NCBI RefSeq assembly: GCF_006345805.1
Contig: NC_043006.1
Coordinates: 101,804,001 to 101,868,000 of the forward strand
Length of the DNA stretch: 64,000 nucleotides
Source of the DNA: Octopus sinensis
Taxonomy: Eukaryota
Reading direction: 5' to 3'
This document shows, piece after piece, positions 1-64,000 of this stretch. The notes beneath the pieces are model-generated. The model searched no databases. It saw only the letters and a program-made list of their open reading frames with translations, and was not told the DNA's origin. Within the stretch, counting starts at the first letter, position 1. Every line of letters begins with the position of its first letter. The position numbers were made by a program, and so were the translations under genes.

Positions 1-68
1 ATTAAGTATACAAGCACTTGGATACTTCAAATGTTTTTTTGTTTTGGTGTTGGCACAGTTATTAACAC

Positions 69-225
69 GAGTGGCTGTGTGGTAAGTAGCTTGCTAACCA
101 ACCACATGGTTCCAGGTTCAGTCCCACTGCGTGGCATCTTGGGCAAGTGTCTTCTGCTATAGCCCCGGGCCGACCAATGCCTTGTGAGTGGTTTTGGTAG
201 ATGAAAACTGAAAAGAAGCCTGTCG

Positions 226-297
<72 letters not shown>

Positions 298-498
298 TTG
301 TGTGTCTGTGGTTGTCCCCCTAGCATTGCTTGACAGCCGATGCTGGTATGTTTACGTCCCCGTCACTTAGCGGTTCGACAAAAGAGACCGATAGAATAAG
401 TACTGGGCTTACAGAAAATAAGTACCGGGGTCGATTTGCTCGACTAAAGGCGGTGCTCCAGCATGGCCGCAGTCAAATGACTGAAACAGGTAAAAAAG
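69..498 (+). mobile_element. tRNA-derived SINE family A (internal TA/TG microsatellite), near full length
   Basis: A-box-like tggctgtgtggt and B-box-like ggttcagtccc, then cttgggcaagtgtc, internal (TA)n, and 3' domain ending gactgaaacaggtaaaa. Near-identical to copies at 13188, 22511, 57944 and 59035. Confidence 0.9.
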
Positions 499-899
499 GA
501 GAAAATCACTGTCAATGTTATCATCATCATCATCATCTTCATCATCATCATCATTGTTGTAGTAGTAGTAGTAGATCCCTTTATCCTTATTTACATGACT
601 TAGGCAGTTATGTTTCCTGCTTTCCATCCCACTGCTTGTACTATCTTTACCTCTTCTTCCCATATTTCTCTCTGTCTTCCAGGCTCCTCCCTCTTTGATT
701 GCTTCTACTTCCATATGCACCATTTGTCCACACCAAGGTTGCCCCCCCCCCCTCAACTCATTCCTCATATATCCAGTTCTTCTTTCACCTCATTTTTTCG
801 TTCTGTTATTCATATACATTAACATTACACATTTGGTTGAGCATATTTGCATAGTTTTTTTTTTTTTCCTTCTCAGCAGTTACACATCTTTTATTTCGT

Positions 900-1084
900 A
901 TTTTTTGCTTGTTTCAGTCATTAGACTGTGACCATGCTGGGGCACCACCCTGAAGAAATTTTCATCAAATGAATTGACCACAGAATATTTTTTCCCTTAA
1001 GCCTCATATTTATCCTGTTGGTCTTGTTTGCTAAGTTTCAGCTACAAAGATACGAAGACATACACACATGTATTAAATATAAAC

Positions 1085-1122
<38 letters not shown>

Positions 1123-1490
1123 TCACCATCATCATTTGATGTCCGCTGTCCATGCTGGTATGGGTTGGATGGTTTCACCAGGGCTGGCAAGCTGAGAGGC
1201 TGCACCAGACTCCAGTCTGATTTGGCATAGCTTCTACAGCTAGATGCCCTTCCTAATGCCAACCACTGCAAGAGTGTAATGGGTGCTTTTATGTGCCACC
1301 AGCACATGTGCCAGTAAATATATATATACACAACATCTTTCAGTTTCCATCTGTCAACTCCACTCACAAGGCTTTGGTTGGCTCAAGGCTATAGTAGAAG
1401 ACACTTGCCCAATGTGGTATGCAGTGGGACTGAACCCAGAACCATGTGGTAGGGAAGCAAACGTCTTGCCACACAGTCACACTTGTGCCT
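900..1490 (-). mobile_element. Older family-A SINE split by an E insertion in its microsatellite
   Basis: 3' half at 900-1070 (gtttcagtcattagactgtgaccatgctggggcacc) and 5' half at 1335-1490 (ccactcacaaggctttggttgg...gggactgaaccc). Confidence 0.7.
1120..1315 (-). mobile_element. Retroposon family E with (ATG)n tail
   Basis: catcatcatttgatgtccgctgtccatgctgg...gatgcccttcctaatgccaaccac, repeated many times in the window. Confidence 0.8.
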
Positions 1491-2237
1491 ATAACTGTTG
1501 GATGCACATTACATCTTTTGCATCTGATGTCCTTCGTTTGCACATCCTTCACACATACTCTGCATTTCAGTGCACATTACCATCAAGCAGCATCACTCTT
1601 TGTGCAAACTTCATTCAATCTACCATTTACTCAATCTGAGTAAATAGTAGTTTGGACAATAGGTCTGTAACTATGCCAATACTTTCTAATTTCATCTAAT
1701 CTTCAGATAAACACAAACTTAAAATATTTTTAACTAAATGATCAAAGTATAATGTTAATCTCTATGCTTACTTTGATTATTAAACAGGTATATTTTCAGC
1801 TTTGCATCTCACAAATTTTTGTGCCACTTTTATGAAATATATCTTAAAAACACCCAAATATATTTGTTGTCAGCAGAGATAATGGTTCCCTAAACATTTT
1901 CAACTTCATTCTTACTCTGATTATTATGTTTTTATAGCATCCACTTTCACTTTTAATTTGGTTACCTAGGCAACAGAGACTATCGATTACTTTTATGAAA
2001 CTTTTCGAGCATTTGCAAGTGCCTTCAGTCAAACTTAGTCTTATGCATCTTCTATGTATGAAATCTGCCTTCTCTATCATCACACACACATGCATGAGTG
2101 ATGTGCTTTTCCCAGTTTCTGTCTATCACATCCAATCATAAGGCTTTAGTAGAAGATACTTGTCCAAGGTGCGGTGTAGCAAGACTGAACCACATGGCCA
2201 GAAAGTGAACTTCATGACTAAATGTCTGTAGGGCACT

Positions 2238-2265
2238 CTGTTGAAGGACCTATGTCTGAAACGTC
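2238..2265 (+). ncRNA. Minimal hammerhead-like motif (Penelope-type, CUGUUGA variant)
   Basis: ctgttgaa-ggac-ctat-gtct-gaaac-gtc. Stem II is present but stem I is poor. Confidence 0.45.
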
Positions 2266-2621
2266 AGACTTTTAATCACTCCTCTCAGTATTCAAACTTA
2301 CTGACACCTAAAAGCTCACTTTGGATTTTAAGAACATTGAGACTCACACCTGTGAAAATCCAGGTGCAAAGTTTTTAACTTTCTTTGACTTCATATCAAT
2401 AGAATTAATGACATTTGTAAAAGAATGGGCCATGGTGGGTAAATTTAATTGACCAGGAATAATATATTTGGGTGGATTTAATGAACAATAATATCTCCGT
2501 CTTGCCTCTTCTTTGGCAAAAGAAATCAGTAATATTAATGGCAAGTAGTTATAGATGAGTTCAAGACTGTTAGAGATATATTGTGTGCAAAAGTGTCCAG
2601 CCCATGCTGTTATGGTAAAAT

Positions 2622-3011
2622 GGAATGGAAGCACTCCATCGGTTACGACGACGAGGGTTCCGGTTGATCCGAATCAACGGAACAGCCTGCTCGTGAAATT
2701 AACGTGTAAGTGGCTGAGCACTCCACAGACACGTGTACCCTTAACGTAGTTCTCGGGGATATTCAGCGTGACACAGAGAGTGACAAGGCCAGTTCTTTGA
2801 AATACAGGTACAACAGAAACAGGAAGAAAGAGTGAGAGAAAGTTGTGGTGAAAGAGTACAGCAGGGATCACCACCATCCCCTGCCGGAGCCTCGTGGAAG
2901 TTTTAGGTGTTTTCGCTCAATAAACACTCACAACGCCCGGTCTGGGAATCGAAACCGTGATCCTATGACCGCGAGTCCGCTGCCCTAACCACTGGGCCAT
3001 TGCGCCTCCAC
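2622..3011 (-). mobile_element. tRNA-derived SINE family B, full length, young
   Basis: Head gtggaggcgcaatggcccagtggttaggg...ggtttcgattccc and (TTCCA)n-like tail. TSD tatggtaaaat at 2611-2621 and 3012-3022. Confidence 0.93.
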
Positions 3012-4240
3012 TATGGTAAAATAATGATAATTAATGATGATAGTCTCTGTATAAAGCAATCTTACTTTTTATTCCCAGTTGTTTAGATATCTCATTAACT
3101 TGCTAACTTTAATTTCCTGTGGTTTTTTTAAATTTTAGCTTCCAATATGTGCATCTGTAATAATAATAATAATAATAATAAAGAATTGCTTTCATTAAGA
3201 TAAAAAATATTTTGTGTTTTTTGGTGATTGCAATAGTATATGGTATTGATTATCTTGGAAATAGTATATACCACTGGTACTTATTGCATAGGTCTTTGGG
3301 GGAAAGAAAGACCAAATTATTTTCATCTCAGTATTTGAATACAGTGTAAAATTAGATACTAGCAATTATTGATTTTGTCACAGTCTTATCTAATTATACT
3401 TGTAAATGTCTTGGAAAGCAGAATCAATGTAGATAAGTTATTTTAGTCACACATTCCTTCAATTCCCTTGGCTTTCAAAATTGTTTTTCTTCAGCATATA
3501 TGCCGTTGTAAATTGCTGAGCATTTGACTCACTTATAACCTTTTCCTTAGTTTCTTATATTAATAAATGTCAATATGGTTTTCATAGCATGAGAAATTAT
3601 AAAAATAAGCTAAAAGTTTTGAAATTTACAGGCATTATTAAATTGTTCACTTCCTTAAATACTGATTAGAGAAGGAAAAAGAAAAGGAAATAGAAATTTC
3701 AGTTTATCATTCACATATTGTTTTTGATTGATGATATGAGAAGAAAGTTTATTTCAGTGAGACTTGGAATATCCAATAAGTCTGTTAGATTGTTGTTTGA
3801 GAATTTCCAATATGTTTAACGATGCTTAAATTACTGTCAAGTAGATGTCTTAATTTCTCTGACTGAAGTGAGCTTTTTGAGCTGATTGACTTGAAGATGA
3901 TTGAAATAGTGAATACTGGGAAGATAATCATAAAAGAACATTCATTTAAGTGGAAACTACAAGTCATTTATCAGAATGCAAGGATACAAAGTAAATATTC
4001 TATTGGAGCACTTCTCTGTATATATTTGTGTGTTGGTGGGAGTTTTGTAATATGTCGCTCTCTGTAATCTAAGTTTCCAAACAGACTAGCAATAGTACAG
4101 GGTTTTCTTTACTTTCTATTTTTTTTTTTTTTGTTTATGCTCATATTTATATATATATATCACCAGTGACAATAGTTTGAAACCCAATTTTGTTGATTCT
4201 CATTTTGTCAGCAGTGTAAATTGTAAGTTGTTAGCTTTAA

Positions 4241-4457
4241 CCCTTTAGCATTCAGATTATTTTGTTAAATTTAATGCTTATTTATTCGCATTGTTTTCTG
4301 TTGATCATTCACTCATCTCATAGCTTTAAGATTACAGTGATGTGATTGTTTATTTTTAAAATGACAGGATAGATGTAAGACGCTAGATCTGGCCAGTTTG
4401 AAGATAAAACAGGTAGGAATGTCTTAGCTGGATATGCTCAGTTCAAATGCTAAAGGG
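4241..4457. mobile_element. piggyBac-type MITE (family P1)
   Basis: TIRs ccctttagcatt / aatgctaaaggg, with TTAA on both sides (4237-4240, 4458-4461). Confidence 0.85.
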
Positions 4458-4500
4458 TTAAAATAAATGGTCTTCCCTAGCTACTACTATTTAACTGTAA

Positions 4501-4690
4501 CCCTTTTTTCCATATTTCTGTTGTAAAACAATGCATTTGTTTTGATTAAGTTTGAAAATAAGGAAGAATCTAGTAAAGTGACTTTGTCGTCATTAAGCTG
4601 GTGAGTGGAATATAAATTAACATGTAATTTCGATAGGAGGTTTTAATCTAGGCTATTCTGCTTATCTTCTAAACACTAGTTATTTGTATT
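4501..4690. mobile_element. Partial MITE family P2
   Basis: aaccctttt end, and the body is the reverse complement of 10950-11100. Confidence 0.55.
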
Positions 4691-5221
4691 TCATCAAAGT
4701 GTTTTGATATTATTTAATTGTCTTTGGTTAATGTAATAAAGTGTTAAAATTGATTTTTGTTCAAATAATTTTTTTTTTTCCAACTAAAATTACATAACAT
4801 TAGAATTGACATCTAAGAAATTAATAAAAGAAAAAATACAAACTTTTTTCAATTTTATTTCAACTACAGTTAAGTAACATTAAAATACTTTGACATACCA
4901 CTAAATCAATGCAGGAAAAACACAATTTTCTTAGTATGGTAAACAGGTTGTAAAAATCTTTATAAGTAATTTTGATAATGACAGATAGGAAATTAATTTT
5001 CTGTCATCCATGTATTTTTTAATAAAGACTGAGTTAGGCTGTGTATGAAATGCCAAATCATAAATTTAGAGCATGATGTCAAATCAACAATGAAGTATTG
5101 ATGTGGTCACTACCTGCATTAAGACATCTTCTGTATCTGAATAAAATATACATCTGAAAGATGGGATAGCAATGGCTACATACTACACTGTGAGTTTAGC
5201 ACAAACTAACCTGCCAGACAT

Positions 5222-5568
5222 CCATCATCATTGTTATACCTGCTCTGGTCAGACAGAATTAATCAAGGTAGATTTTATGTGGCCAGATGCCCTTCCAGTT
5301 GCTAATCCTCACTTGTTCTCAAGCAAGGGAATAAATCCCCAAGACCAGACATGTTTTTATGGACAACTGGAAATCAAGGGCACCACTTGTATGATGGTGA
5401 CACTTGTTTACAACTACCATGCAACGTCAAGTCAAGAAGGCACTAACACACACACACAACAGGTTTCCTCCAGTTTCTACCTACCAAATCCACTCACAAG
5501 GCTTTGGTTGATCTGATGTTATAACAAAAGACGCTCAAGGTACCACATATTGGAATTGAACCTGAAAC
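5222..5568 (-). mobile_element. SINE family F (A-type head, different 3' domain, E-like tail)
   Basis: A-like ccaaatccactcacaaggctttgg, (CA)n, and E-like gatgcccttcc plus catcatcat end. Confidence 0.7.
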
Positions 5569-5748
5569 ATATCTTAATATCATGTGTTCTAGATGTGAGC
5601 CTTGCTTCTAAGACTTTGACTGGTCCTATACATCTTGCTTGCTCAAGGTGTCATTCAGCAGGATTGAACCTGAAACTTATCATAATATCATATGTTCTAG
5701 ATGTGAATCTTGTTCCTAAGACTTTGATTAGCAAAATATATCTTGGCT
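5533..5748 (+). repeat. Diverged tandem duplication, unit about 108 bp
   Basis: gctcaagg...attgaacctgaaac...ttctagatgtga...ctaagactttga occurs at 5533 and 5641. Confidence 0.8.
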
Positions 5749-6664
5749 GTCTACGTAAAAGGAACTGATCTGGGCAACTCAACAATTGCATCTACATTAA
5801 ACAGAAGTGACCCAAGAAACTTTGAAACTAAGTTGTGGTAGTCAATCTTCTCTATCTCAGACACTACATATTTGAACTGCTGAAATTTCAGTAAAGTATT
5901 TTTGAAGAGATGGGAATTTGCATTTTATCATTTCAGCTCATAATGTACATGGCAGCTGGATGTGTATGTGGTGTGCTGAGAGCACGTTTATGGTTTATGT
6001 ACTACTACTACTATTACTGTTGCTGCTACTTCATAACATCAACCATATATATATAAACAGTTATTTCCATTTACTTATCTAATTCCATCAAGTATGATAA
6101 CTGGGATTAATGTTTCAACCATGTTCTGAAAAGCTGAACTAAGCAGACAATGATAAACTAAGAACTAGAAACGTACTTGAAATGGATGTTGGTATTTGGG
6201 CTATTAACTAATAATGGCTGGCTAAAGATTTTCAAATCTGAAAATGTTTATCTCTCAAAAGGAAAAGAAAAGAAAAAAACACAGATTATTTGAATGTCAA
6301 TTGAGTCGGATTCAATTACTGAAGACCAAAATTCAGTTAATGCTTCTGGGAGAAGGAATCACTTAAGACAGAACTGTCTACTTAAATGTAAACTCTTCAT
6401 GATTGGATTTAGTTTTAATCCATAGTATCAGGTTTGGCTTTCATCAATGTCAGTAATGGTGCTTGTTATTTTTTCATTTTTGTTCTTTTTTTTCCTTTAC
6501 TGTTGTTATTTTACTTACATTGCTGGTGTCTATGTTAAAGGCATGAACATCACCACATCTCATGGTTGCCTCTTCATAGATTAAAAAAACAAAACAAAGC
6601 AAGATTCTCTTTATCACTTCAAAGAATTGGTAAGGCTCCTGGTTTCAATATTTTGTTTCAAACC

Positions 6665-6810
6665 ACGGTAAGAAGCTTGGCTCCAGGTTCAATCTCACTG
6701 TGTGGCACCTTGGGCAGGCATCTTCTATTATAGCTTTGGGTCGACCAAAGCCTTGTGAGTGGGTGCTCCAGCATGGCCACAGTCGAATGACTGAAACAAG
6801 TAAAAGAATA
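6665..6810 (+). mobile_element. Internally deleted family-A SINE
   Basis: Head (ccttgggcagg...gccttgtgagtgg) is joined directly to the 3' end (ggtgctccagcatggccacagtcgaatgactgaaac). Confidence 0.75.
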
Positions 6811-6959
6811 CAAGTTCAAATCAAATCAAGGCTAAATTTGCTTCACATTTCTCGATAGCCAATAAGCAAATAATAATGATGTACTGAGTTGATTCAAAGA
6901 GCTATCTTTGATCTATTTATTTATTTAATTTTTTTACCGTATGGTGATACATTATTATT

Positions 6960-7215
6960 ATCATCATCATCATCATCATCGTTTAATGTCCGCTTTCCAT
7001 GCTGGCATGGGTTGGATGGTTTGACTGAGGACTAGTGAGCCAGAGGCTGAATCAGGCTCAATCTGGTCTGGCAACATTTCTACAGCTGGATGCCCTTCCT
7101 AATGCCAACTACTCCGAGAGTGTTGTGGGTGCTTTTTATGTGCCACCGGCATGATGGCTAGTCAGGCGGTTCTGGCAACGACCACGCCCTCGCTCAAAAG
7201 GTGTTTTTATGTGCT
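6960..7215 (-). mobile_element. Retroposon family E
   Basis: (CAT)n cgtttaatgtccgctttccatgctggcatggg...ggatgcccttcctaatgccaac. Confidence 0.8.
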
Positions 7216-7987
7216 ATTAAAACCTCTTTGCATTATATTTGTTATTAAGCTCATGACTGGCTGAACCAATAATGTACCATACAAGTGTTTAGTTTTCTCT
7301 TTTCATTATTTGGATGTGACCCATGCAAAACTCAGCATTGTCTTTCATTCCTTTGAGGTCTGTATTATAATTAATTACTAGTGTCAATTCGATAAACTAT
7401 CACGCTCTTTTACAAAAGTCAATTGACCAAAGTAAAATAGCCTTAACGTTAGTTAGCTGTAAAGCTTGAATTTCTCAGCAAACTAACTTGGTTTGAATTC
7501 TAAACCTGGATTTTACTGAAAATCTGAATTTTCACCTCCATTTAAATAAAAATTCATCGATGGAGAAAATCCTTTGAGGACAGGCTGGAGTAAATATCTT
7601 TTCAGCAACAGTGTTGTACCTGTAGCTCACAGAGAAACATGTTGCCAACATAGATCTTTTATGTTGGTTTAAATATTTAGAAATAGAAGAAAAGAATTAA
7701 ATTATTTATGTTTTTGTATCCATTCATAAACTAATTCATGTGATGTCTGTCATGTTAAAATATTTGAAGACTTCTACTTCATGGCACCACAGAATCATTA
7801 GCATATCGGGCAAAATGTTCAGTGCGCATTTCACCTGTCTTTACATTCTGAATTTGAATTCCGATGAGGTCAAATTTGCCTTTCATCCTTTCAGGGTCAA
7901 TAAAATAAGCACCATACAGTTCTATATTTTAAGAGATGAGGAATTATTTACATTAGATAGATATTTGTCCTCATCTTGTTTGTTGTT

Positions 7988-8033
7988 AACACAACGTTTC
8001 AGCTGATATACCCTCCAGCCTTCTTCAGGTGTC
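7988..8033 (-). ncRNA. Minimal type-I hammerhead ribozyme-like motif
   Basis: Reverse complement reads GACAC-CUGAAGA-A-GGCUG-loop-CAGCU-GAAAC-GUU-GUGUU: stem I GACAC/GUGUU, stem II, and palindromic AACGUU stem III. Confidence 0.65.
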
Positions 8034-8127
8034 TTGGGGAAATTTTGAACCTGGGTTCTCATTCCTAAGGTATTTTTCGATGTTGTTGTTGTTGTTGTCA
8101 TTATTGTTGTTGTTGTTGTTATTATTA

Positions 8128-8660
8128 GCGCGATTTGACAGAACTTGCTGAACTTTTCGTTTCAAGCGGCTGCAATTTTGAAGAAGACTTGAAAGTGCAT
8201 ATTCTCAGAAAATATTCTGAATCTACTTCTCTTTCACTTCTCAGAATGTATGAGGGGAAATATGTTTGCGGGTTATTAACATCATGCCCTGGAGGAATGA
8301 ATACGATGACAGGAGAATATCATCAAATTTATACAAAGCTGTTTGATTAAATATTCTTTTCTTTTCTTTTTTCTTTTTTCATTCCTCTTTTTTTTTGTCT
8401 TTTTTTCTGTCGTATTCTTTTCGCCTGTTATAAAATTGAAACTTAAAGACTGGTGATGTAATTCCATCAACCTGTGGACGCAGATTGCTCTTGTTCATAC
8501 TTTAAATATAAATTTCTATAATTCTGAATTTTAATCACCTCTTATTTTGAACTTGACAAAGACAGACTCACTGTCGAAATATCGTTCAATAAAATTACAA
8601 TCGAATCGCACACTTCATCTTGACTGTTTACCTTTGTGAAGAGTTATGTCAATCCTTTTT
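8128..8660 (+). mobile_element. 3' fragment of a Penelope-like retroelement (GIY-YIG C-terminus plus 3' UTR)
   Basis: ORF 8135-8350 (ELAELF...DLKVHIL...LRMYEGKYVCGLLTSCPGGMN) matches the PLE endonuclease end pattern E..(W/Y)I..L.T..P.G.N. Hammerhead remnant lies downstream. Confidence 0.65.
8547..8589 (+). ncRNA. Decayed minimal hammerhead motif
   Basis: ttgaac-ttgacaaa-gacag-actca-ctgtc-gaaa-tatc-gttcaa: perfect stems I and II with a mutated core. Confidence 0.55.
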
Positions 8661-8887
8661 AAAAAAATATATTATTATTATTATTATTATTATTCAGGAC
8701 ACTACTTGGAATCGAACTTGGAATCTTGGGGTTAAGAGCACGGGCTACTAACCCCAAGATTCCGAGTTCGATTCCATGCAGTGACCTGAACAACAATAAT
8801 AATAATAATAATAATGATAATAACAACAACAACAACAACATCAAAAAATACCTTAGGAATGAGAATTCAGGTTCAAAATTTCCCCAA

Positions 8888-8933
8888 GAGACCTGAAGAA
8901 GGCTGGAGGCTATATCAGCCGAAATGTTGTGTT
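8888..8933 (+). ncRNA. Minimal hammerhead-like motif (second arm)
   Basis: gagac-ctgaaga-a-ggctg-gaggctatat-cagcc-gaaat-gtt-gtgtt, with C>T in GAAAC. Confidence 0.55.
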
Positions 8934-9089
8934 AACATCAAACAAGATGAGGACAAATATCCATCGAATGTAAATGAAAATAAACACCAGTTTGGTACTG
9001 GGGTCAGTGTGATCAACTTATTCCCTTCTGCCAAGATTTGAAACCAATATTTACTGAGCTATGTTTATAAGTACAGGGAAGGATTGTGT

Positions 9090-9510
9090 GTTTCAGACAT
9101 TTGCTTTGGAATCCTGTTATTTAGGATTTATTCTCATTGTGTGATACAACCAACTGGTGCTTTCTACCTTGGCCACGGGCTGACTGATGCTATGTAAGTG
9201 AATCGTTAAGCAGACTCTGCAAAATACCCATTGCATGCATGTGTATACGTGTGTCTTCCCCTTGTCTTGGCATTATCCCACTGATTGAAAATAAAGTCAC
9301 GGTTTATGCAAATGGTGTCATTTGTTTACAATCTTCCATATACACAATATGGCCATTGCATTTAAGGAACTATTGCCTTTCTTGGTAATAGGTGAGGTTT
9401 TGTGACAGAAAGCATGTCTGGTCACAGAAAATTTGCCTCAGCAAATTTCATGTGACCTTTACAAGCACGGAAAAGTGGACATTCAAATAATAATAATGAT
9501 AATAATGATA
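9090..9510 (+). mobile_element. Degenerate family-F SINE
   Basis: 3' domain and tail (caagcacggaaaagtggacatt) similar to 14800 and 60300 copies. Confidence 0.5.
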
Positions 9511-10633
9511 TTAATGAGGATTCCTATTGATAATTAAAAAAAGGCTATTGCTAATGATAATGATGATTTCTATGATTGAAAAACTGTTGAATTTGAACAT
9601 GGAAATATACAATCATCTTCATCCACTTCATCATGCTCACCACCACCACCACCATTATTTTTATCATCATCATCAGTAGCTTACTGATGGTCAGCTTTGC
9701 TTCACCTATTTACCTATCTCTGGAGTGAAGAATAGATTCTTTACGGAATTAAATTGAGATTTGGTGAAGTATTAATAACATGTTACTTAGACGAATAAAT
9801 TGAATTTCAGATTGAATCAATAGATATATTAAAGAAATAATTAGATGTTTAACTGCAGAGAAAGCTATTGATGAGGATCTGAAATAGTTCAGTGTCAAAG
9901 TATTTGGAGAAAGTTTTCATTAATTTAATTGACAAACCAAAACAGATCAGCCATGGTGGCTAGAGACAGTATAGACAATGAAACAACTGAGCCAAGTAGA
10001 TGCTTTCCAAGTAGATGCTTTTGTTTATGCTATCAAGTATGCCCTTAATGTTAAGATAGGGTTTCGCATATGTAATTGTAGTGGGTTGAAAAACTTCAAA
10101 CAACTGAGATTATTGAAGCAATTCATAGACAAAAACTCTTTCCAGGAATGTTTAAAATCTAAAAGCAAGAATGATTGATCACTCTACTGAGAGCTGTTAT
10201 TCAAAATCCTGGACAATGTAGTCTATGCACATTGGAGTAAATTTGGCCTTTGAAGCTAACTGGTGAAAAGCAGCCAACGTGTTTCAAAGCTTTGCTGAGG
10301 AGGATCTAAGACTGAAACAGCTCCATTACTTTCACCAATTTTAAAGACCAGATCCACTCAAATCTTCATTGTTTACACTGTCAAAAACACAAAAAATTTG
10401 ATGAACCAATGTTAGTGATTTCCCATGCTTGTTGTATCTAGATTTTATGCATTCAGAGTAAAATATTTACTTGAACAATATCAGTTGATCAAAATTTACG
10501 AATTTAATTTTATTATATATCTTCTTTTGTTAGTTTTTTATTTTATTTATTTGCTTGGTTATTTATTTATTTTACTTGCTGAGTCTGAAAGAGGAGGCAA
10601 TATCTCCCTCAAAGACCAATGAGCTTGATGCCA

Positions 10634-11100
10634 TTAACCAACCTGCCTGAGACCACGTTTTGGTTCTATGCTACAAAAATTTAACCCTTTAGCATTTAAA
10701 CTGCCCATGTCCAGCCAAAATATTCTACCTGTTTTAGGTTTAAACTAGCCATATCCAGCCAAAATATCCAACTTCAGGTTTAAACTGGCCAAATCCAGCC
10801 TCCAACACCTACTTTACAATGTCATTTTAAAAATAAACAGTCACATCATTGAAATCTCAAGATTACAAGATAATGCATGATTAATTCTAAACTGTGAAAA
10901 CAATACACATTGCATTTGACAATAATATGAATGCTAAAGGGTTAAATCAATCTTTTAGACTGATATAAACTGAAATCAAAATTCCACATTAATTTATGTT
11001 CCAAACTCCAGGGTTTTTTTCCCCTAAATTCTTTCTAATTTTCCTTATTAATTGAAGCAAAGGCAATGTATTTCAACAGGAATATGATAACAAAAGGGTT
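10634..11100. mobile_element. MITE P2 with nested P1
   Basis: 10950-11100 matches the 4501 copy in reverse and ends caaaagggtt. Left boundary is uncertain. Confidence 0.5.
10685..10941. mobile_element. piggyBac-type MITE P1, opposite orientation
   Basis: TTAA-ccctttagcatt...aatgctaaaggg-TTAA, with three internal copies of a tttaaactggccatatccagcc-like motif. Confidence 0.85.
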
Positions 11101-11289
11101 CCTGTTCCATTTAAATTTCTGCTGGTGAATACATGCAGGCAAGACATGAGCAGGCAGATGATTTCAGAGGGTTGATATCCTGGGAAGGAAGGACTGGTTA
11201 TAGTTGTTAGTGTGGAGTTGGCAGGTGAGCGCACAAGGTGTGTTAGAGCGTCTGAGTGAAGGGGATACAAGACCCTGTGAAATCCTACC

Positions 11290-11320
<31 letters not shown>

Positions 11321-11324
11321 ATGC

Positions 11325-11586
11325 GTGGAGGCACGTGGCTTAGTGGTTAGGATGTCAGCATCATGATCGTAAGATTGTGATTTCGATTCCTGGACCAGGT
11401 GATGTGTTGTGTTCTTAAGCAAAACACTTCATTTCACGTTGCTCCAGTCCACTCAGCTGGCAAAAATGAGTAAAGCTGTGATGGAATGGCGTCCTGTCCA
11501 ACTGGGGAACACATATGCCATTGAAACCGGGAAACCGGGCCCATGAGCCTGGCTAGGCTTTAAAAGGGCACATTTATTATTATTTT
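11325..11586 (+). mobile_element. tRNA-derived SINE family C
   Basis: Head gtggaggcacgtggcttagtggttagg...ttcgattcc. TSD tatatattgtatgc at 11311-11324 and 11589-11602. Confidence 0.85.
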
Positions 11587-12129
11587 TATATATATTGTAT
11601 GCAGAATCTATGCTTGAGATATTTTGCCATTAAAGTGTTTGCTGGATGTCTTTTTTCATTTACTGCATCAAATATAAAATGTCTGCTAGGATTTAATGTT
11701 AAATATGAATAAGTTACAGAAGAATGTTGGCTCTTTGTCAGTGATATTGATCAACTCCACCAACGTCACCACCATTGCCATTGTTACCATTAGCTTCACT
11801 AATAATACTGTGCAAGGAGAATAGCAAACAGCTGGTATTACTCAATAAAAATTAATTCTAAATCATCATCATCATCAGCATTATCATTATGATGATGATA
11901 ATGATGTCTTTTAACCATGCAGGTATTTCTCTCTAATGTCTATTTCTTAGATTATTTTATCTGCAATATCTCATTTTGTCTTGTCACATTTAACTCAATA
12001 TCTTACTGCCTCGTTCAAAGGCAAATTCTAGTCAATATTTCTCTATCTGATTTACTTTCAGTTCACATCAAAGATATTGTCATTATTATTATTCTTGTTG
12101 TTGTTGCTGATGCTGCAGTTATTGTTATT

Positions 12130-12543
12130 AAGGCAATAAGTTGACAGAATTGTTAGCACATAGGACAAATGCAAAGTGCTATTTCTTTCATCATTTTGCA
12201 TTCTGAGTTCAAATTCTGCCAAAGATGACTTTGCTTTCCATCCTTTCAGGGTTGATAAAATAAATACCAGTTCAGTCTGGGGAAGCTGAGGATCAAAGTA
12301 ATTTACTTCTCCTCCCCTCAAAACTTCTAGCCTTGTGCCAAGGTTAGAAAGAATTAATATTAAGGCAGCAAGCTGAAGAGTTCATACTCTCCCAAAGCTG
12401 ATTTTGCCTTTCATCTGTTTGGGGTCCATGAAATAAGTACCAGATGAGCACATGGGTTGACGTAATTGTCCTCCCTCCCACCCTCAAAATTGCTAGCCTT
12501 GTGTCTATAGTATGAAGTACTATTATTATTATTATCATTATCA

Positions 12544-12599
<56 letters not shown>

Positions 12600-13060
12600 G
12601 GTGAGCTCGCCACATCGTTAGCATGCTGGACAAAATGGTTAGTGGCATTTCACCGTCACTTCATTCTGAGTTCAAATTCTGCTGAGGTCAACCTTGCCTT
12701 TCATCCTTTTGGGGTCAGTAAATTAAGTACCAGTTGAGAACCGGGGTTGATGTAATCAACTATCCCCCTCCCCCAAATTTCAGGCCTTGTGCCTATAGTA
12801 GAAAGGATTATTCTTATTCTGCTTTTTATTATTATTACCATTGTTATTAAGGAACATAGAGCTGGCAAGCTGGCAGAATTATTAGCGTGCTGGATGAAAT
12901 GCTTAGTGCTATTTCGCCCATTGCTGTGTTCTGAGTTCAAATTCTGCCTTACACCCTTTCAGGGTCAATAAAATAAGTACCATTTGAACACTGGGGTCAA
13001 TGTAATCGACTCATCCCCTTCCCCAAAATTGCTGCCCTTGTGGCAAAATTTGAAACCATT
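12130..13060 (+). mobile_element. Tandem cluster of four family-G SINEs separated by (ATT)n or short spacers
   Basis: gcctttcatcc...aagtaccag...ccttgtg recurs in copies starting near 12130, 12375, 12598 and 12858. Confidence 0.85.
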
Positions 13061-13187
13061 ATTAAAGAACATATATTATTCTCATATATTACAAGGCTAC
13101 ACTGTATCAATTACCCTATCTCCCTTAAAATTCAAATTATTCTAAAGTATGTTTTTGCTTAGTTTAACATGGAAATTCTTATGGTAT

Positions 13188-13569
13188 ACTCTTTTACTTG
13201 TTTCAGTCATTTGACTGCAGCCATGCTGGAGCACCGCCTTTAGTCGAGCAAATCGACCCCGGTACTTATTCTTTGTAAGCCCAATACTTATTCTATCGGT
13301 CTCTTTTGCCGAACCGCTAAGTGACGGGGATGTAAACACCAGCATCGGTTGTCAAGCAATGCTAGGGGGACAAACACACACACACAAACACACACCTACA
13401 TATATAGGACAGGCTTCTTTCAGTTTCTGTCTACCAAATCCACTCACAAGGCATTGGTCGGCCCGGGGCTATAGCAGAAAACACTTGCCCAAGATGCCAC
13501 GCAGTGGGACTGAACCCGGAACCATGTGGTTGGTTAGCAAGCTACTTACCATACAGCCACTCCTGCGCC
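13188..13569 (-). mobile_element. Family-A SINE, full length
   Basis: Reverse complement of the 22511-22916 copy. Confidence 0.92.
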
Positions 13570-14194
13570 TATATTTATATTGTATGAAATTTATTGTACT
13601 TATTGTATTTAATTGATAATTATCAGTTTGATCCTGCACAATCCAGATATTGCAGTAGGAGAAAGCCAAGCAATCAATGGGAAATAGTACACCAATGCTA
13701 TGAGTGTAAGTGTGTGTGAGCATGTTTGCATGTATGTGTTTGCACATATATATGTATGTATTTACATACAGACACACACACACACATATACTGTAAGCCA
13801 GGGAAGATCGCAGTATCTCTGACCCATTACTGTGCCACCAAGATTGGTGGGAAATAGGAAGATATTGTCAAACTAGAGGCCCAGCCCAAAAACTTGCTAC
13901 AGGGTGGGCAGCACCTAATGTGCCAGGTGATAGTGTTGATAAAGAGTGACAGATTCAGTATATCACCTTAGTAGGCCTTGGTATGATTTGAACTTTGAAC
14001 ACAAAGAACCACAACAGATGCCACATGGCATCCAGTTTAGCATTCTTACAGTTCCACCACTTCACCACCCTGGATTTGTAGATTTTTCTTTTTTGTTTCT
14101 TTATCAACTCCCTGGTGGGATTTGAACTCAGGTTGTGAGGAATTCTGGCTAATTTGCTTGATGTGGACATGTACAGAATTTGCCATATATATGA

Positions 14195-14420
14195 GTCATC
14201 ATTTTCATCATTGTTTAATGTCCATTTGCCATGCTCGCATGGATTGGATGGTTTGACAGGAACTGGCAAGTCAAAAGACTGTACCAAGTTCTACTCTCTG
14301 TTTGGCATGGTTTCTAAGGTTGGATGTCCTTCCTAATGCCAACCACTTTACACAGTATACTGAGTGCTTATATATGACACCAGTAGCAGTGAGGTCACCA
14401 AGTAACTTGCAGGACAAGAC
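14195..14420 (-). mobile_element. Retroposon family E (older)
   Basis: tttaatgtccatttgccatgc...ggatgtccttcctaatgccaaccac. Confidence 0.7.
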
Positions 14421-14799
14421 ATTTTAACTGGTGGGAGTAGTATTGAGGGACAGAAAAGGTGTCTTGCATTAGAAGAGAACCATGGCTACCTCAAGAGAAG
14501 AGAGAAAGAGAGAGAGAGTGAAGAAGATGAAGAAGAAGAAGAAACAGATAATCATTTCTTGCACTTTTTTTTTTTGCACAGATCACCACTTGAGTCATTA
14601 TCATCATCATCATCATCATCATCATCAACCTTCCATGCTAGCATGGGTGGGACCAATCAGCCAAACTTGTTGCATATATTTGTAGTTCTTGATGTCTACC
14701 CACCATCAGAGTCAAATACTTGTTCTTATCCCTTCTTGTTTTTATTTCTGTTTAGTATTGTTTGTTATATTATCTAAAATCAATCTAGAGTTTATATAT

Positions 14800-15137
14800 C
14801 TTGGACAAATGTTTTTTACTGTAACCCCAGGATAACCAGAGCCTTGTGTGTGAATGAAGCAGATAAAGCCTATAGTGTGTGTGTGTGTGTATGCATGTAT
14901 GTTTCTGTTTCTTTCTCTTTATATCACCAGATAGTTGTGAATGAGTGTCACTATCATAGGAAACGGTCCCTTCTTTCCAGTTGTCTGTGAAAACATATCT
15001 GGCCATGGGCAAAATATTGCTTTGCTTCAAAACAAGTAACAGTTGGAAAAAGAAGAGCAGCTGCCCATAGAAAAGTGTGCTTCGATGAATTCTGTCTGAC
15101 ACTTGCAGGCCGGAAACAGGAAAGTTGGAACAATGAT
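14800..15137 (+). mobile_element. Degenerate family-F SINE
   Basis: gccttgtgtgtg, (TG)n, then gatagttgtgaatgagtgtca...ctggccatggg shared with 60300-60570. Confidence 0.6.
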
Positions 15138-15143
15138 TGTATA

Positions 15144-15201
<58 letters not shown>

Positions 15202-15271
15202 AGACCGCTGCAAGCAATGTGTTATCAAAATGGAAAGCTATAAATGTCACTATTTGACTTGTATAGCTTTC

Positions 15272-15590
15272 CATGTGGTTTAGTGGTTAGGGTATTTGGT
15301 TCATGATCATAAGGTTGTGAGTTCAATTCCTTGTGATGTGTTGTGTCCTTGAGCAAGACACTTTATTTCACGTTCCTCCAGTCCACTCAGCCGGCAAAAA
15401 TGAGTAGTATTTGTATTTCAAAGGGCCAGCCTTGTCACTCTCTGTGTCACACTGAATCTCCCTGAGAACTACATTAAGGGTAGACATGTCTGTGGAGTGC
15501 TCAGCCACTTGCACATTAATTTCATGAGCAGGCTGTTCCGCTGATTGGATCAACTGGAATCTTTATCATTGTAACCAACAGAGTGCCATT
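15272..15590 (+). mobile_element. SINE family D (C-type head and centre plus B-type 3' domain)
   Basis: ttgagcaagacactttatttcacg...ccagtccactcagc as in C, then tgtatttcaaagggccagccttgtcac... as in B. Confidence 0.85.
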
Positions 15591-15611
15591 ATTTATTTAT
15601 ATATATATATT

Positions 15612-15645
<34 letters not shown>

Positions 15646-15699
15646 TAAATAATGGCACTCTGTTGGTTACAATGATAAAGATTCCAGTTGATCCAATCA
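15542..15699. repeat. Perfect local inverted duplication around (TA)n
   Basis: tgattggatcaactggaatctttatcattgtaaccaacagagtgccattatttattta and its exact reverse complement. Confidence 0.95.
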
Positions 15700-17376
15700 C
15701 ACACACACACACTCACACACAGACACATATATGAAATGTTTAGAAATTTCTATTTCTACACACTTCATTGTGAATTGAATCAACTCTCAATAGATTTTGG
15801 AAAGTGATGCTGTTTACTATAAATTTGATATTGGTTTTTATTAAAGATAAAGTAAACTAGGATTTATGATTGTTGCATATATATATATGTTTCTATATGT
15901 GTATGAAAATCTACTGATATTTAATAAAGACTGTTATAGAACTGGAAACCTAAAGCAAAGGCTAAAATGTGAAATCATGCAACTGTTTTAAATATTCTTG
16001 GTCAGCAGTCTATTTTTAGGAAATAACTCACTGCTAGATAGATTGTTTTGTCAGTCCTTAAATACAATTTTGACTTGTACAGCTATCCTAATGCTTTTTT
16101 GAATGGAGTGTGGGTAGTGTAAGGTCATATGATGAGACATTGGTTGTGGTAGTGTTGGGGTGAGTAACTGTGGGAATGGAATTATTTTAACATAATAGTC
16201 AGGACTGGAATAAATATTATATAACCTCCGTACCACCATCACAACTTGGATTGTATTTAATATTGATTATCTGCCATCTTTCTGGCTGCTGTCATATCAC
16301 AATACGTCGTAACTTTCTGATATTCCGACAATAAATGACTACTTAGCAGACGAATGCTGTATAAATCTATGCAATATAATTGGTTACAGTCTTGCTAAAA
16401 GAAAAACACATAAGGGAAAATAAATTCTCTCTCTATCGACCCTTCCCTGTCTCCTCCCCTCATCTCACCATGTCTTATACTCTATTTCTCTCACACCCCG
16501 CTCTATTTATCCCATTCCTTTTCTCACCTCAAAACTTCACCCTTTCTCACCAAACCTTACTTCTGTCTTCAAAGCTCACAATCATTTTCACTGTAGACTT
16601 CACTTTTGTTCTCATTCAAGATTTCACTCACTTTATTTCTTCAAACACTTTTTCTTTGGACACCCTACCTACCCCACCCTCATTCTTTCTTAGACTTTTG
16701 AAACTCTCTTTGATTTTTTTTTTTTTTCTGTCTCTTCTCTCTTTCACTGCCAGTTTTTCTCTATTCCATTCCATTCTGTTCATGTTTTAGGAAAATTAAT
16801 CTTGATATCATAAACCATCAAACCAATTTGCAGTTAATTCTCATATCCACTCCTGTCCTTACCTACTCTGTTCTTGCTAAGCATGAAGCCCAAATTTGTT
16901 TTGCTATTGTGTCTAGTGCTCTGAGAGCAAAATAGCAGTTATAAGATACAAACTTGTAGTTCCGAACTGGAGAAGCCGACACATAATGACTAGTTGTCAT
17001 TCTTCTTTAACATTATGTTGCTTTTCTCTCACTGTTTCTATTCTCTCACTCTTCCTCTCATATATTTTTTTAACTGGTTTTCATCATTGAACTGTAACCA
17101 TGCTAGGGTTCTACCTTTGAGGTCTTCTAACCAAACCTGTCAACACCACTTGGGTGTGGCACTTATTCTATTGATTTCTAAATATCAAATGGTTAAGTTA
17201 CTCTTATAGCTAAGTAAAGCATCTCAGTATGCTGCTTAACCAGTACACACACACACACACATGCACACACACCAAATTCCAAAATCTTCTCCCTCCCAAA
17301 TTCTACTCATGTGGCTTACCCAAAGTGTGATCTGTGAGATCTAATGGAGAATTACATGCTTGATCACACATGTCTT

Positions 17377-17442
<66 letters not shown>

Positions 17443-17502
17443 TCTCCCTCCCTCTCTCCTTCCCTCTCTCTCTCTCAATAATTCACTTATGGAATGTTTC
17501 AG

Positions 17503-17730
17503 CTCTTTATTATTCAGATTAATCTATCAAATGTCATGCTTGTTTAGCTACATTGTTTTGGATTAATCATAAATCATCTGGTAGCTTCAAGACTTTGATG
17601 TGATTGTTTAGTTTTAGAATGGCTTTGTAGGGCAAGTGTGAGAGACCAGATCTGGCCAGTTAGAACATAAAGCTGGTACTAGTAAACTATTTTGGTTGGA
17701 CATTGCAGGTTTAAATATTGAAGGATTTAA
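17503..17730. mobile_element. Degenerate MITE P1
   Basis: Body matches 4241-4457 (ccagatctggccagtt), and the TIRs are decayed. Confidence 0.65.
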
Positions 17731-18179
17731 TATTCTAAACTCTGGAACTCTTGAGAATACTAAGGCAGTGAGGTAGAGGTGATGAAGTATCAAATATGGT
17801 ATGATTTAAAATGGATAAATCTCCTTTATATATTTACTACAAAATCCAGTGAGAGAATTATTTATTTTAATAATGATATTAAAATTATTCTTTTTTAGAC
17901 AGAATCACTAATTTTTCATAAAATTTTTTTTTCCACAAAATTTATAACATTGTTATTCAAATTCTTCTATATCCAAGATATCCATTAATGGGTGAATGCA
18001 CCTATAGAAAACTTGAAGAAAATGGATCCATCTTCTAGGAAGAATATATCCTAATGACTTCATTGCTGTCAATAGCTAAGAAAATCCATATCACTTTAAG
18101 TGCTACTGCTAGTAAACTGTATTTATGTTCCTCATATACTGGTTAATCAAAACTGCCTTATTAACAATGATAGTAATCC

Positions 18180-18385
18180 TTTCTACTATTGACACAAAGC
18201 TTGAGATTCAGGGAAAGGGGACAGTCGATTACATCAACTGTTTCACTGGTACTTAATTTATCAACTCCAAAAGGATGAAAGACAAAGTCAACCTCAGTGG
18301 AATTTGAACTCAGAATGAAAAGATAGATAAAATACTGTGAAGCACTTTGCCCAACGTGCTAAAGATTCTGCCAGCTCACTGCCTT
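18180..18385 (-). mobile_element. Family-G SINE
   Basis: ctggtacttaatttatc...aaagtcaacctcagtggaatttgaactcagaa...ttctgccagctcactgcc. Confidence 0.8.
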
Positions 18386-19527
18386 AATAATAATGATAAT
18401 AATAGTAATATCTTTTATGACATAGACATAAGTTAGTATCTTATAGGAAAATTAAGCTCTGACTTTATTAGAGAGAGAGCTTACAAAGTTGTGGAACTCA
18501 TATCCTTCTACAAAGATATTAATTAGTAAATGAAATTATTGAGATAAGAATTCTCAATTATTTTGCAAAATTATTTAATAAAAATTTAAAGTTATGATAA
18601 TAAGAATATGCAAGAAAATATTAAAGGCACCAAAGTAATTTTAAGAGCCTGTTAATGGTCCCTACCAAGAAGATGAGTTTAGTAAAAGTCATGGAATGAA
18701 TGACTGTGTTTAGAGAAGAAAATGTAATTCTGATATTTCAAGGATTTTTTGTATGTTTGTTCAACATCCGTCTATTTCATGTCAGCATGGGTTGGATGGA
18801 GACTTACTTGAAGCAAGTAAGCTCCAACTGTCTTCAGCCCTTACCAGTTTTTCAAGTAAGGGATTTCGTTTTTATTCAACTGGTCTTCAAAAGCACAGAG
18901 TGACCAGCCACAATTTTGACGAGGAATATAAGCATAATATTGCTGTTTCACTCATGTGATGCTGTCATATGTCAATATGTGCACATGTTTGAACACGTGT
19001 ACATGTATGCACATGTACACTCGTGCACACATGCACACAAACACGCACACAGACACACACACACACACAACAAACAGCAATAACACGATATACCTTTTCG
19101 ATGCTGGATCAACGATGGGAAGATAATTTTTCATCAAAATATTCTCATCATTTATTCTATGTTAGATCTTTTCATGTGATAGGATTGCATAACATCATAG
19201 CGACTTCAATGCCAACAGATTACGCCCTACGTGATAACATAGCTATTGTTTACTGAATGCAAACAACTGCTGTTGGGCATGGATTTCCATCCCCACCACC
19301 CACTACCACCACCACCACTACTTTTGTGACTGGAAAATCAGCAATTCTAGTTGGAAAAACAAAGTATCTAATAATGCCTGCTTTTCAGATTCAGCATGGA
19401 AAATCAGATGTAAAATGATGAGGCTAAATGATGAAGCTATTGAGATTCAAAACGGTAAAATAATCCACTTCCACAAAGACTTCCATCAGTATTATTATTA
19501 CTGCTATAATAAGTAGTAGTAGTAGTT

Positions 19528-19561
<34 letters not shown>

Positions 19562-20029
19562 GGGTGGGGCAGCAGTAAAAGTAATGAATTAGCAATATTG
19601 TTAGGACAGCATTTCTTGCATATCTTTACATTCTGAGTTCAAATCCTGCTGAGGTCTACTTGACCTTTCATCCTTCTGTTGTTGACAAAATGAAGCACCG
19701 TGCTATGGTAGGAAGATTTATTTTATTGACTCTAAAAGAACAAATGGCAAGGTTGACCTTGGCTGAATCTGAGCTCAGAGCTAGAAATGCAATTGTCAAG
19801 TAGGTAAGAGGTTTTAAACAGGAGCAATATATTCAAAATTGGCAAAACTAGAAATTGTCGAGGATAAATAAAATTTATTATTGTTACTGAATATGTTAGT
19901 GTTATTTAATTTCTGAAAGGTTTTGCTGCCATTCGTTTATGTAGTTTGATTTCTTTATCCATCAGTTTCTACTAAGATAGAGACACGAGTAAAATTAATA
20001 ATAGAGAAATGAAAATTAAACTTTGGAAA

Positions 20030-20334
20030 CACCAATGCCGCCATAAATTACATGGAAATCATAGGTGTGTTTTCAAGGGAGATAATCAAAGAAAGACTTG
20101 AAAGTCAATGTAAAATCGTAATACTTCATATAAAGTAACTATAACAAATAATCCAGAATCCTTCTCTGGTACCGGATCGATCCCAAAATCTAATCAGTTC
20201 ATGCCAGTCATGAGGCCAAACATCCCTAAAAGTTTCATCCAAATCCATCCAGTGGTTCTTGAGATAACTTGTCCATGGATAAACAAACAAACATAACTGA
20301 AGACAATACCCCTGCCTTTGCTAAGGTGGTGGTA
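20030..20334 (+). mobile_element. Putative Helentron/DINE-like non-autonomous element 3' end
   Basis: aagtttcatccaaatccatccagtggttcttgagata, (AAAC)n, and terminal imperfect hairpin 20307-20334. Left boundary unknown. Confidence 0.45.
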
Positions 20335-20354
20335 ATAATAATAATAATAACAAC

Positions 20355-20387
<33 letters not shown>

Positions 20388-20709
20388 TTGTCATTTTTGT
20401 ACAAATCCCATAAGATTAGAGCTATAGTTAATTGAACCATCTTTAGTGCATGTCAAACATGACATCTTAGATTTGTAAGGGAGAGAAAATGAGGAGTATT
20501 CACACTCATGGATTTTTAGCACAAGCAAAAAGCTGACCAGGTAGAAAATTAAAACTGAGTCACCGACCTGAAAACTGATTTGTCAAGAAAACGTTATACT
20601 GCGGTAATGATATTCACAATATTCTTGTAAACGTTGAAAGCACTTTCCAGAACATAATGAAGGCCAGTCAGAACTAACTTAAAATGCAAGTATACAGCAA
20701 GCAACAAAT

Positions 20710-20975
20710 ATATAAATATATATAAACACACACACACACACACATATATAATCACATGTACACACACATATATACATACACACACACATATATATACATA
20801 CACATACATATATATATACACACACACATATACAAACATCATTATCATCATTATCATATACACATACATACATATATAAATATATACACACATACACGTA
20901 CATATGTTTATATATACACACACACACACACATATATATATACACACACACATATATGTATATATACACATACAC

Positions 20976-21018
<43 letters not shown>

Positions 21019-21105
21019 TACATGTATACATACTTATACATACGTATACATGCATATATATACATACATATACTGTGTATATATACGAATGTGTGTGTGT
21101 GTGTG
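20710..21105. repeat. Compound (CA)/(TA) microsatellite
   Basis: Directly visible. Confidence 0.95.
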
Positions 21106-21524
21106 TTGCAGTGAATACCCATGCTGGCTGTTGGGCATCCAAGTATGTACGAAGTGATGGTGGATGGAACTGACATGTAGCCAGAGTAGGGCAGGGTAAG
21201 GTAGGAGAGAGAGAGAGGGGTGTGCAGAAACAGGATTATTTGCACAATGTTCATTTATATGACATTGCATGTGTACATGCTTCAGCTTGCATGTGCATGC
21301 TTTTATGAATTTCTGATGTAAACCAGTTTCCAAAGCCACTTCAAACTGCTTCATGTATGCTGTTAATGATTTCAATTGCAAATGGTTGGTCGTCGTACTT
21401 TTGTATCGCTTTGCTTTCAGAATTCTGTATTTCAGTTTTTTTTTTCTTCTTTCAGGTCAATATATTCTTTAGTGTGGTTTTTGTAATAATGGCTAAGGCA
21501 TGCTACAGTATTGCCTTCATACAT

Positions 21525-21527
21525 ATG

Positions 21528-21571
<44 letters not shown>

Positions 21572-21634
21572 TATATATATAATATATATATATGTGTGTG
21601 TGTGTGTGTCTGTGTGTATGCATGTAATGTGTAT

Positions 21635-21701
<67 letters not shown>

Positions 21702-22059
21702 TATAATATATATATATGTATATATATCTATATATATATATGTATATCTATCTATTATGTATATCTATCTATGTATGTATATCTATCTATATATATGTAT
21801 ATCTATCTATATATATGTATATCTATCTATATATATATATGTATATCTATCTATGTATGTATATCTATCTATATATATATATGTATATCTATCTATGTAT
21901 GTATATCTATCTATATATATGTATATCTATCTATCTATATATATGTATATCTATCTATATATATATATGTATATCTATCTATATATATATATGTATATAT
22001 ATCTATATATATATATATATGTATATCTATCTATCTATATATATATATATATATATCTA

Positions 22060-22121
<62 letters not shown>

Positions 22122-22235
22122 GTATATATCTATCTATATATATATATCTTATATGCATGCGTGTGTATGTATTATATATATATGCACACGTGTGTGTATT
22201 ATATGTATATATGTGTGTGTGTGTGTGTGTGTGTA
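21525..22235. repeat. Compound microsatellite of about 700 bp with a higher-order unit
   Basis: Recurrent atgtatatctatct(at)n units at 21715-22140. Confidence 0.95.
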
Positions 22236-22475
22236 CAGTAATCCCTCGACTATTGCGGATGTTACATTCCAAATGCTCCCACGAAAGGTGAAAATTTGCA
22301 AGGTAGAAACAGTACTGTGCTGTAAATTCTTTTTTATCATTTCTCTAATTTGTGTATATTTATTTTATTATATATGTAAAATAACTCCACAGAGGAATCA
22401 ATGTAAGCTTAAATAATACACCACGATAGGTAAACAAAAGTAGGTGAACCGTGACAGGTGAACTTGGGATTACTG
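22236..22475. mobile_element. Tc1/pogo-type MITE
   Basis: TIRs cagtaatccc / gggattactg with TA on both sides. Confidence 0.8.
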
Positions 22476-22510
22476 TATATATTATATATGTATATATATA
22501 TATTATACAT

Positions 22511-22916
22511 AGGCGCAGGAGTGGCTGTATGGTAAGTAGCTTGCTAAACAACCACATGGTTCCGGGTTCAGTCCCACTGTGTCACATCTTGGGCAAGTGT
22601 CTTCTGCTATAGCCTCGGGCCGACCAAAGCCTTGTGAGTGGATTTGGTAGACGGAAAATGAAAGAAACCTGTCGTATATATCTATATATATATATATGTA
22701 TGTGCGTGTGTGTTTGTGTGTCTGTGTTTGTCCCCCTAGCATTGCTTGACAACCGATGCTGGTGTGTTTACGTCCCTGTCACTTAGCGGTTCGGCAAAAA
22801 GAGACTGATAGAATAAGTACTGGGCTTACAAAGAATAAGTCCCAGGGTCGATTTGCTCGACTAAAGGCGGTGCTCCAGCATGGCCACAGTCAAATGACTG
22901 AAACAAGTAAAAGAGT
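22511..22916 (+). mobile_element. Family-A SINE, full length
   Basis: aggcgcaggagtggctg...gactgaaacaagtaaaagagt. Confidence 0.92.
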
Positions 22917-23467
22917 ATATATATATGTGTTAGTGTGTGTGTGTATTATGTTATGTTGATTATGGGCATAAGCATAGCTGTGTGATAAAAAAAAAATTCA
23001 CTCTGGTACTATGTGATTTCAAGTTCAGTTTTCTCTGCCTGATTGAATTTGGTAGGCAGAAAGTAGATCCCATCTTGCGTATGTGTGTGTATAAGAATGC
23101 AACATGCCACTTATATATATATGTGTGTGTGTTAGTTTAATGATCCCTTGCAGTTAGGCATCCAAAATGCTCCTGGGACATCCAATGTTGAGTTAGGGTT
23201 CAATAACTGCATTGGTGAAATATATGTAGGAATTAAATATTCATATTGGTGTTTATCTTAATTTTCCACTACGTATGCTTTGTATATCATAACTGGTGGT
23301 TCTGCTAAGTATAGTCGTTTACTAACCACTATACTTGAAGCTGACTGATTAATGATAATCTACATGGACCTCTAACTCATACTGTAGTAGTAATACATCT
23401 AAATGTGCACATGCTCGCACACACACACACACACATACTCACACACACACTCCCTTGCTTTATATAT

Positions 23468-23516
<49 letters not shown>

Positions 23517-23909
23517 GCAAGGGATCTCTTTATTCCACAGGCATCTATACACAGACACACACACACACATGACCAGCAGGTTTTGTACAATTTTTGCCTG
23601 TCAGGTTTCATGTATGTCTCTTTGTGTTTGTACATGAATGTTGATATCCCTTGGTTTCCCTGGTTAAAAACAGTGATAAATTTGCATTTCATGTCAACAT
23701 TATGACCAGTTGCTCTGAGCTTTCAGATGCTTGTGGAATAAATAAATCCTTTGCTTGAAAAGCAAGCTAGAGTTAACAACAAGAAGAGCATCTGATTTTA
23801 AAGTCCTGCCTCAGATACAACCTTTACAGCCCTATCCAACCCAATGCAGGCGTTGAAAAATGGATATTGAATGAACAAAAATATATGTGTTCGTGTGTGT
23901 ATGTATATA

Positions 23910-23945
<36 letters not shown>

Positions 23946-23949
23946 ATAA

Positions 23950-23983
<34 letters not shown>

Positions 23984-24595
23984 GTGTGGGTGTGTGCGTG
24001 TACATACACACACAGAGTATATTTGTTGTATAATCTTTGAAATCATACACTTTGTCATTTACATCCACACTGGCATGCAGACATACATACACACTCTCTC
24101 TCTCTCTTTCTCTCCTTTTTCTTTGTTATTGTGCAGATATTTTTTCCCAGAAATTTAATACCTTAGACACTTAACACAGAATAGTAAGTTCAATGTAACT
24201 CCTACTGGCAAAGTATATAGTATTGATCTTTTTTTGGAGCTTCAATCAAGCCATTGTGTCTTACAATCACTTACTGATGAAAAGATAAGCTGGATGACAA
24301 AAAAAATATAATAAAAAGTTATCATACTCTGACAATATCAAAATATAATAATGGTAATGATAATAACAACAACAACCATAATAATGATATATTTTTATTA
24401 ATAATACCTTTGAATTTCGGCACTAGGCCACCAATTTTGATTCGGTAGAGGTGTGGTAAGGATGTGTTTGATTTCTTTGACTTCGGTACTTGATTTATTT
24501 ATATTATTTCATCCCCCATCGAGGGATGAAAATCGAGGTTGAACTAAGTGGGATTGGAAATCACAATGTAGAATCAGAAGAAATACTGACTCATT

Positions 24596-25010
24596 CATCA
24601 TCATCATCATCACCACCATTTAGTGTCCTTCTTCCATGGGTTGGCTAGTTGGCTAGGAGATGGCAAGCCAGAGAGCTACACCAGGCTCCAATTGCCTGTT
24701 TTGACATGGTGCCTATGACTTCATGTCGTTCCTAACACCAATCACTTTCCAAAGTGTACTGGGTGCATTTTATATGGCACCAGCATGGGTGCTTATTATA
24801 TGGCACTAGCTACACCGCTAAGTCTTATATTTGTGTATATATATATCAGCATCATCGTCATTTCATGACCATTATCCATACTGACATAAGTTGAAATGTC
24901 TGACTAGTGCTTACAAGCTGAGGCTGCGTCAGACTCCAGTCTGATTTGGTATGGTTTCTATGGCTGAATGCCCTTCCGAACACCAACCACTCCAATAGTG
25001 TAATTGGTGC
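24596..25010 (-). mobile_element. Two adjacent degenerate family-E copies
   Basis: Copies at 24596-24812 and 24848-25010, each with a (CAT)n end and a ttcc(t/g)aacacca motif. Confidence 0.65.
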
Positions 25011-25104
25011 ATATATATATTAGCTACTCACAAAACAAAATGCCAGAAAGACAGGTCAGTTATTCCTCTACAATTTTTTGTAAATTCTTAAATATATCTC
25101 CTTC

Positions 25105-25143
<39 letters not shown>

Positions 25144-25475
25144 TACCAAACAAACATGATTTTCATTGAACTCAAAATGCTTTTTTGAGTCCCGTTCTGA
25201 TTACTTTCTTAGATAACTTTCTTGTAAACTGTTTTTAATATTTTCTTATTATTATCAAAGAATCTATATCTGTATTTTGAAACTTTTGTGATAACCAGTA
25301 CTTAACACAACAAAGCTTATTTAAAGCTTTACATTTTACGTTTGACAATCTTTTTCTAAAAAAGTGAAACTGGTCAAGTGAATAAACATCTTTAAAATTG
25401 CATTTTCAAACCTTCTTTCATATATATTTCCACTCGTTATACATACATATATATATGTGTGTGTGTGTACATGTG

Positions 25476-25520
<45 letters not shown>

Positions 25521-25676
25521 GTGTATGTGTATTTATATATATATATTTACATATGTATATATATATTTACATATGTATATATATTTACATATGTATATAT
25601 ATATTTACATATGTATATATAAGTATGTGTATATATATGTGTGTGTATATATATATATATGTGCATGTGTATATGC

Positions 25677-25708
<32 letters not shown>

Positions 25709-26411
25709 ATATAAGTATGTGTGTGTATATATATATATATATATAAATACATATATATATGTGTATATATGTGTATAAATACATATATATATGTGTATAT
25801 ATGTATCATCCTCACATATATATATACAAAGGGGTTTGTATGATTGTGTATAGAAGAATATTCTTTTCAAAGGAATTCCAACTCTGTTTTTCACGTTTTA
25901 TTTATTGTCTTATTGATATAAGATGTAAAATAATATGGTAAAAAGAAACGAAATGAAGTATTAATTGTCTATTCTTATTGAACAAATGAAATATCAAATG
26001 TCCATTCTTATTGACCTAGTATACTTTCTTACATTTATGCAACCTTCAGGTTCTTATTGTTGTAGTGACAGTTGTGTTCATTGGTTTCAACTGTGGTTGA
26101 TTGGTTTAATTTTGTCCTTTGTGGACAGCAGTAGTAGTTGCTTTGCTACTTTTAGAAATGATGCCATACCATTTTTCATTGTTTATTTTTAGAAACAATG
26201 ACAGCAGTACTTTTTAGAGATTTTTAATTTTTAGATATGGGGATAAGACTTTTAAACCTTAAATAAAATTTATTTTTTTATCATTGTTTATTAAGCTTGG
26301 GTTTGAATTTTTTAATAAAGTCCTTTTCTCTCAGTTTTTCTCAATTTCAATTGGATTGTATAGTTTATGTATGTATGTATGTATGTATGTATGTATGTAT
26401 GTATGTATGTA

Positions 26412-26472
<61 letters not shown>

Positions 26473-26557
26473 ATATGGATATGTGTATATATGTATATAT
26501 ATATGTACATATAAATGTATGTATAAATGTGTATATATATATGTATATATGTGTGTG

Positions 26558-26608
<51 letters not shown>

Positions 26609-27633
26609 GTATAAGGGTGAAAAGGAACACACGAGTTGATATATATGAAAAAACAAGTCAAGATAGAAAATGCTAAAATAATTTTATAAAGAACATTTCA
26701 GTACCGGTTTCAGTCATATATACATACACACACATAAGTATATGTGTGTGTGTATAAAGGAGACATTGTTTGATTTTAGACCATATTTTTTTCAATTATC
26801 ATGGATTATGAATTTCGATGATTTTAACATTAGCCTGTTGTCATTTGAGAATGGCTAAAACAAGTGCTTCCAGTGATATTAGATAAATTGACTGTGATAT
26901 TCAGTCATACATTTTAAACACACACACACACACAAAAATATAAATAAACTAGAAAAAGAATATGAATGAGTTAAGAAAACTGTCTTCTGCTGAGAAATTG
27001 TTTCTCTGGATATTGTTAATTATTTAACTGATAACCAGTCGATAGAGGAATAGTTGAAATTCTTTGCATCATCATTTTTTTTTCATGTCTCTCTATTCTG
27101 AACTTATTTCTCATATGAATCTATGAAATAATTCTTTGTAAGACATTAGAGTTGATTAAGATAGCGGCACAGCCTTGTATTGAGGATGCTATTGTCTAGC
27201 TGAAAGAAATTATTTCTAAGAGAAATTTAATGTTTGCTTCTTTTAGGAAATTCTGTAGTGAGAGAAGTCTTGATAAAATAAATGCACAATCCAATCTGGA
27301 TTCTTGATAACTACTCATTCACTCCATCAACAATACTAATAATTTTGTGGAAGTCATCTGCTATACAATCACATTGATAAAATAAGGATTGAAGTGGCTA
27401 AAATCTCTGAACATGGTGCTCCAGCATGGCCTCAGTTCAATAACTGAAGCCGGTAAATAAGTATATTAATCAAAATATATAACCTAGAGAGGCTATAAAA
27501 GCACCGCAAGAGGTACAACTCTCTCTCCATCTTTATTTCCCATTGGAAACATCAGCTAATCTCAAGAGTGTCAGCATTGGTACTCTCTTTCACATTACCA
27601 ATTTCTCCCCCACCCTCCATATATATATATATA

Positions 27634-28172
27634 CAGGGTGCAATGGGTAAATAGTTGCCATTTTATATTTCTAATTTCACACATGTGCATTGTTTTTGAT
27701 TTTGTTGACTACACAGTATAGTAGGGTCAGCTGGGCACTGTCTGTGAGAAGAACACCACCTTGATGCAATTCACTTTGCCAAAAATTTGGAAATGACATG
27801 CTGTACAGCTTGGCATTCATGCTGGAAGCTCCAATGCGAACATTTCACAGCGCAATCTGAGGGCATGCACTGAAAGTGATAAAAATCAAACATCCAGTCA
27901 ACATCATGGTGTTTGGAGTGATCACTATTGATGGTGACATTCTGCCTCCATTGATTTTCCCACACAGTTTCAGACTCAACATGAAGGCCTACATCAAGTA
28001 CCAGGAGGAGATAGTACTGCCCTGAGTCAAGAGGGTGACTTCTGGAAAACCCTATGTCTGGCAACAGGACACTACACCATGCCGCACAAGCTGGAGAACC
28101 TAGTCATGGCAGTTAGACAATTTCTGCAACGACATCACCCCTAACATCTGGTCACCTAACTCCCCAGACTGT
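27634..28172 (+). pseudogene. Internally deleted, 3'-truncated Tc1/mariner transposase remnant (maT/DD37D-like)
   Basis: TA-cagggtgc left end. 27876-28172 translates KHPVNIMVFGVIT...KPYVWQQDTTPCRT...WSPNSPDC with in-frame stops. Confidence 0.85.
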
Positions 28173-28240
28173 GTATGTAATTTAATGGTATAATTTAATT
28201 TTTCAGTATTGAATAGATAAAAGGTGGGGTTTTTTCTAAG

Positions 28241-28285
<45 letters not shown>

Positions 28286-28374
28286 TTTGTGAAATTTGAT
28301 TTAGTATTTTTAAATTGAATTTTTCCCTGTAAGTTTGGAATAATATTCCCTCATATCATTATGATATATATATA

Positions 28375-28600
28375 TATTTCTTTACTGCCCACAAGGGGCT
28401 AAACACAGAGGGGACAAACAAGGACAGACAAACGGATTAAGTCAATTACATCAACCCAGTGCGAAACTGGTACTTTATTTATCGACCCCGAGAGGATGAA
28501 AGGCAAAGTCGACCTCGGCGGAATTTGAACTCAGAATGTAACGACAGACGAAATACGGCTACGCATTTCGCCCGCCGCGCTAACGTTTCTGCCAGTTCGC
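28375..28600 (-). mobile_element. Family-G SINE, young subtype with alternative 3' end
   Basis: CpG-rich copy (aaagtcgacctcggcggaatttgaactc). Tail gtttgtcccctctg is shared with the 33955 copy. Confidence 0.88.
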
Positions 28601-28699
28601 ACATGTATGTATGTATTTATGTACGTATGTATGTATAGGTACATGTATACATGTATAGATATAAGTATATATGTATAGATATATGTATGTATTACTTAT

Positions 28700-28740
<41 letters not shown>

Positions 28741-28759
28741 TATGTATGTATGTGTGTAA

Positions 28760-28885
28760 GGGCATATGGTGTAGTCTTTAGGATGTTGCACTCACAATCA
28801 CAAGACTGTGGTTTCAGGTCGTGGACCAGGTACTGTGTTGCATTCTTGAGCAAGACACTTCATTTCACCTTGCTTTGTGATTGCC
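28760..28885 (+). mobile_element. C/D-type SINE head fragment
   Basis: ttcttgagcaagacacttcatttcaccttgct. Confidence 0.6.
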
Positions 28886-29251
28886 ATTACATCACACACA
28901 CATCTGTGTGTGTGTGTGTGTTTATCTAACCAAATCATCCTTATTTTTATGCCTGCTTTTCTTTGCTGATAAAGATTAGATAACATTCTTTTGAGGCAAT
29001 GTTTTACAATCGAATGCCCTTTCTGCTGCTAATTCTTTTAGTCACCTGTGACAACGTGAAGGGATGCATGTATCTATTTGAAAAACCAGAATACATATGC
29101 TGTGTGTATTTTTGTGTGTGAGATACATAATATAATTTTCTTTTTGTTCTTTTTTTGTTTCAATGATTTCATTTTCATGGAATTTTACATATTGTATCAT
29201 TAGTGAGTTGAACCATTACAAGCATATTATCTGGTCTCTATGTTTGAAATA

Positions 29252-29642
29252 GTGGAGGCGCAATGGCCCAGTGGTTAGGGCAGCGGACTCGCGGTCGTAG
29301 GATCGCGGTTTCGATTCCCAGACCGGGCGTTATAAGTGTGTGTTTATTGAGCAAAAACACCTAAAGCTCCATGAGGCTCTGGCAGGGAATGGTGGTGATC
29401 CCTGCTGTACTCTTTCACCACAACTTTCTCTCACTCTTACTTCCTGTTTCTGTTGTACCTGTATTTCAAAGGGCCGGCCTTGTCACTCTCTGTGTCACGC
29501 TGAATATCCCCAAGAACTACGTTAAGGGTACACGTGTCTGTGGAGTGCTCAGCCACTTACGCGTTAATTTCATGAGCAGGCTGTTCCGTTGGTCGGATCA
29601 ACCGGAACCCTCATCGTCGTAACCGACGGAGTGCTTCCATCC
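29252..29642 (+). mobile_element. Family-B SINE, full length
   Basis: TSD atgtttgaaata at 29240-29251 and 29643-29654. Confidence 0.93.
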
Positions 29643-31936
29643 ATGTTTGAAATAAATATTCTCAACAAAAATCTTACAGACTGTAATGTCTTTTATGTTA
29701 TACAATCCATCAACAGCATTTTGCTACCTTAACTGAGTTGGTTGGTTTAAAGGAACTAAAGAATCAATTGACTTTTGTCACTTTGGCCAAGTTATTCAGC
29801 TCATATTCGGTGTTTCTATTTACACATTTTCCCAATCACTATATCCTCTCACAATCTTTAGATGCAATAAACACACATGTATGTGTGTGTAAATGTATGG
29901 ATGAATATGAGTAATATTATGGCTCCTAAAGATGCTTGGAGAAGATATTGATTAAAATGTAGTATAAATTGAAAGCAAAAAAAAAAAAAGCACAAGAAAA
30001 AGAAAAAGAGGAGGTTAATAGTCCAATCAATGCTTAGTATGCTATTAATAACTTGTCTTAGAAATACAGACATATAAGGTTAATTTAGTCTTAGAAATTG
30101 TTCAGTTTGCAAATTATCGTCTAATTTTTGAGATTTGTTTTTATTATTAAGATAAAACTGTGAGAATTGATTGTCAATTCTAATTTTCTCATCAAGTTTT
30201 GTTATTAATTGGATATTAATATTGATTATGTTATTTCTTTGACAATAAGTATTTTAATGAAGTTATAGCAGTACAGTAGTTGTCTGACTTTTTTTGTTTG
30301 TTTAGTTGTATATGTTTGTGCTTTTTCAGAAATTATTTTTTAAGAACAATTTTTTTAAATTTTGTATTAGTTTTTATCTATATAAATATAACATATATAT
30401 ATTCTTTCTGTCATTCTGTCTTTGCTGTATTATGTCTGTACATTCATAACATTTATATAAATTCTAGATTATTTATATGGCAGAGCAGTAATTTCTTGGC
30501 AATCTAGTTTTGAATATTACTTGGAACGGTTTTCTTTCACTGATATTGTTAGTATGCTTGGAAAAACACGAGCTTCCCCTCTGGTAAGAACTCTATAGAG
30601 CTGATAACAAACAGATATCTCATTTGATTTTTGGCATGTTTTTATCTCACTTATGTTGATATAACTTTTTTCAGATATAAGAAAAATATTCAGTATTTTC
30701 ATTGTTGGTTGTATTCCTACTGTGTTTAGGAAATACTTGACTGCAGTGATTTAACTCATAAATTTCTGCTGTATTTTCTCTATGTAAATCTTTCAGTTAG
30801 AAACCAGAGATTTTGATGAAAAATGCCATCAGTCTAGTAGAAAAATCATAGAAATATATCTATTGCATGAATTTGAATGGAAGATGGTGAGAGGATGTCA
30901 TGATTGTTGGTGTACCTTATGAATATTGAGTTTTACCTGTTGTCACAGTTAGTGCCACTTGCCTAAGTTGGTTGATAGCAGGTTAATTACAAGTTGACGT
31001 TTTCACAAATATGTACAAGATAACAATTCCTGAGTATCTGTTTCCTGTCTCAGAGATGAAATTGTGCTCCAGTCATCTCTATAAGTTGGAAGCTGCACAA
31101 CACCTATCAGAAATCACATTCTGGGATATGTCTTCATCTTCCCCATTGGTGCAGACTTTGTGGTCTCATTGCGCATTCTTACAAAAGTTTCTTCAGGGAA
31201 AAGTTGAAGAAAATATATGAAAAACAAAGATTGGTGGCACATCCATCAGTAAAACTATGTCTAAATAATATATATTCACCTAACTCATGTTGTCATGGAG
31301 AAACAGATGTAAATACATGAACAAATGGAATAAAGTGTGTTTTGGGATACTGGATTTTATTCATGTGTGTGTATGTAAAACAAAGTGCTTGACATAGTTA
31401 TGGGATATGATTTAGAACACTGTGTATATGTGTTTAATGTGAAAGGCTTCTAAGATCACTTTGTTCAGATATCTAGACACAAGAATGAAGCCATGGTACA
31501 AAACTAACAACAGCACTAAACATATATATATATATATACATGTGCATAAAGGGTAGAGTATATGTGGGTATTTAGAAGCAAAATGTACAAGTTGATGACT
31601 TATTGTTGAAAATTTCAATCTGATACAACCGTTTTGTTTTAATTCTTGATAGGTCTCTTTATTCTAAGTTATTTTAATTTACATAATTAGGAAGATATAT
31701 CAAGTCTTTTTTTTATCTTTTTTTTTTTGATTGGCCAGACACTCTCATCAAAACAGGACACTTCATTTCATTTACCAAATCAGTCAATTCATAAATACTT
31801 ACTTCATCTCTGAGTCTCTCTACCACCCTTCTCTCTCTTGCTCTCTCTCCATACACACACACACACACACACACACTTATATATATATGTGTGTGTGTGT
31901 GTATATATATATATGTGTGTGTGTCTATATCATACA

Positions 31937-32255
31937 TGAAGGCTCATGGCTTGGTGGTTACAGTATTTGGTTCACAATTGTAATGTAAGGTCATGAGTTC
32001 GATATCTGGCTGCACATTGTGTCCCTGAACCTGTTGCTCCAGTCCACTCAGCTGACAAAAATGTTTTGTATTTGTACTTCAATGAGTTGACTTTGTCCCA
32101 TTCTGTGTCAGGTTCAATCTCCCTGAAAACCACATTAAAGGTATGCATGTTTGTGGAGTGCTCTGCCACTTGCACGTAAATTTTATGAGCAAGCTGTTCT
32201 GTTGATCAGATCAACTGGAACACTCATCATCATAACCAACAGAATAGAGTGCCAT
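31937..32255 (+). mobile_element. Family-D SINE (diverged)
   Basis: ttgctccagtccactcagctgacaaaaatg...gtggagtgctctgccacttgcacg...agagtgcca. Confidence 0.8.
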
Positions 32256-32267
32256 AGAGTAGATGTT

Positions 32268-32298
<31 letters not shown>

Positions 32299-33769
32299 TT
32301 ATACACACACACACACGCACAAATATGTATGTTTGCAACACAGTATTATTGTAATAACTATAGCATTATCTAGACATCACCTCACTACCTTCTCCGAACC
32401 TATATCCTCCAACATACAATGTAAATGTTCAAAACTTAAATTGTAGAAGCTGCAGAACTTGTAAACATTGTAAAAGCATACATGTGTGAATTTAATACGA
32501 TATTATACACACAACATGAATGGGGGTTTTATTGTGTTTTTTTTTTTCGAAGCTTCATCTTTACTGACAGTTGCTAAAGAGATGAAGAAGCAAATAACAA
32601 AAGTGTAATTGCAATCCAACTTTAACCATTATTTTTTCCTTGTTCGTTTTTTTCCTCTACTTCTCATTTTATTATTTCTGTCTTCATCTGTATCTTTTAC
32701 TCTGTAGATGTAATGCCTTACAAATGAAGATGCATTCACATCCATCCCTCATTTTTAATTAGTTGTTTAGTTTCCATCAATATTTTCCCCTCTTATTGTA
32801 TTGTATTTTTGTATACTTTGGATTTTCTTTCTTTTTTTTTTTTTTTTACCAGTTAGGTCTTTGCAGACATTTGACTTCTTCTGATTAAAATACCAATGGA
32901 ATGGTTATGACAGAATACTAATTTGAGGTTCTTTTCCAAAGATAAAAACCACTCATTCACTTAGTCAGTCATCTCATTTTTAATATCTTAACTGAAACTG
33001 CAATATAATTCACTATTAAATTACTTTTATTATTTTATATTACATCTAACATTTGTGGTTATCTTGAAAACATTTTCTTTTTACACTAATTACCTCACAC
33101 CTTTCTGCATCAGCAATGAAAGTGTCCTTTTATTTGTAAACTATATGATTTTATTATACCCTTTAGTAAAGAAGTTCTTTCTGAACCATTAAAGATACAC
33201 ACACACACACACACATATATGTTTTGTCTTCAGTATTTTAACTGTTGAGTAATCAACCATGTCTTCTATGGCTGTTTTATGTGCTATTGCCTTTTGTTTG
33301 TTTATTTATTGTTGAAGTGGTATTTATTCAGTTTTTAATTAAAGCATCTATTATACTCAGTTCACTAGAAACACATAGTGTGTATATATATATATGTATA
33401 TATATATATATGCATATGTGCATATGTATATATGTATGTTTGTGTGTTTATGTAAAATATATCAAACGCTATCTCTTAATCTGTTGTCTAGCACATTATA
33501 ATGGTCCATTGCTTTTGGCATTATATGTTAATGTAAATCACAGGGTTGGTAGAATTGCTGCAGCAGACGGTGATGAAGAATTGAGCCAAGATGCATTAAT
33601 TTGTGATTCTAGTTTCACAATTGACTGAGAGCGGGGGATAAATTTGTTTTGCTTTTCATACAGCTGGTACTGTTAACATAAATACTGACAATATGTTAAT
33701 GACTGAATTAATTGAGTGCACATCATTCTTACCAAAATACTTTGTTGCACATCATTTATTACCATTGCA

Positions 33770-33940
33770 TTTCCCTTTTCAATGACTGCCGGTGCTGTTT
33801 CCATTGAGCCAGGTCTACAAGACATTTGCTCTCTTTATGTCCTGCATCAATATTTTCTTACCTTTAAAAACGTTGTTACAAAACTTGACATCACCAAAAC
33901 CTTCAACAGTGCCTGGCATAGGAGCGCTTTAGCTGAGTAG
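33770..33940 (+). pseudogene. Degenerate non-LTR (LINE) reverse transcriptase fragment
   Basis: KLDITKTFNSAWHRSAL resembles the RT motif LD(I/F)SKAFD.VWH..L. Confidence 0.5.
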
Positions 33941-33954
33941 TTCATGGGCAGTAG

Positions 33955-34130
33955 TTCGCGGTATTTCGTCTGCGTTACGTTGTGAGTTCAAATTCCGCCG
34001 AGGTCGACTTTGCCTTTCATCCTTTCGGGGTCGATAAATTAAGTACCAGTTACGCACTGGGGTCGATGTAATCGACTTACTACCTATGTCTGTCCTTGTT
34101 TGTCCCCTCTGGGTAATAAAGAAATAGGTA
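33955..34130 (+). mobile_element. 5'-truncated family-G SINE, young subtype
   Basis: gagttcaaattccgccgaggtcgactttgcctttcatcctttcggggtcg. Confidence 0.85.
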
Positions 34131-35116
34131 TTTCTTAACAGTAATAGAAGCAAAGCAAAGAGGGCCCTACAATTATTTATTGCCAGCTAGTCACAGCAGA
34201 TTAGCATTGGGTCCCTAGATCCATGAGTCACCTTGGGTAAGTACCCAGTCTGTTCATGACCAGTACTGGAAACTGCACTAGTCATGCAGACTACATTTCT
34301 TTGGCTGACAAATAATTTTAAGAAAGTATAAAATTAAACTAATTATTATGTACTTACTGGGTTTTTTTGGGGTTTTTTTTTGTGTGTGTGTGTATTTTTG
34401 TAGGAAATTACTTCCACGATTACTTTCAGCCACATACAGTCATGTATATTTATATTCAGTCATCTATATATGCATGTAGGCCTCAATATCTACATATAGA
34501 TAAATAAAATCTTAGATTATAGATTGATTCATGTAATGCATGTTATTGTGCTTTCCCTAGCTGTCAGGAGGAATTATTGCCTATGATAGACTGTCCAATG
34601 AGAGCTTTATCTCTTATCTAATATCATGAAACCAGAGCTAAACTTTCACTCCGAGTAAAAAGTCTTTGAAGCACCTATAAACCATCTCTCTCTCTTTCCA
34701 TTTTATTTTAGTTATTTCTCCGTTGATATGTAAATAAAAATAACTAGAAGACTATATTCACTCTTTTATTCTCAGTTATTGAACCACAGCCATGATGGGG
34801 CACTATCTTTCAAGTTTTTATCCAATACTTACTGTAGTCTGGTATATTATCCATCTCTATCTGCAAAGTTGTAAAACATAAAGGGATTCAGCATAAACCT
34901 AACCCCATTTTTTAATATTAACTGGTGTTCATATAAACACTCATACATACAGATGTACACACCCATACATAAACATGTATGCACTCACACATGCATTAGA
35001 TGCGACATATGCAGTGAAACGTGGTTTGTACATAGCTGTTAAAAATGGAACAACATAGTGTGTCATGTATATTGGTATGTGTTGGTACATTGGAGTGTAT
35101 GTGTGAATGTATGTAG

Positions 35117-36160
35117 TTAGGGGAAAGCAAGTTCATTGCTTAATCCAGGTGGTTGTGTTGTTCTGAGGTGGAGAATAAGTTGTTTACATTGTAACCCGGA
35201 ACTGTGATGAGGGATAATATTGAAGATGGAGAGGTGCAAAGAAATAGGTAAAGTGAATGAATGTGGCAGGTTGCTAGTGATCCAGCATTGTAATGTTGGA
35301 CATCCTGAAGGTATTCATGAAACCTGTTGACTAGATATCTACTTACAGCTGATCACATGGTCAGCATTTGGTGCAATAAATGAGATTCCTGGTAGTACAC
35401 ATAAATTGGTCCATGGCATGGAAGGAGGAGTTGTTAGGTGCTGTGAGGATGGTAGGTGCCGGAGGAATATACACCGTTAATGGAGGACAAGCAAAAGATG
35501 GATCTGCATTTGGTGTGTGGGAGGTTGGGGGGAGTTGAGAATCAGTAAGTGATGCAGATTGCTAGTACATCTACAGGAGGGGAGTGAGTGAGGAGGTGAG
35601 AATTGGAAGATCCAGCACTGACATATATTGTTCACTGGAAAGGTGATGTGATGACTGTAAGTGAAGGGAAAGTATGCAGTTGATGGTGGATGAGACACTG
35701 GACAAGATGTGGTCAGTGTGAGGGAGCTGATGTGGGCAGTGTTGACTACAGTTTAGCATATTGGACAACATGATGCACAATATATTGAGAGTGAATTTTA
35801 TAGTTAGGGTCATGGCTGCAGAGGTGAAGACATTGGGATTAGGTCTAGCAAGTTTGTTAAAAGTGGAACAGGATTGGATGATGTAAAATCAAGGTAGCCG
35901 GAGGAGTCGGTGATTTCGAGGAAAACTGAAAAGGCAACAGTAAAATTGGGTGGTGAATGGAAATGTTTAGGAAGGTGACCGAAGTTGGAGAGATGGTGTA
36001 AGTGAGTTATTAGGTGGGGTAAGAAAAAGTTGACAAAGGTGATGAGGAAAATGAAACAAGAGTGAGTTTGATGGTGCCAATATAATGACCATATAAATTT
36101 GGACCAAATTCAGTGAACTGAGAGAAGATATGGATCTCAGCATTACCGACTCACAAGTCA
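35117..36160 (-). pseudogene. Degenerate Penelope-like element: RT thumb plus GIY-YIG
   Basis: Minus-strand fragments TSVTFLNISI, TDSSGYLDFTSSNP, NLIYCTKC, NRFHEYLQD and LILHLRTTQPPGLSNELAFP*, in PLE order, with frameshifts. Confidence 0.7.
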
Positions 36161-37764
36161 ACATAGCTGGAGCTCATCCTGATTTCCATGGCAACCTCTA
36201 GTACTTTCATTGATCCTTTTTGTTTTTTTACCATGTGGAAGTAATTAGTGGCCTTTAAATGGCAATCATTTGCAATTTAAGCAGATGCTGAGGCCCTGTG
36301 CAAACATGACTTATATACAAAACTAAATGCATAAAAATGAGTAAAAATATTCCAAAATGAAATTAGTTTTTACTATTAATAACTCAGGAAATCATTTTTT
36401 TTTCTTCATTCCTGGTAAGCAAATTTCAACTCTATCTTCTATTTTTCTAGTTCTTGTCTTTCTCATTTGCCATTACTGCTAATTTACCCAACATTTTGTG
36501 CTCTACATGACCTTAGCCTTTCTATTATTTTTTTACAACTATTTTCAAATAATTAAAGAGGATCAAAAAAAGAGAGAGTGAGAGGAAGAGAGTAAGCAGG
36601 TATGTTACCTGCCGGGGCTCTGACAACTATCTAATTGGATTCTAACATACTGCAATGTCACAGACTCAGTACTTCATATACATATGCAAACACACATGTA
36701 AATAATGAGCGGAACATGCTTGTTTTTCTCTTTTTTTTATGAAATTGTGTTAAAGGTCAGGTTTGGGTCAATACTCTGATTTGATTGGTTAATCATTGAT
36801 CAGATTGTTCTTTCTTCCTTTTCTCTTTTTCCTTTAATATATTTTTTTTCAATTTTAACATTTCAACAATATCAAGAACTAATTAATTCTTGATATTCTC
36901 AAAAGCATCTTTTACATTTCACATTACTTTATTTCTGAACATTAATACTTACATTCCAGCCTTCACACACATATATACGTATGCACGTGCATCCATGCAC
37001 GCACGCACGCACACACACTTATACATTTATTGTCGTTGTTACTATAATGTCTTGTCATACTTCTTACTTCTTATGGTTCCGAAGTTTTATAATTTAGCAT
37101 ATTTCCAAAAGTTCACACCAAGTTTTAGTCTCAAGAGACTCAAGCTATAAAGTTCAGAATAAATAATATGTAATTATATATAATTTAAAACATAATTATT
37201 AATTTTAATGACAGGCATGAAATGTTGATACTAAATGGAGGAAAATTAAAGTCTTTATATTCTGAGATTCTTTTTCATTCTTATGTCTAAATAATTTGCT
37301 TTCCTCATGATCAGTTGAAAAGTTAAAGATCTGAGTAATGCAGGAATATTTGGGATAAGAGAAATAGAAATAAAGAAATCAGACTGGTGACTTCCTATGC
37401 TGTACAAAACCGAAATGTATCTTTTAAAATTCAAGGAAAAACCTGAAGAGATTTCACTTGATTGTCACTTTACTGGGTTTTGTTTTTTCAGTGGCACCAC
37501 CTTGAGGCAGTTTTCAGTTTAGATTCTTCTCATTTAGATCTTTTAAGAAATCTGAAATATATTAAATTGTCATTTAAAATAACATATATATAATGATTTG
37601 AATACAATATCAGTTATTAATCCACCTCCAATTTGACCAGTTTTTGCCTAATAAGATTTCTCTTTTTATGGCATCAATCTTGTGGTGACTTTCACTATTA
37701 GATTCCTCACCAAAAATTCAGTCTATTTCAACATCTTTTTGTAGTTTAGTTACTGCAGACATTC

Positions 37765-37973
37765 ACATTAGTCTCTCAAATGTAATGCTTGTTTCTTCAC
37801 ATAGTTTTGAATTAATCATGCATTATCTCATAACTTTGAGATTTAATGATGTAATTGTGTACTTTTAGAATGTTATTGTACTGTAGGTGTGAGAGACCAG
37901 ATATGGCCACTTTCAACATAAAACCAGTAGAATATTTGGGCTTGATACGACTGGTTTAAATGCTAAAGAGTTA
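37765..37973. mobile_element. Degenerate MITE P1
   Basis: Body matches P1 and ends aaatgctaaagagttaa. Confidence 0.7.
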
Positions 37974-38601
37974 ATGGTGTGTGTCTTTCTTCTTCCCTGG
38001 GCTTTGTGTGAAGGGACAGAATGCAAGAAATTAGTTTTGAATATAAGCAGAGTTTAACCAAGCTACTTTGAACAGCAAAATCTAATATGATAATAAGCTA
38101 CTGAAGAATCAATGATCGGATTTGCTGCAATGTCATGACACAGATGGAAGGTTATCAGTAATGGTAGATTTATTGAGGAGATTACGTATTTTATATTCAG
38201 TCAATAGCAGCAATGCTCTGAGGTTGATTAACATAATAATTATGATAACAATACTCCATTCAAAGACGTATTTAGGTTTTGTAAAGTGTCATTAGTATTC
38301 TTGAGGTTAAACATTTCCAGTACTTTAAAGAAATCTACTTTACTTTGAGAAAATTTGACATTATTGACAGTGAAGTATCTCAGAGACAATGCTTAGAATT
38401 GTGAGTATTAATGTGTGTTACATGAGTAAACCTTTTTATTTTGGTTGTTGCCAATGCCTTAAGGCATGAGCACACTGGACAGTTGCCCAATGGCCTTATG
38501 AGTCTTGGGGAGTTCCAGTGTATGTATGTTGTTGCATGCTGTCATTAAATTAATTCTATAGGGTCCAGTGCTCTGATTTTCCCAGGGACTTATAATGTTG
38601 C

Positions 38602-38760
38602 TGGAGTGAATGTGAAATAAAGTGTCTTGCTCAAGGACACAACATGCCACCAGGAACTGAACTCATGACATGCTACTTGCATGTTAAATCTACTTGCAGG
38701 TTCTTTCATTGATTGGATCAACTGGAACTATTGTCATCATAATTGACAGAGTGCCATTAG
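38602..38760. mobile_element. Family-D SINE with 5' inversion
   Basis: 38602-38669 is antisense head/centre and 38670-38760 is sense 3' end. TSD ttataatgttgc at 38590-38601 and 38761-38772. Confidence 0.85.
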
Positions 38761-39354
38761 TTATAATGTTGCAAGGACGGCCCTGGATGTTGCCCGTAAA
38801 ATTACAGATGGTATCAATTCTTTTTGAAAACAAATTTACATTTTTTTTACTGCCAGATATTCATTGAGTGATTTGGCTGGTTTGATGGCATTTGCTGATA
38901 TGGGTAACAGTATTATACTGAAAAATTGCATAATTTGTTTGATTGGCTTTAATGGAATATATCAATGAGATGTAAACTATTTATAGTAAGTATGTCAAAA
39001 GGATTTCATTTGAATTGTGTAGACAAAATTCATTGGTGAGACAAGGCTCCAGACACTGACCACTTCAGTTGCATAATATTGCCTAGCATCTACACTCTTG
39101 CCTGCGGACCCCCAACTGTACTGGTCTACTTAGAGTTCCTGAATGCATGACAAATAACTTTCAAAGCAACTAATCTTTACTGGCTTGGTAGAAGGGAAAG
39201 CTTTCAGTTAGTAGGTAGAGCAAATACCATGAGGTCAATCACAATGACTTCAGCATCAGTTCATCATCATAAAGGAGCCTTGCTGCTGAATGATCCATCT
39301 TGTACAGGTCCTTACGTAAAGATGCCAAAGTATATATATATATATATATATATA

Positions 39355-40445
39355 TGGTTGAACTTTACAGAAAAACAAAAGGCAAAGACAGGTGTATAAG
39401 CAACAAGAAGGTGTATTAGTTTGATGCTTGGGAAGGTAAGAAAGTCTTTTACATTTTGAGCCTTCGCTCTTCAACAGAAAGGAGCATGAGGAAATAAACA
39501 GAGAGAATGAAAAAAGATTTTGGAGTTAGTGGTCAATCATGGCGACTGGCTGGACAAAGGTAGTTAGACAGGAGAGCTAGGAAGAAGGGGAGATAATAAA
39601 GTATAGGTGATACCAAAATGTGTGTGTGTATGTGAGTGTGTGTGTGCACATGTGGAAAGCGGCTGGTAACGATGATGTGTGTGTCTGTAATGGATGATGG
39701 TGTGGCTGCTGGAAAATGGTTAGTGCTAGTGTGTGCAGGATGGTGTGGCGGTGTTAAGTGTGGGGATGTGAGGGTGGGGTAGGGGTGGGGTGAGGATGTG
39801 GGGGTAGAGGTGCGGTATGTGGGAGTAGGATTTGTGTGGATGGAGGGGTATCGATGAAGGGGGTTGGGTAGGAGTGAAGAGAGGAAGTAGGTGTCAAATG
39901 AAGAGAAGCGAGTAGGAGAGTCAGATGAAGAGGGGAGGGGAGTTGAGCCCATGTAGTGCAAAGGAGCGAAGAAAGAAAATTAATTCCTGTTCATGGTGAA
40001 GACGAGTGTCCAGATGGCTCCTATGCAAAGATAATCCAAATACAGACAGGTGTTGTAATGAATGACTGGTAGAGCGGAAATGGTGTGAGATCGGGGTGTC
40101 ATTGCTGAGTCTAATGTCTTGGAGGTGCTCCGTGAACTGGTCAGTCAAGTGGTGTCCCATTTGACCAATGTACAGAGAAGGACAGAAAGAACAGGTGATG
40201 CAGTAAATAATGTTGCTAGAAATGCAGGTAAAGGAGTCAGTGATATGATAGGGACAATGATGGGTGCCTGTGAGGATGGTGGTGTTGGAGAGGTAGGGGC
40301 AGGTAGGCTGCACGGGTGGGAGCAGGTGAATAATCCAGGTTGGAAGGAGGGGTTAGGGAAGAAACTGTGGACCAAGAGGCCACATAGGTTGAAGGAGGGA
40401 GGAGTATGTTGGGGAAGATGTGTGAAGTGGAGGGGTTGGATGGAC
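39355..40445 (-). mobile_element. 5'-truncated Penelope-like retroelement with GIY-YIG endonuclease and 3' UTR
   Basis: ORF 39921-40313: FTCISSNIIYCITCSFCPSLYIGQ...FTEHLQDI...HF...EQELIFFL...HGLN. C-rich UTR, and decayed hammerhead at 39445-39482. Confidence 0.88.
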
Positions 40446-43400
40446 ATGTTGATGTTATGCTCATTTTTCATATGAATGGACAAGCAAGGGATGAAGTTAC
40501 GATAATTGACGTAAGATCTGTACCCTAGAAAATCAAGGAATACTAAGTTTGATAATGAAGGATGAAACACTGGAAGCCAGTGAATTTGTAATAAATCTAT
40601 GTAAACTAATCCATTGGCTTTCAATAATAAGTTCAGTTTTCCATCAGTAATAAAGCAGTGGTCTAGGATAGTACGCAGTGAAAGATTCATCCTTAATCCA
40701 TGTAAAATATTACCTAAACAACAAATTGGTCATACAGATCCTTGTGATTCAAGGAGGGTAACTTTTGATATTATGCTAAGAATGCAAGATGGAAAGTATC
40801 ATGATAAATATCAAGTCTATAATTACACTGTGTAACATTTATTATTTTTTTTTTTGTCTTTGGTTAGTAAGTGTTATTTTCTAATTGCTTCTATCTAGAA
40901 ATCAAAAGAAATTACTACTATTCCCTTCAAACATTGCTTTTGTGACCTGGATATGTTTTGAAACTGACCTATTTTCCATTACTTTTCAGACAGATTTACT
41001 GAGCTACTGAAGCAGAAATATTGTTATATCAAATATTCTGCTCAATACCACAGATTTGCTTGTCTGTTAGTGGCTGATGATATGTGCATCTCTGATCATG
41101 AGCAGGAGTAGTGGGGAAACATCATAGCTGTGTTGAGAAGGATTCTTTGGAGTTTGAATAAATGTAATAAAAAAAAAAGTCTGAAGGAAATATTAGCTGT
41201 TTTTCATACTTTCTAGGGGTTAGGTAATAGGAAATAACAGTTGCTGCCCAAGGACAAAATTAGTATTATTTCCACATATGTAATCAATGTCTAATGACTG
41301 ACATACACAACTGATTACGATATCATGGATCACAGATTTCTAAGTGACCTTCATCACTATATGAAATGTTTTCTAACAGGAGACATCATATCCCTTACTA
41401 TCAAGTCTGGTACTCTTTGATTTTCATCATTATAGAATCTTATGTCAATAACCATCACTTCATTAGATTGTGATACTGACTTACAATTTGGTGAACTTGA
41501 CCAGAAAAAAAAATGTCTAGGCCATGAGTTACAACACACTAATAGAATATGAACTGCCGATTGCTTGGCATATTGCCAGGTGCATGTTGCTGACCAGGTC
41601 ATCTATATCATTTTAAAATGCTAGAATTAAATTTTAGAATAATTTGCATAAAACTCTAATTGCAAGATTTTACATATTTACATATTTATTCTGATCTTCA
41701 TAAAAACAAAAAAATGTTAGATCATATTATTTTCTACTTAATGCAATTTTCTTTCCATTAAGATGAAGTAGTATTTTTGTCAATGATAGTTATTAAATCT
41801 CAACAGCTATATTGTGTAGCCAACTTGCAGTTCACTGTTAGAATGAATTCATGTTCAATGATGATTTAACAAAAGACAAGAGTATTATAAGTTTCTATCT
41901 CCTTCGTTTTTGAAATTTCAAGATTCACTTCACAGTTACAATTGCTTAATTATGTATCATAGTTAACCTTTGGAAAGGCATGAATGTTTCAATGCCTGCT
42001 ATTTCTATAAACTCTAAGATTCAATACAGGTGTAAGAAGTAAATTTTTGGATCAACAAAATTGTTAAAGTGCAGAACAAAATACCTTAGAGTATTTTTTC
42101 CTGCTGCTTACATACTGAATTTAAATTCTTCGAAGGTCAACTTTATCTTTCATCCATCTGGGGTTGATTGGATAAAGTACCTGTTTAGCACTACATATTT
42201 CCTTCCTCACCCCCGATAAATTTCAAACTTTGTGCCTATATTAAGATGTCATTTTAGATAATTGTTCTTACTATAATAGCTGGTTATCAGTTATACACAT
42301 ACTACGACCTGCTTTGCATGTGTTTGATCTCTTCACTTATATTTATTTGAATAGGATGCATATCACAACTTCCGTTTTATAATAATTTTTTTTTTTTTTT
42401 GTTAACTCTGAGGTGGAAGAAGATATAGATGAAGTTGAAAGGGGGAATGATATGTGTGGAATAAATATTGATTGTTAGGGTGTGTTTTAATGTAAGGAAA
42501 ACCGAAGGAAATGTTTGGGTGAGAAATGAGACTAAGAGGATAGATTGGGAGAGGTTTTAGTGCAGGTGTGTGTTTGTGTGTGCATGTGTGTGTGTGTGAG
42601 TGAGTGTTTATGTATGTGTGTAGGTGTACATATGTACACACACACACACATTGTATGTACATATACACACACACACAATGTATATGTACACACACACATA
42701 CATAATATACCACCAATGATTTTGAAGTTAGCTTGAAGCTTCCCAATCACTGATTGCTATGTTTACTAAATCTGTAATTGATAAGAAAAAATGTATGAGA
42801 AGAGCTACAAATATAGAGAAATTGATTTTCACATATGTCTCATGATAAAAAAAAAGCAAAATACAAGAAAATCTATTTATGAAAGTATGTTATATATGTA
42901 TGTATTTAAATGTGTGTGTATATGTGGGGAGGTCTAAATATTATTGCATTTAAGAGTAGAAAAATTTGCAACTTGAATAAAATATAAAAATTCTATTTAT
43001 TTACTTTTTTATTTCTGAAATCTACTTTGGGAGTCTTTTGGTAGTTGCTGTTTCTCACTAATGAACCAGCTTCGACTTAGTTGTTGTATTTCTCATGCAG
43101 TCAAAGGAAGTTGTTGCTTGTTAAGAACTTGATTTTTGTACCATGAAATGGCATTCTAACAGCTTGGTCAGTAAAAGTGGAGGGCTACAGATTTACATGT
43201 CTTTAAAGAATCCGATGTCAAGGAGAATCTAAGGAAATAATGATTTTCTAAATTGCAGAGAGCCATGGTGATAAAAGGAATATTTTAATGACAGTTTTAA
43301 GATATTGAAAACTGTCTGTGATTTACATTTAAGTGTCTATGGGCAAGTTGAAATGATTCTACTGCTAATGAACATAAAAAGATTTTTCATTCAAAGATTA

Positions 43401-46400
43401 CTGAAAAATTACAGCAGTGCATGGCAGTGAAATTTATTTCTTGTGTTGAGCACTGCGGCATGAAAGATGACCGTAAGAGCTGTTGCAATAGGGAAACTAT
43501 AAAGGTTCCTGCTTCCAAAGAGTAAACGTGGCCGGTAGCTTTTAAATTTTCCAATAGATTGAGATAAAAGTACTGCTTAATGTTAGCGTTAGTGATAATT
43601 AAAACAGATGCTCATGTGTAGCCGTTGATTATACTGGCAGATATTAGCTGTTGCAGTATTGTACTGATGTTGATGATGATGATGATGGTCATCATCATCA
43701 TCATCATCATCATCATGACTGATGATGGAGATGGGGACAACGATGGTAGTGATGTTGACGGTGATGATTGATGTTGTTCTAAGAAGAAACGCTGTTTATA
43801 GTTGAAGAAAGAAGCATAAAGTAGCCTCTGATATTTGATAGCATTGCAAGATGCTGGAAGCATTGAGGTGCTGTTGCTATGAAGTATCTTTCGCTTTTTA
43901 TGAGGATTTTAAACCATCATATTTCTTGTCATGCTGGCATAATTACCATCTAATTTGAAATGACTGTTGGGATAAAATTAAGAAACAAAACAGTATTAAG
44001 TATTTAATGGCAAGAGGACAACATTTTCTGACTAAAATGTATAGCTAATTCAACTGAGCCTAGTATATTATGTATTAGTACTTTTAAGTTTGTCCCTGGG
44101 TAGTAGATGGCGTGTTAACTTGAATCTAATGGTCTGAACACATAACGTAAAAGTCACATTACTAATTACTCTAAGGTAATTAATCCAGTGATTTACCATG
44201 TTTACATCTCCCTTTAAAAAAGCAATAATGAAATGGAAAAAGTAAAGATAAAATGGCTGAGTGGATCACATATACAACCAACTCTTATATTTTTGTGTTT
44301 TAGAGAGTATGTATATATATTTAAGGGGGTTTATTGTTGCTTGTATTGTCATCATTCTTTGTATTTTTAATATATTATAGCTGTGCATATATATATAAAA
44401 ATTTATTTAAGGTCTGCATTTATGTGCACCCATATATTTTTATACGAGTGAGGTATATTGAAGCCTACCAAAACTCTCACTTGGTAAAGTATTGGTTGAT
44501 AAGTGAGAAAGATAAGAGAAATGAAAGTGATAGAAGAGTATTAGCAAACATGTATTTAGTTTGTATTATCTCTTCCAAAGCTTCCTGGCTTGCTTGCTTG
44601 CTTGCTTGCTTGCTTGATAGAGAAAGACATAAGAGACATTGGTGAACAATGGTTCTTAATACTGTTTAAAAATTTATAATCAGAAGTGGGAAAAAAAAAA
44701 GCAAGAAAGCTCTAAGACTCTAGTTCTGCACAATTCCAATTATTTTGATGGAAAGAAACTGAATAAAACAATAATATGAATAAAAGAAGGATTAAATAAA
44801 AAAGAATTGCATAATTTTAAAATAAAGAATGAAGCCAAACTTGTGTATGTATGAGTACGTGTATTTCCTCAAACCAAAAAGTAAGGAGATAGGAAATAAT
44901 GTATTGGCAATCTCTTAGAAGAAGTATGCATTGCAATGCAGGAAGAATCCCCCAGATGGACAAGAAATGGAAAACAAGCTGATAGCATTAACGTTGCTTT
45001 TGATTTAAAGTTAATCTCTGATATCAGAAGAATGATTATGGAAGCCGTATTAGAAGTGAACATGCACTTAACTCCTGTAATATTCTAGTTTGTCTATGTT
45101 GACCTCACAGCTGAAATAAGAAGACAATGAATATTATGTCTCGTATAATACTATTTCAACACAGAACACTGTCGTGTTTGGTTGTTTTTGGTGAGAGGCA
45201 GGAGAGGGATATGTGAGCACATTTCATATATATATATATATATATATGTATATGTATGTATTCCTTTTTGGATCTATCAGTATGATTGAAAATATGGGTG
45301 GTGGGCCAGAAGATGGTTGGGGAAAAATTTGATTTATTTATTCTTGTTCATGAAGATTAAATCTCTTTACTGTAAATCTTCAAACCATGGAACGGTTTAC
45401 AGTTACTGTGATGCTTTACTAACATTTACTTTCTTCCTTATTTTCTTACTTTTTTCTCTATAAATGCAAAACTGTCCAAATAGATAAGGTATTATATTAC
45501 CAACTCATAGGTCTTGGGTTCATAATCAACTGCAAGCGCTGTGGTATGTATATCTGAGAAACTATGGAGCTATTAATTCCACATATATCAATATTTGGTC
45601 CCAAACCTCATAGGAATGTCACTTTGTAGTGATGGACGTCTTATTCCAAATAAGATTTATTCTTCGGCTGCTTAATGCAATGAAACCTAAGTTAAGCATT
45701 GATCCATTTTGTTCACTTCAAGGCATTGAAAACATTCATTTATTTCGTTGTTTTACTGCCATATTTGTGGAACTCCATGGAGAGATGCAGTTCATTGATG
45801 CATGCAGTTCAGACTGAGAAGCTGACAGATACTTTGTTAGTTTTAAACACAGCTGAAATGAATTTTTTTTTTTATTTGAGCCTTAATAGAAGAAATCATT
45901 GTGGTTTTGTTTTAACTAATTCTCTTACCACCAGGAAAAGAAATAGTAAAACATGGTTTTAACATAAATAAATAAGCATAGTCACTGTTAAGCCATATCC
46001 CATGACTTTGGCATTTTAGCTACAAGTATCCTGGTGGAAATTTCTTGGATATAGACTTAGTACTGAACTAGCCATTTACCAAAAACCAATTTATTCAACC
46101 ATCTACAGTTCTCATTTGTCTTCTGTAGTAGCATAGTTTTAAGGGGCTGTAAAATATGCTTCATACTTGCAGTACAGTGTCTGTAAGTTCAAGCCTGAGA
46201 CAACAACTTCTTCATGATTCAGTGGGTTAGCAATAGAAAGATCATCCAACTGTAAAAAGCAGTTTCTGCAGCCAAAAGACATCCCACCTATTTAAACATG
46301 AAGAATGTTAATTAATGAGTTGCTGTTGTTGTTTAGCCCCACCTCAGCTCTTATTAAATAAACTTATGATTAAAAACGCTACTTCAGTGACCGTCCCAAT

Positions 46401-47392
46401 TTTTAATAGTGGAGTGTGATTTAAGGAAGATTTGACCACTATATCTAGTAGGCTGAAGCAATAGCATAGAATCATTCTTGTTGGCACATAAATACATAGT
46501 TCATATTCAAAGTGAGTCAGTGTCGATAGAAAAAAGAATTCTAAGACTGGAAAATTATGTGAGATTGGTATAATAAATCTTGTAAGCACTGTAAGTTAGC
46601 ATTTTCATCACTAGGAAAAAGTTACTCTGAGTAGCAGAAGTCAAAATGAAGGAATTTATAAAGTACGTTATGCAGCATGTAGGGACAATAAGATGGTTAG
46701 AAGAAGAGCGGTGGGGACAATTATAAGTTCAGTGTTAGAAATGATATGATGTGAATTTCTTCTGGTGTAATGGTAAAACTAGTGTTGTATTTAAATTGAA
46801 TTTTGGGGTTACACATTTAACCTGAATATCCACCACAACATGCATGCACACTCGCATGCACACACACAGACACACACACACACTCACTCACACACACACA
46901 CATACACACACACAGAGGCAGGCATTAGCTGAATTGTCGACTGTCATTCCTTTGCATGGCTGACCTTTTGCTCATCATCTACTCCCATTCTTCTTGACTC
47001 AGAAGCCATATTCTGTCTATCTACTTCTGCCCTCCATTACTAATGTTACACCCAGATTGAAAATACTCCTTGCTTCCTTTTCTTGATAAAGAGTCTGAGC
47101 CTGAAACGTCAATTATTTTCCTTTCCTAATGGGAACTACATTTATTTAACTCCATATTTCTTATGATTTCAAGCATTACTTACAGATGATGTGTATGTCA
47201 TATACTTACTCAAAGCAGTTTTCCCATCTGGAAGACTTGCTACTTCACGCATTCAGAATTATCTTTACCAATAATACTCTGTTGTTATTCTTTAGCTTTG
47301 GGTCAACTCTAAAGTATGTTTTTGTCCAAAGGCATTCCAACCATGACACCTCATATTCTGAGGATGCTGTAGAATTACATTGTTCAATATAT

Positions 47393-47583
47393 CATCATCA
47401 TCATCATCATCGTTTAGTGTCCGCTTTCCATGCTAGCATGGGTTGGACGGTTCAACTGGGGTCTGTGAAGCCAGAAGATCTCGCAGTGTTTCTACGGCTG
47501 GATGCCCTTCCTAACGCCAACCACTCCATGAGTGTAGTGGGTGCTTTTTACATGCCACCCACACCCATGAGTGTAGTGGGTGC
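47393..47583 (-). mobile_element. Family-E element with TSD
   Basis: TSD ttcaatatat at 47383-47392 and 47584-47593. Internal duplication of ccatgagtgtagtgggtgctt. Confidence 0.82.
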
Positions 47584-47846
47584 TTCAATATATATCTTTT
47601 ACTAAAACTACAAGGTATTTGTGGAAATTTGGCTGTTATTTCTACCATGTTAAGCTACCACATAGAGGCTTACTCATTGTTTTGGACATTATGTTGTCAT
47701 ATTTTATACCAGTAATGTTTACATGGATTTTGATTTAAAGCTCCACACTATTCCATATCATAATAAATATGATCTGACCACAAAAGAAATGAAAGGTATA
47801 CTTTCAACAGACAATGTAGAAATATGAAGTTAAGTATTATGAAGTA

Positions 47847-48234
47847 GTGGAGGCGCAATGGCCCAGTGGTTAGGGCAGCAGACTCACGGTCGAAGGATTG
47901 CGGTTTCGATTCCCAGACCGGGCGTTGTGAGTGTTTATTGAGCGAAAACACCTAAAGCTCCACGAGGCTCCGGCAGGGGATGGTGGTGATCCCTGCTGTA
48001 CTCTTTCACCACTACTTTCTCTCATTCTTACTTCCTGTTTCTGTTGTACCTGTATTTCAAAGGGCCGGCCTTGTCACTCTCTGTGTCACGCTGAATATCC
48101 CTGAGAACTACGTTAAGGGTACACGTGTCTGTGGAGTGCTCAGCCACTTACACCTTAATTTCACGAGCAGGCTGTTCCATTGATCGGATCAACCGGAACC
48201 CTCATCATCATAATCAACGGAGTGCTTCCAGTCC
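47847..48234 (+). mobile_element. Family-B SINE, full length
   Basis: TSD attatgaagta at 47836-47846 and 48235-48245. Confidence 0.93.
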
Positions 48235-49118
48235 ATTATGAAGTATTTTGTCCAACTTTCTACCATTCTTTCCCACTCTTACACCACCTAAAAGACACAG
48301 AAATACTGAAATAAAATGTAATATCTAAGAATTTCAGAAATTTATGGACAATAAATTACTTAATATTGAAACATTTCCCTACATTTGTAATGGATTAGTA
48401 TTCTGCCCATAATTAGATTTATGTAGTATTTCAAGTGAACTTCAATAAAATGTTCTTTAAAGGCAGTGGTATTGGAAATAAAATTATGCCCATATATGTT
48501 ACATGTTCTCAAATTGTGCCTCAAAACAGAGTTGCATCCTTGATCAAAAGTATAACTTAATGTCTAATATTGCAGCTAACATTACAAAAAGCCCTTTTTA
48601 CTCACAGGAACTATTTGAATAATTATTATAATTGAAATATTCAACCCAGTGTGGGAAAAGAGAGTGAGAGGAGAGAATATGTGTGTATATGAAAGCATCA
48701 TTATATAGAAATGAAAAGAACTTTGATTATTTCTGAAGTTCATTAATGAATTAATGAACTTCAGAATTATCAGAAATTTCCAATTCTTGTTAGTTTGGTG
48801 ATTTTGTCAGAGTTTTCATGTTTACTCATAAAATTTGACAAATTATTGGATATCTTGGTTACTATAACTAGTGTTTTCACTCTAATTTTTTTTATTATTA
48901 TTATTTTCACACTTTTAATCTTGATGTCTCTAATTTTATTAATTATCAGCCATGCATGTTTTGAAACATTATTTGTTTTGTCTTTTTTCCTTTTTTAAAT
49001 TACACTATCTCGTTCTTCATGGAAATGTGTGTGCATGTTTCTCTCTTTTTCTATATATTATATATACAAATGTGTATGTGTATATACACATATGTATGTA
49101 TATGTATGTGTATGTATC

Positions 49119-49170
<52 letters not shown>

Positions 49171-52100
49171 TGTATGTATGTATATGTATGTATGTGTATG
49201 TATATATATATATACATGCACACAAACGTGTATGGTTGTGTGCGTATGTCCCTAATCTAACTCATGCTCTCGGCCTTGCTTCCATTGAGCATTTGTATTT
49301 TTGTGTGCACTTGCGCATAACTTACCTTTTTTATTGGTTTAAAGAATATTTGTATGTGTGCACATACATTATGTGCAAAGAACATGATTAGCTCAAAAGA
49401 AATTTGCAGGAAGCTAAAACTAAATGCATTCAGACTTCAAAAATCATGTACTGGAGACAAGAAGCTGATATGTTTTAACTCATAAACTAAGGATTTCTGG
49501 CACTATGCAATAAATAGAAATGGTATAAATGCACAAGTCATCTAATTGTCTCTCATTTATCATACTTTGTAAAGCATTTCTCTGATGCAATATCACCGAG
49601 CATAAAGCTGGTCGCCTTGGCACCAAAAATTACTAATCATATTCCCTAAATTGATCAGAAGCCATTTCATGCAGAATCTGCCAGTTTCTCACTTCTTTAC
49701 CCTTACCCTAAATTACCTTTCATTTACATTCATACACAAACATAGAGTCTGTATACAAACACAAATGTACACATATTAACATTTTGATGTCATTCCATTC
49801 CTTTGTCTTTTATTATTATTATTGTTGTTGTTGTTGTTATGGTGGAGATGGTGGATGGCAGAAATAATAGAACGTTAGATAAATATTTTGCTATATGGTG
49901 TTGCATTTCTTTATATTCTGAGTTCAAATCACAATTGGTTACCTTTCCCTTCCATTTTTCAAGGTTGTTCAAATAAGTCCAGCTTTTGCACTGGAACATA
50001 TTAAATTGATTGAACTCTTCCTCTAAATTTGTGACTTCTGAATAACTAAGCATTACATTTGACAGAGTTATCTGAATGCTAAAGGGTTTTAAAGCCAATC
50101 CTGTAACTATAAAAAAAGGAATCTTCCTGAGTAACTCATTATTCCTATTGTTTTTCTAAACACTGATTCCATCAGCAATTCTGTGGAATGAAACCATCAT
50201 TGGTTACAGAAAAACTATCGGGAGGTGGAGAAACTATCAAAATACAAGGATCTTGAAATTGATGTTAGTGTGATGTGGGCATAAAAGTAAGAACAATACC
50301 AATGTCAACAGGAGTACTACTTATATAATCACTAACCAATAAAATAACATGATTGCACTATGTGTGTCAAAGCATTTGAAATAATGCAATAGGTATACAG
50401 AAAATCATTTGATAGCTTTCCACATTCCTGGACATTGGAAGCACTGTTAAGTATTGCAACCCAGTATAATAACACAATTTAAACAACCCATGCATTACAC
50501 TATCAACAGCCAATAAAATAACATTCATTCTTATATTACAGATATCCATCACTATAGCACCAATACTTTACATAATACATATTCTCTACGACTGCAAATC
50601 ATTAATTCTAAATGCTACACTAACTAAATGCTCTATTGTAAAACCTGACACTCAAAGCTTAATACCAGTCACACAGCTCATAAGAGAAAAAAAGACAAAA
50701 TCATCCAAGAAAATATTACATTGCATATATTAAATACAACAGACAAAACTTTAAAATAACTCTAAAAACAACAAACTAAATCCCATAACAAAATAAAAAG
50801 GAGATAGTATACAAACAGCATCATATTCCCAGAAGGCATTGCTGCATACACTGCAGGAGTATTGAAGTGCACCTGTTTGTACAATATGAATTTGTATGGA
50901 ACTGTTGAAAGTATGATGATAATGATAATAGCAATACTTCTTCAATTTGACACTGTATCAAATTTATTGGGGAGTGTAATCAATTCTAAGTCCCGTACTT
51001 ATTTTATCAATCATGGAACAATGAAATAAGAAGTTGACTGCATATATCAAAGTAAAATAGCGAATTGGCTGTTGCTTTTCTTACAGAACACACTTCAGTG
51101 TTATGAAACTGTTTAATTATGTAAGTTGTCAGAATTGGCATTGTTAACGATGTGAAATTATAACATTACATTTCGCAAAGATAGCAAAATTGTTATATTT
51201 TACCACCAACATTGTGTGTCAGTGACAGGATGTAAGTCACTGACCTCCCCGCTGTTTATTCATAAGTAACACATCTAAATGTGATGTAATTTATTCAATC
51301 TATGCCAGAAGACACAAGCTGTTGCATAACATGTTCAAATAACAAAAGGAAGGTGAGTGGGAATATGACATTCTTGAGATCGTTGGAACTGAAAATATGT
51401 TTAAACTTGTAATTGCGAAATAAGTTGTAAGATTTCTTGAGTAAACTTGATTTAGAAATAATGACGACTAGTGATACTGTAGCCATTTACCCTCACTTTA
51501 AATAAATGGACTGAGGTTTACAACTAAGACTTATCCTATTAATTTGTCATATCACACCTGTAAACAAATGACAGGTTCAATGTCTTCAAAAAAAAAACGA
51601 AGAGAGAAAACAAGATCCTTTTGATTGTTCTCAAAGAATTACAAGAGATGTGTCTGTTGATGTTTTATATTTTACTTCTAGCATATACACTACATTTCTT
51701 TTCTGTTTTGTTGTTGTTGCTTTTTTTTTAAAGCAATGCCTTAAAGTAAATAGAATTTAGTCATGCTTCTTTTAGATATTTTGAAGTCATGTCAGTTACA
51801 AAAGGTAAAATTTAAGTTTTACACAAACTTGCATGTTTATACATACATGAAAAAGGTGCTGGAGGAGGAGGAAGAAGAAGAGGGGGGAAAGAAGTGGAGG
51901 AGGAGGAGGAGAATTATTACATTTTATTCTTTTAAAGTAATTGAAGAGTTGTGTAGAAAATGATACATTATATCATAAAGATTTTAAAAAGCATATTTTG
52001 AAGTAAACAAATGGAATCACGTTCATCTTACTCATGCCAACTGCACAGAACTGTAGATATTAAATTACAGATGATGATAATGCTTGTAATTGATGATAAT

Positions 52101-52519
52101 GATGTTTATAATTGATGATAATGATGTTTCTAATTGAGAGAAATGGCAACAAAATAACATGGCCTGTCTTTCATAATAAATTTTTTTTATGTCATCCTCT
52201 GTCAAAATTTTAAAATTAAATTTTTCTCTAAATATTCATATTTCCTCTACTTCCTTCTCTAAAAGTGTCTCTCTGCCTCTCTATATTTCTCAACTGCTGG
52301 CATGTTTCCCTTGTACTTTGTGTCATCATGTAGCTCCCTTTCACTCCTCTTTCTGTGTATATAACCCCACCACTCACTGCAGCAATATAAAGGAGACCTC
52401 ATTAACATAGTTTACTATTTGACCCTTATACTGTCTGCAGAAAGATAATTTAAGTTTTTAAATAGTAGTTGTTTTTTCTTTGGAATTTTTTTTATATCTG
52501 AATCAATGACAAAACTAAC

Positions 52520-53960
52520 ATGAGTTTATTGCTCAAAGTTATTAAAAATGAACCATTAAATTGTTCAATGGTGGAATAAATGACCTTTTGAAAGTACGTC
52601 ATGAAGCATATGTAATATTTCAAGTAGATTTGACTCACCATTCTTGAACATTTATGACTTTCACTTGAGGCTTAATTGCAAGAACATAGACTTTCTAGCT
52701 GATAGTATTTTGCATTAAAAAAATTGTACATCCATAGATGTGAGGTTAAGAAGTTTGCTTTGCAGCCTATATCATTTTGGTTCTATCCCAATGTGTGGCT
52801 CCTTGGTCAAGTGTCTTTTCAGGGTAACTAAACCCTTGTGACTGAAATTTTGTAACTGGAAACTATGTGAAGGCCTGTCAGAAGCATTTTTGTTGTAGAC
52901 TTAATCCATCATCCAATTTAACACTATCACTTGTCCTATCATGGAGGCCTTGAAAAAGGTCATAGTAAGTATTGAGCGTTGACTGTTGTCCATGCAAAAA
53001 ATATTGCCTTCTCTACAACATTGGCATGCATAATTCAAGAATGATATAAGTATCAATACAGATTTGCTGCTAAAAGAATTGCTGGAATAATGTGAACAGT
53101 ATTGGACTCTTGGAAGGGTTGGGGCACTTTTGATTTCAAGTAACAAAAATTTGAAATTGATGTTGTCCTGTTTTAGAATCTTGCTAATCAAATTTTATCT
53201 TCCCCTTTTAAACATCCTCCTCTTTTTCATAAGGTGCAGTTCACAATTTAAGAGACATTAAGCATTCAACACTGACCAGCCTATTTTACCAAAAGTTTTT
53301 TTTTATGTGGAAAGATCAGCAGCTCCATTAAGTCTAACATGTCATTTAACTAGATCCTAATTAACTTGGGAAATGTATGTCTTAAGCATAACCCCTGCAA
53401 CATGCCAAGCCTGTCACCATATTTTTATGATCCAAATGAGTAACCAGTAGTAGATGTTTTCGATGGATTTATTCAAAGAGAGTAAAGCAGTGCCCATAAC
53501 TCTTTTGAGGACCTCCATAATCTATTGGAGATGTTACTTTCAGACTAGAGACTTGGTCTGAATGCTTTCAGCAGAGTAGACTCTACTAAAGGCACACAAG
53601 GCAGTGTTACAGTGGCTGGCAGATTAAGTCCACCACCTAAAAGCAAGAATGATCCTCTCAGTGGTCTTCACTCGTTTCCATGGTACAAGATTTCTGCCAC
53701 AAGGTTTTGGTCACTCTGAAAAGGAACTTGCCCAAGATGCCATGCTGTCGGAGTAGAACATGAAATACTTGCAAAAGTGAACTTTTTAACCCACAGCCAC
53801 AGATGTGCAATCTTTTTAAATGCAAAATATAAATTTTTGTTGAACCTTAAAGCAAATTAATAAACGTTCAACATCTTCATGAAATATAGTTTGAAAAGGT
53901 CGTTCATGCCATCACTAATCATATTAATGGTTCATTTTAATAATCTTCAACAGTGATTTC
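52520..53960. repeat. Old inverted duplication (arms ~52520-52970 and ~53495-53960)
   Basis: Collinear reverse-complement blocks, e.g. ttattaaaaatgaaccattaa, tattttgcattaaaaa, gacttaatc...taacact and atggagg...aaaa. Confidence 0.75.
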
Positions 53961-54379
53961 ATTATATTTCTGCACTAAGCTCCTGGAAAAATAATTTAAT
54001 TTTCAATAAAGCAATCTACCGAACTATAAATTTGTATCACGAGTAAGCATAGCTTCAACAGCAGAAATATTCTGTATCTGACCATGTGTTTAGATATCCT
54101 GGGATAAGTTTAATGTTCATCATCCAAGGAGTTTGTTGTTTTGATAGATAGTCTCTACAGATCATAAAGGTTCTGTGTTCACTCATTCATGAAGAGGCTA
54201 CCAGGCTTAGTTTGTCCCTTTTAAGTTTAATATTCAGTATATCAGTATTTTAGGTTAATGGATAAGCCAAGCAGGTTATGTGTTGCACCAAATAAAGCTT
54301 AAATAAGATACTTGAAAAAAATCCCTTTGGAGTTAAACAAAATATATAAAGTGATGTCAGTGAATGAAAACAAAGAGAA

Positions 54380-54960
54380 AAGATATTGTATTAATGGCCT
54401 GTTGCTAACAGCACATTTCTCTGAACCCTGAACTCTTTGATTATTTTCTTTCTTCTAGTTGAAAAAGGAAATTTTTCCTGAAATATTATTGGATCAATAA
54501 ACAACCTATGCAAGGTGTCTTTTTTCTTTGTTGCATTCATTGTCATCACTTTACATATTTTGGTTAATTTCTCACCTGCATAGCTCAAAGGTTTCTTCAA
54601 GCATTTATTTCATTTACACATATTGCAAAACTTCAAACAAATTACTATATTCTTTCATCAAATGAAGCCTCACTTCAACTGTTAGATATATTTTCTTCAC
54701 GTGGCTGCAACCAAGATGGACTTCATTGCAATACATCATGAATCTCTACCCTTCATTAGCTTTGGAAGCTCCTTAATTTCATATTTAATTTCTCTGCCAT
54801 TAGCATCAATGTTGTCCAGTGGTCTTTGTCCTCTGGGGTGCAGAAATCTTCAAAATGTAACATCTGGTATGGCTTGTTAGTATTCAGCATGATAGCAGTG
54901 GCCAGTAAAGCCTGCCCTATGTTTAGTGATAATAGAAATGGGTGAACTGTGTCCATAAAT
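54380..54960 (-). pseudogene. Possible highly degenerate DNA transposase (Sola-like?)
   Basis: FLLSLNIGQALLATA and IIFQEKFPFS loosely resemble Sola motifs. Weak. Confidence 0.2.
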
Positions 54961-57566
54961 CTCCTCTTTGGTCATGTATTTATGCCATAAGATGTTTTAT
55001 GTCTTAGTAGGAAGTCTGGTGTACATAACACCAAAATGATTTTCTAGCTCCTTCTTCATTGTCAAAGTCTCAGCTCTGTATAGAGGACTACTTTGTGCAA
55101 TTGAGCCTTTGCATACCCTTACCTTATGAGAAGTTCTTCCATTTTATTTAACATCTCAGCAATAACATGCTATTTTTGAAAACATTATCTAAAGTAAAAA
55201 TGGGGAGTAAATAGCTTAGCGTTTACATGTGCACACACAAATACACATGCATGTCATACAATGCTTCTTTCTTCAATCACTTAAAATAAATGATGTGAGA
55301 AATATAACAAAAATAAAAGGATTTTCTTAAGAAATTTTCATTCTTCCATAAATGGACCTGATGAAAGGGAATCTTTCATTTGGTCAGTTTAAATTACAAT
55401 TACTCTTTTTTTAGCTTTGAGTATTACTGATATACTTAACTGAAAGTTGTCCCATTTATAAAAAATATATTATTAAACAAAATACAAAAAAAAAATGAAA
55501 TAAATTAAATGGGTTATTGATATCATCAGAACCATCGTCACCACCACCAGCATTACCATCATCATCACTTGCTTTCAGCCAAATTAGTTTTGCATTGCAA
55601 GCTGAAAAAAAAAGTGCTGTAGATCATTCTTCTAGACGGAGAAGATATTTTTAACAAGATTTGGCGCTTCAAGAGATTATTGTATCAAGAAACAAAAGTG
55701 ACCAATAGAAGCAAAATAAAAAGGAAAAGGGGAAAAAATCAATACAACACTAAGTAAGATTGTACTTATTATTTATTTATTTCTGTACAATGAACTTGAA
55801 GTTGATGATGATGAAGTTGTTAATGATATTGTTAGTGAGGATGCGGATGATAATGATGATGATCATGATGATGCTGTAGAAAAAGCATTTGGACATATAG
55901 AAAATTAACTGTTCATATCTCTGTTAGTTTCCTGATGGAATATGAATGCATTTTTAAATAAATTAGTGAAGCATTCAGTAGAAAAAGGGGGGAAAGAATA
56001 AAATTTGAAGAATTCCCAAAATCCACCCAAAGTCCAATTAAATGTATAGAAGTGACATACTCCAGTATGGTGATCACTATTATGGTTTGTTTAAATGATT
56101 GAAATTATTGGCAGAAGTAAAGAATGAGGTTATGTACTGGATATTAGATTTAGAACAGTAACCATTTTCCCAAAGGTTAGATGCTTACAACTATTTTGCG
56201 AGTGGTGTTTAACATTTGTTGTGTATTTTCTTTTTCTATGGTTGCTGGCTATCTGCTGCAATTTTTCATAGTCTGCTTTGAGGTATATGCATTTACTCCT
56301 ATTAAAGCCATTTTATAAATGGGCTTCTGTTTAGTGTCTGCCTTCTGATGCTAATTTTACATAAAAGTGTTAGTCAAAAACCTTTTATGCAGTGTTGCCT
56401 GCATTTGATGAGAAACTCCTTTCACTTTTGTTTTTGCCTTTTTGTTTGTTTGTTTTTTTTAAATATTTTTGTCTGGGAGCAAAGGCAGTGTCCATGACCC
56501 CTTAAAGGATTTCTAAGATGACTGGGTTTGACAGAGAAGATCTTGTATGAGTGCTTGCAATAGAATAATAGACTTTGCTAAAAGCACTTAAAATGCCAGT
56601 TGGTGGCTATATACAGAACAACAGATTATGCTTACCATCCAAGTAGTCCATGACAAGATTTGAACTCAGTGCACAAACACTGGAAAGCATCTGGTCTGAT
56701 GTTCTCACAATTCTTTCAGTTCACCACATGGGAAGGATACTTTATCATCAACAGTGAAAAGGCGACCAGCAATTCGTTTTTATATTCAATACATTTTACT
56801 TCCTGTTTTTAATACATTTTTCCATTTATATGTATGTATATATACACAAACACACACACACACACACATACACACATACAGTTTACTGCCAATACAACTG
56901 ACTGACAACTAAAAGTTGTTTTACCTTATTGAGAGCTCAATACAAAGCACCCAGCCACTCATGGCATCCTACTTGTTGATATGCCAATGTGTGTGTGTAT
57001 ATAGATATAGATATATATGTATGTGTGTGTGTGTGTGTATGTATTATATATTCTATTCAGACACTGTTGCCAAACAGTCAACACAGTATGCCTGCTACAT
57101 GCACTGTCAACTTTGTGACTTATCTACAGGGGACTACATTTGATTGTTTTCCTTACATTTTGAACATAAATATACAGAGTAGCTGGGATGGCTGAAACCA
57201 AAGTAGAGAGATCTTAGATCGACATTTTTCTGGAGTTACCCTAATATTTGCATTTTATGCATTTGCATATATTTATATACACAACTATTATTTAATTACT
57301 AAGATGACATTATAAACACAATTTTGAAACAAAAGAAAGAAAAAATAAAAACCTGACAAGAATCAAACCTTGTAAATATCACATCCTGGTTAACCATCAC
57401 ACTGATTAAACAAGGTACTCATTATTTCTCTTTCTCTGTCTAAAACTAACATAAATATCACATATTTCCAATATAAATCTGTTGCTCACTTAATGCCCTG
57501 TGGATAGGCCATTCTATTTTCATACTGTCTCGTTGTTATCTTTGTAGCTTTTGCTTGTCATCAGTC

Positions 57567-57656
57567 ATCATCTTCTCCTCCTCATCTGTATGAGAGGGCC
57601 CAACATACTGTCTAGAATTGTGATTCCATGATGCCAGATGAGGAGGAGAAGATGAT
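57567..57656. repeat. Perfect 22-bp inverted repeat with 46-nt spacer
   Basis: atcatcttctcctcctcatctg (57567-57588) / cagatgaggaggagaagatgat (57635-57656). Confidence 0.9.
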
Positions 57657-57729
57657 CAGGCCTGAGCATATGAATAATTCTAAATTCATGGTTGAGATTT
57701 AAATATAATATAATTGATATGAGATACAG

Positions 57730-57860
57730 ATATGGCTCTATGGTTAAGACAGTTGCTTTCCAAAATGTGTTTTCAGGTTCAGTTCCACTGTCTGGCACCT
57801 TGGTTAAGTGTCTTCTTGGATCTGGTTGACACATTCTGAAAGAAGCCCATTGTGTCTGTC
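57730..57860 (+). mobile_element. Degenerate A-type SINE head
   Basis: caggttcagttccactgtctggcaccttggttaagtgtcttc...ctgaaagaagccc. Confidence 0.65.
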
Positions 57861-57943
57861 TATCTGTATGTGTGTGTATATATATATATATATATATGTG
57901 TGTGTGGGTGTGTGTGTATATATGTATATATATTTATGTATAT

Positions 57944-58315
57944 CTCTTTTACTCGTTTCAGTCATTTGACTGCAGCCATGCTGGAGCACCGCCTTTAATC
58001 GAGCAACTCAACCCCAGTACTTATTCTATCAGTCTCTTTTGCCGAACCGCTAAGTAACGGGGACATAAACACACCAGCATCGGTTGTCAAGCAATGCTCG
58101 GGGGACAAACACAGACACACAAACACACACACGCATATATATACATATATACGACGGGCTTCTTTCAGTTTCCGTCTACCAAATCCACTCACAAGGCTTT
58201 GGTCGGTCCGAGGCTACAGTAGAAGACACTTGCCCAAGGTGCCACGCAGTGGGACTGAACACGGAACCATGTGGTTGGTAAACAAGCTACTTACTACACA
58301 GCCACTCCTGTGTCT
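57944..58315 (-). mobile_element. Family-A SINE, full length
   Basis: Reverse complement of the family-A copies. Confidence 0.92.
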
Positions 58316-58319
58316 GTGT

Positions 58320-58353
<34 letters not shown>

Positions 58354-58369
58354 CATACATACATATATA

Positions 58370-58415
<46 letters not shown>

Positions 58416-58416
58416 A

Positions 58417-58968
58417 AATTTAGAATGGTGGTATAACAATGCACCAATATTTATTGGAAATACCAGTCAATAATATATGATACTATAATAAAGCTTCACT
58501 GTATGTACTGGCAAAGACATATGCGGACGGCATACATAAGAAATTTCGTCTTACCTGTATGAAAAACATTAGATAAATGTCCAACCCAGATGTGGATAAT
58601 CTAGGACCTAGGTTTCAAACTCTTCAAGATATGTTTGCTAGCGTAAACTTGATTAGTTCCCTTCAGCTAGATTTACCAGAACAAAATTTCAATTGTTGCC
58701 ACATCAATGCCAGTATACTCGCTTGAACACCTAGCTGCTAACAGAAGCAAGAACAGAGAAAAAAGTTCAAAGAAAAATTTTAAATAGTGCAATGCAAGAG
58801 TTGGACATTTATCTAATGTTCTTCATACAGGTAAAATGAAATTTCTTATGTTTGCCACCTGCATACGTCATGCCAGTATATACAGTGAAGCTTTATTATA
58901 GCATCGTATATTATCAACTGCTATTTCCAGTAAATATTGGTGCATTCTTGTACCACCATTCTATATTT
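58417..58968. mobile_element. Fold-back element with inverted arms of about 170 bp
   Basis: 58417-58586 pairs with 58800-58968 (tagaatggtggta.../...taccaccattcta; acattagataaatgtccaac/gttggacatttatctaatgt). Confidence 0.8.
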
Positions 58969-59034
58969 ATGTTTATACTTTAACCATATGGTGCTTTATT
59001 TTACTGGAAAACAATATTCTTGTATTGCACTATT

Positions 59035-59443
59035 TGTGTGGTAAGTAGCTTGCTAACCAACCACATGGTTCCGGGTTCAGTCCCACTGCGTGGCATCTTG
59101 GGCAAGTGTCTTCTGCTGTAGCCCCGGGCCGACCAATGCCTTGTGAGTGGATTTGGTAGACGGAAACTGAAAGAAGCCTGTCGTATATATGTATGTGTGT
59201 GTGTTTGTGTGTCTGTAGCATTGCTTGACAACCGATGCTGGTGTGTGTACAACCGATGCTGTAGCATTGCTTGACAACCGATGCTGGTGTGTGTACTTAG
59301 CGGTTCAGCAAATGAGACCGATAGAATAAGTACTGGGCTTACAAAGAATAAGTCTCGGGGTCGATTTGCTCGACTAAAGGTGGTGCTCCAGCATGGCCGC
59401 AGTCAAATGACTGAAACAAGTAAAAGAGTAAAGAGTAAAGAGT
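59035..59443 (+). mobile_element. Family-A SINE with internal rearrangement
   Basis: Family-A sequence with tagcattgcttgacaaccgatgctggtgtgtgtac duplicated at 59216-59296. Confidence 0.9.
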
Positions 59444-59459
59444 ATATACATATATATAT

Positions 59460-59756
59460 CATTATCATCATCATCATCATCATCATCGTTTAACATCTGT
59501 TTTCCATGCTAGCATGGGTTGGATGGTTCAACTGGGGTTTGATCTGGCAGTGTTTCTACAGGTGGATGCCCTTCCTAACGCCAACCACTCCGTGAGTGTA
59601 GTGGGTGCTTTTTACGTGCCACCAGCACAGGCACCAGAGGAGGCTGGCAACGGCCACGATCAGTTGGTACTCTTTACATGCCACCAGTATGGACGCCAGT
59701 CAAGGCCGCGCTGGTATCGGCCACATTCGGATGGTGCTTTTTACATGCCACTGGCA
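59460..59756 (-). mobile_element. Family-E element, longest copy
   Basis: (CAT)n tail and three ggtgctttttacrtgccac-like repeats. Confidence 0.85.
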
Positions 59757-59811
59757 TACATATATATATATAATATATATATATATTATATATATATATA
59801 GATAGATAGAT

Positions 59812-60020
59812 GTTTCAAATTTTGGCACAAGGCCTGCAATTTCAGGGTTGGGGTAAGTCAATTACTTCGACCCCACTGCTCCACTACTCATTTTATCCAC
59901 CCACCCAAGGATGAAGAGCAAAGCTGACCTCAGCTGAATTTGACCTGCGAATGTAAAGAAGGACAGAATGCTGCTAAGCATTTTGTCCAGTGTGCTAATG
60001 ATTCTTCCATCTTGCCACCT
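59812..60020 (-). mobile_element. Degenerate family-G SINE
   Basis: ggcacaaggcctgcaatttc...aaagctgacctcagctgaatttga. Confidence 0.7.
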
Positions 60021-60026
60021 TATCTC

Positions 60027-60244
60027 CATTACATGCAGTTAAGTATATATCCTCGTTTCAGATCCATAAAGGGTTTAGTCCCATGGATGGCTTGTCAGCC
60101 GAAGGCATATAATTCTTCAAATCTGGTGGGTAGGAATCTGTTACGGTCCTTCAACTCTAGCTGGGAGTTACAGTCCCTTATATGTCTTCGGCTTCAGAGT
60201 CTGACAAGTCGTCCGAGGGACATATACTTAACTGCGTATAAATG
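60027..60244. mobile_element. MITE-like inverted-repeat element
   Basis: gcagttaagtat/atacttaactgc; gtcccatggatggcttgtcag/ctgacaagtcgtccgagggac; agccgaaggcatataa/ttatatgtcttcggct. Confidence 0.65.
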
Positions 60245-60299
60245 TATTACTGCTCTATGCTTTAGATTGTGCTTCTTTTGCGATATATGATACACTGGC

Positions 60300-60570
60300 A
60301 TGTGATTGTGTGTGTGTGTAATGTGTAAGTGTGTATATGTGAGCGTCTCTTTGTCTTGTCATGATGTGATAGTTGTAAATGAGTGTCATTCATTTCAAGT
60401 ATTCTTTAAAAACATGTTTGGTCATGGGGAGATACAAACTTGCTTGGAAACAGGTAAGGGTTGGTGATAGGAAAGGCATTCAGCTGTAGAAAATTCAACT
60501 CAGTAAACTCCCTCCTACCCATGCAAGCATGGAAAAGTGTATGTTAAAATGATGATGATGATGATGATAA
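60300..60570 (+). mobile_element. Family-F SINE 3' half
   Basis: ggaaaggcattcagctgtagaaaa...cccatgcaagcatggaaaag...(ATG)n. Confidence 0.7.
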
Positions 60571-60980
60571 AGACATTATAAGAACCAATTTGGGTCAGAA
60601 AAGAGAACTGATAGTCCAGCAGAACTCAGACGTTGTAACGTTCTAGGCCATTGTATTAATAATTAGATCATATAGCAACTATTGTGTTTCTCTCTGTCAA
60701 ATTAAACAACATAAGTATTGAAGTATTAATATATATCATAAGTAAAACACCTATACCTAATTTTACAGAGAGAAGTTGATAACACAGACATCTGAGAGAT
60801 GATAGATACGAGTTCCATTGAAGGCTGGTTCTGTCTGTTATTAGTTAGTACATACACTGTTTGATAATATAATTTATATATAAATAATAAAGGGTTGTTC
60901 TTTTTTGTACCTAGTTAATACATATACTGTCTGATGATACAATCTCTCTCTCATTTGATATATTTGTGTGTGTGTGTGTG

Positions 60981-61012
<32 letters not shown>

Positions 61013-61049
61013 ATAGAATCGCTCTGTTGAATAGCTAGCTTCTGCACGC

Positions 61050-61230
61050 ATTTTTTTTCTCTCCTTGTTTCTCTCCGTGTTTCTTTTCTGTGTATCTTTC
61101 TGTTGAAGAGTAGGCTCGAAACGTAAAAGACTTGTTTTATTTATATTCCTGAGCACCATACTAATACAATTGTTCGTTTGTTTTCCACCTGCCTTCATCT
61201 TTTGTTTATTTTCATAAAGCTTCCCGTTAT
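61050..61230 (+). mobile_element. Penelope 3'-terminal fragment (same family as the 39355 element)
   Basis: Homologous to the reverse complement of 39360-39500. Confidence 0.7.
61095..61130 (+). ncRNA. Minimal type-I hammerhead-like motif, CUGUUGA core variant
   Basis: UCUUU-CUGUUGA-A-GAG-uagg-CUC-GAAAC-GUA-AAAGA with stems I and II intact. Confidence 0.6.
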
Positions 61231-61300
61231 ATATATATATAGATAGATAGATAGATAGATAGATATTTATATAGATATATAGTTCAGGGACAGTAAATAG

Positions 61301-61629
61301 AATTCACGAGATTCTTTATTCAAACTCACTACAGTTGTTTCAACTCATCGTGCATCTGTACCTCACAGGTGAGATGCTGTAAAATGAATTGTTTTGCATC
61401 ACAGGTGCAGATTGTATCTCTTCCGGTGACTTTTGAAACAAGTATCTTGCTCTTTCTTCTATCCATTTCAGCCAAGCCAGGTACTTGGTTAAAAAGTCAT
61501 CTAAGGAGACACAACCTACCTGTACCTGTGATGCAAGACAATTGATTGTACAGCATCTCACCTGTGAGCTAGAGATACAGGATGAGTCAAAACAACTGCA
61601 GTGGATTTGAGTAAAGAATCTCATGAATT
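61301..61629. mobile_element. Long hairpin element (arms about 150 bp, loop about 25 nt)
   Basis: 61301-61451 pairs with 61476-61629 (ctcacaggtgagatgctgta/tacagcatctcacctgtgag). Confidence 0.8.
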
Positions 61630-61809
61630 TGTTTTTCTGTCTCTCGTCTATTTATATAAACTACATGAACTGCAAGAAATTCCTGAAATAAAACCAGTAG
61701 CATTTGCATCACTACTGATGTTGATATCAGGCTGCCAATATCTGTGGACATACTTTACATGGCATCCTACAAGGTTTATACCCAAATATAATCATAATTT
61801 TAACTATAT

Positions 61810-61927
61810 ATCATCATCATCCTTTAACATCTGTTTTCCATGCTGGCAAGCTGGAAAGCTATACCAGGTTCCAGTCTGATTTGGCTTGGTTTCTATTGCC
61901 GGGTGCTTTCTATATGACACTGGCACT
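61810..61927 (-). mobile_element. Internally deleted family-E element
   Basis: catcatcatcctttaacatctgttttccatgctggcaag...ccagtctgatttggc. Confidence 0.65.
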
Positions 61928-61942
61928 ATATATATATATATA

Positions 61943-63212
61943 TTAGGTTGTTCCGAAAATAATGGCTGATTTCAGAAATATAATTTTATTCTGGAAAAAT
62001 CAACACCAGAAATGTTTTGATGAGTTAAGAACATCTATGCATCTCTGCCATCAATCAACGAGTTTATTTATGCCTCGTTGATAAAAAGGTATTGGCTTTG
62101 ATACTAAGAAATGTTTGAAAGCTGATTCCACCTCTGGTTTGGACCTGAAAGTTTTATCACTTAAAAACGTGTTTAAACACTTAAAAAAGTGGTAGTCAGT
62201 GGGTGAAAGATCAGGAGAATATGGAAGATGTGGTAAAGTTGCATATCCCAAGTTTGTGAGTTTCTGCAGTGTCATTCTTGCAGCATGTAGCTTTGCATTA
62301 TTGTGGAGCTGAATTGGGTCATGCCGATTCATCAATGCAGGTCTCATTTTTGCAAGTGAGCATGCATTTCAGCGAGTTGATTGCAGTAAACCTCTGCTGT
62401 AATGCTCTGATTGACTTCTAGAAAGCTGTAATAAACAGCACCAATTGCAGACCACTAGACAGTCACCATAATCTTTTGCTGATGCAACTTTGGCTTTGGG
62501 AAATGTTTGGGGGACCCATCACGATCAAGCCATTACCCAATCATTTATGGTTATCATAAAGGATCCACTTTCTGTCACAAGTGACTATTCTGTCAAGAAA
62601 AGGATCATTGGTGTTTTGCAGAAAGAGCATTGAGCAAACTTCAAAATGCTGAACATTATGATTTTCATTGAGTTCATGTGGTACCCGTTTATCGAGCTTT
62701 TTCGCCTTACCAATCTTCTGCAGATTGTGTGAGAACATTGCAATACCAACACCAAGTGCCTGAGACATTTCTCTGATACTTTGATGTGAATTTTGTTCAA
62801 CAATTACTTTCAATTGTTCATTGTCAAGACTACATGACCATCCTTTGCCTTCTTCATCTTCAAGGCTCTCATCACCACAACAGAATTTCTGAAACCACCT
62901 TTGTACTGTGCGATCACTTGTGGATCCCTCTCCTCATGCTCTGTTGATGTTGGCAGTGGTTTGGGAGGCATTGTGCCCAAGCTTGAACTCATGCAAGAAA
63001 AGTAAGCAAAGGTCCGTTTTTGTCATGTTCATAATTAAGGGCGCCTATGCTTCAAGAATGTTTTCTGTCTGAAATAAGTAGAAAATTATTAAAGAGCATA
63101 CAACAGTTATGAAGTATGTTGAAATTCACCTAAAATATAATTAAAATACTATGATAAAATTGTGTTTCAAAACACAACATTTAGAGCAGCCATTATTTTC
63201 AGAACTACCTAA
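61943..63212 (-). mobile_element. Full-length inactive mariner transposon (DD34D, cecropia/Hsmar1-like)
   Basis: 26-bp imperfect TIRs ttaggttgttccgaaaataatggctg / cagccattattttcagaactacctaa with TA on both sides, about 1.27 kb. Confidence 0.95.
62020..63026 (-). pseudogene. Mariner transposase pseudogene
   Basis: Motifs HEFKLGHNA, RVPHEL (from WVPHEL), IVTCDRKW, LHNNAKLH and PYSPDLSPTDYHFF, with stops and a frameshift. Confidence 0.93.
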
Positions 63213-63479
63213 TATGTGTGTGTGTGTGTGCATACATATATGAGAAAAAGACTGTCAATAGAATAATATCTGACAATATTTTTCTCTTTATATGTTTATG
63301 TGACTTGTAATATATTCGTTGTTTCTGTAAATAAAGTGGATAAAAAAATGATGATGACAAATGAAGACTGGGTTAAACGTGTTTGTTTCAAATTCTTTTG
63401 GATTGGGAGGTGAGCATCGATCAACCTAGAAATGTTGGCTCAGTACTTTAACAATTAATTATCATTATCATTATTGTCA

Positions 63480-63715
63480 GGACATTGATGTGGCTTAAAT
63501 AACTGAGTGCTGGTCTAAATAATACTTCACTAAATTCAAGTGGCTGTCTTTATGGTGTGTGTTCAAAACTGACTGGAGTTAATTTAGCCTTTCATCCTAC
63601 CTGAGACCTGAGTCAATTGAAAGAAACACTAGTCAAACGCTGGTGTTGTGGTTTCATTGCATCAATCCTCCTTTCTTCCAAAATTTGTGACTTTGTTCCA
63701 TTGCTAGAAATTATT
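63480..63715 (+). mobile_element. Degenerate family-G SINE
   Basis: ttagcctttcatcc...ccaaaatttgtgactttgt followed by (ATT)n. Confidence 0.5.
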
Positions 63716-64000
63716 ATTGTTATCATCATCATTATTAATATTCCTTATTGTTATTATTGTTAGTTGTTTTACATTGTTATTCTAATCATTTTTTTCTTTT
63801 TTTTTTGTTTGGCTGTTATATCAGTTACTATGACTACAAATATTATCATTATCTAGCTGTAACTATCCCATAAAGATTTCTTTTTTTTTATTTCATATGC
63901 TTTCATTCAGTACAAAAAAATAATAAAATAAAATGTTAAGAGAAGAATAATAACAACAAAAATTGTTGTTATTCTGTGACTTAATACAAAACCAAAACTA

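What the first reader, a model, noticed from the sequence alone, without database searches (positions are those of the whole stretch)
7915..8976. Palindromic tRNA-headed retroelement carrying Penelope-type hammerhead ribozymes: a candidate Penelope-mobilised SINE
Seen: a unit made of a tRNA-like head (B-box gagttcgattcc near 8765), an (AAT/AAC)n tract and a ~140-bp tail. It occurs as a head-to-head dimer folding around ~8740. Each tail carries a minimal hammerhead-like motif (7988-8033 minus, intact; 8888-8933 plus). The dimer interrupts a G SINE with a 13-bp near-perfect duplication. Known: Penelope-like elements carry minimal type-I hammerheads with a palindromic stem III that cleave as dimers, and they often leave inverted terminal structures. 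Classical SINEs borrow LINE tails instead. Inference: this is a Pol III-transcribed, self-cleaving non-autonomous element mobilised by Penelope RT/GIY-YIG, a SINE/retrozyme hybrid.
Basis: partly seen in the sequence, partly recalled or inferred. Interest (0 to 1): 0.8.

Follow-up and report, generated by a model that had tools for sequence, protein, structure and literature searches.

The report
tRNA-headed Penelope retrotransposon, terminator-free
The flagged palindrome is a single insertion made of the two ends of a protein-coding Penelope-type jumping gene that carries a tRNA-derived head and has no shared run of four T's on its coding strand, so this element was likely transcribed by RNA polymerase III, the enzyme that normally makes only short non-coding RNAs.

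Summary
Head + (AAT)n + 'tail' is the terminal repeat (pLTR) of a 2.7-kb Penelope/Poseidon-type element (PLE). The head follows the RT-GIY-YIG frame in 29 of 30 ORF-selected loci, and the 'tail' is the first ~160 nt of that frame, with a minimal hammerhead. The palindrome is one insertion: 13-bp target duplication, one long and one short end (41 of 44 pairs), both known PLE traits. A 543-nt piece of an unrelated PLE sits inside the left arm. New: the head derives from tRNA-Arg(ACG); copies stop sharply at its 5' edge (26 of 39); and no TTTT is shared anywhere on the 2.7-kb sense strand, whereas other PLE frames in this genome hold 9-13 and 0 of 66 relatives lack it. Most likely the coding element was transcribed by Pol III, and the short copies are its truncated products; they share subfamily markers with ORF-bearing copies. 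Pol III use and cleavage are untested; RNA reads were uninformative. The scan noted tRNA-headed, TTTT-poor LINEs in other genomes (unchecked). I found no such PLE in print; Repbase and Dfam could not be searched.

The parts
7902..7914 (+). Target-site duplication, left copy (13 bp), inside an older SINE-like repeat
   Evidence: Sequence; flanks 7790-7914 and 8977-9038 match consecutive parts of one repeat family in the window
7915..8080 (-). Left arm 'tail': start of the Penelope ORF (ATG at 8062) with the long end (carries the extra PLE tail, ends at GAACTG)
   Evidence: Translates as the ORF N-terminus; the same frame runs on into the body in L455, L466, L446; homologous peptide in P0003
7988..8033 (-). 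Minimal type I hammerhead, intact core CUGAAGA...GAAACGUU; predicted cut between 7993 and 7992
   Evidence: Fold and core check; commonest core among copies is GAAACGTT, 114 of 303 arms; no Rfam hit
8081..8126 (-). (AAT/AAC)n tract of the left arm, outer part
8127..8669 (+). Nested, unrelated insertion: 3' end of another PLE (end of a GIY-YIG frame, stop at 8350; 3' UTR with a U3-A8 variant hammerhead at 8547-8589)
   Evidence: Own repeat family, 85-90% identical copies; longer copies give a frame with Pfam GIY-YIG; hammerhead fold is the MFE
8670..8694 (-). (AAT)n tract of the left arm, inner part
8695..8734 (-). Left head, 5'-truncated (3' half of the tRNA-derived segment); shares GGTTA (8730-8734) with the right head at the inversion joint
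8730..8788 (+). Right head, tRNA-Arg(ACG)-derived, starting near tRNA position 17 (A-box lost, B-box 8764-8775)
   Evidence: Full heads of other copies are 48-49 of 75-78 identical to the genome's own tRNA-Arg gene, score 57-63 against a shuffle maximum of 34-37
8789..8839 (+). (AAT/AAC)n tract of the right arm
8840..8976 (+). Right arm 'tail': ORF start (ATG at 8859), decayed hammerhead 8888-8933, short end (stops at AATGTAAAT)
8977..8989 (+). Target-site duplication, right copy

Best explanation
The feature is one truncated, inverted insertion of a 2.7-kb Penelope/Poseidon-type retrotransposon whose terminal repeat holds a tRNA-Arg-derived head directly upstream of its RT-endonuclease frame, and that head likely served as an RNA polymerase III promoter for the whole element. 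Shown: the unit order is head, (AAT)n, ORF (hammerhead in its first codons), then the next head; insertions have a target duplication and one long and one short 3' end; 5' ends pile up at -12..+6 of the tRNA start; no TTTT is shared on the sense strand. Inferred: (1) Pol III starts about 6 nt before the tRNA start (a TATA-like word lies 30 nt upstream) and, meeting no terminator, reads through the ORF into the next repeat. (2) The protein nicks both target strands and starts reverse transcription inside the RNA at two sites ~35-45 nt apart in the ORF start, as shown in vitro for the anole element PAc. (3) Priming at the first repeat of the RNA gives a ~280-nt SINE-like copy that ends at the transcription start; priming at the second repeat gives 5'-truncated ORF-bearing copies. 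(4) The inverted arm arises mostly by fold-back on the same cDNA or from RNA of the same source copy, sometimes from a second RNA. How the protein was translated from an uncapped RNA is not known; a Pol II read-through transcript could have supplied it. The family looks extinct here.
For: Parent element: head follows the ORF in 29 of 30 ORF-selected loci and tail sequence in all 30 (four of them repeat another locus); RT and GIY-YIG motifs read directly; tandem head-ORF-head at 2.7-kb spacing in L314/L332; 1703 protein relatives, whose best 120 carry RVT_1, PF26215 or PF28514. Tail is coding: frame open through the junction in L455, L466, L446; matching peptide in P0003, P0124, P0149. PLE insertion signature in 88 loci taken in genome order: 50 with an inverted partner; 41 of 44 two-tailed pairs have one long and one short end, none two long (P = 8e-10); duplication of 10 nt or more in 26 of 43 against 3% of mismatched flanks. 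Sharp 5' edge: of 39 anchor arms reaching +6, 26 stop within -12..+6, about 17 times the upstream per-base rate; 20 of 29 in a head-selected sample; exact 23-base counts 10,258 (tail), 3,926 (head), 932 (20-40 nt upstream of the head), with similar match rates of 16/47, 8/23 and 4/10. Copies that go on into the ORF also start there: 6 at -6..+5 against 1 reading in from an upstream ORF. No TTTT: no site in 15% or more of copies at any column with five or more copies; 0 observed against 4.9 in shuffles; other PLE frames of this genome 9-13 per 2.3-2.6 kb at the same T content; 0 of 66 relatives lack it; T-matched relatives predict 4.7, P(0) = 0.009; Phe is followed by a T-starting codon in 2 of 43 cases against 71 of 375. 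No separate SINE lineage: marker ratios equal; 4 of 260 columns differ at P < 0.01, the two strongest at CpG sites.
Against: No direct evidence of Pol III use. RNA reads lie equally on both strands and follow DNA copy number. The TTTT result is moderate: P(0) rises to 0.03 after allowing for mutational background; GGGG is also absent; synonymous shuffles of single copies are not significant; the relatives are not independent of each other and only 27-45% identical. A -9.6 kcal/mol hairpin sits at the same 5' edge and could stop or fold back the RT without any promoter. Known Pol III-driven retroelements are 0.1-1.3 kb (PMC10886601, passages), against 2.7-3 kb here. The hammerhead cut would fall ~23 codons into the ORF, and an uncapped RNA needs an unusual route to translation. 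No intact full ORF was found (longest open frame 551 aa among 150 scored matches), and that frame matched no Pfam family directly. 11 of 80 pairs have discordant arms, so fold-back is not the only route.
Confidence: 0.62

Rival explanations
1. An ordinary Pol II-transcribed Penelope element that happens to carry a captured tRNA/SINE fragment in its terminal repeat. The pile-up of 5' ends comes from a small hairpin at the head's edge that stalls or folds back the RT, and the lack of TTTT is chance or composition.
For: Hairpin of -9.6 kcal/mol spanning -14..+10; full palindromes keep the parent's central dinucleotide, as fold-back at that hairpin predicts; D. virilis Penelope has a LINE-like internal promoter with Inr/DPE (PMC2377424, passages); TTTT absence has P of 0.009-0.03 only, and GGGG is also absent.
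Against: Copies with no inverted partner also start at -6..+1. A- and B-box are kept together in 13 of 30 decayed copies by a strict pattern, against 0 of 20 relatives. Every control frame has TTTT. T-run avoidance extends to codon neighbours.
Confidence: 0.2
2. One reading: most short copies are a true non-autonomous SINE, transcribed by Pol III from their own heads and moved in trans by the Penelope protein, whatever polymerase made the parent RNA.
For: Short copies carry promoter boxes, no TTTT and the ORF-start region that PAc protein needs (first 172 nt of the ORF, PMC11167929). Heads outnumber ORF ends about 4 to 1. 11 of 80 pairs mix subfamily markers, so RNAs from different sources met. 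Pol III SINE-like elements with hammerheads exist in Schistosoma (PMC6765202, passage).
Against: No marker specific to short copies; same T:A ratio (P = 0.73) and similar divergence, 3.9% against 4.4%. Copies that continue into the ORF start at the same place, so one long transcript explains both classes. It does not explain the missing TTTT in the ORF. The window copy itself lacks the A-box.
Confidence: 0.15
3. A fold-back DNA element (MITE-like, long terminal inverted repeats) or an assembly artefact.
For: Long inverted arms around a variable centre.
Against: Arms are 5'-truncated at varying points with fixed 3' ends; ends are asymmetric in 41 of 44 pairs; the arms are part of an RT-coding element; target duplications flank them; joints between opposite strands also appear in raw reads.
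Confidence: 0.02

Closest known systems
Poseidon element PAc of Anolis carolinensis (PMC11167929; parts 1-2 of 4 read: abstract, main text, start of methods)
   Same: Single RT-GIY-YIG ORF in tandem repeats; hammerhead overlapping the ORF start; two adjacent internal RT start sites in the first ~150 nt of the ORF that give a 30-40-nt tail; uncleaved RNA as the main template.
   Different: No tRNA-derived head or Pol III promoter is reported for PAc. Here the long/short asymmetry is counted per insertion (41 of 44), and an (AAT)n tract lies between head and ATG.
Penelope of Drosophila virilis and EN+ PLEs in general (PMC8557442 and PMC2377424, passages)
   Same: pLTRs from partial tandems, inverted 5'-truncated copy at the 5' end, tail at one end, internal promoter at the 5' end of the unit.
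   Different: The Penelope promoter is a TATA-less LINE-like one with Inr/DPE; here the same position holds a tRNA-Arg-derived A/B-box segment and the ORF lacks TTTT.
Minimal hammerheads of metazoan PLEs (PMC4209133; part 1 of 4 and passages)
   Same: Short helix I (5 bp), longer helix II (6 bp), unpaired base before helix II, palindromic helix III with no loop; opposite-strand pairs 100-700 bp apart read there as truncated PLEs; the U3-A8 core variant (found here in the nested element).
   Different: The cleavage triplet here is GUU, a word absent from that paper's text; activity untested.
TRIMp3: Cassandra, Helenus, Ajax (PMC10886601, passages)
   Same: A small-RNA-derived Pol III promoter inside a terminal repeat, probably from a captured SINE or gene.
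   Different: Those are non-coding LTR elements of 0.3-1.3 kb; this is a coding PLE of 2.7 kb.
Schistosoma Sm-alpha/Sj-alpha SINE-like hammerhead elements (PMC6765202, passage) and animal non-LTR retrozymes (PMC7229834, passages; bioRxiv 10.64898/2026.07.22.740005, parts 1-3 of 5)
   Same: Pol III promoter plus hammerhead (Sm-alpha); short hammerhead repeats related to PLE pLTRs (retrozymes).
   Different: Those are non-coding direct tandem repeats released by cleavage. Here copies are mostly single or inverted, span the cut site, and are pieces of the coding element.

Membership tests
Penelope/Poseidon EN+ PLE | One ORF with RT and C-terminal GIY-YIG endonuclease | tested here: met
   RT and GIY-YIG motifs read in decayed copies; protein relatives carry RVT_1 and a few GIY-YIG. 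The 551-aa frame itself gave no Pfam hit at E 0.01.
Penelope/Poseidon EN+ PLE | No Zn-finger-like linker between RT and EN (separates it from Neptune/Nematis, PMC8557442) | tested here: met
   By reading the translations; the nested element does have a Cys-rich linker.
Penelope/Poseidon EN+ PLE | pLTRs formed by tandem or partial-tandem arrangement | tested here: met
   L314/L332, L290/L333, L455; 176 matches (up to 1 mismatch) to the tail-into-ORF junction.
Penelope/Poseidon EN+ PLE | Inverted 5'-truncated copy and a 30-40-nt tail at one end | tested here: met
   50 of 88 loci inverted; 41 of 44 pairs have one long and one short end.
Penelope/Poseidon EN+ PLE | Minimal type I hammerhead in the pLTR | tested here: met
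   Core and stems present; intact core in 91 of 303 arms, most losses at CpG. Rfam gives no hit.
Penelope/Poseidon EN+ PLE | Placement in an RT tree with named reference elements | not tested
   No named Penelope/Poseidon reference was fetched; the clade label rests on domain order and linker.
tRNA-derived SINE (SINE2) | tRNA-derived head with A- and B-box, copies starting at the head | tested here: met
tRNA-derived SINE (SINE2) | Non-coding and separate from its partner, with source copies of its own | tested here: not met
   Whole unit is part of the coding element; no short-copy-specific marker.
tRNA-derived SINE (SINE2) | 3' end borrowed from a LINE, ending in poly(A) or a simple repeat | tested here: not met
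   3' ends lie at two fixed sites in the PLE ORF start.
tRNA-derived SINE (SINE2) | Transcription by Pol III | not testable with these tools
   Only indirect signs; RNA reads uninformative.
Non-LTR retrozyme | Non-coding direct tandem repeats, one hammerhead per unit | tested here: not met
   Mostly single or inverted arms; direct repeats of the tail seen in few loci; the unit is coding.
Non-LTR retrozyme | Self-cleavage and circular RNA | tested here: inconclusive
   18 of 106 in-tail 5' ends fall within -3..+6 of the predicted cut (P = 0.01), but peaks of similar size lie at three other places and a palindrome overlaps the site. Cleavage itself cannot be tested here.

The most novel reading that the evidence does not exclude
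An autonomous, protein-coding Penelope retrotransposon captured a tRNA-Arg gene as its promoter, lost every Pol III terminator from a 2.4-kb reading frame, and was transcribed full length by Pol III. Because Penelope RT starts inside its RNA, the same transcript also produced thousands of SINE-like copies: a direct route from an autonomous element to a SINE.
Probability: 0.6. Interest if true: 0.82.

Novelty: new variant of a known kind. Interest (0 to 1): 0.66.

Why it matters
The usual division is that autonomous retrotransposons use Pol II and only short non-coding passengers use Pol III (stated so for non-LTR elements and SINEs in PMC10886601). A 2.7-kb coding PLE with a tRNA head and no terminators would break it. 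It raises two testable questions: how such an RNA is translated, and whether SINEs can arise as by-products of their own autonomous partner. The absence of TTTT is also a simple genome-wide screen for more cases. Separately, the one-long/one-short end rule (41 of 44 insertions) is genomic support for the two-start-site mechanism so far shown in vitro for one PLE, and it explains PLE inverted ends. For annotation, roughly ten thousand tRNA-like heads in this genome belong to a PLE rather than to a LINE-driven SINE.

Tried and rejected
Rfam and ARAGORN found neither tRNA nor hammerhead in the window or six loci. Looking for the partner among Pfam GIY-YIG hits failed: none of the 30 loci fetched (of 147 matches) shared head or tail; the parent turned up instead upstream of head-selected copies. 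PF26215 is not in the library held. Considered 8127-8669 as the element's own body: rejected, it is another repeat family. Considered recurring 3' ends inside the ORF as premature Pol III stops: not supported, some coincide with gaps in my reference copy. Synonymous-codon shuffles of single copies were not significant for TTTT. Protein-level proxies for T-run avoidance in closer relatives were inconclusive. No DNA of close relatives (50-68% identity) could be had: scans with P0003 and an alignment gave nothing in viral contigs and only 9 loci in prokaryote genome records. Sequencing-run search: no RNA holder listed; three raw RNA runs added by species label gave reads on both strands alike and no pile-up of starts at the head. 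A dimer fold of two isolated hammerheads did not give the active dimer as its best structure; not informative. Ten literature searches returned no paper on a tRNA-headed or Pol III-transcribed PLE. Repbase, Dfam and SINEBase are not available here, and the one supplement of PMC13282606 was listed but not read, so the family may already be catalogued.

Full report
OBSERVATION. The window lies in a 2.72-Gb animal genome; from its size and repeats I take it to be an octopod, which no call states. The described features are there: inverted arms 7946-8126 / 8795-8975 at 91% and a hairpin 8670-8813 at 89%, a B-box at 8764, two hammerhead motifs, and a 13-bp duplication at 7902-7914 / 8977-8989 in an older repeat. 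The left hammerhead is intact; the right has a CpG change in stem III and a broken stem I. Rfam and ARAGORN see neither motif. The stretch 8127-8669 is a separate insertion: the 3' end of another PLE family, whose longer copies give a GIY-YIG frame and whose UTR carries a U3-A8 hammerhead variant, a variant described in PMC4209133.

THE UNIT IS REAL AND ABUNDANT. Exact 23-base patterns match 10,258 times in the tail, 3,926 in the head and 932 just upstream of the head (reversed controls 0). About a third of copies match each pattern exactly (16/47, 8/23, 4/10), so roughly 30,000 tails, 11,000 heads and 2,500 ORF ends (my estimate). Tail follows head in 27 of 30 similarity-ranked loci and 27 of 30 pattern hits taken in genome order. 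The head is tRNA-Arg(ACG)-derived: a degenerate pattern found the genome's own genes, ARAGORN confirmed them, and three heads align at 48-49 identities with scores 57-63 against shuffle maxima of 34-37.

THE UNIT BELONGS TO A CODING ELEMENT. Three head-selected loci carried a GIY-YIG frame beside the head. Searching with that frame's end, 29 of 30 loci had the head behind it and all 30 had tail sequence (L119-121 repeat L108, and L101 is the query's locus). Longer copies show RT and GIY-YIG in one decayed frame with no Zn-finger linker, the Penelope/Poseidon layout (PMC8557442, passages); I built no tree with named references. L314 has head, tail, ORF and head at 2.7-kb spacing. The 'tail' is the ORF start: an ATG 30-35 nt before the hammerhead core opens a frame that runs through the junction in L455, L466 and L446, 3 of the 8 copies translated, the rest being frameshifted. 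Relatives P0003, P0124 and P0149 have the same peptide. This matches anole PAc, where the hammerhead overlaps the ORF start and RT begins at two internal sites in the first ~150 nt (PMC11167929). No intact full frame was found (longest 551 aa among 150 scored matches); divergence is about 4% at non-variable columns, so the family looks extinct here.

HOW THE PALINDROME FORMS. I mapped 88 loci taken in genome order from the first 41 Mb of contig 1 (L156 and L157 dropped as overlaps of L155; the last 7 of the 100 listed hits not fetched). Fifty have an inverted partner. Of 44 pairs with two tails, 41 have one long and one short end, 3 two short, none two long (P = 8e-10). A duplication of 10 nt or more flanks the whole palindrome in 26 of 43, against 3% of mismatched flanks. 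So each palindrome is one event, with the inverted copy and one-sided tail known for PLEs (PMC8557442). The two arms agree at a subfamily marker in 69 of 80 pairs (54% by chance), so they mostly come from one template or source, but not always.

THE CASE FOR POL III. First, 5' ends. Of the 88 anchor arms, 22 stop in the tail, 19 in the AAT tract or with no head found, 8 inside the head, 26 within -12..+6 of the tRNA start and 13 further upstream. The stop rate at the edge is about 17 times the upstream rate. Copies that continue into the ORF start there too: L458, L460, L464, L465, L466 and L314, against L455, which reads in from an upstream ORF; the other junction loci are truncated before or inside the head. 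The commonest upstream end is a G at -6, with a TATA-like word 30 nt before it. Second, terminators. No TTTT is shared by 15% of copies at any column with five or more copies along the 2.7 kb; shuffles predict 4.9. Four full frames of other PLEs in this genome have 9, 13, 10 and 9 at the same T content (L315 and L319 are close kin). None of 66 related stretches from metagenome contigs lacks it (14 of the 80 loci left out as apparent duplicates or short matches). The 24 with T up to 23% predict 4.7, P(0) = 0.009, or 0.03 after allowing for mutational background. Phe is followed by a T-starting codon in 2 of 43 cases against 71 of 375 and 28 of 119 in controls. An A-box plus B-box pattern is found in 13 of 30 family copies and behind the ORF of 0 of 20 relatives.

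AGAINST. GGGG is absent too. Synonymous shuffles of single copies are not significant. A hairpin of -9.6 kcal/mol coincides with the 5' edge. Known Pol III retroelements are at most 1.3 kb (PMC10886601). RNA reads from three runs fall equally on both strands, follow DNA copy number and show no start pile-up at the head; they look like read-through of embedded copies and decide nothing. Pol III use is therefore inferred, at about 0.65.

SINE OR BY-PRODUCT. Short and ORF-bearing arms share the marker ratio (71:33 against 44:17, P = 0.73) and similar divergence; 4 of 260 columns differ at P < 0.01, the two strongest at CpG sites in a set partly chosen by head similarity. The simplest reading is one long transcript primed at its first or second repeat. 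Some short copies may still have acted as SINE sources; the window copy cannot have, lacking the A-box. Most copies span the predicted cut site. A mild excess of 5' ends at it (18 of 106 within -3..+6, P = 0.01) hints at occasional cleavage, but similar peaks occur at three other places.

NOVELTY. The PLE anatomy, hammerhead and inverted ends are known. A tRNA-derived head on a coding PLE with a terminator-free frame did not appear in ten searches; Repbase and Dfam were not searchable, and the supplement of PMC13282606 was not read. This scan's notes list tRNA-headed LINEs poor in TTTT and PLE-dependent tandem retroposons in other genomes (unchecked, seen after I had formed this reading). Papers seen: PMC11167929 parts 1-2 of 4; bioRxiv 10.64898/2026.07.22.740005 parts 1-3 of 5; PMC4209133 part 1 of 4 and passages; PMC13282606 part 1 of 3 and passages; passages of PMC8557442, PMC7229834, PMC6765202, PMC2377424, PMC10886601 and PMC6962438; a term search of PMC13343379 with no hits. 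Pol III promoter and terminator rules are from established knowledge, not from a call.

VERDICT. Observation confirmed; interpretation partly supported. New variant of a known kind; interest 0.66.

Noticed in passing
window 8127-8669 (+); L062, L065, L069, L331: 3' fragment of a second PLE family (Cys-rich linker, Neptune-like) with a U3-A8 hammerhead variant; most of 10 fetched copies end next to an (ATT)n tract, and in L063/L064 and L066 that tract belongs to the element reported here.
   Followed up: partly
G000:C2:3121912-3157897 (L338-L364): Tandem array of tRNA-Arg(ACG) genes, 91 of the 100 listed pattern hits, mostly about 206 bp apart.
   Followed up: no
L315, L316, L317, L319; L038, L047, L050: Young PLE families with open frames of 775-883 aa; by eye their 3' UTRs also carry U3-A8-type hammerhead cores.
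   Followed up: partly
L006, L024, L025, L074, L092, L113, L123: The element's (AAT)n tract often holds other repeats, which separate head from tail (their LINE/SINE labels are from recall).
   Followed up: no
L457, L458, L459 (oriented 1500-2000): A copy starting at the head is joined directly behind a partial ORF start, suggesting template jumps from the RNA 5' end to another RNA.
   Followed up: partly
protein cluster of P0006: A 53%-identical relative of the ORF is annotated in the barnacle Amphibalanus amphitrite, closer than the named insect and coral relatives (39-43%); horizontal transfer among marine animals is possible.
   Followed up: no
L475-L483: PLE frames with pLTRs lie in two bacterial MAG records, probably host DNA in those assemblies.
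   Followed up: no
L014, L017, L028: The same insertion lies in several copies of a larger repeat, so some copies spread passively inside another element.
   Followed up: no
window 10695-10800: 40-bp tandem repeat, 2.5 copies.
   Followed up: no
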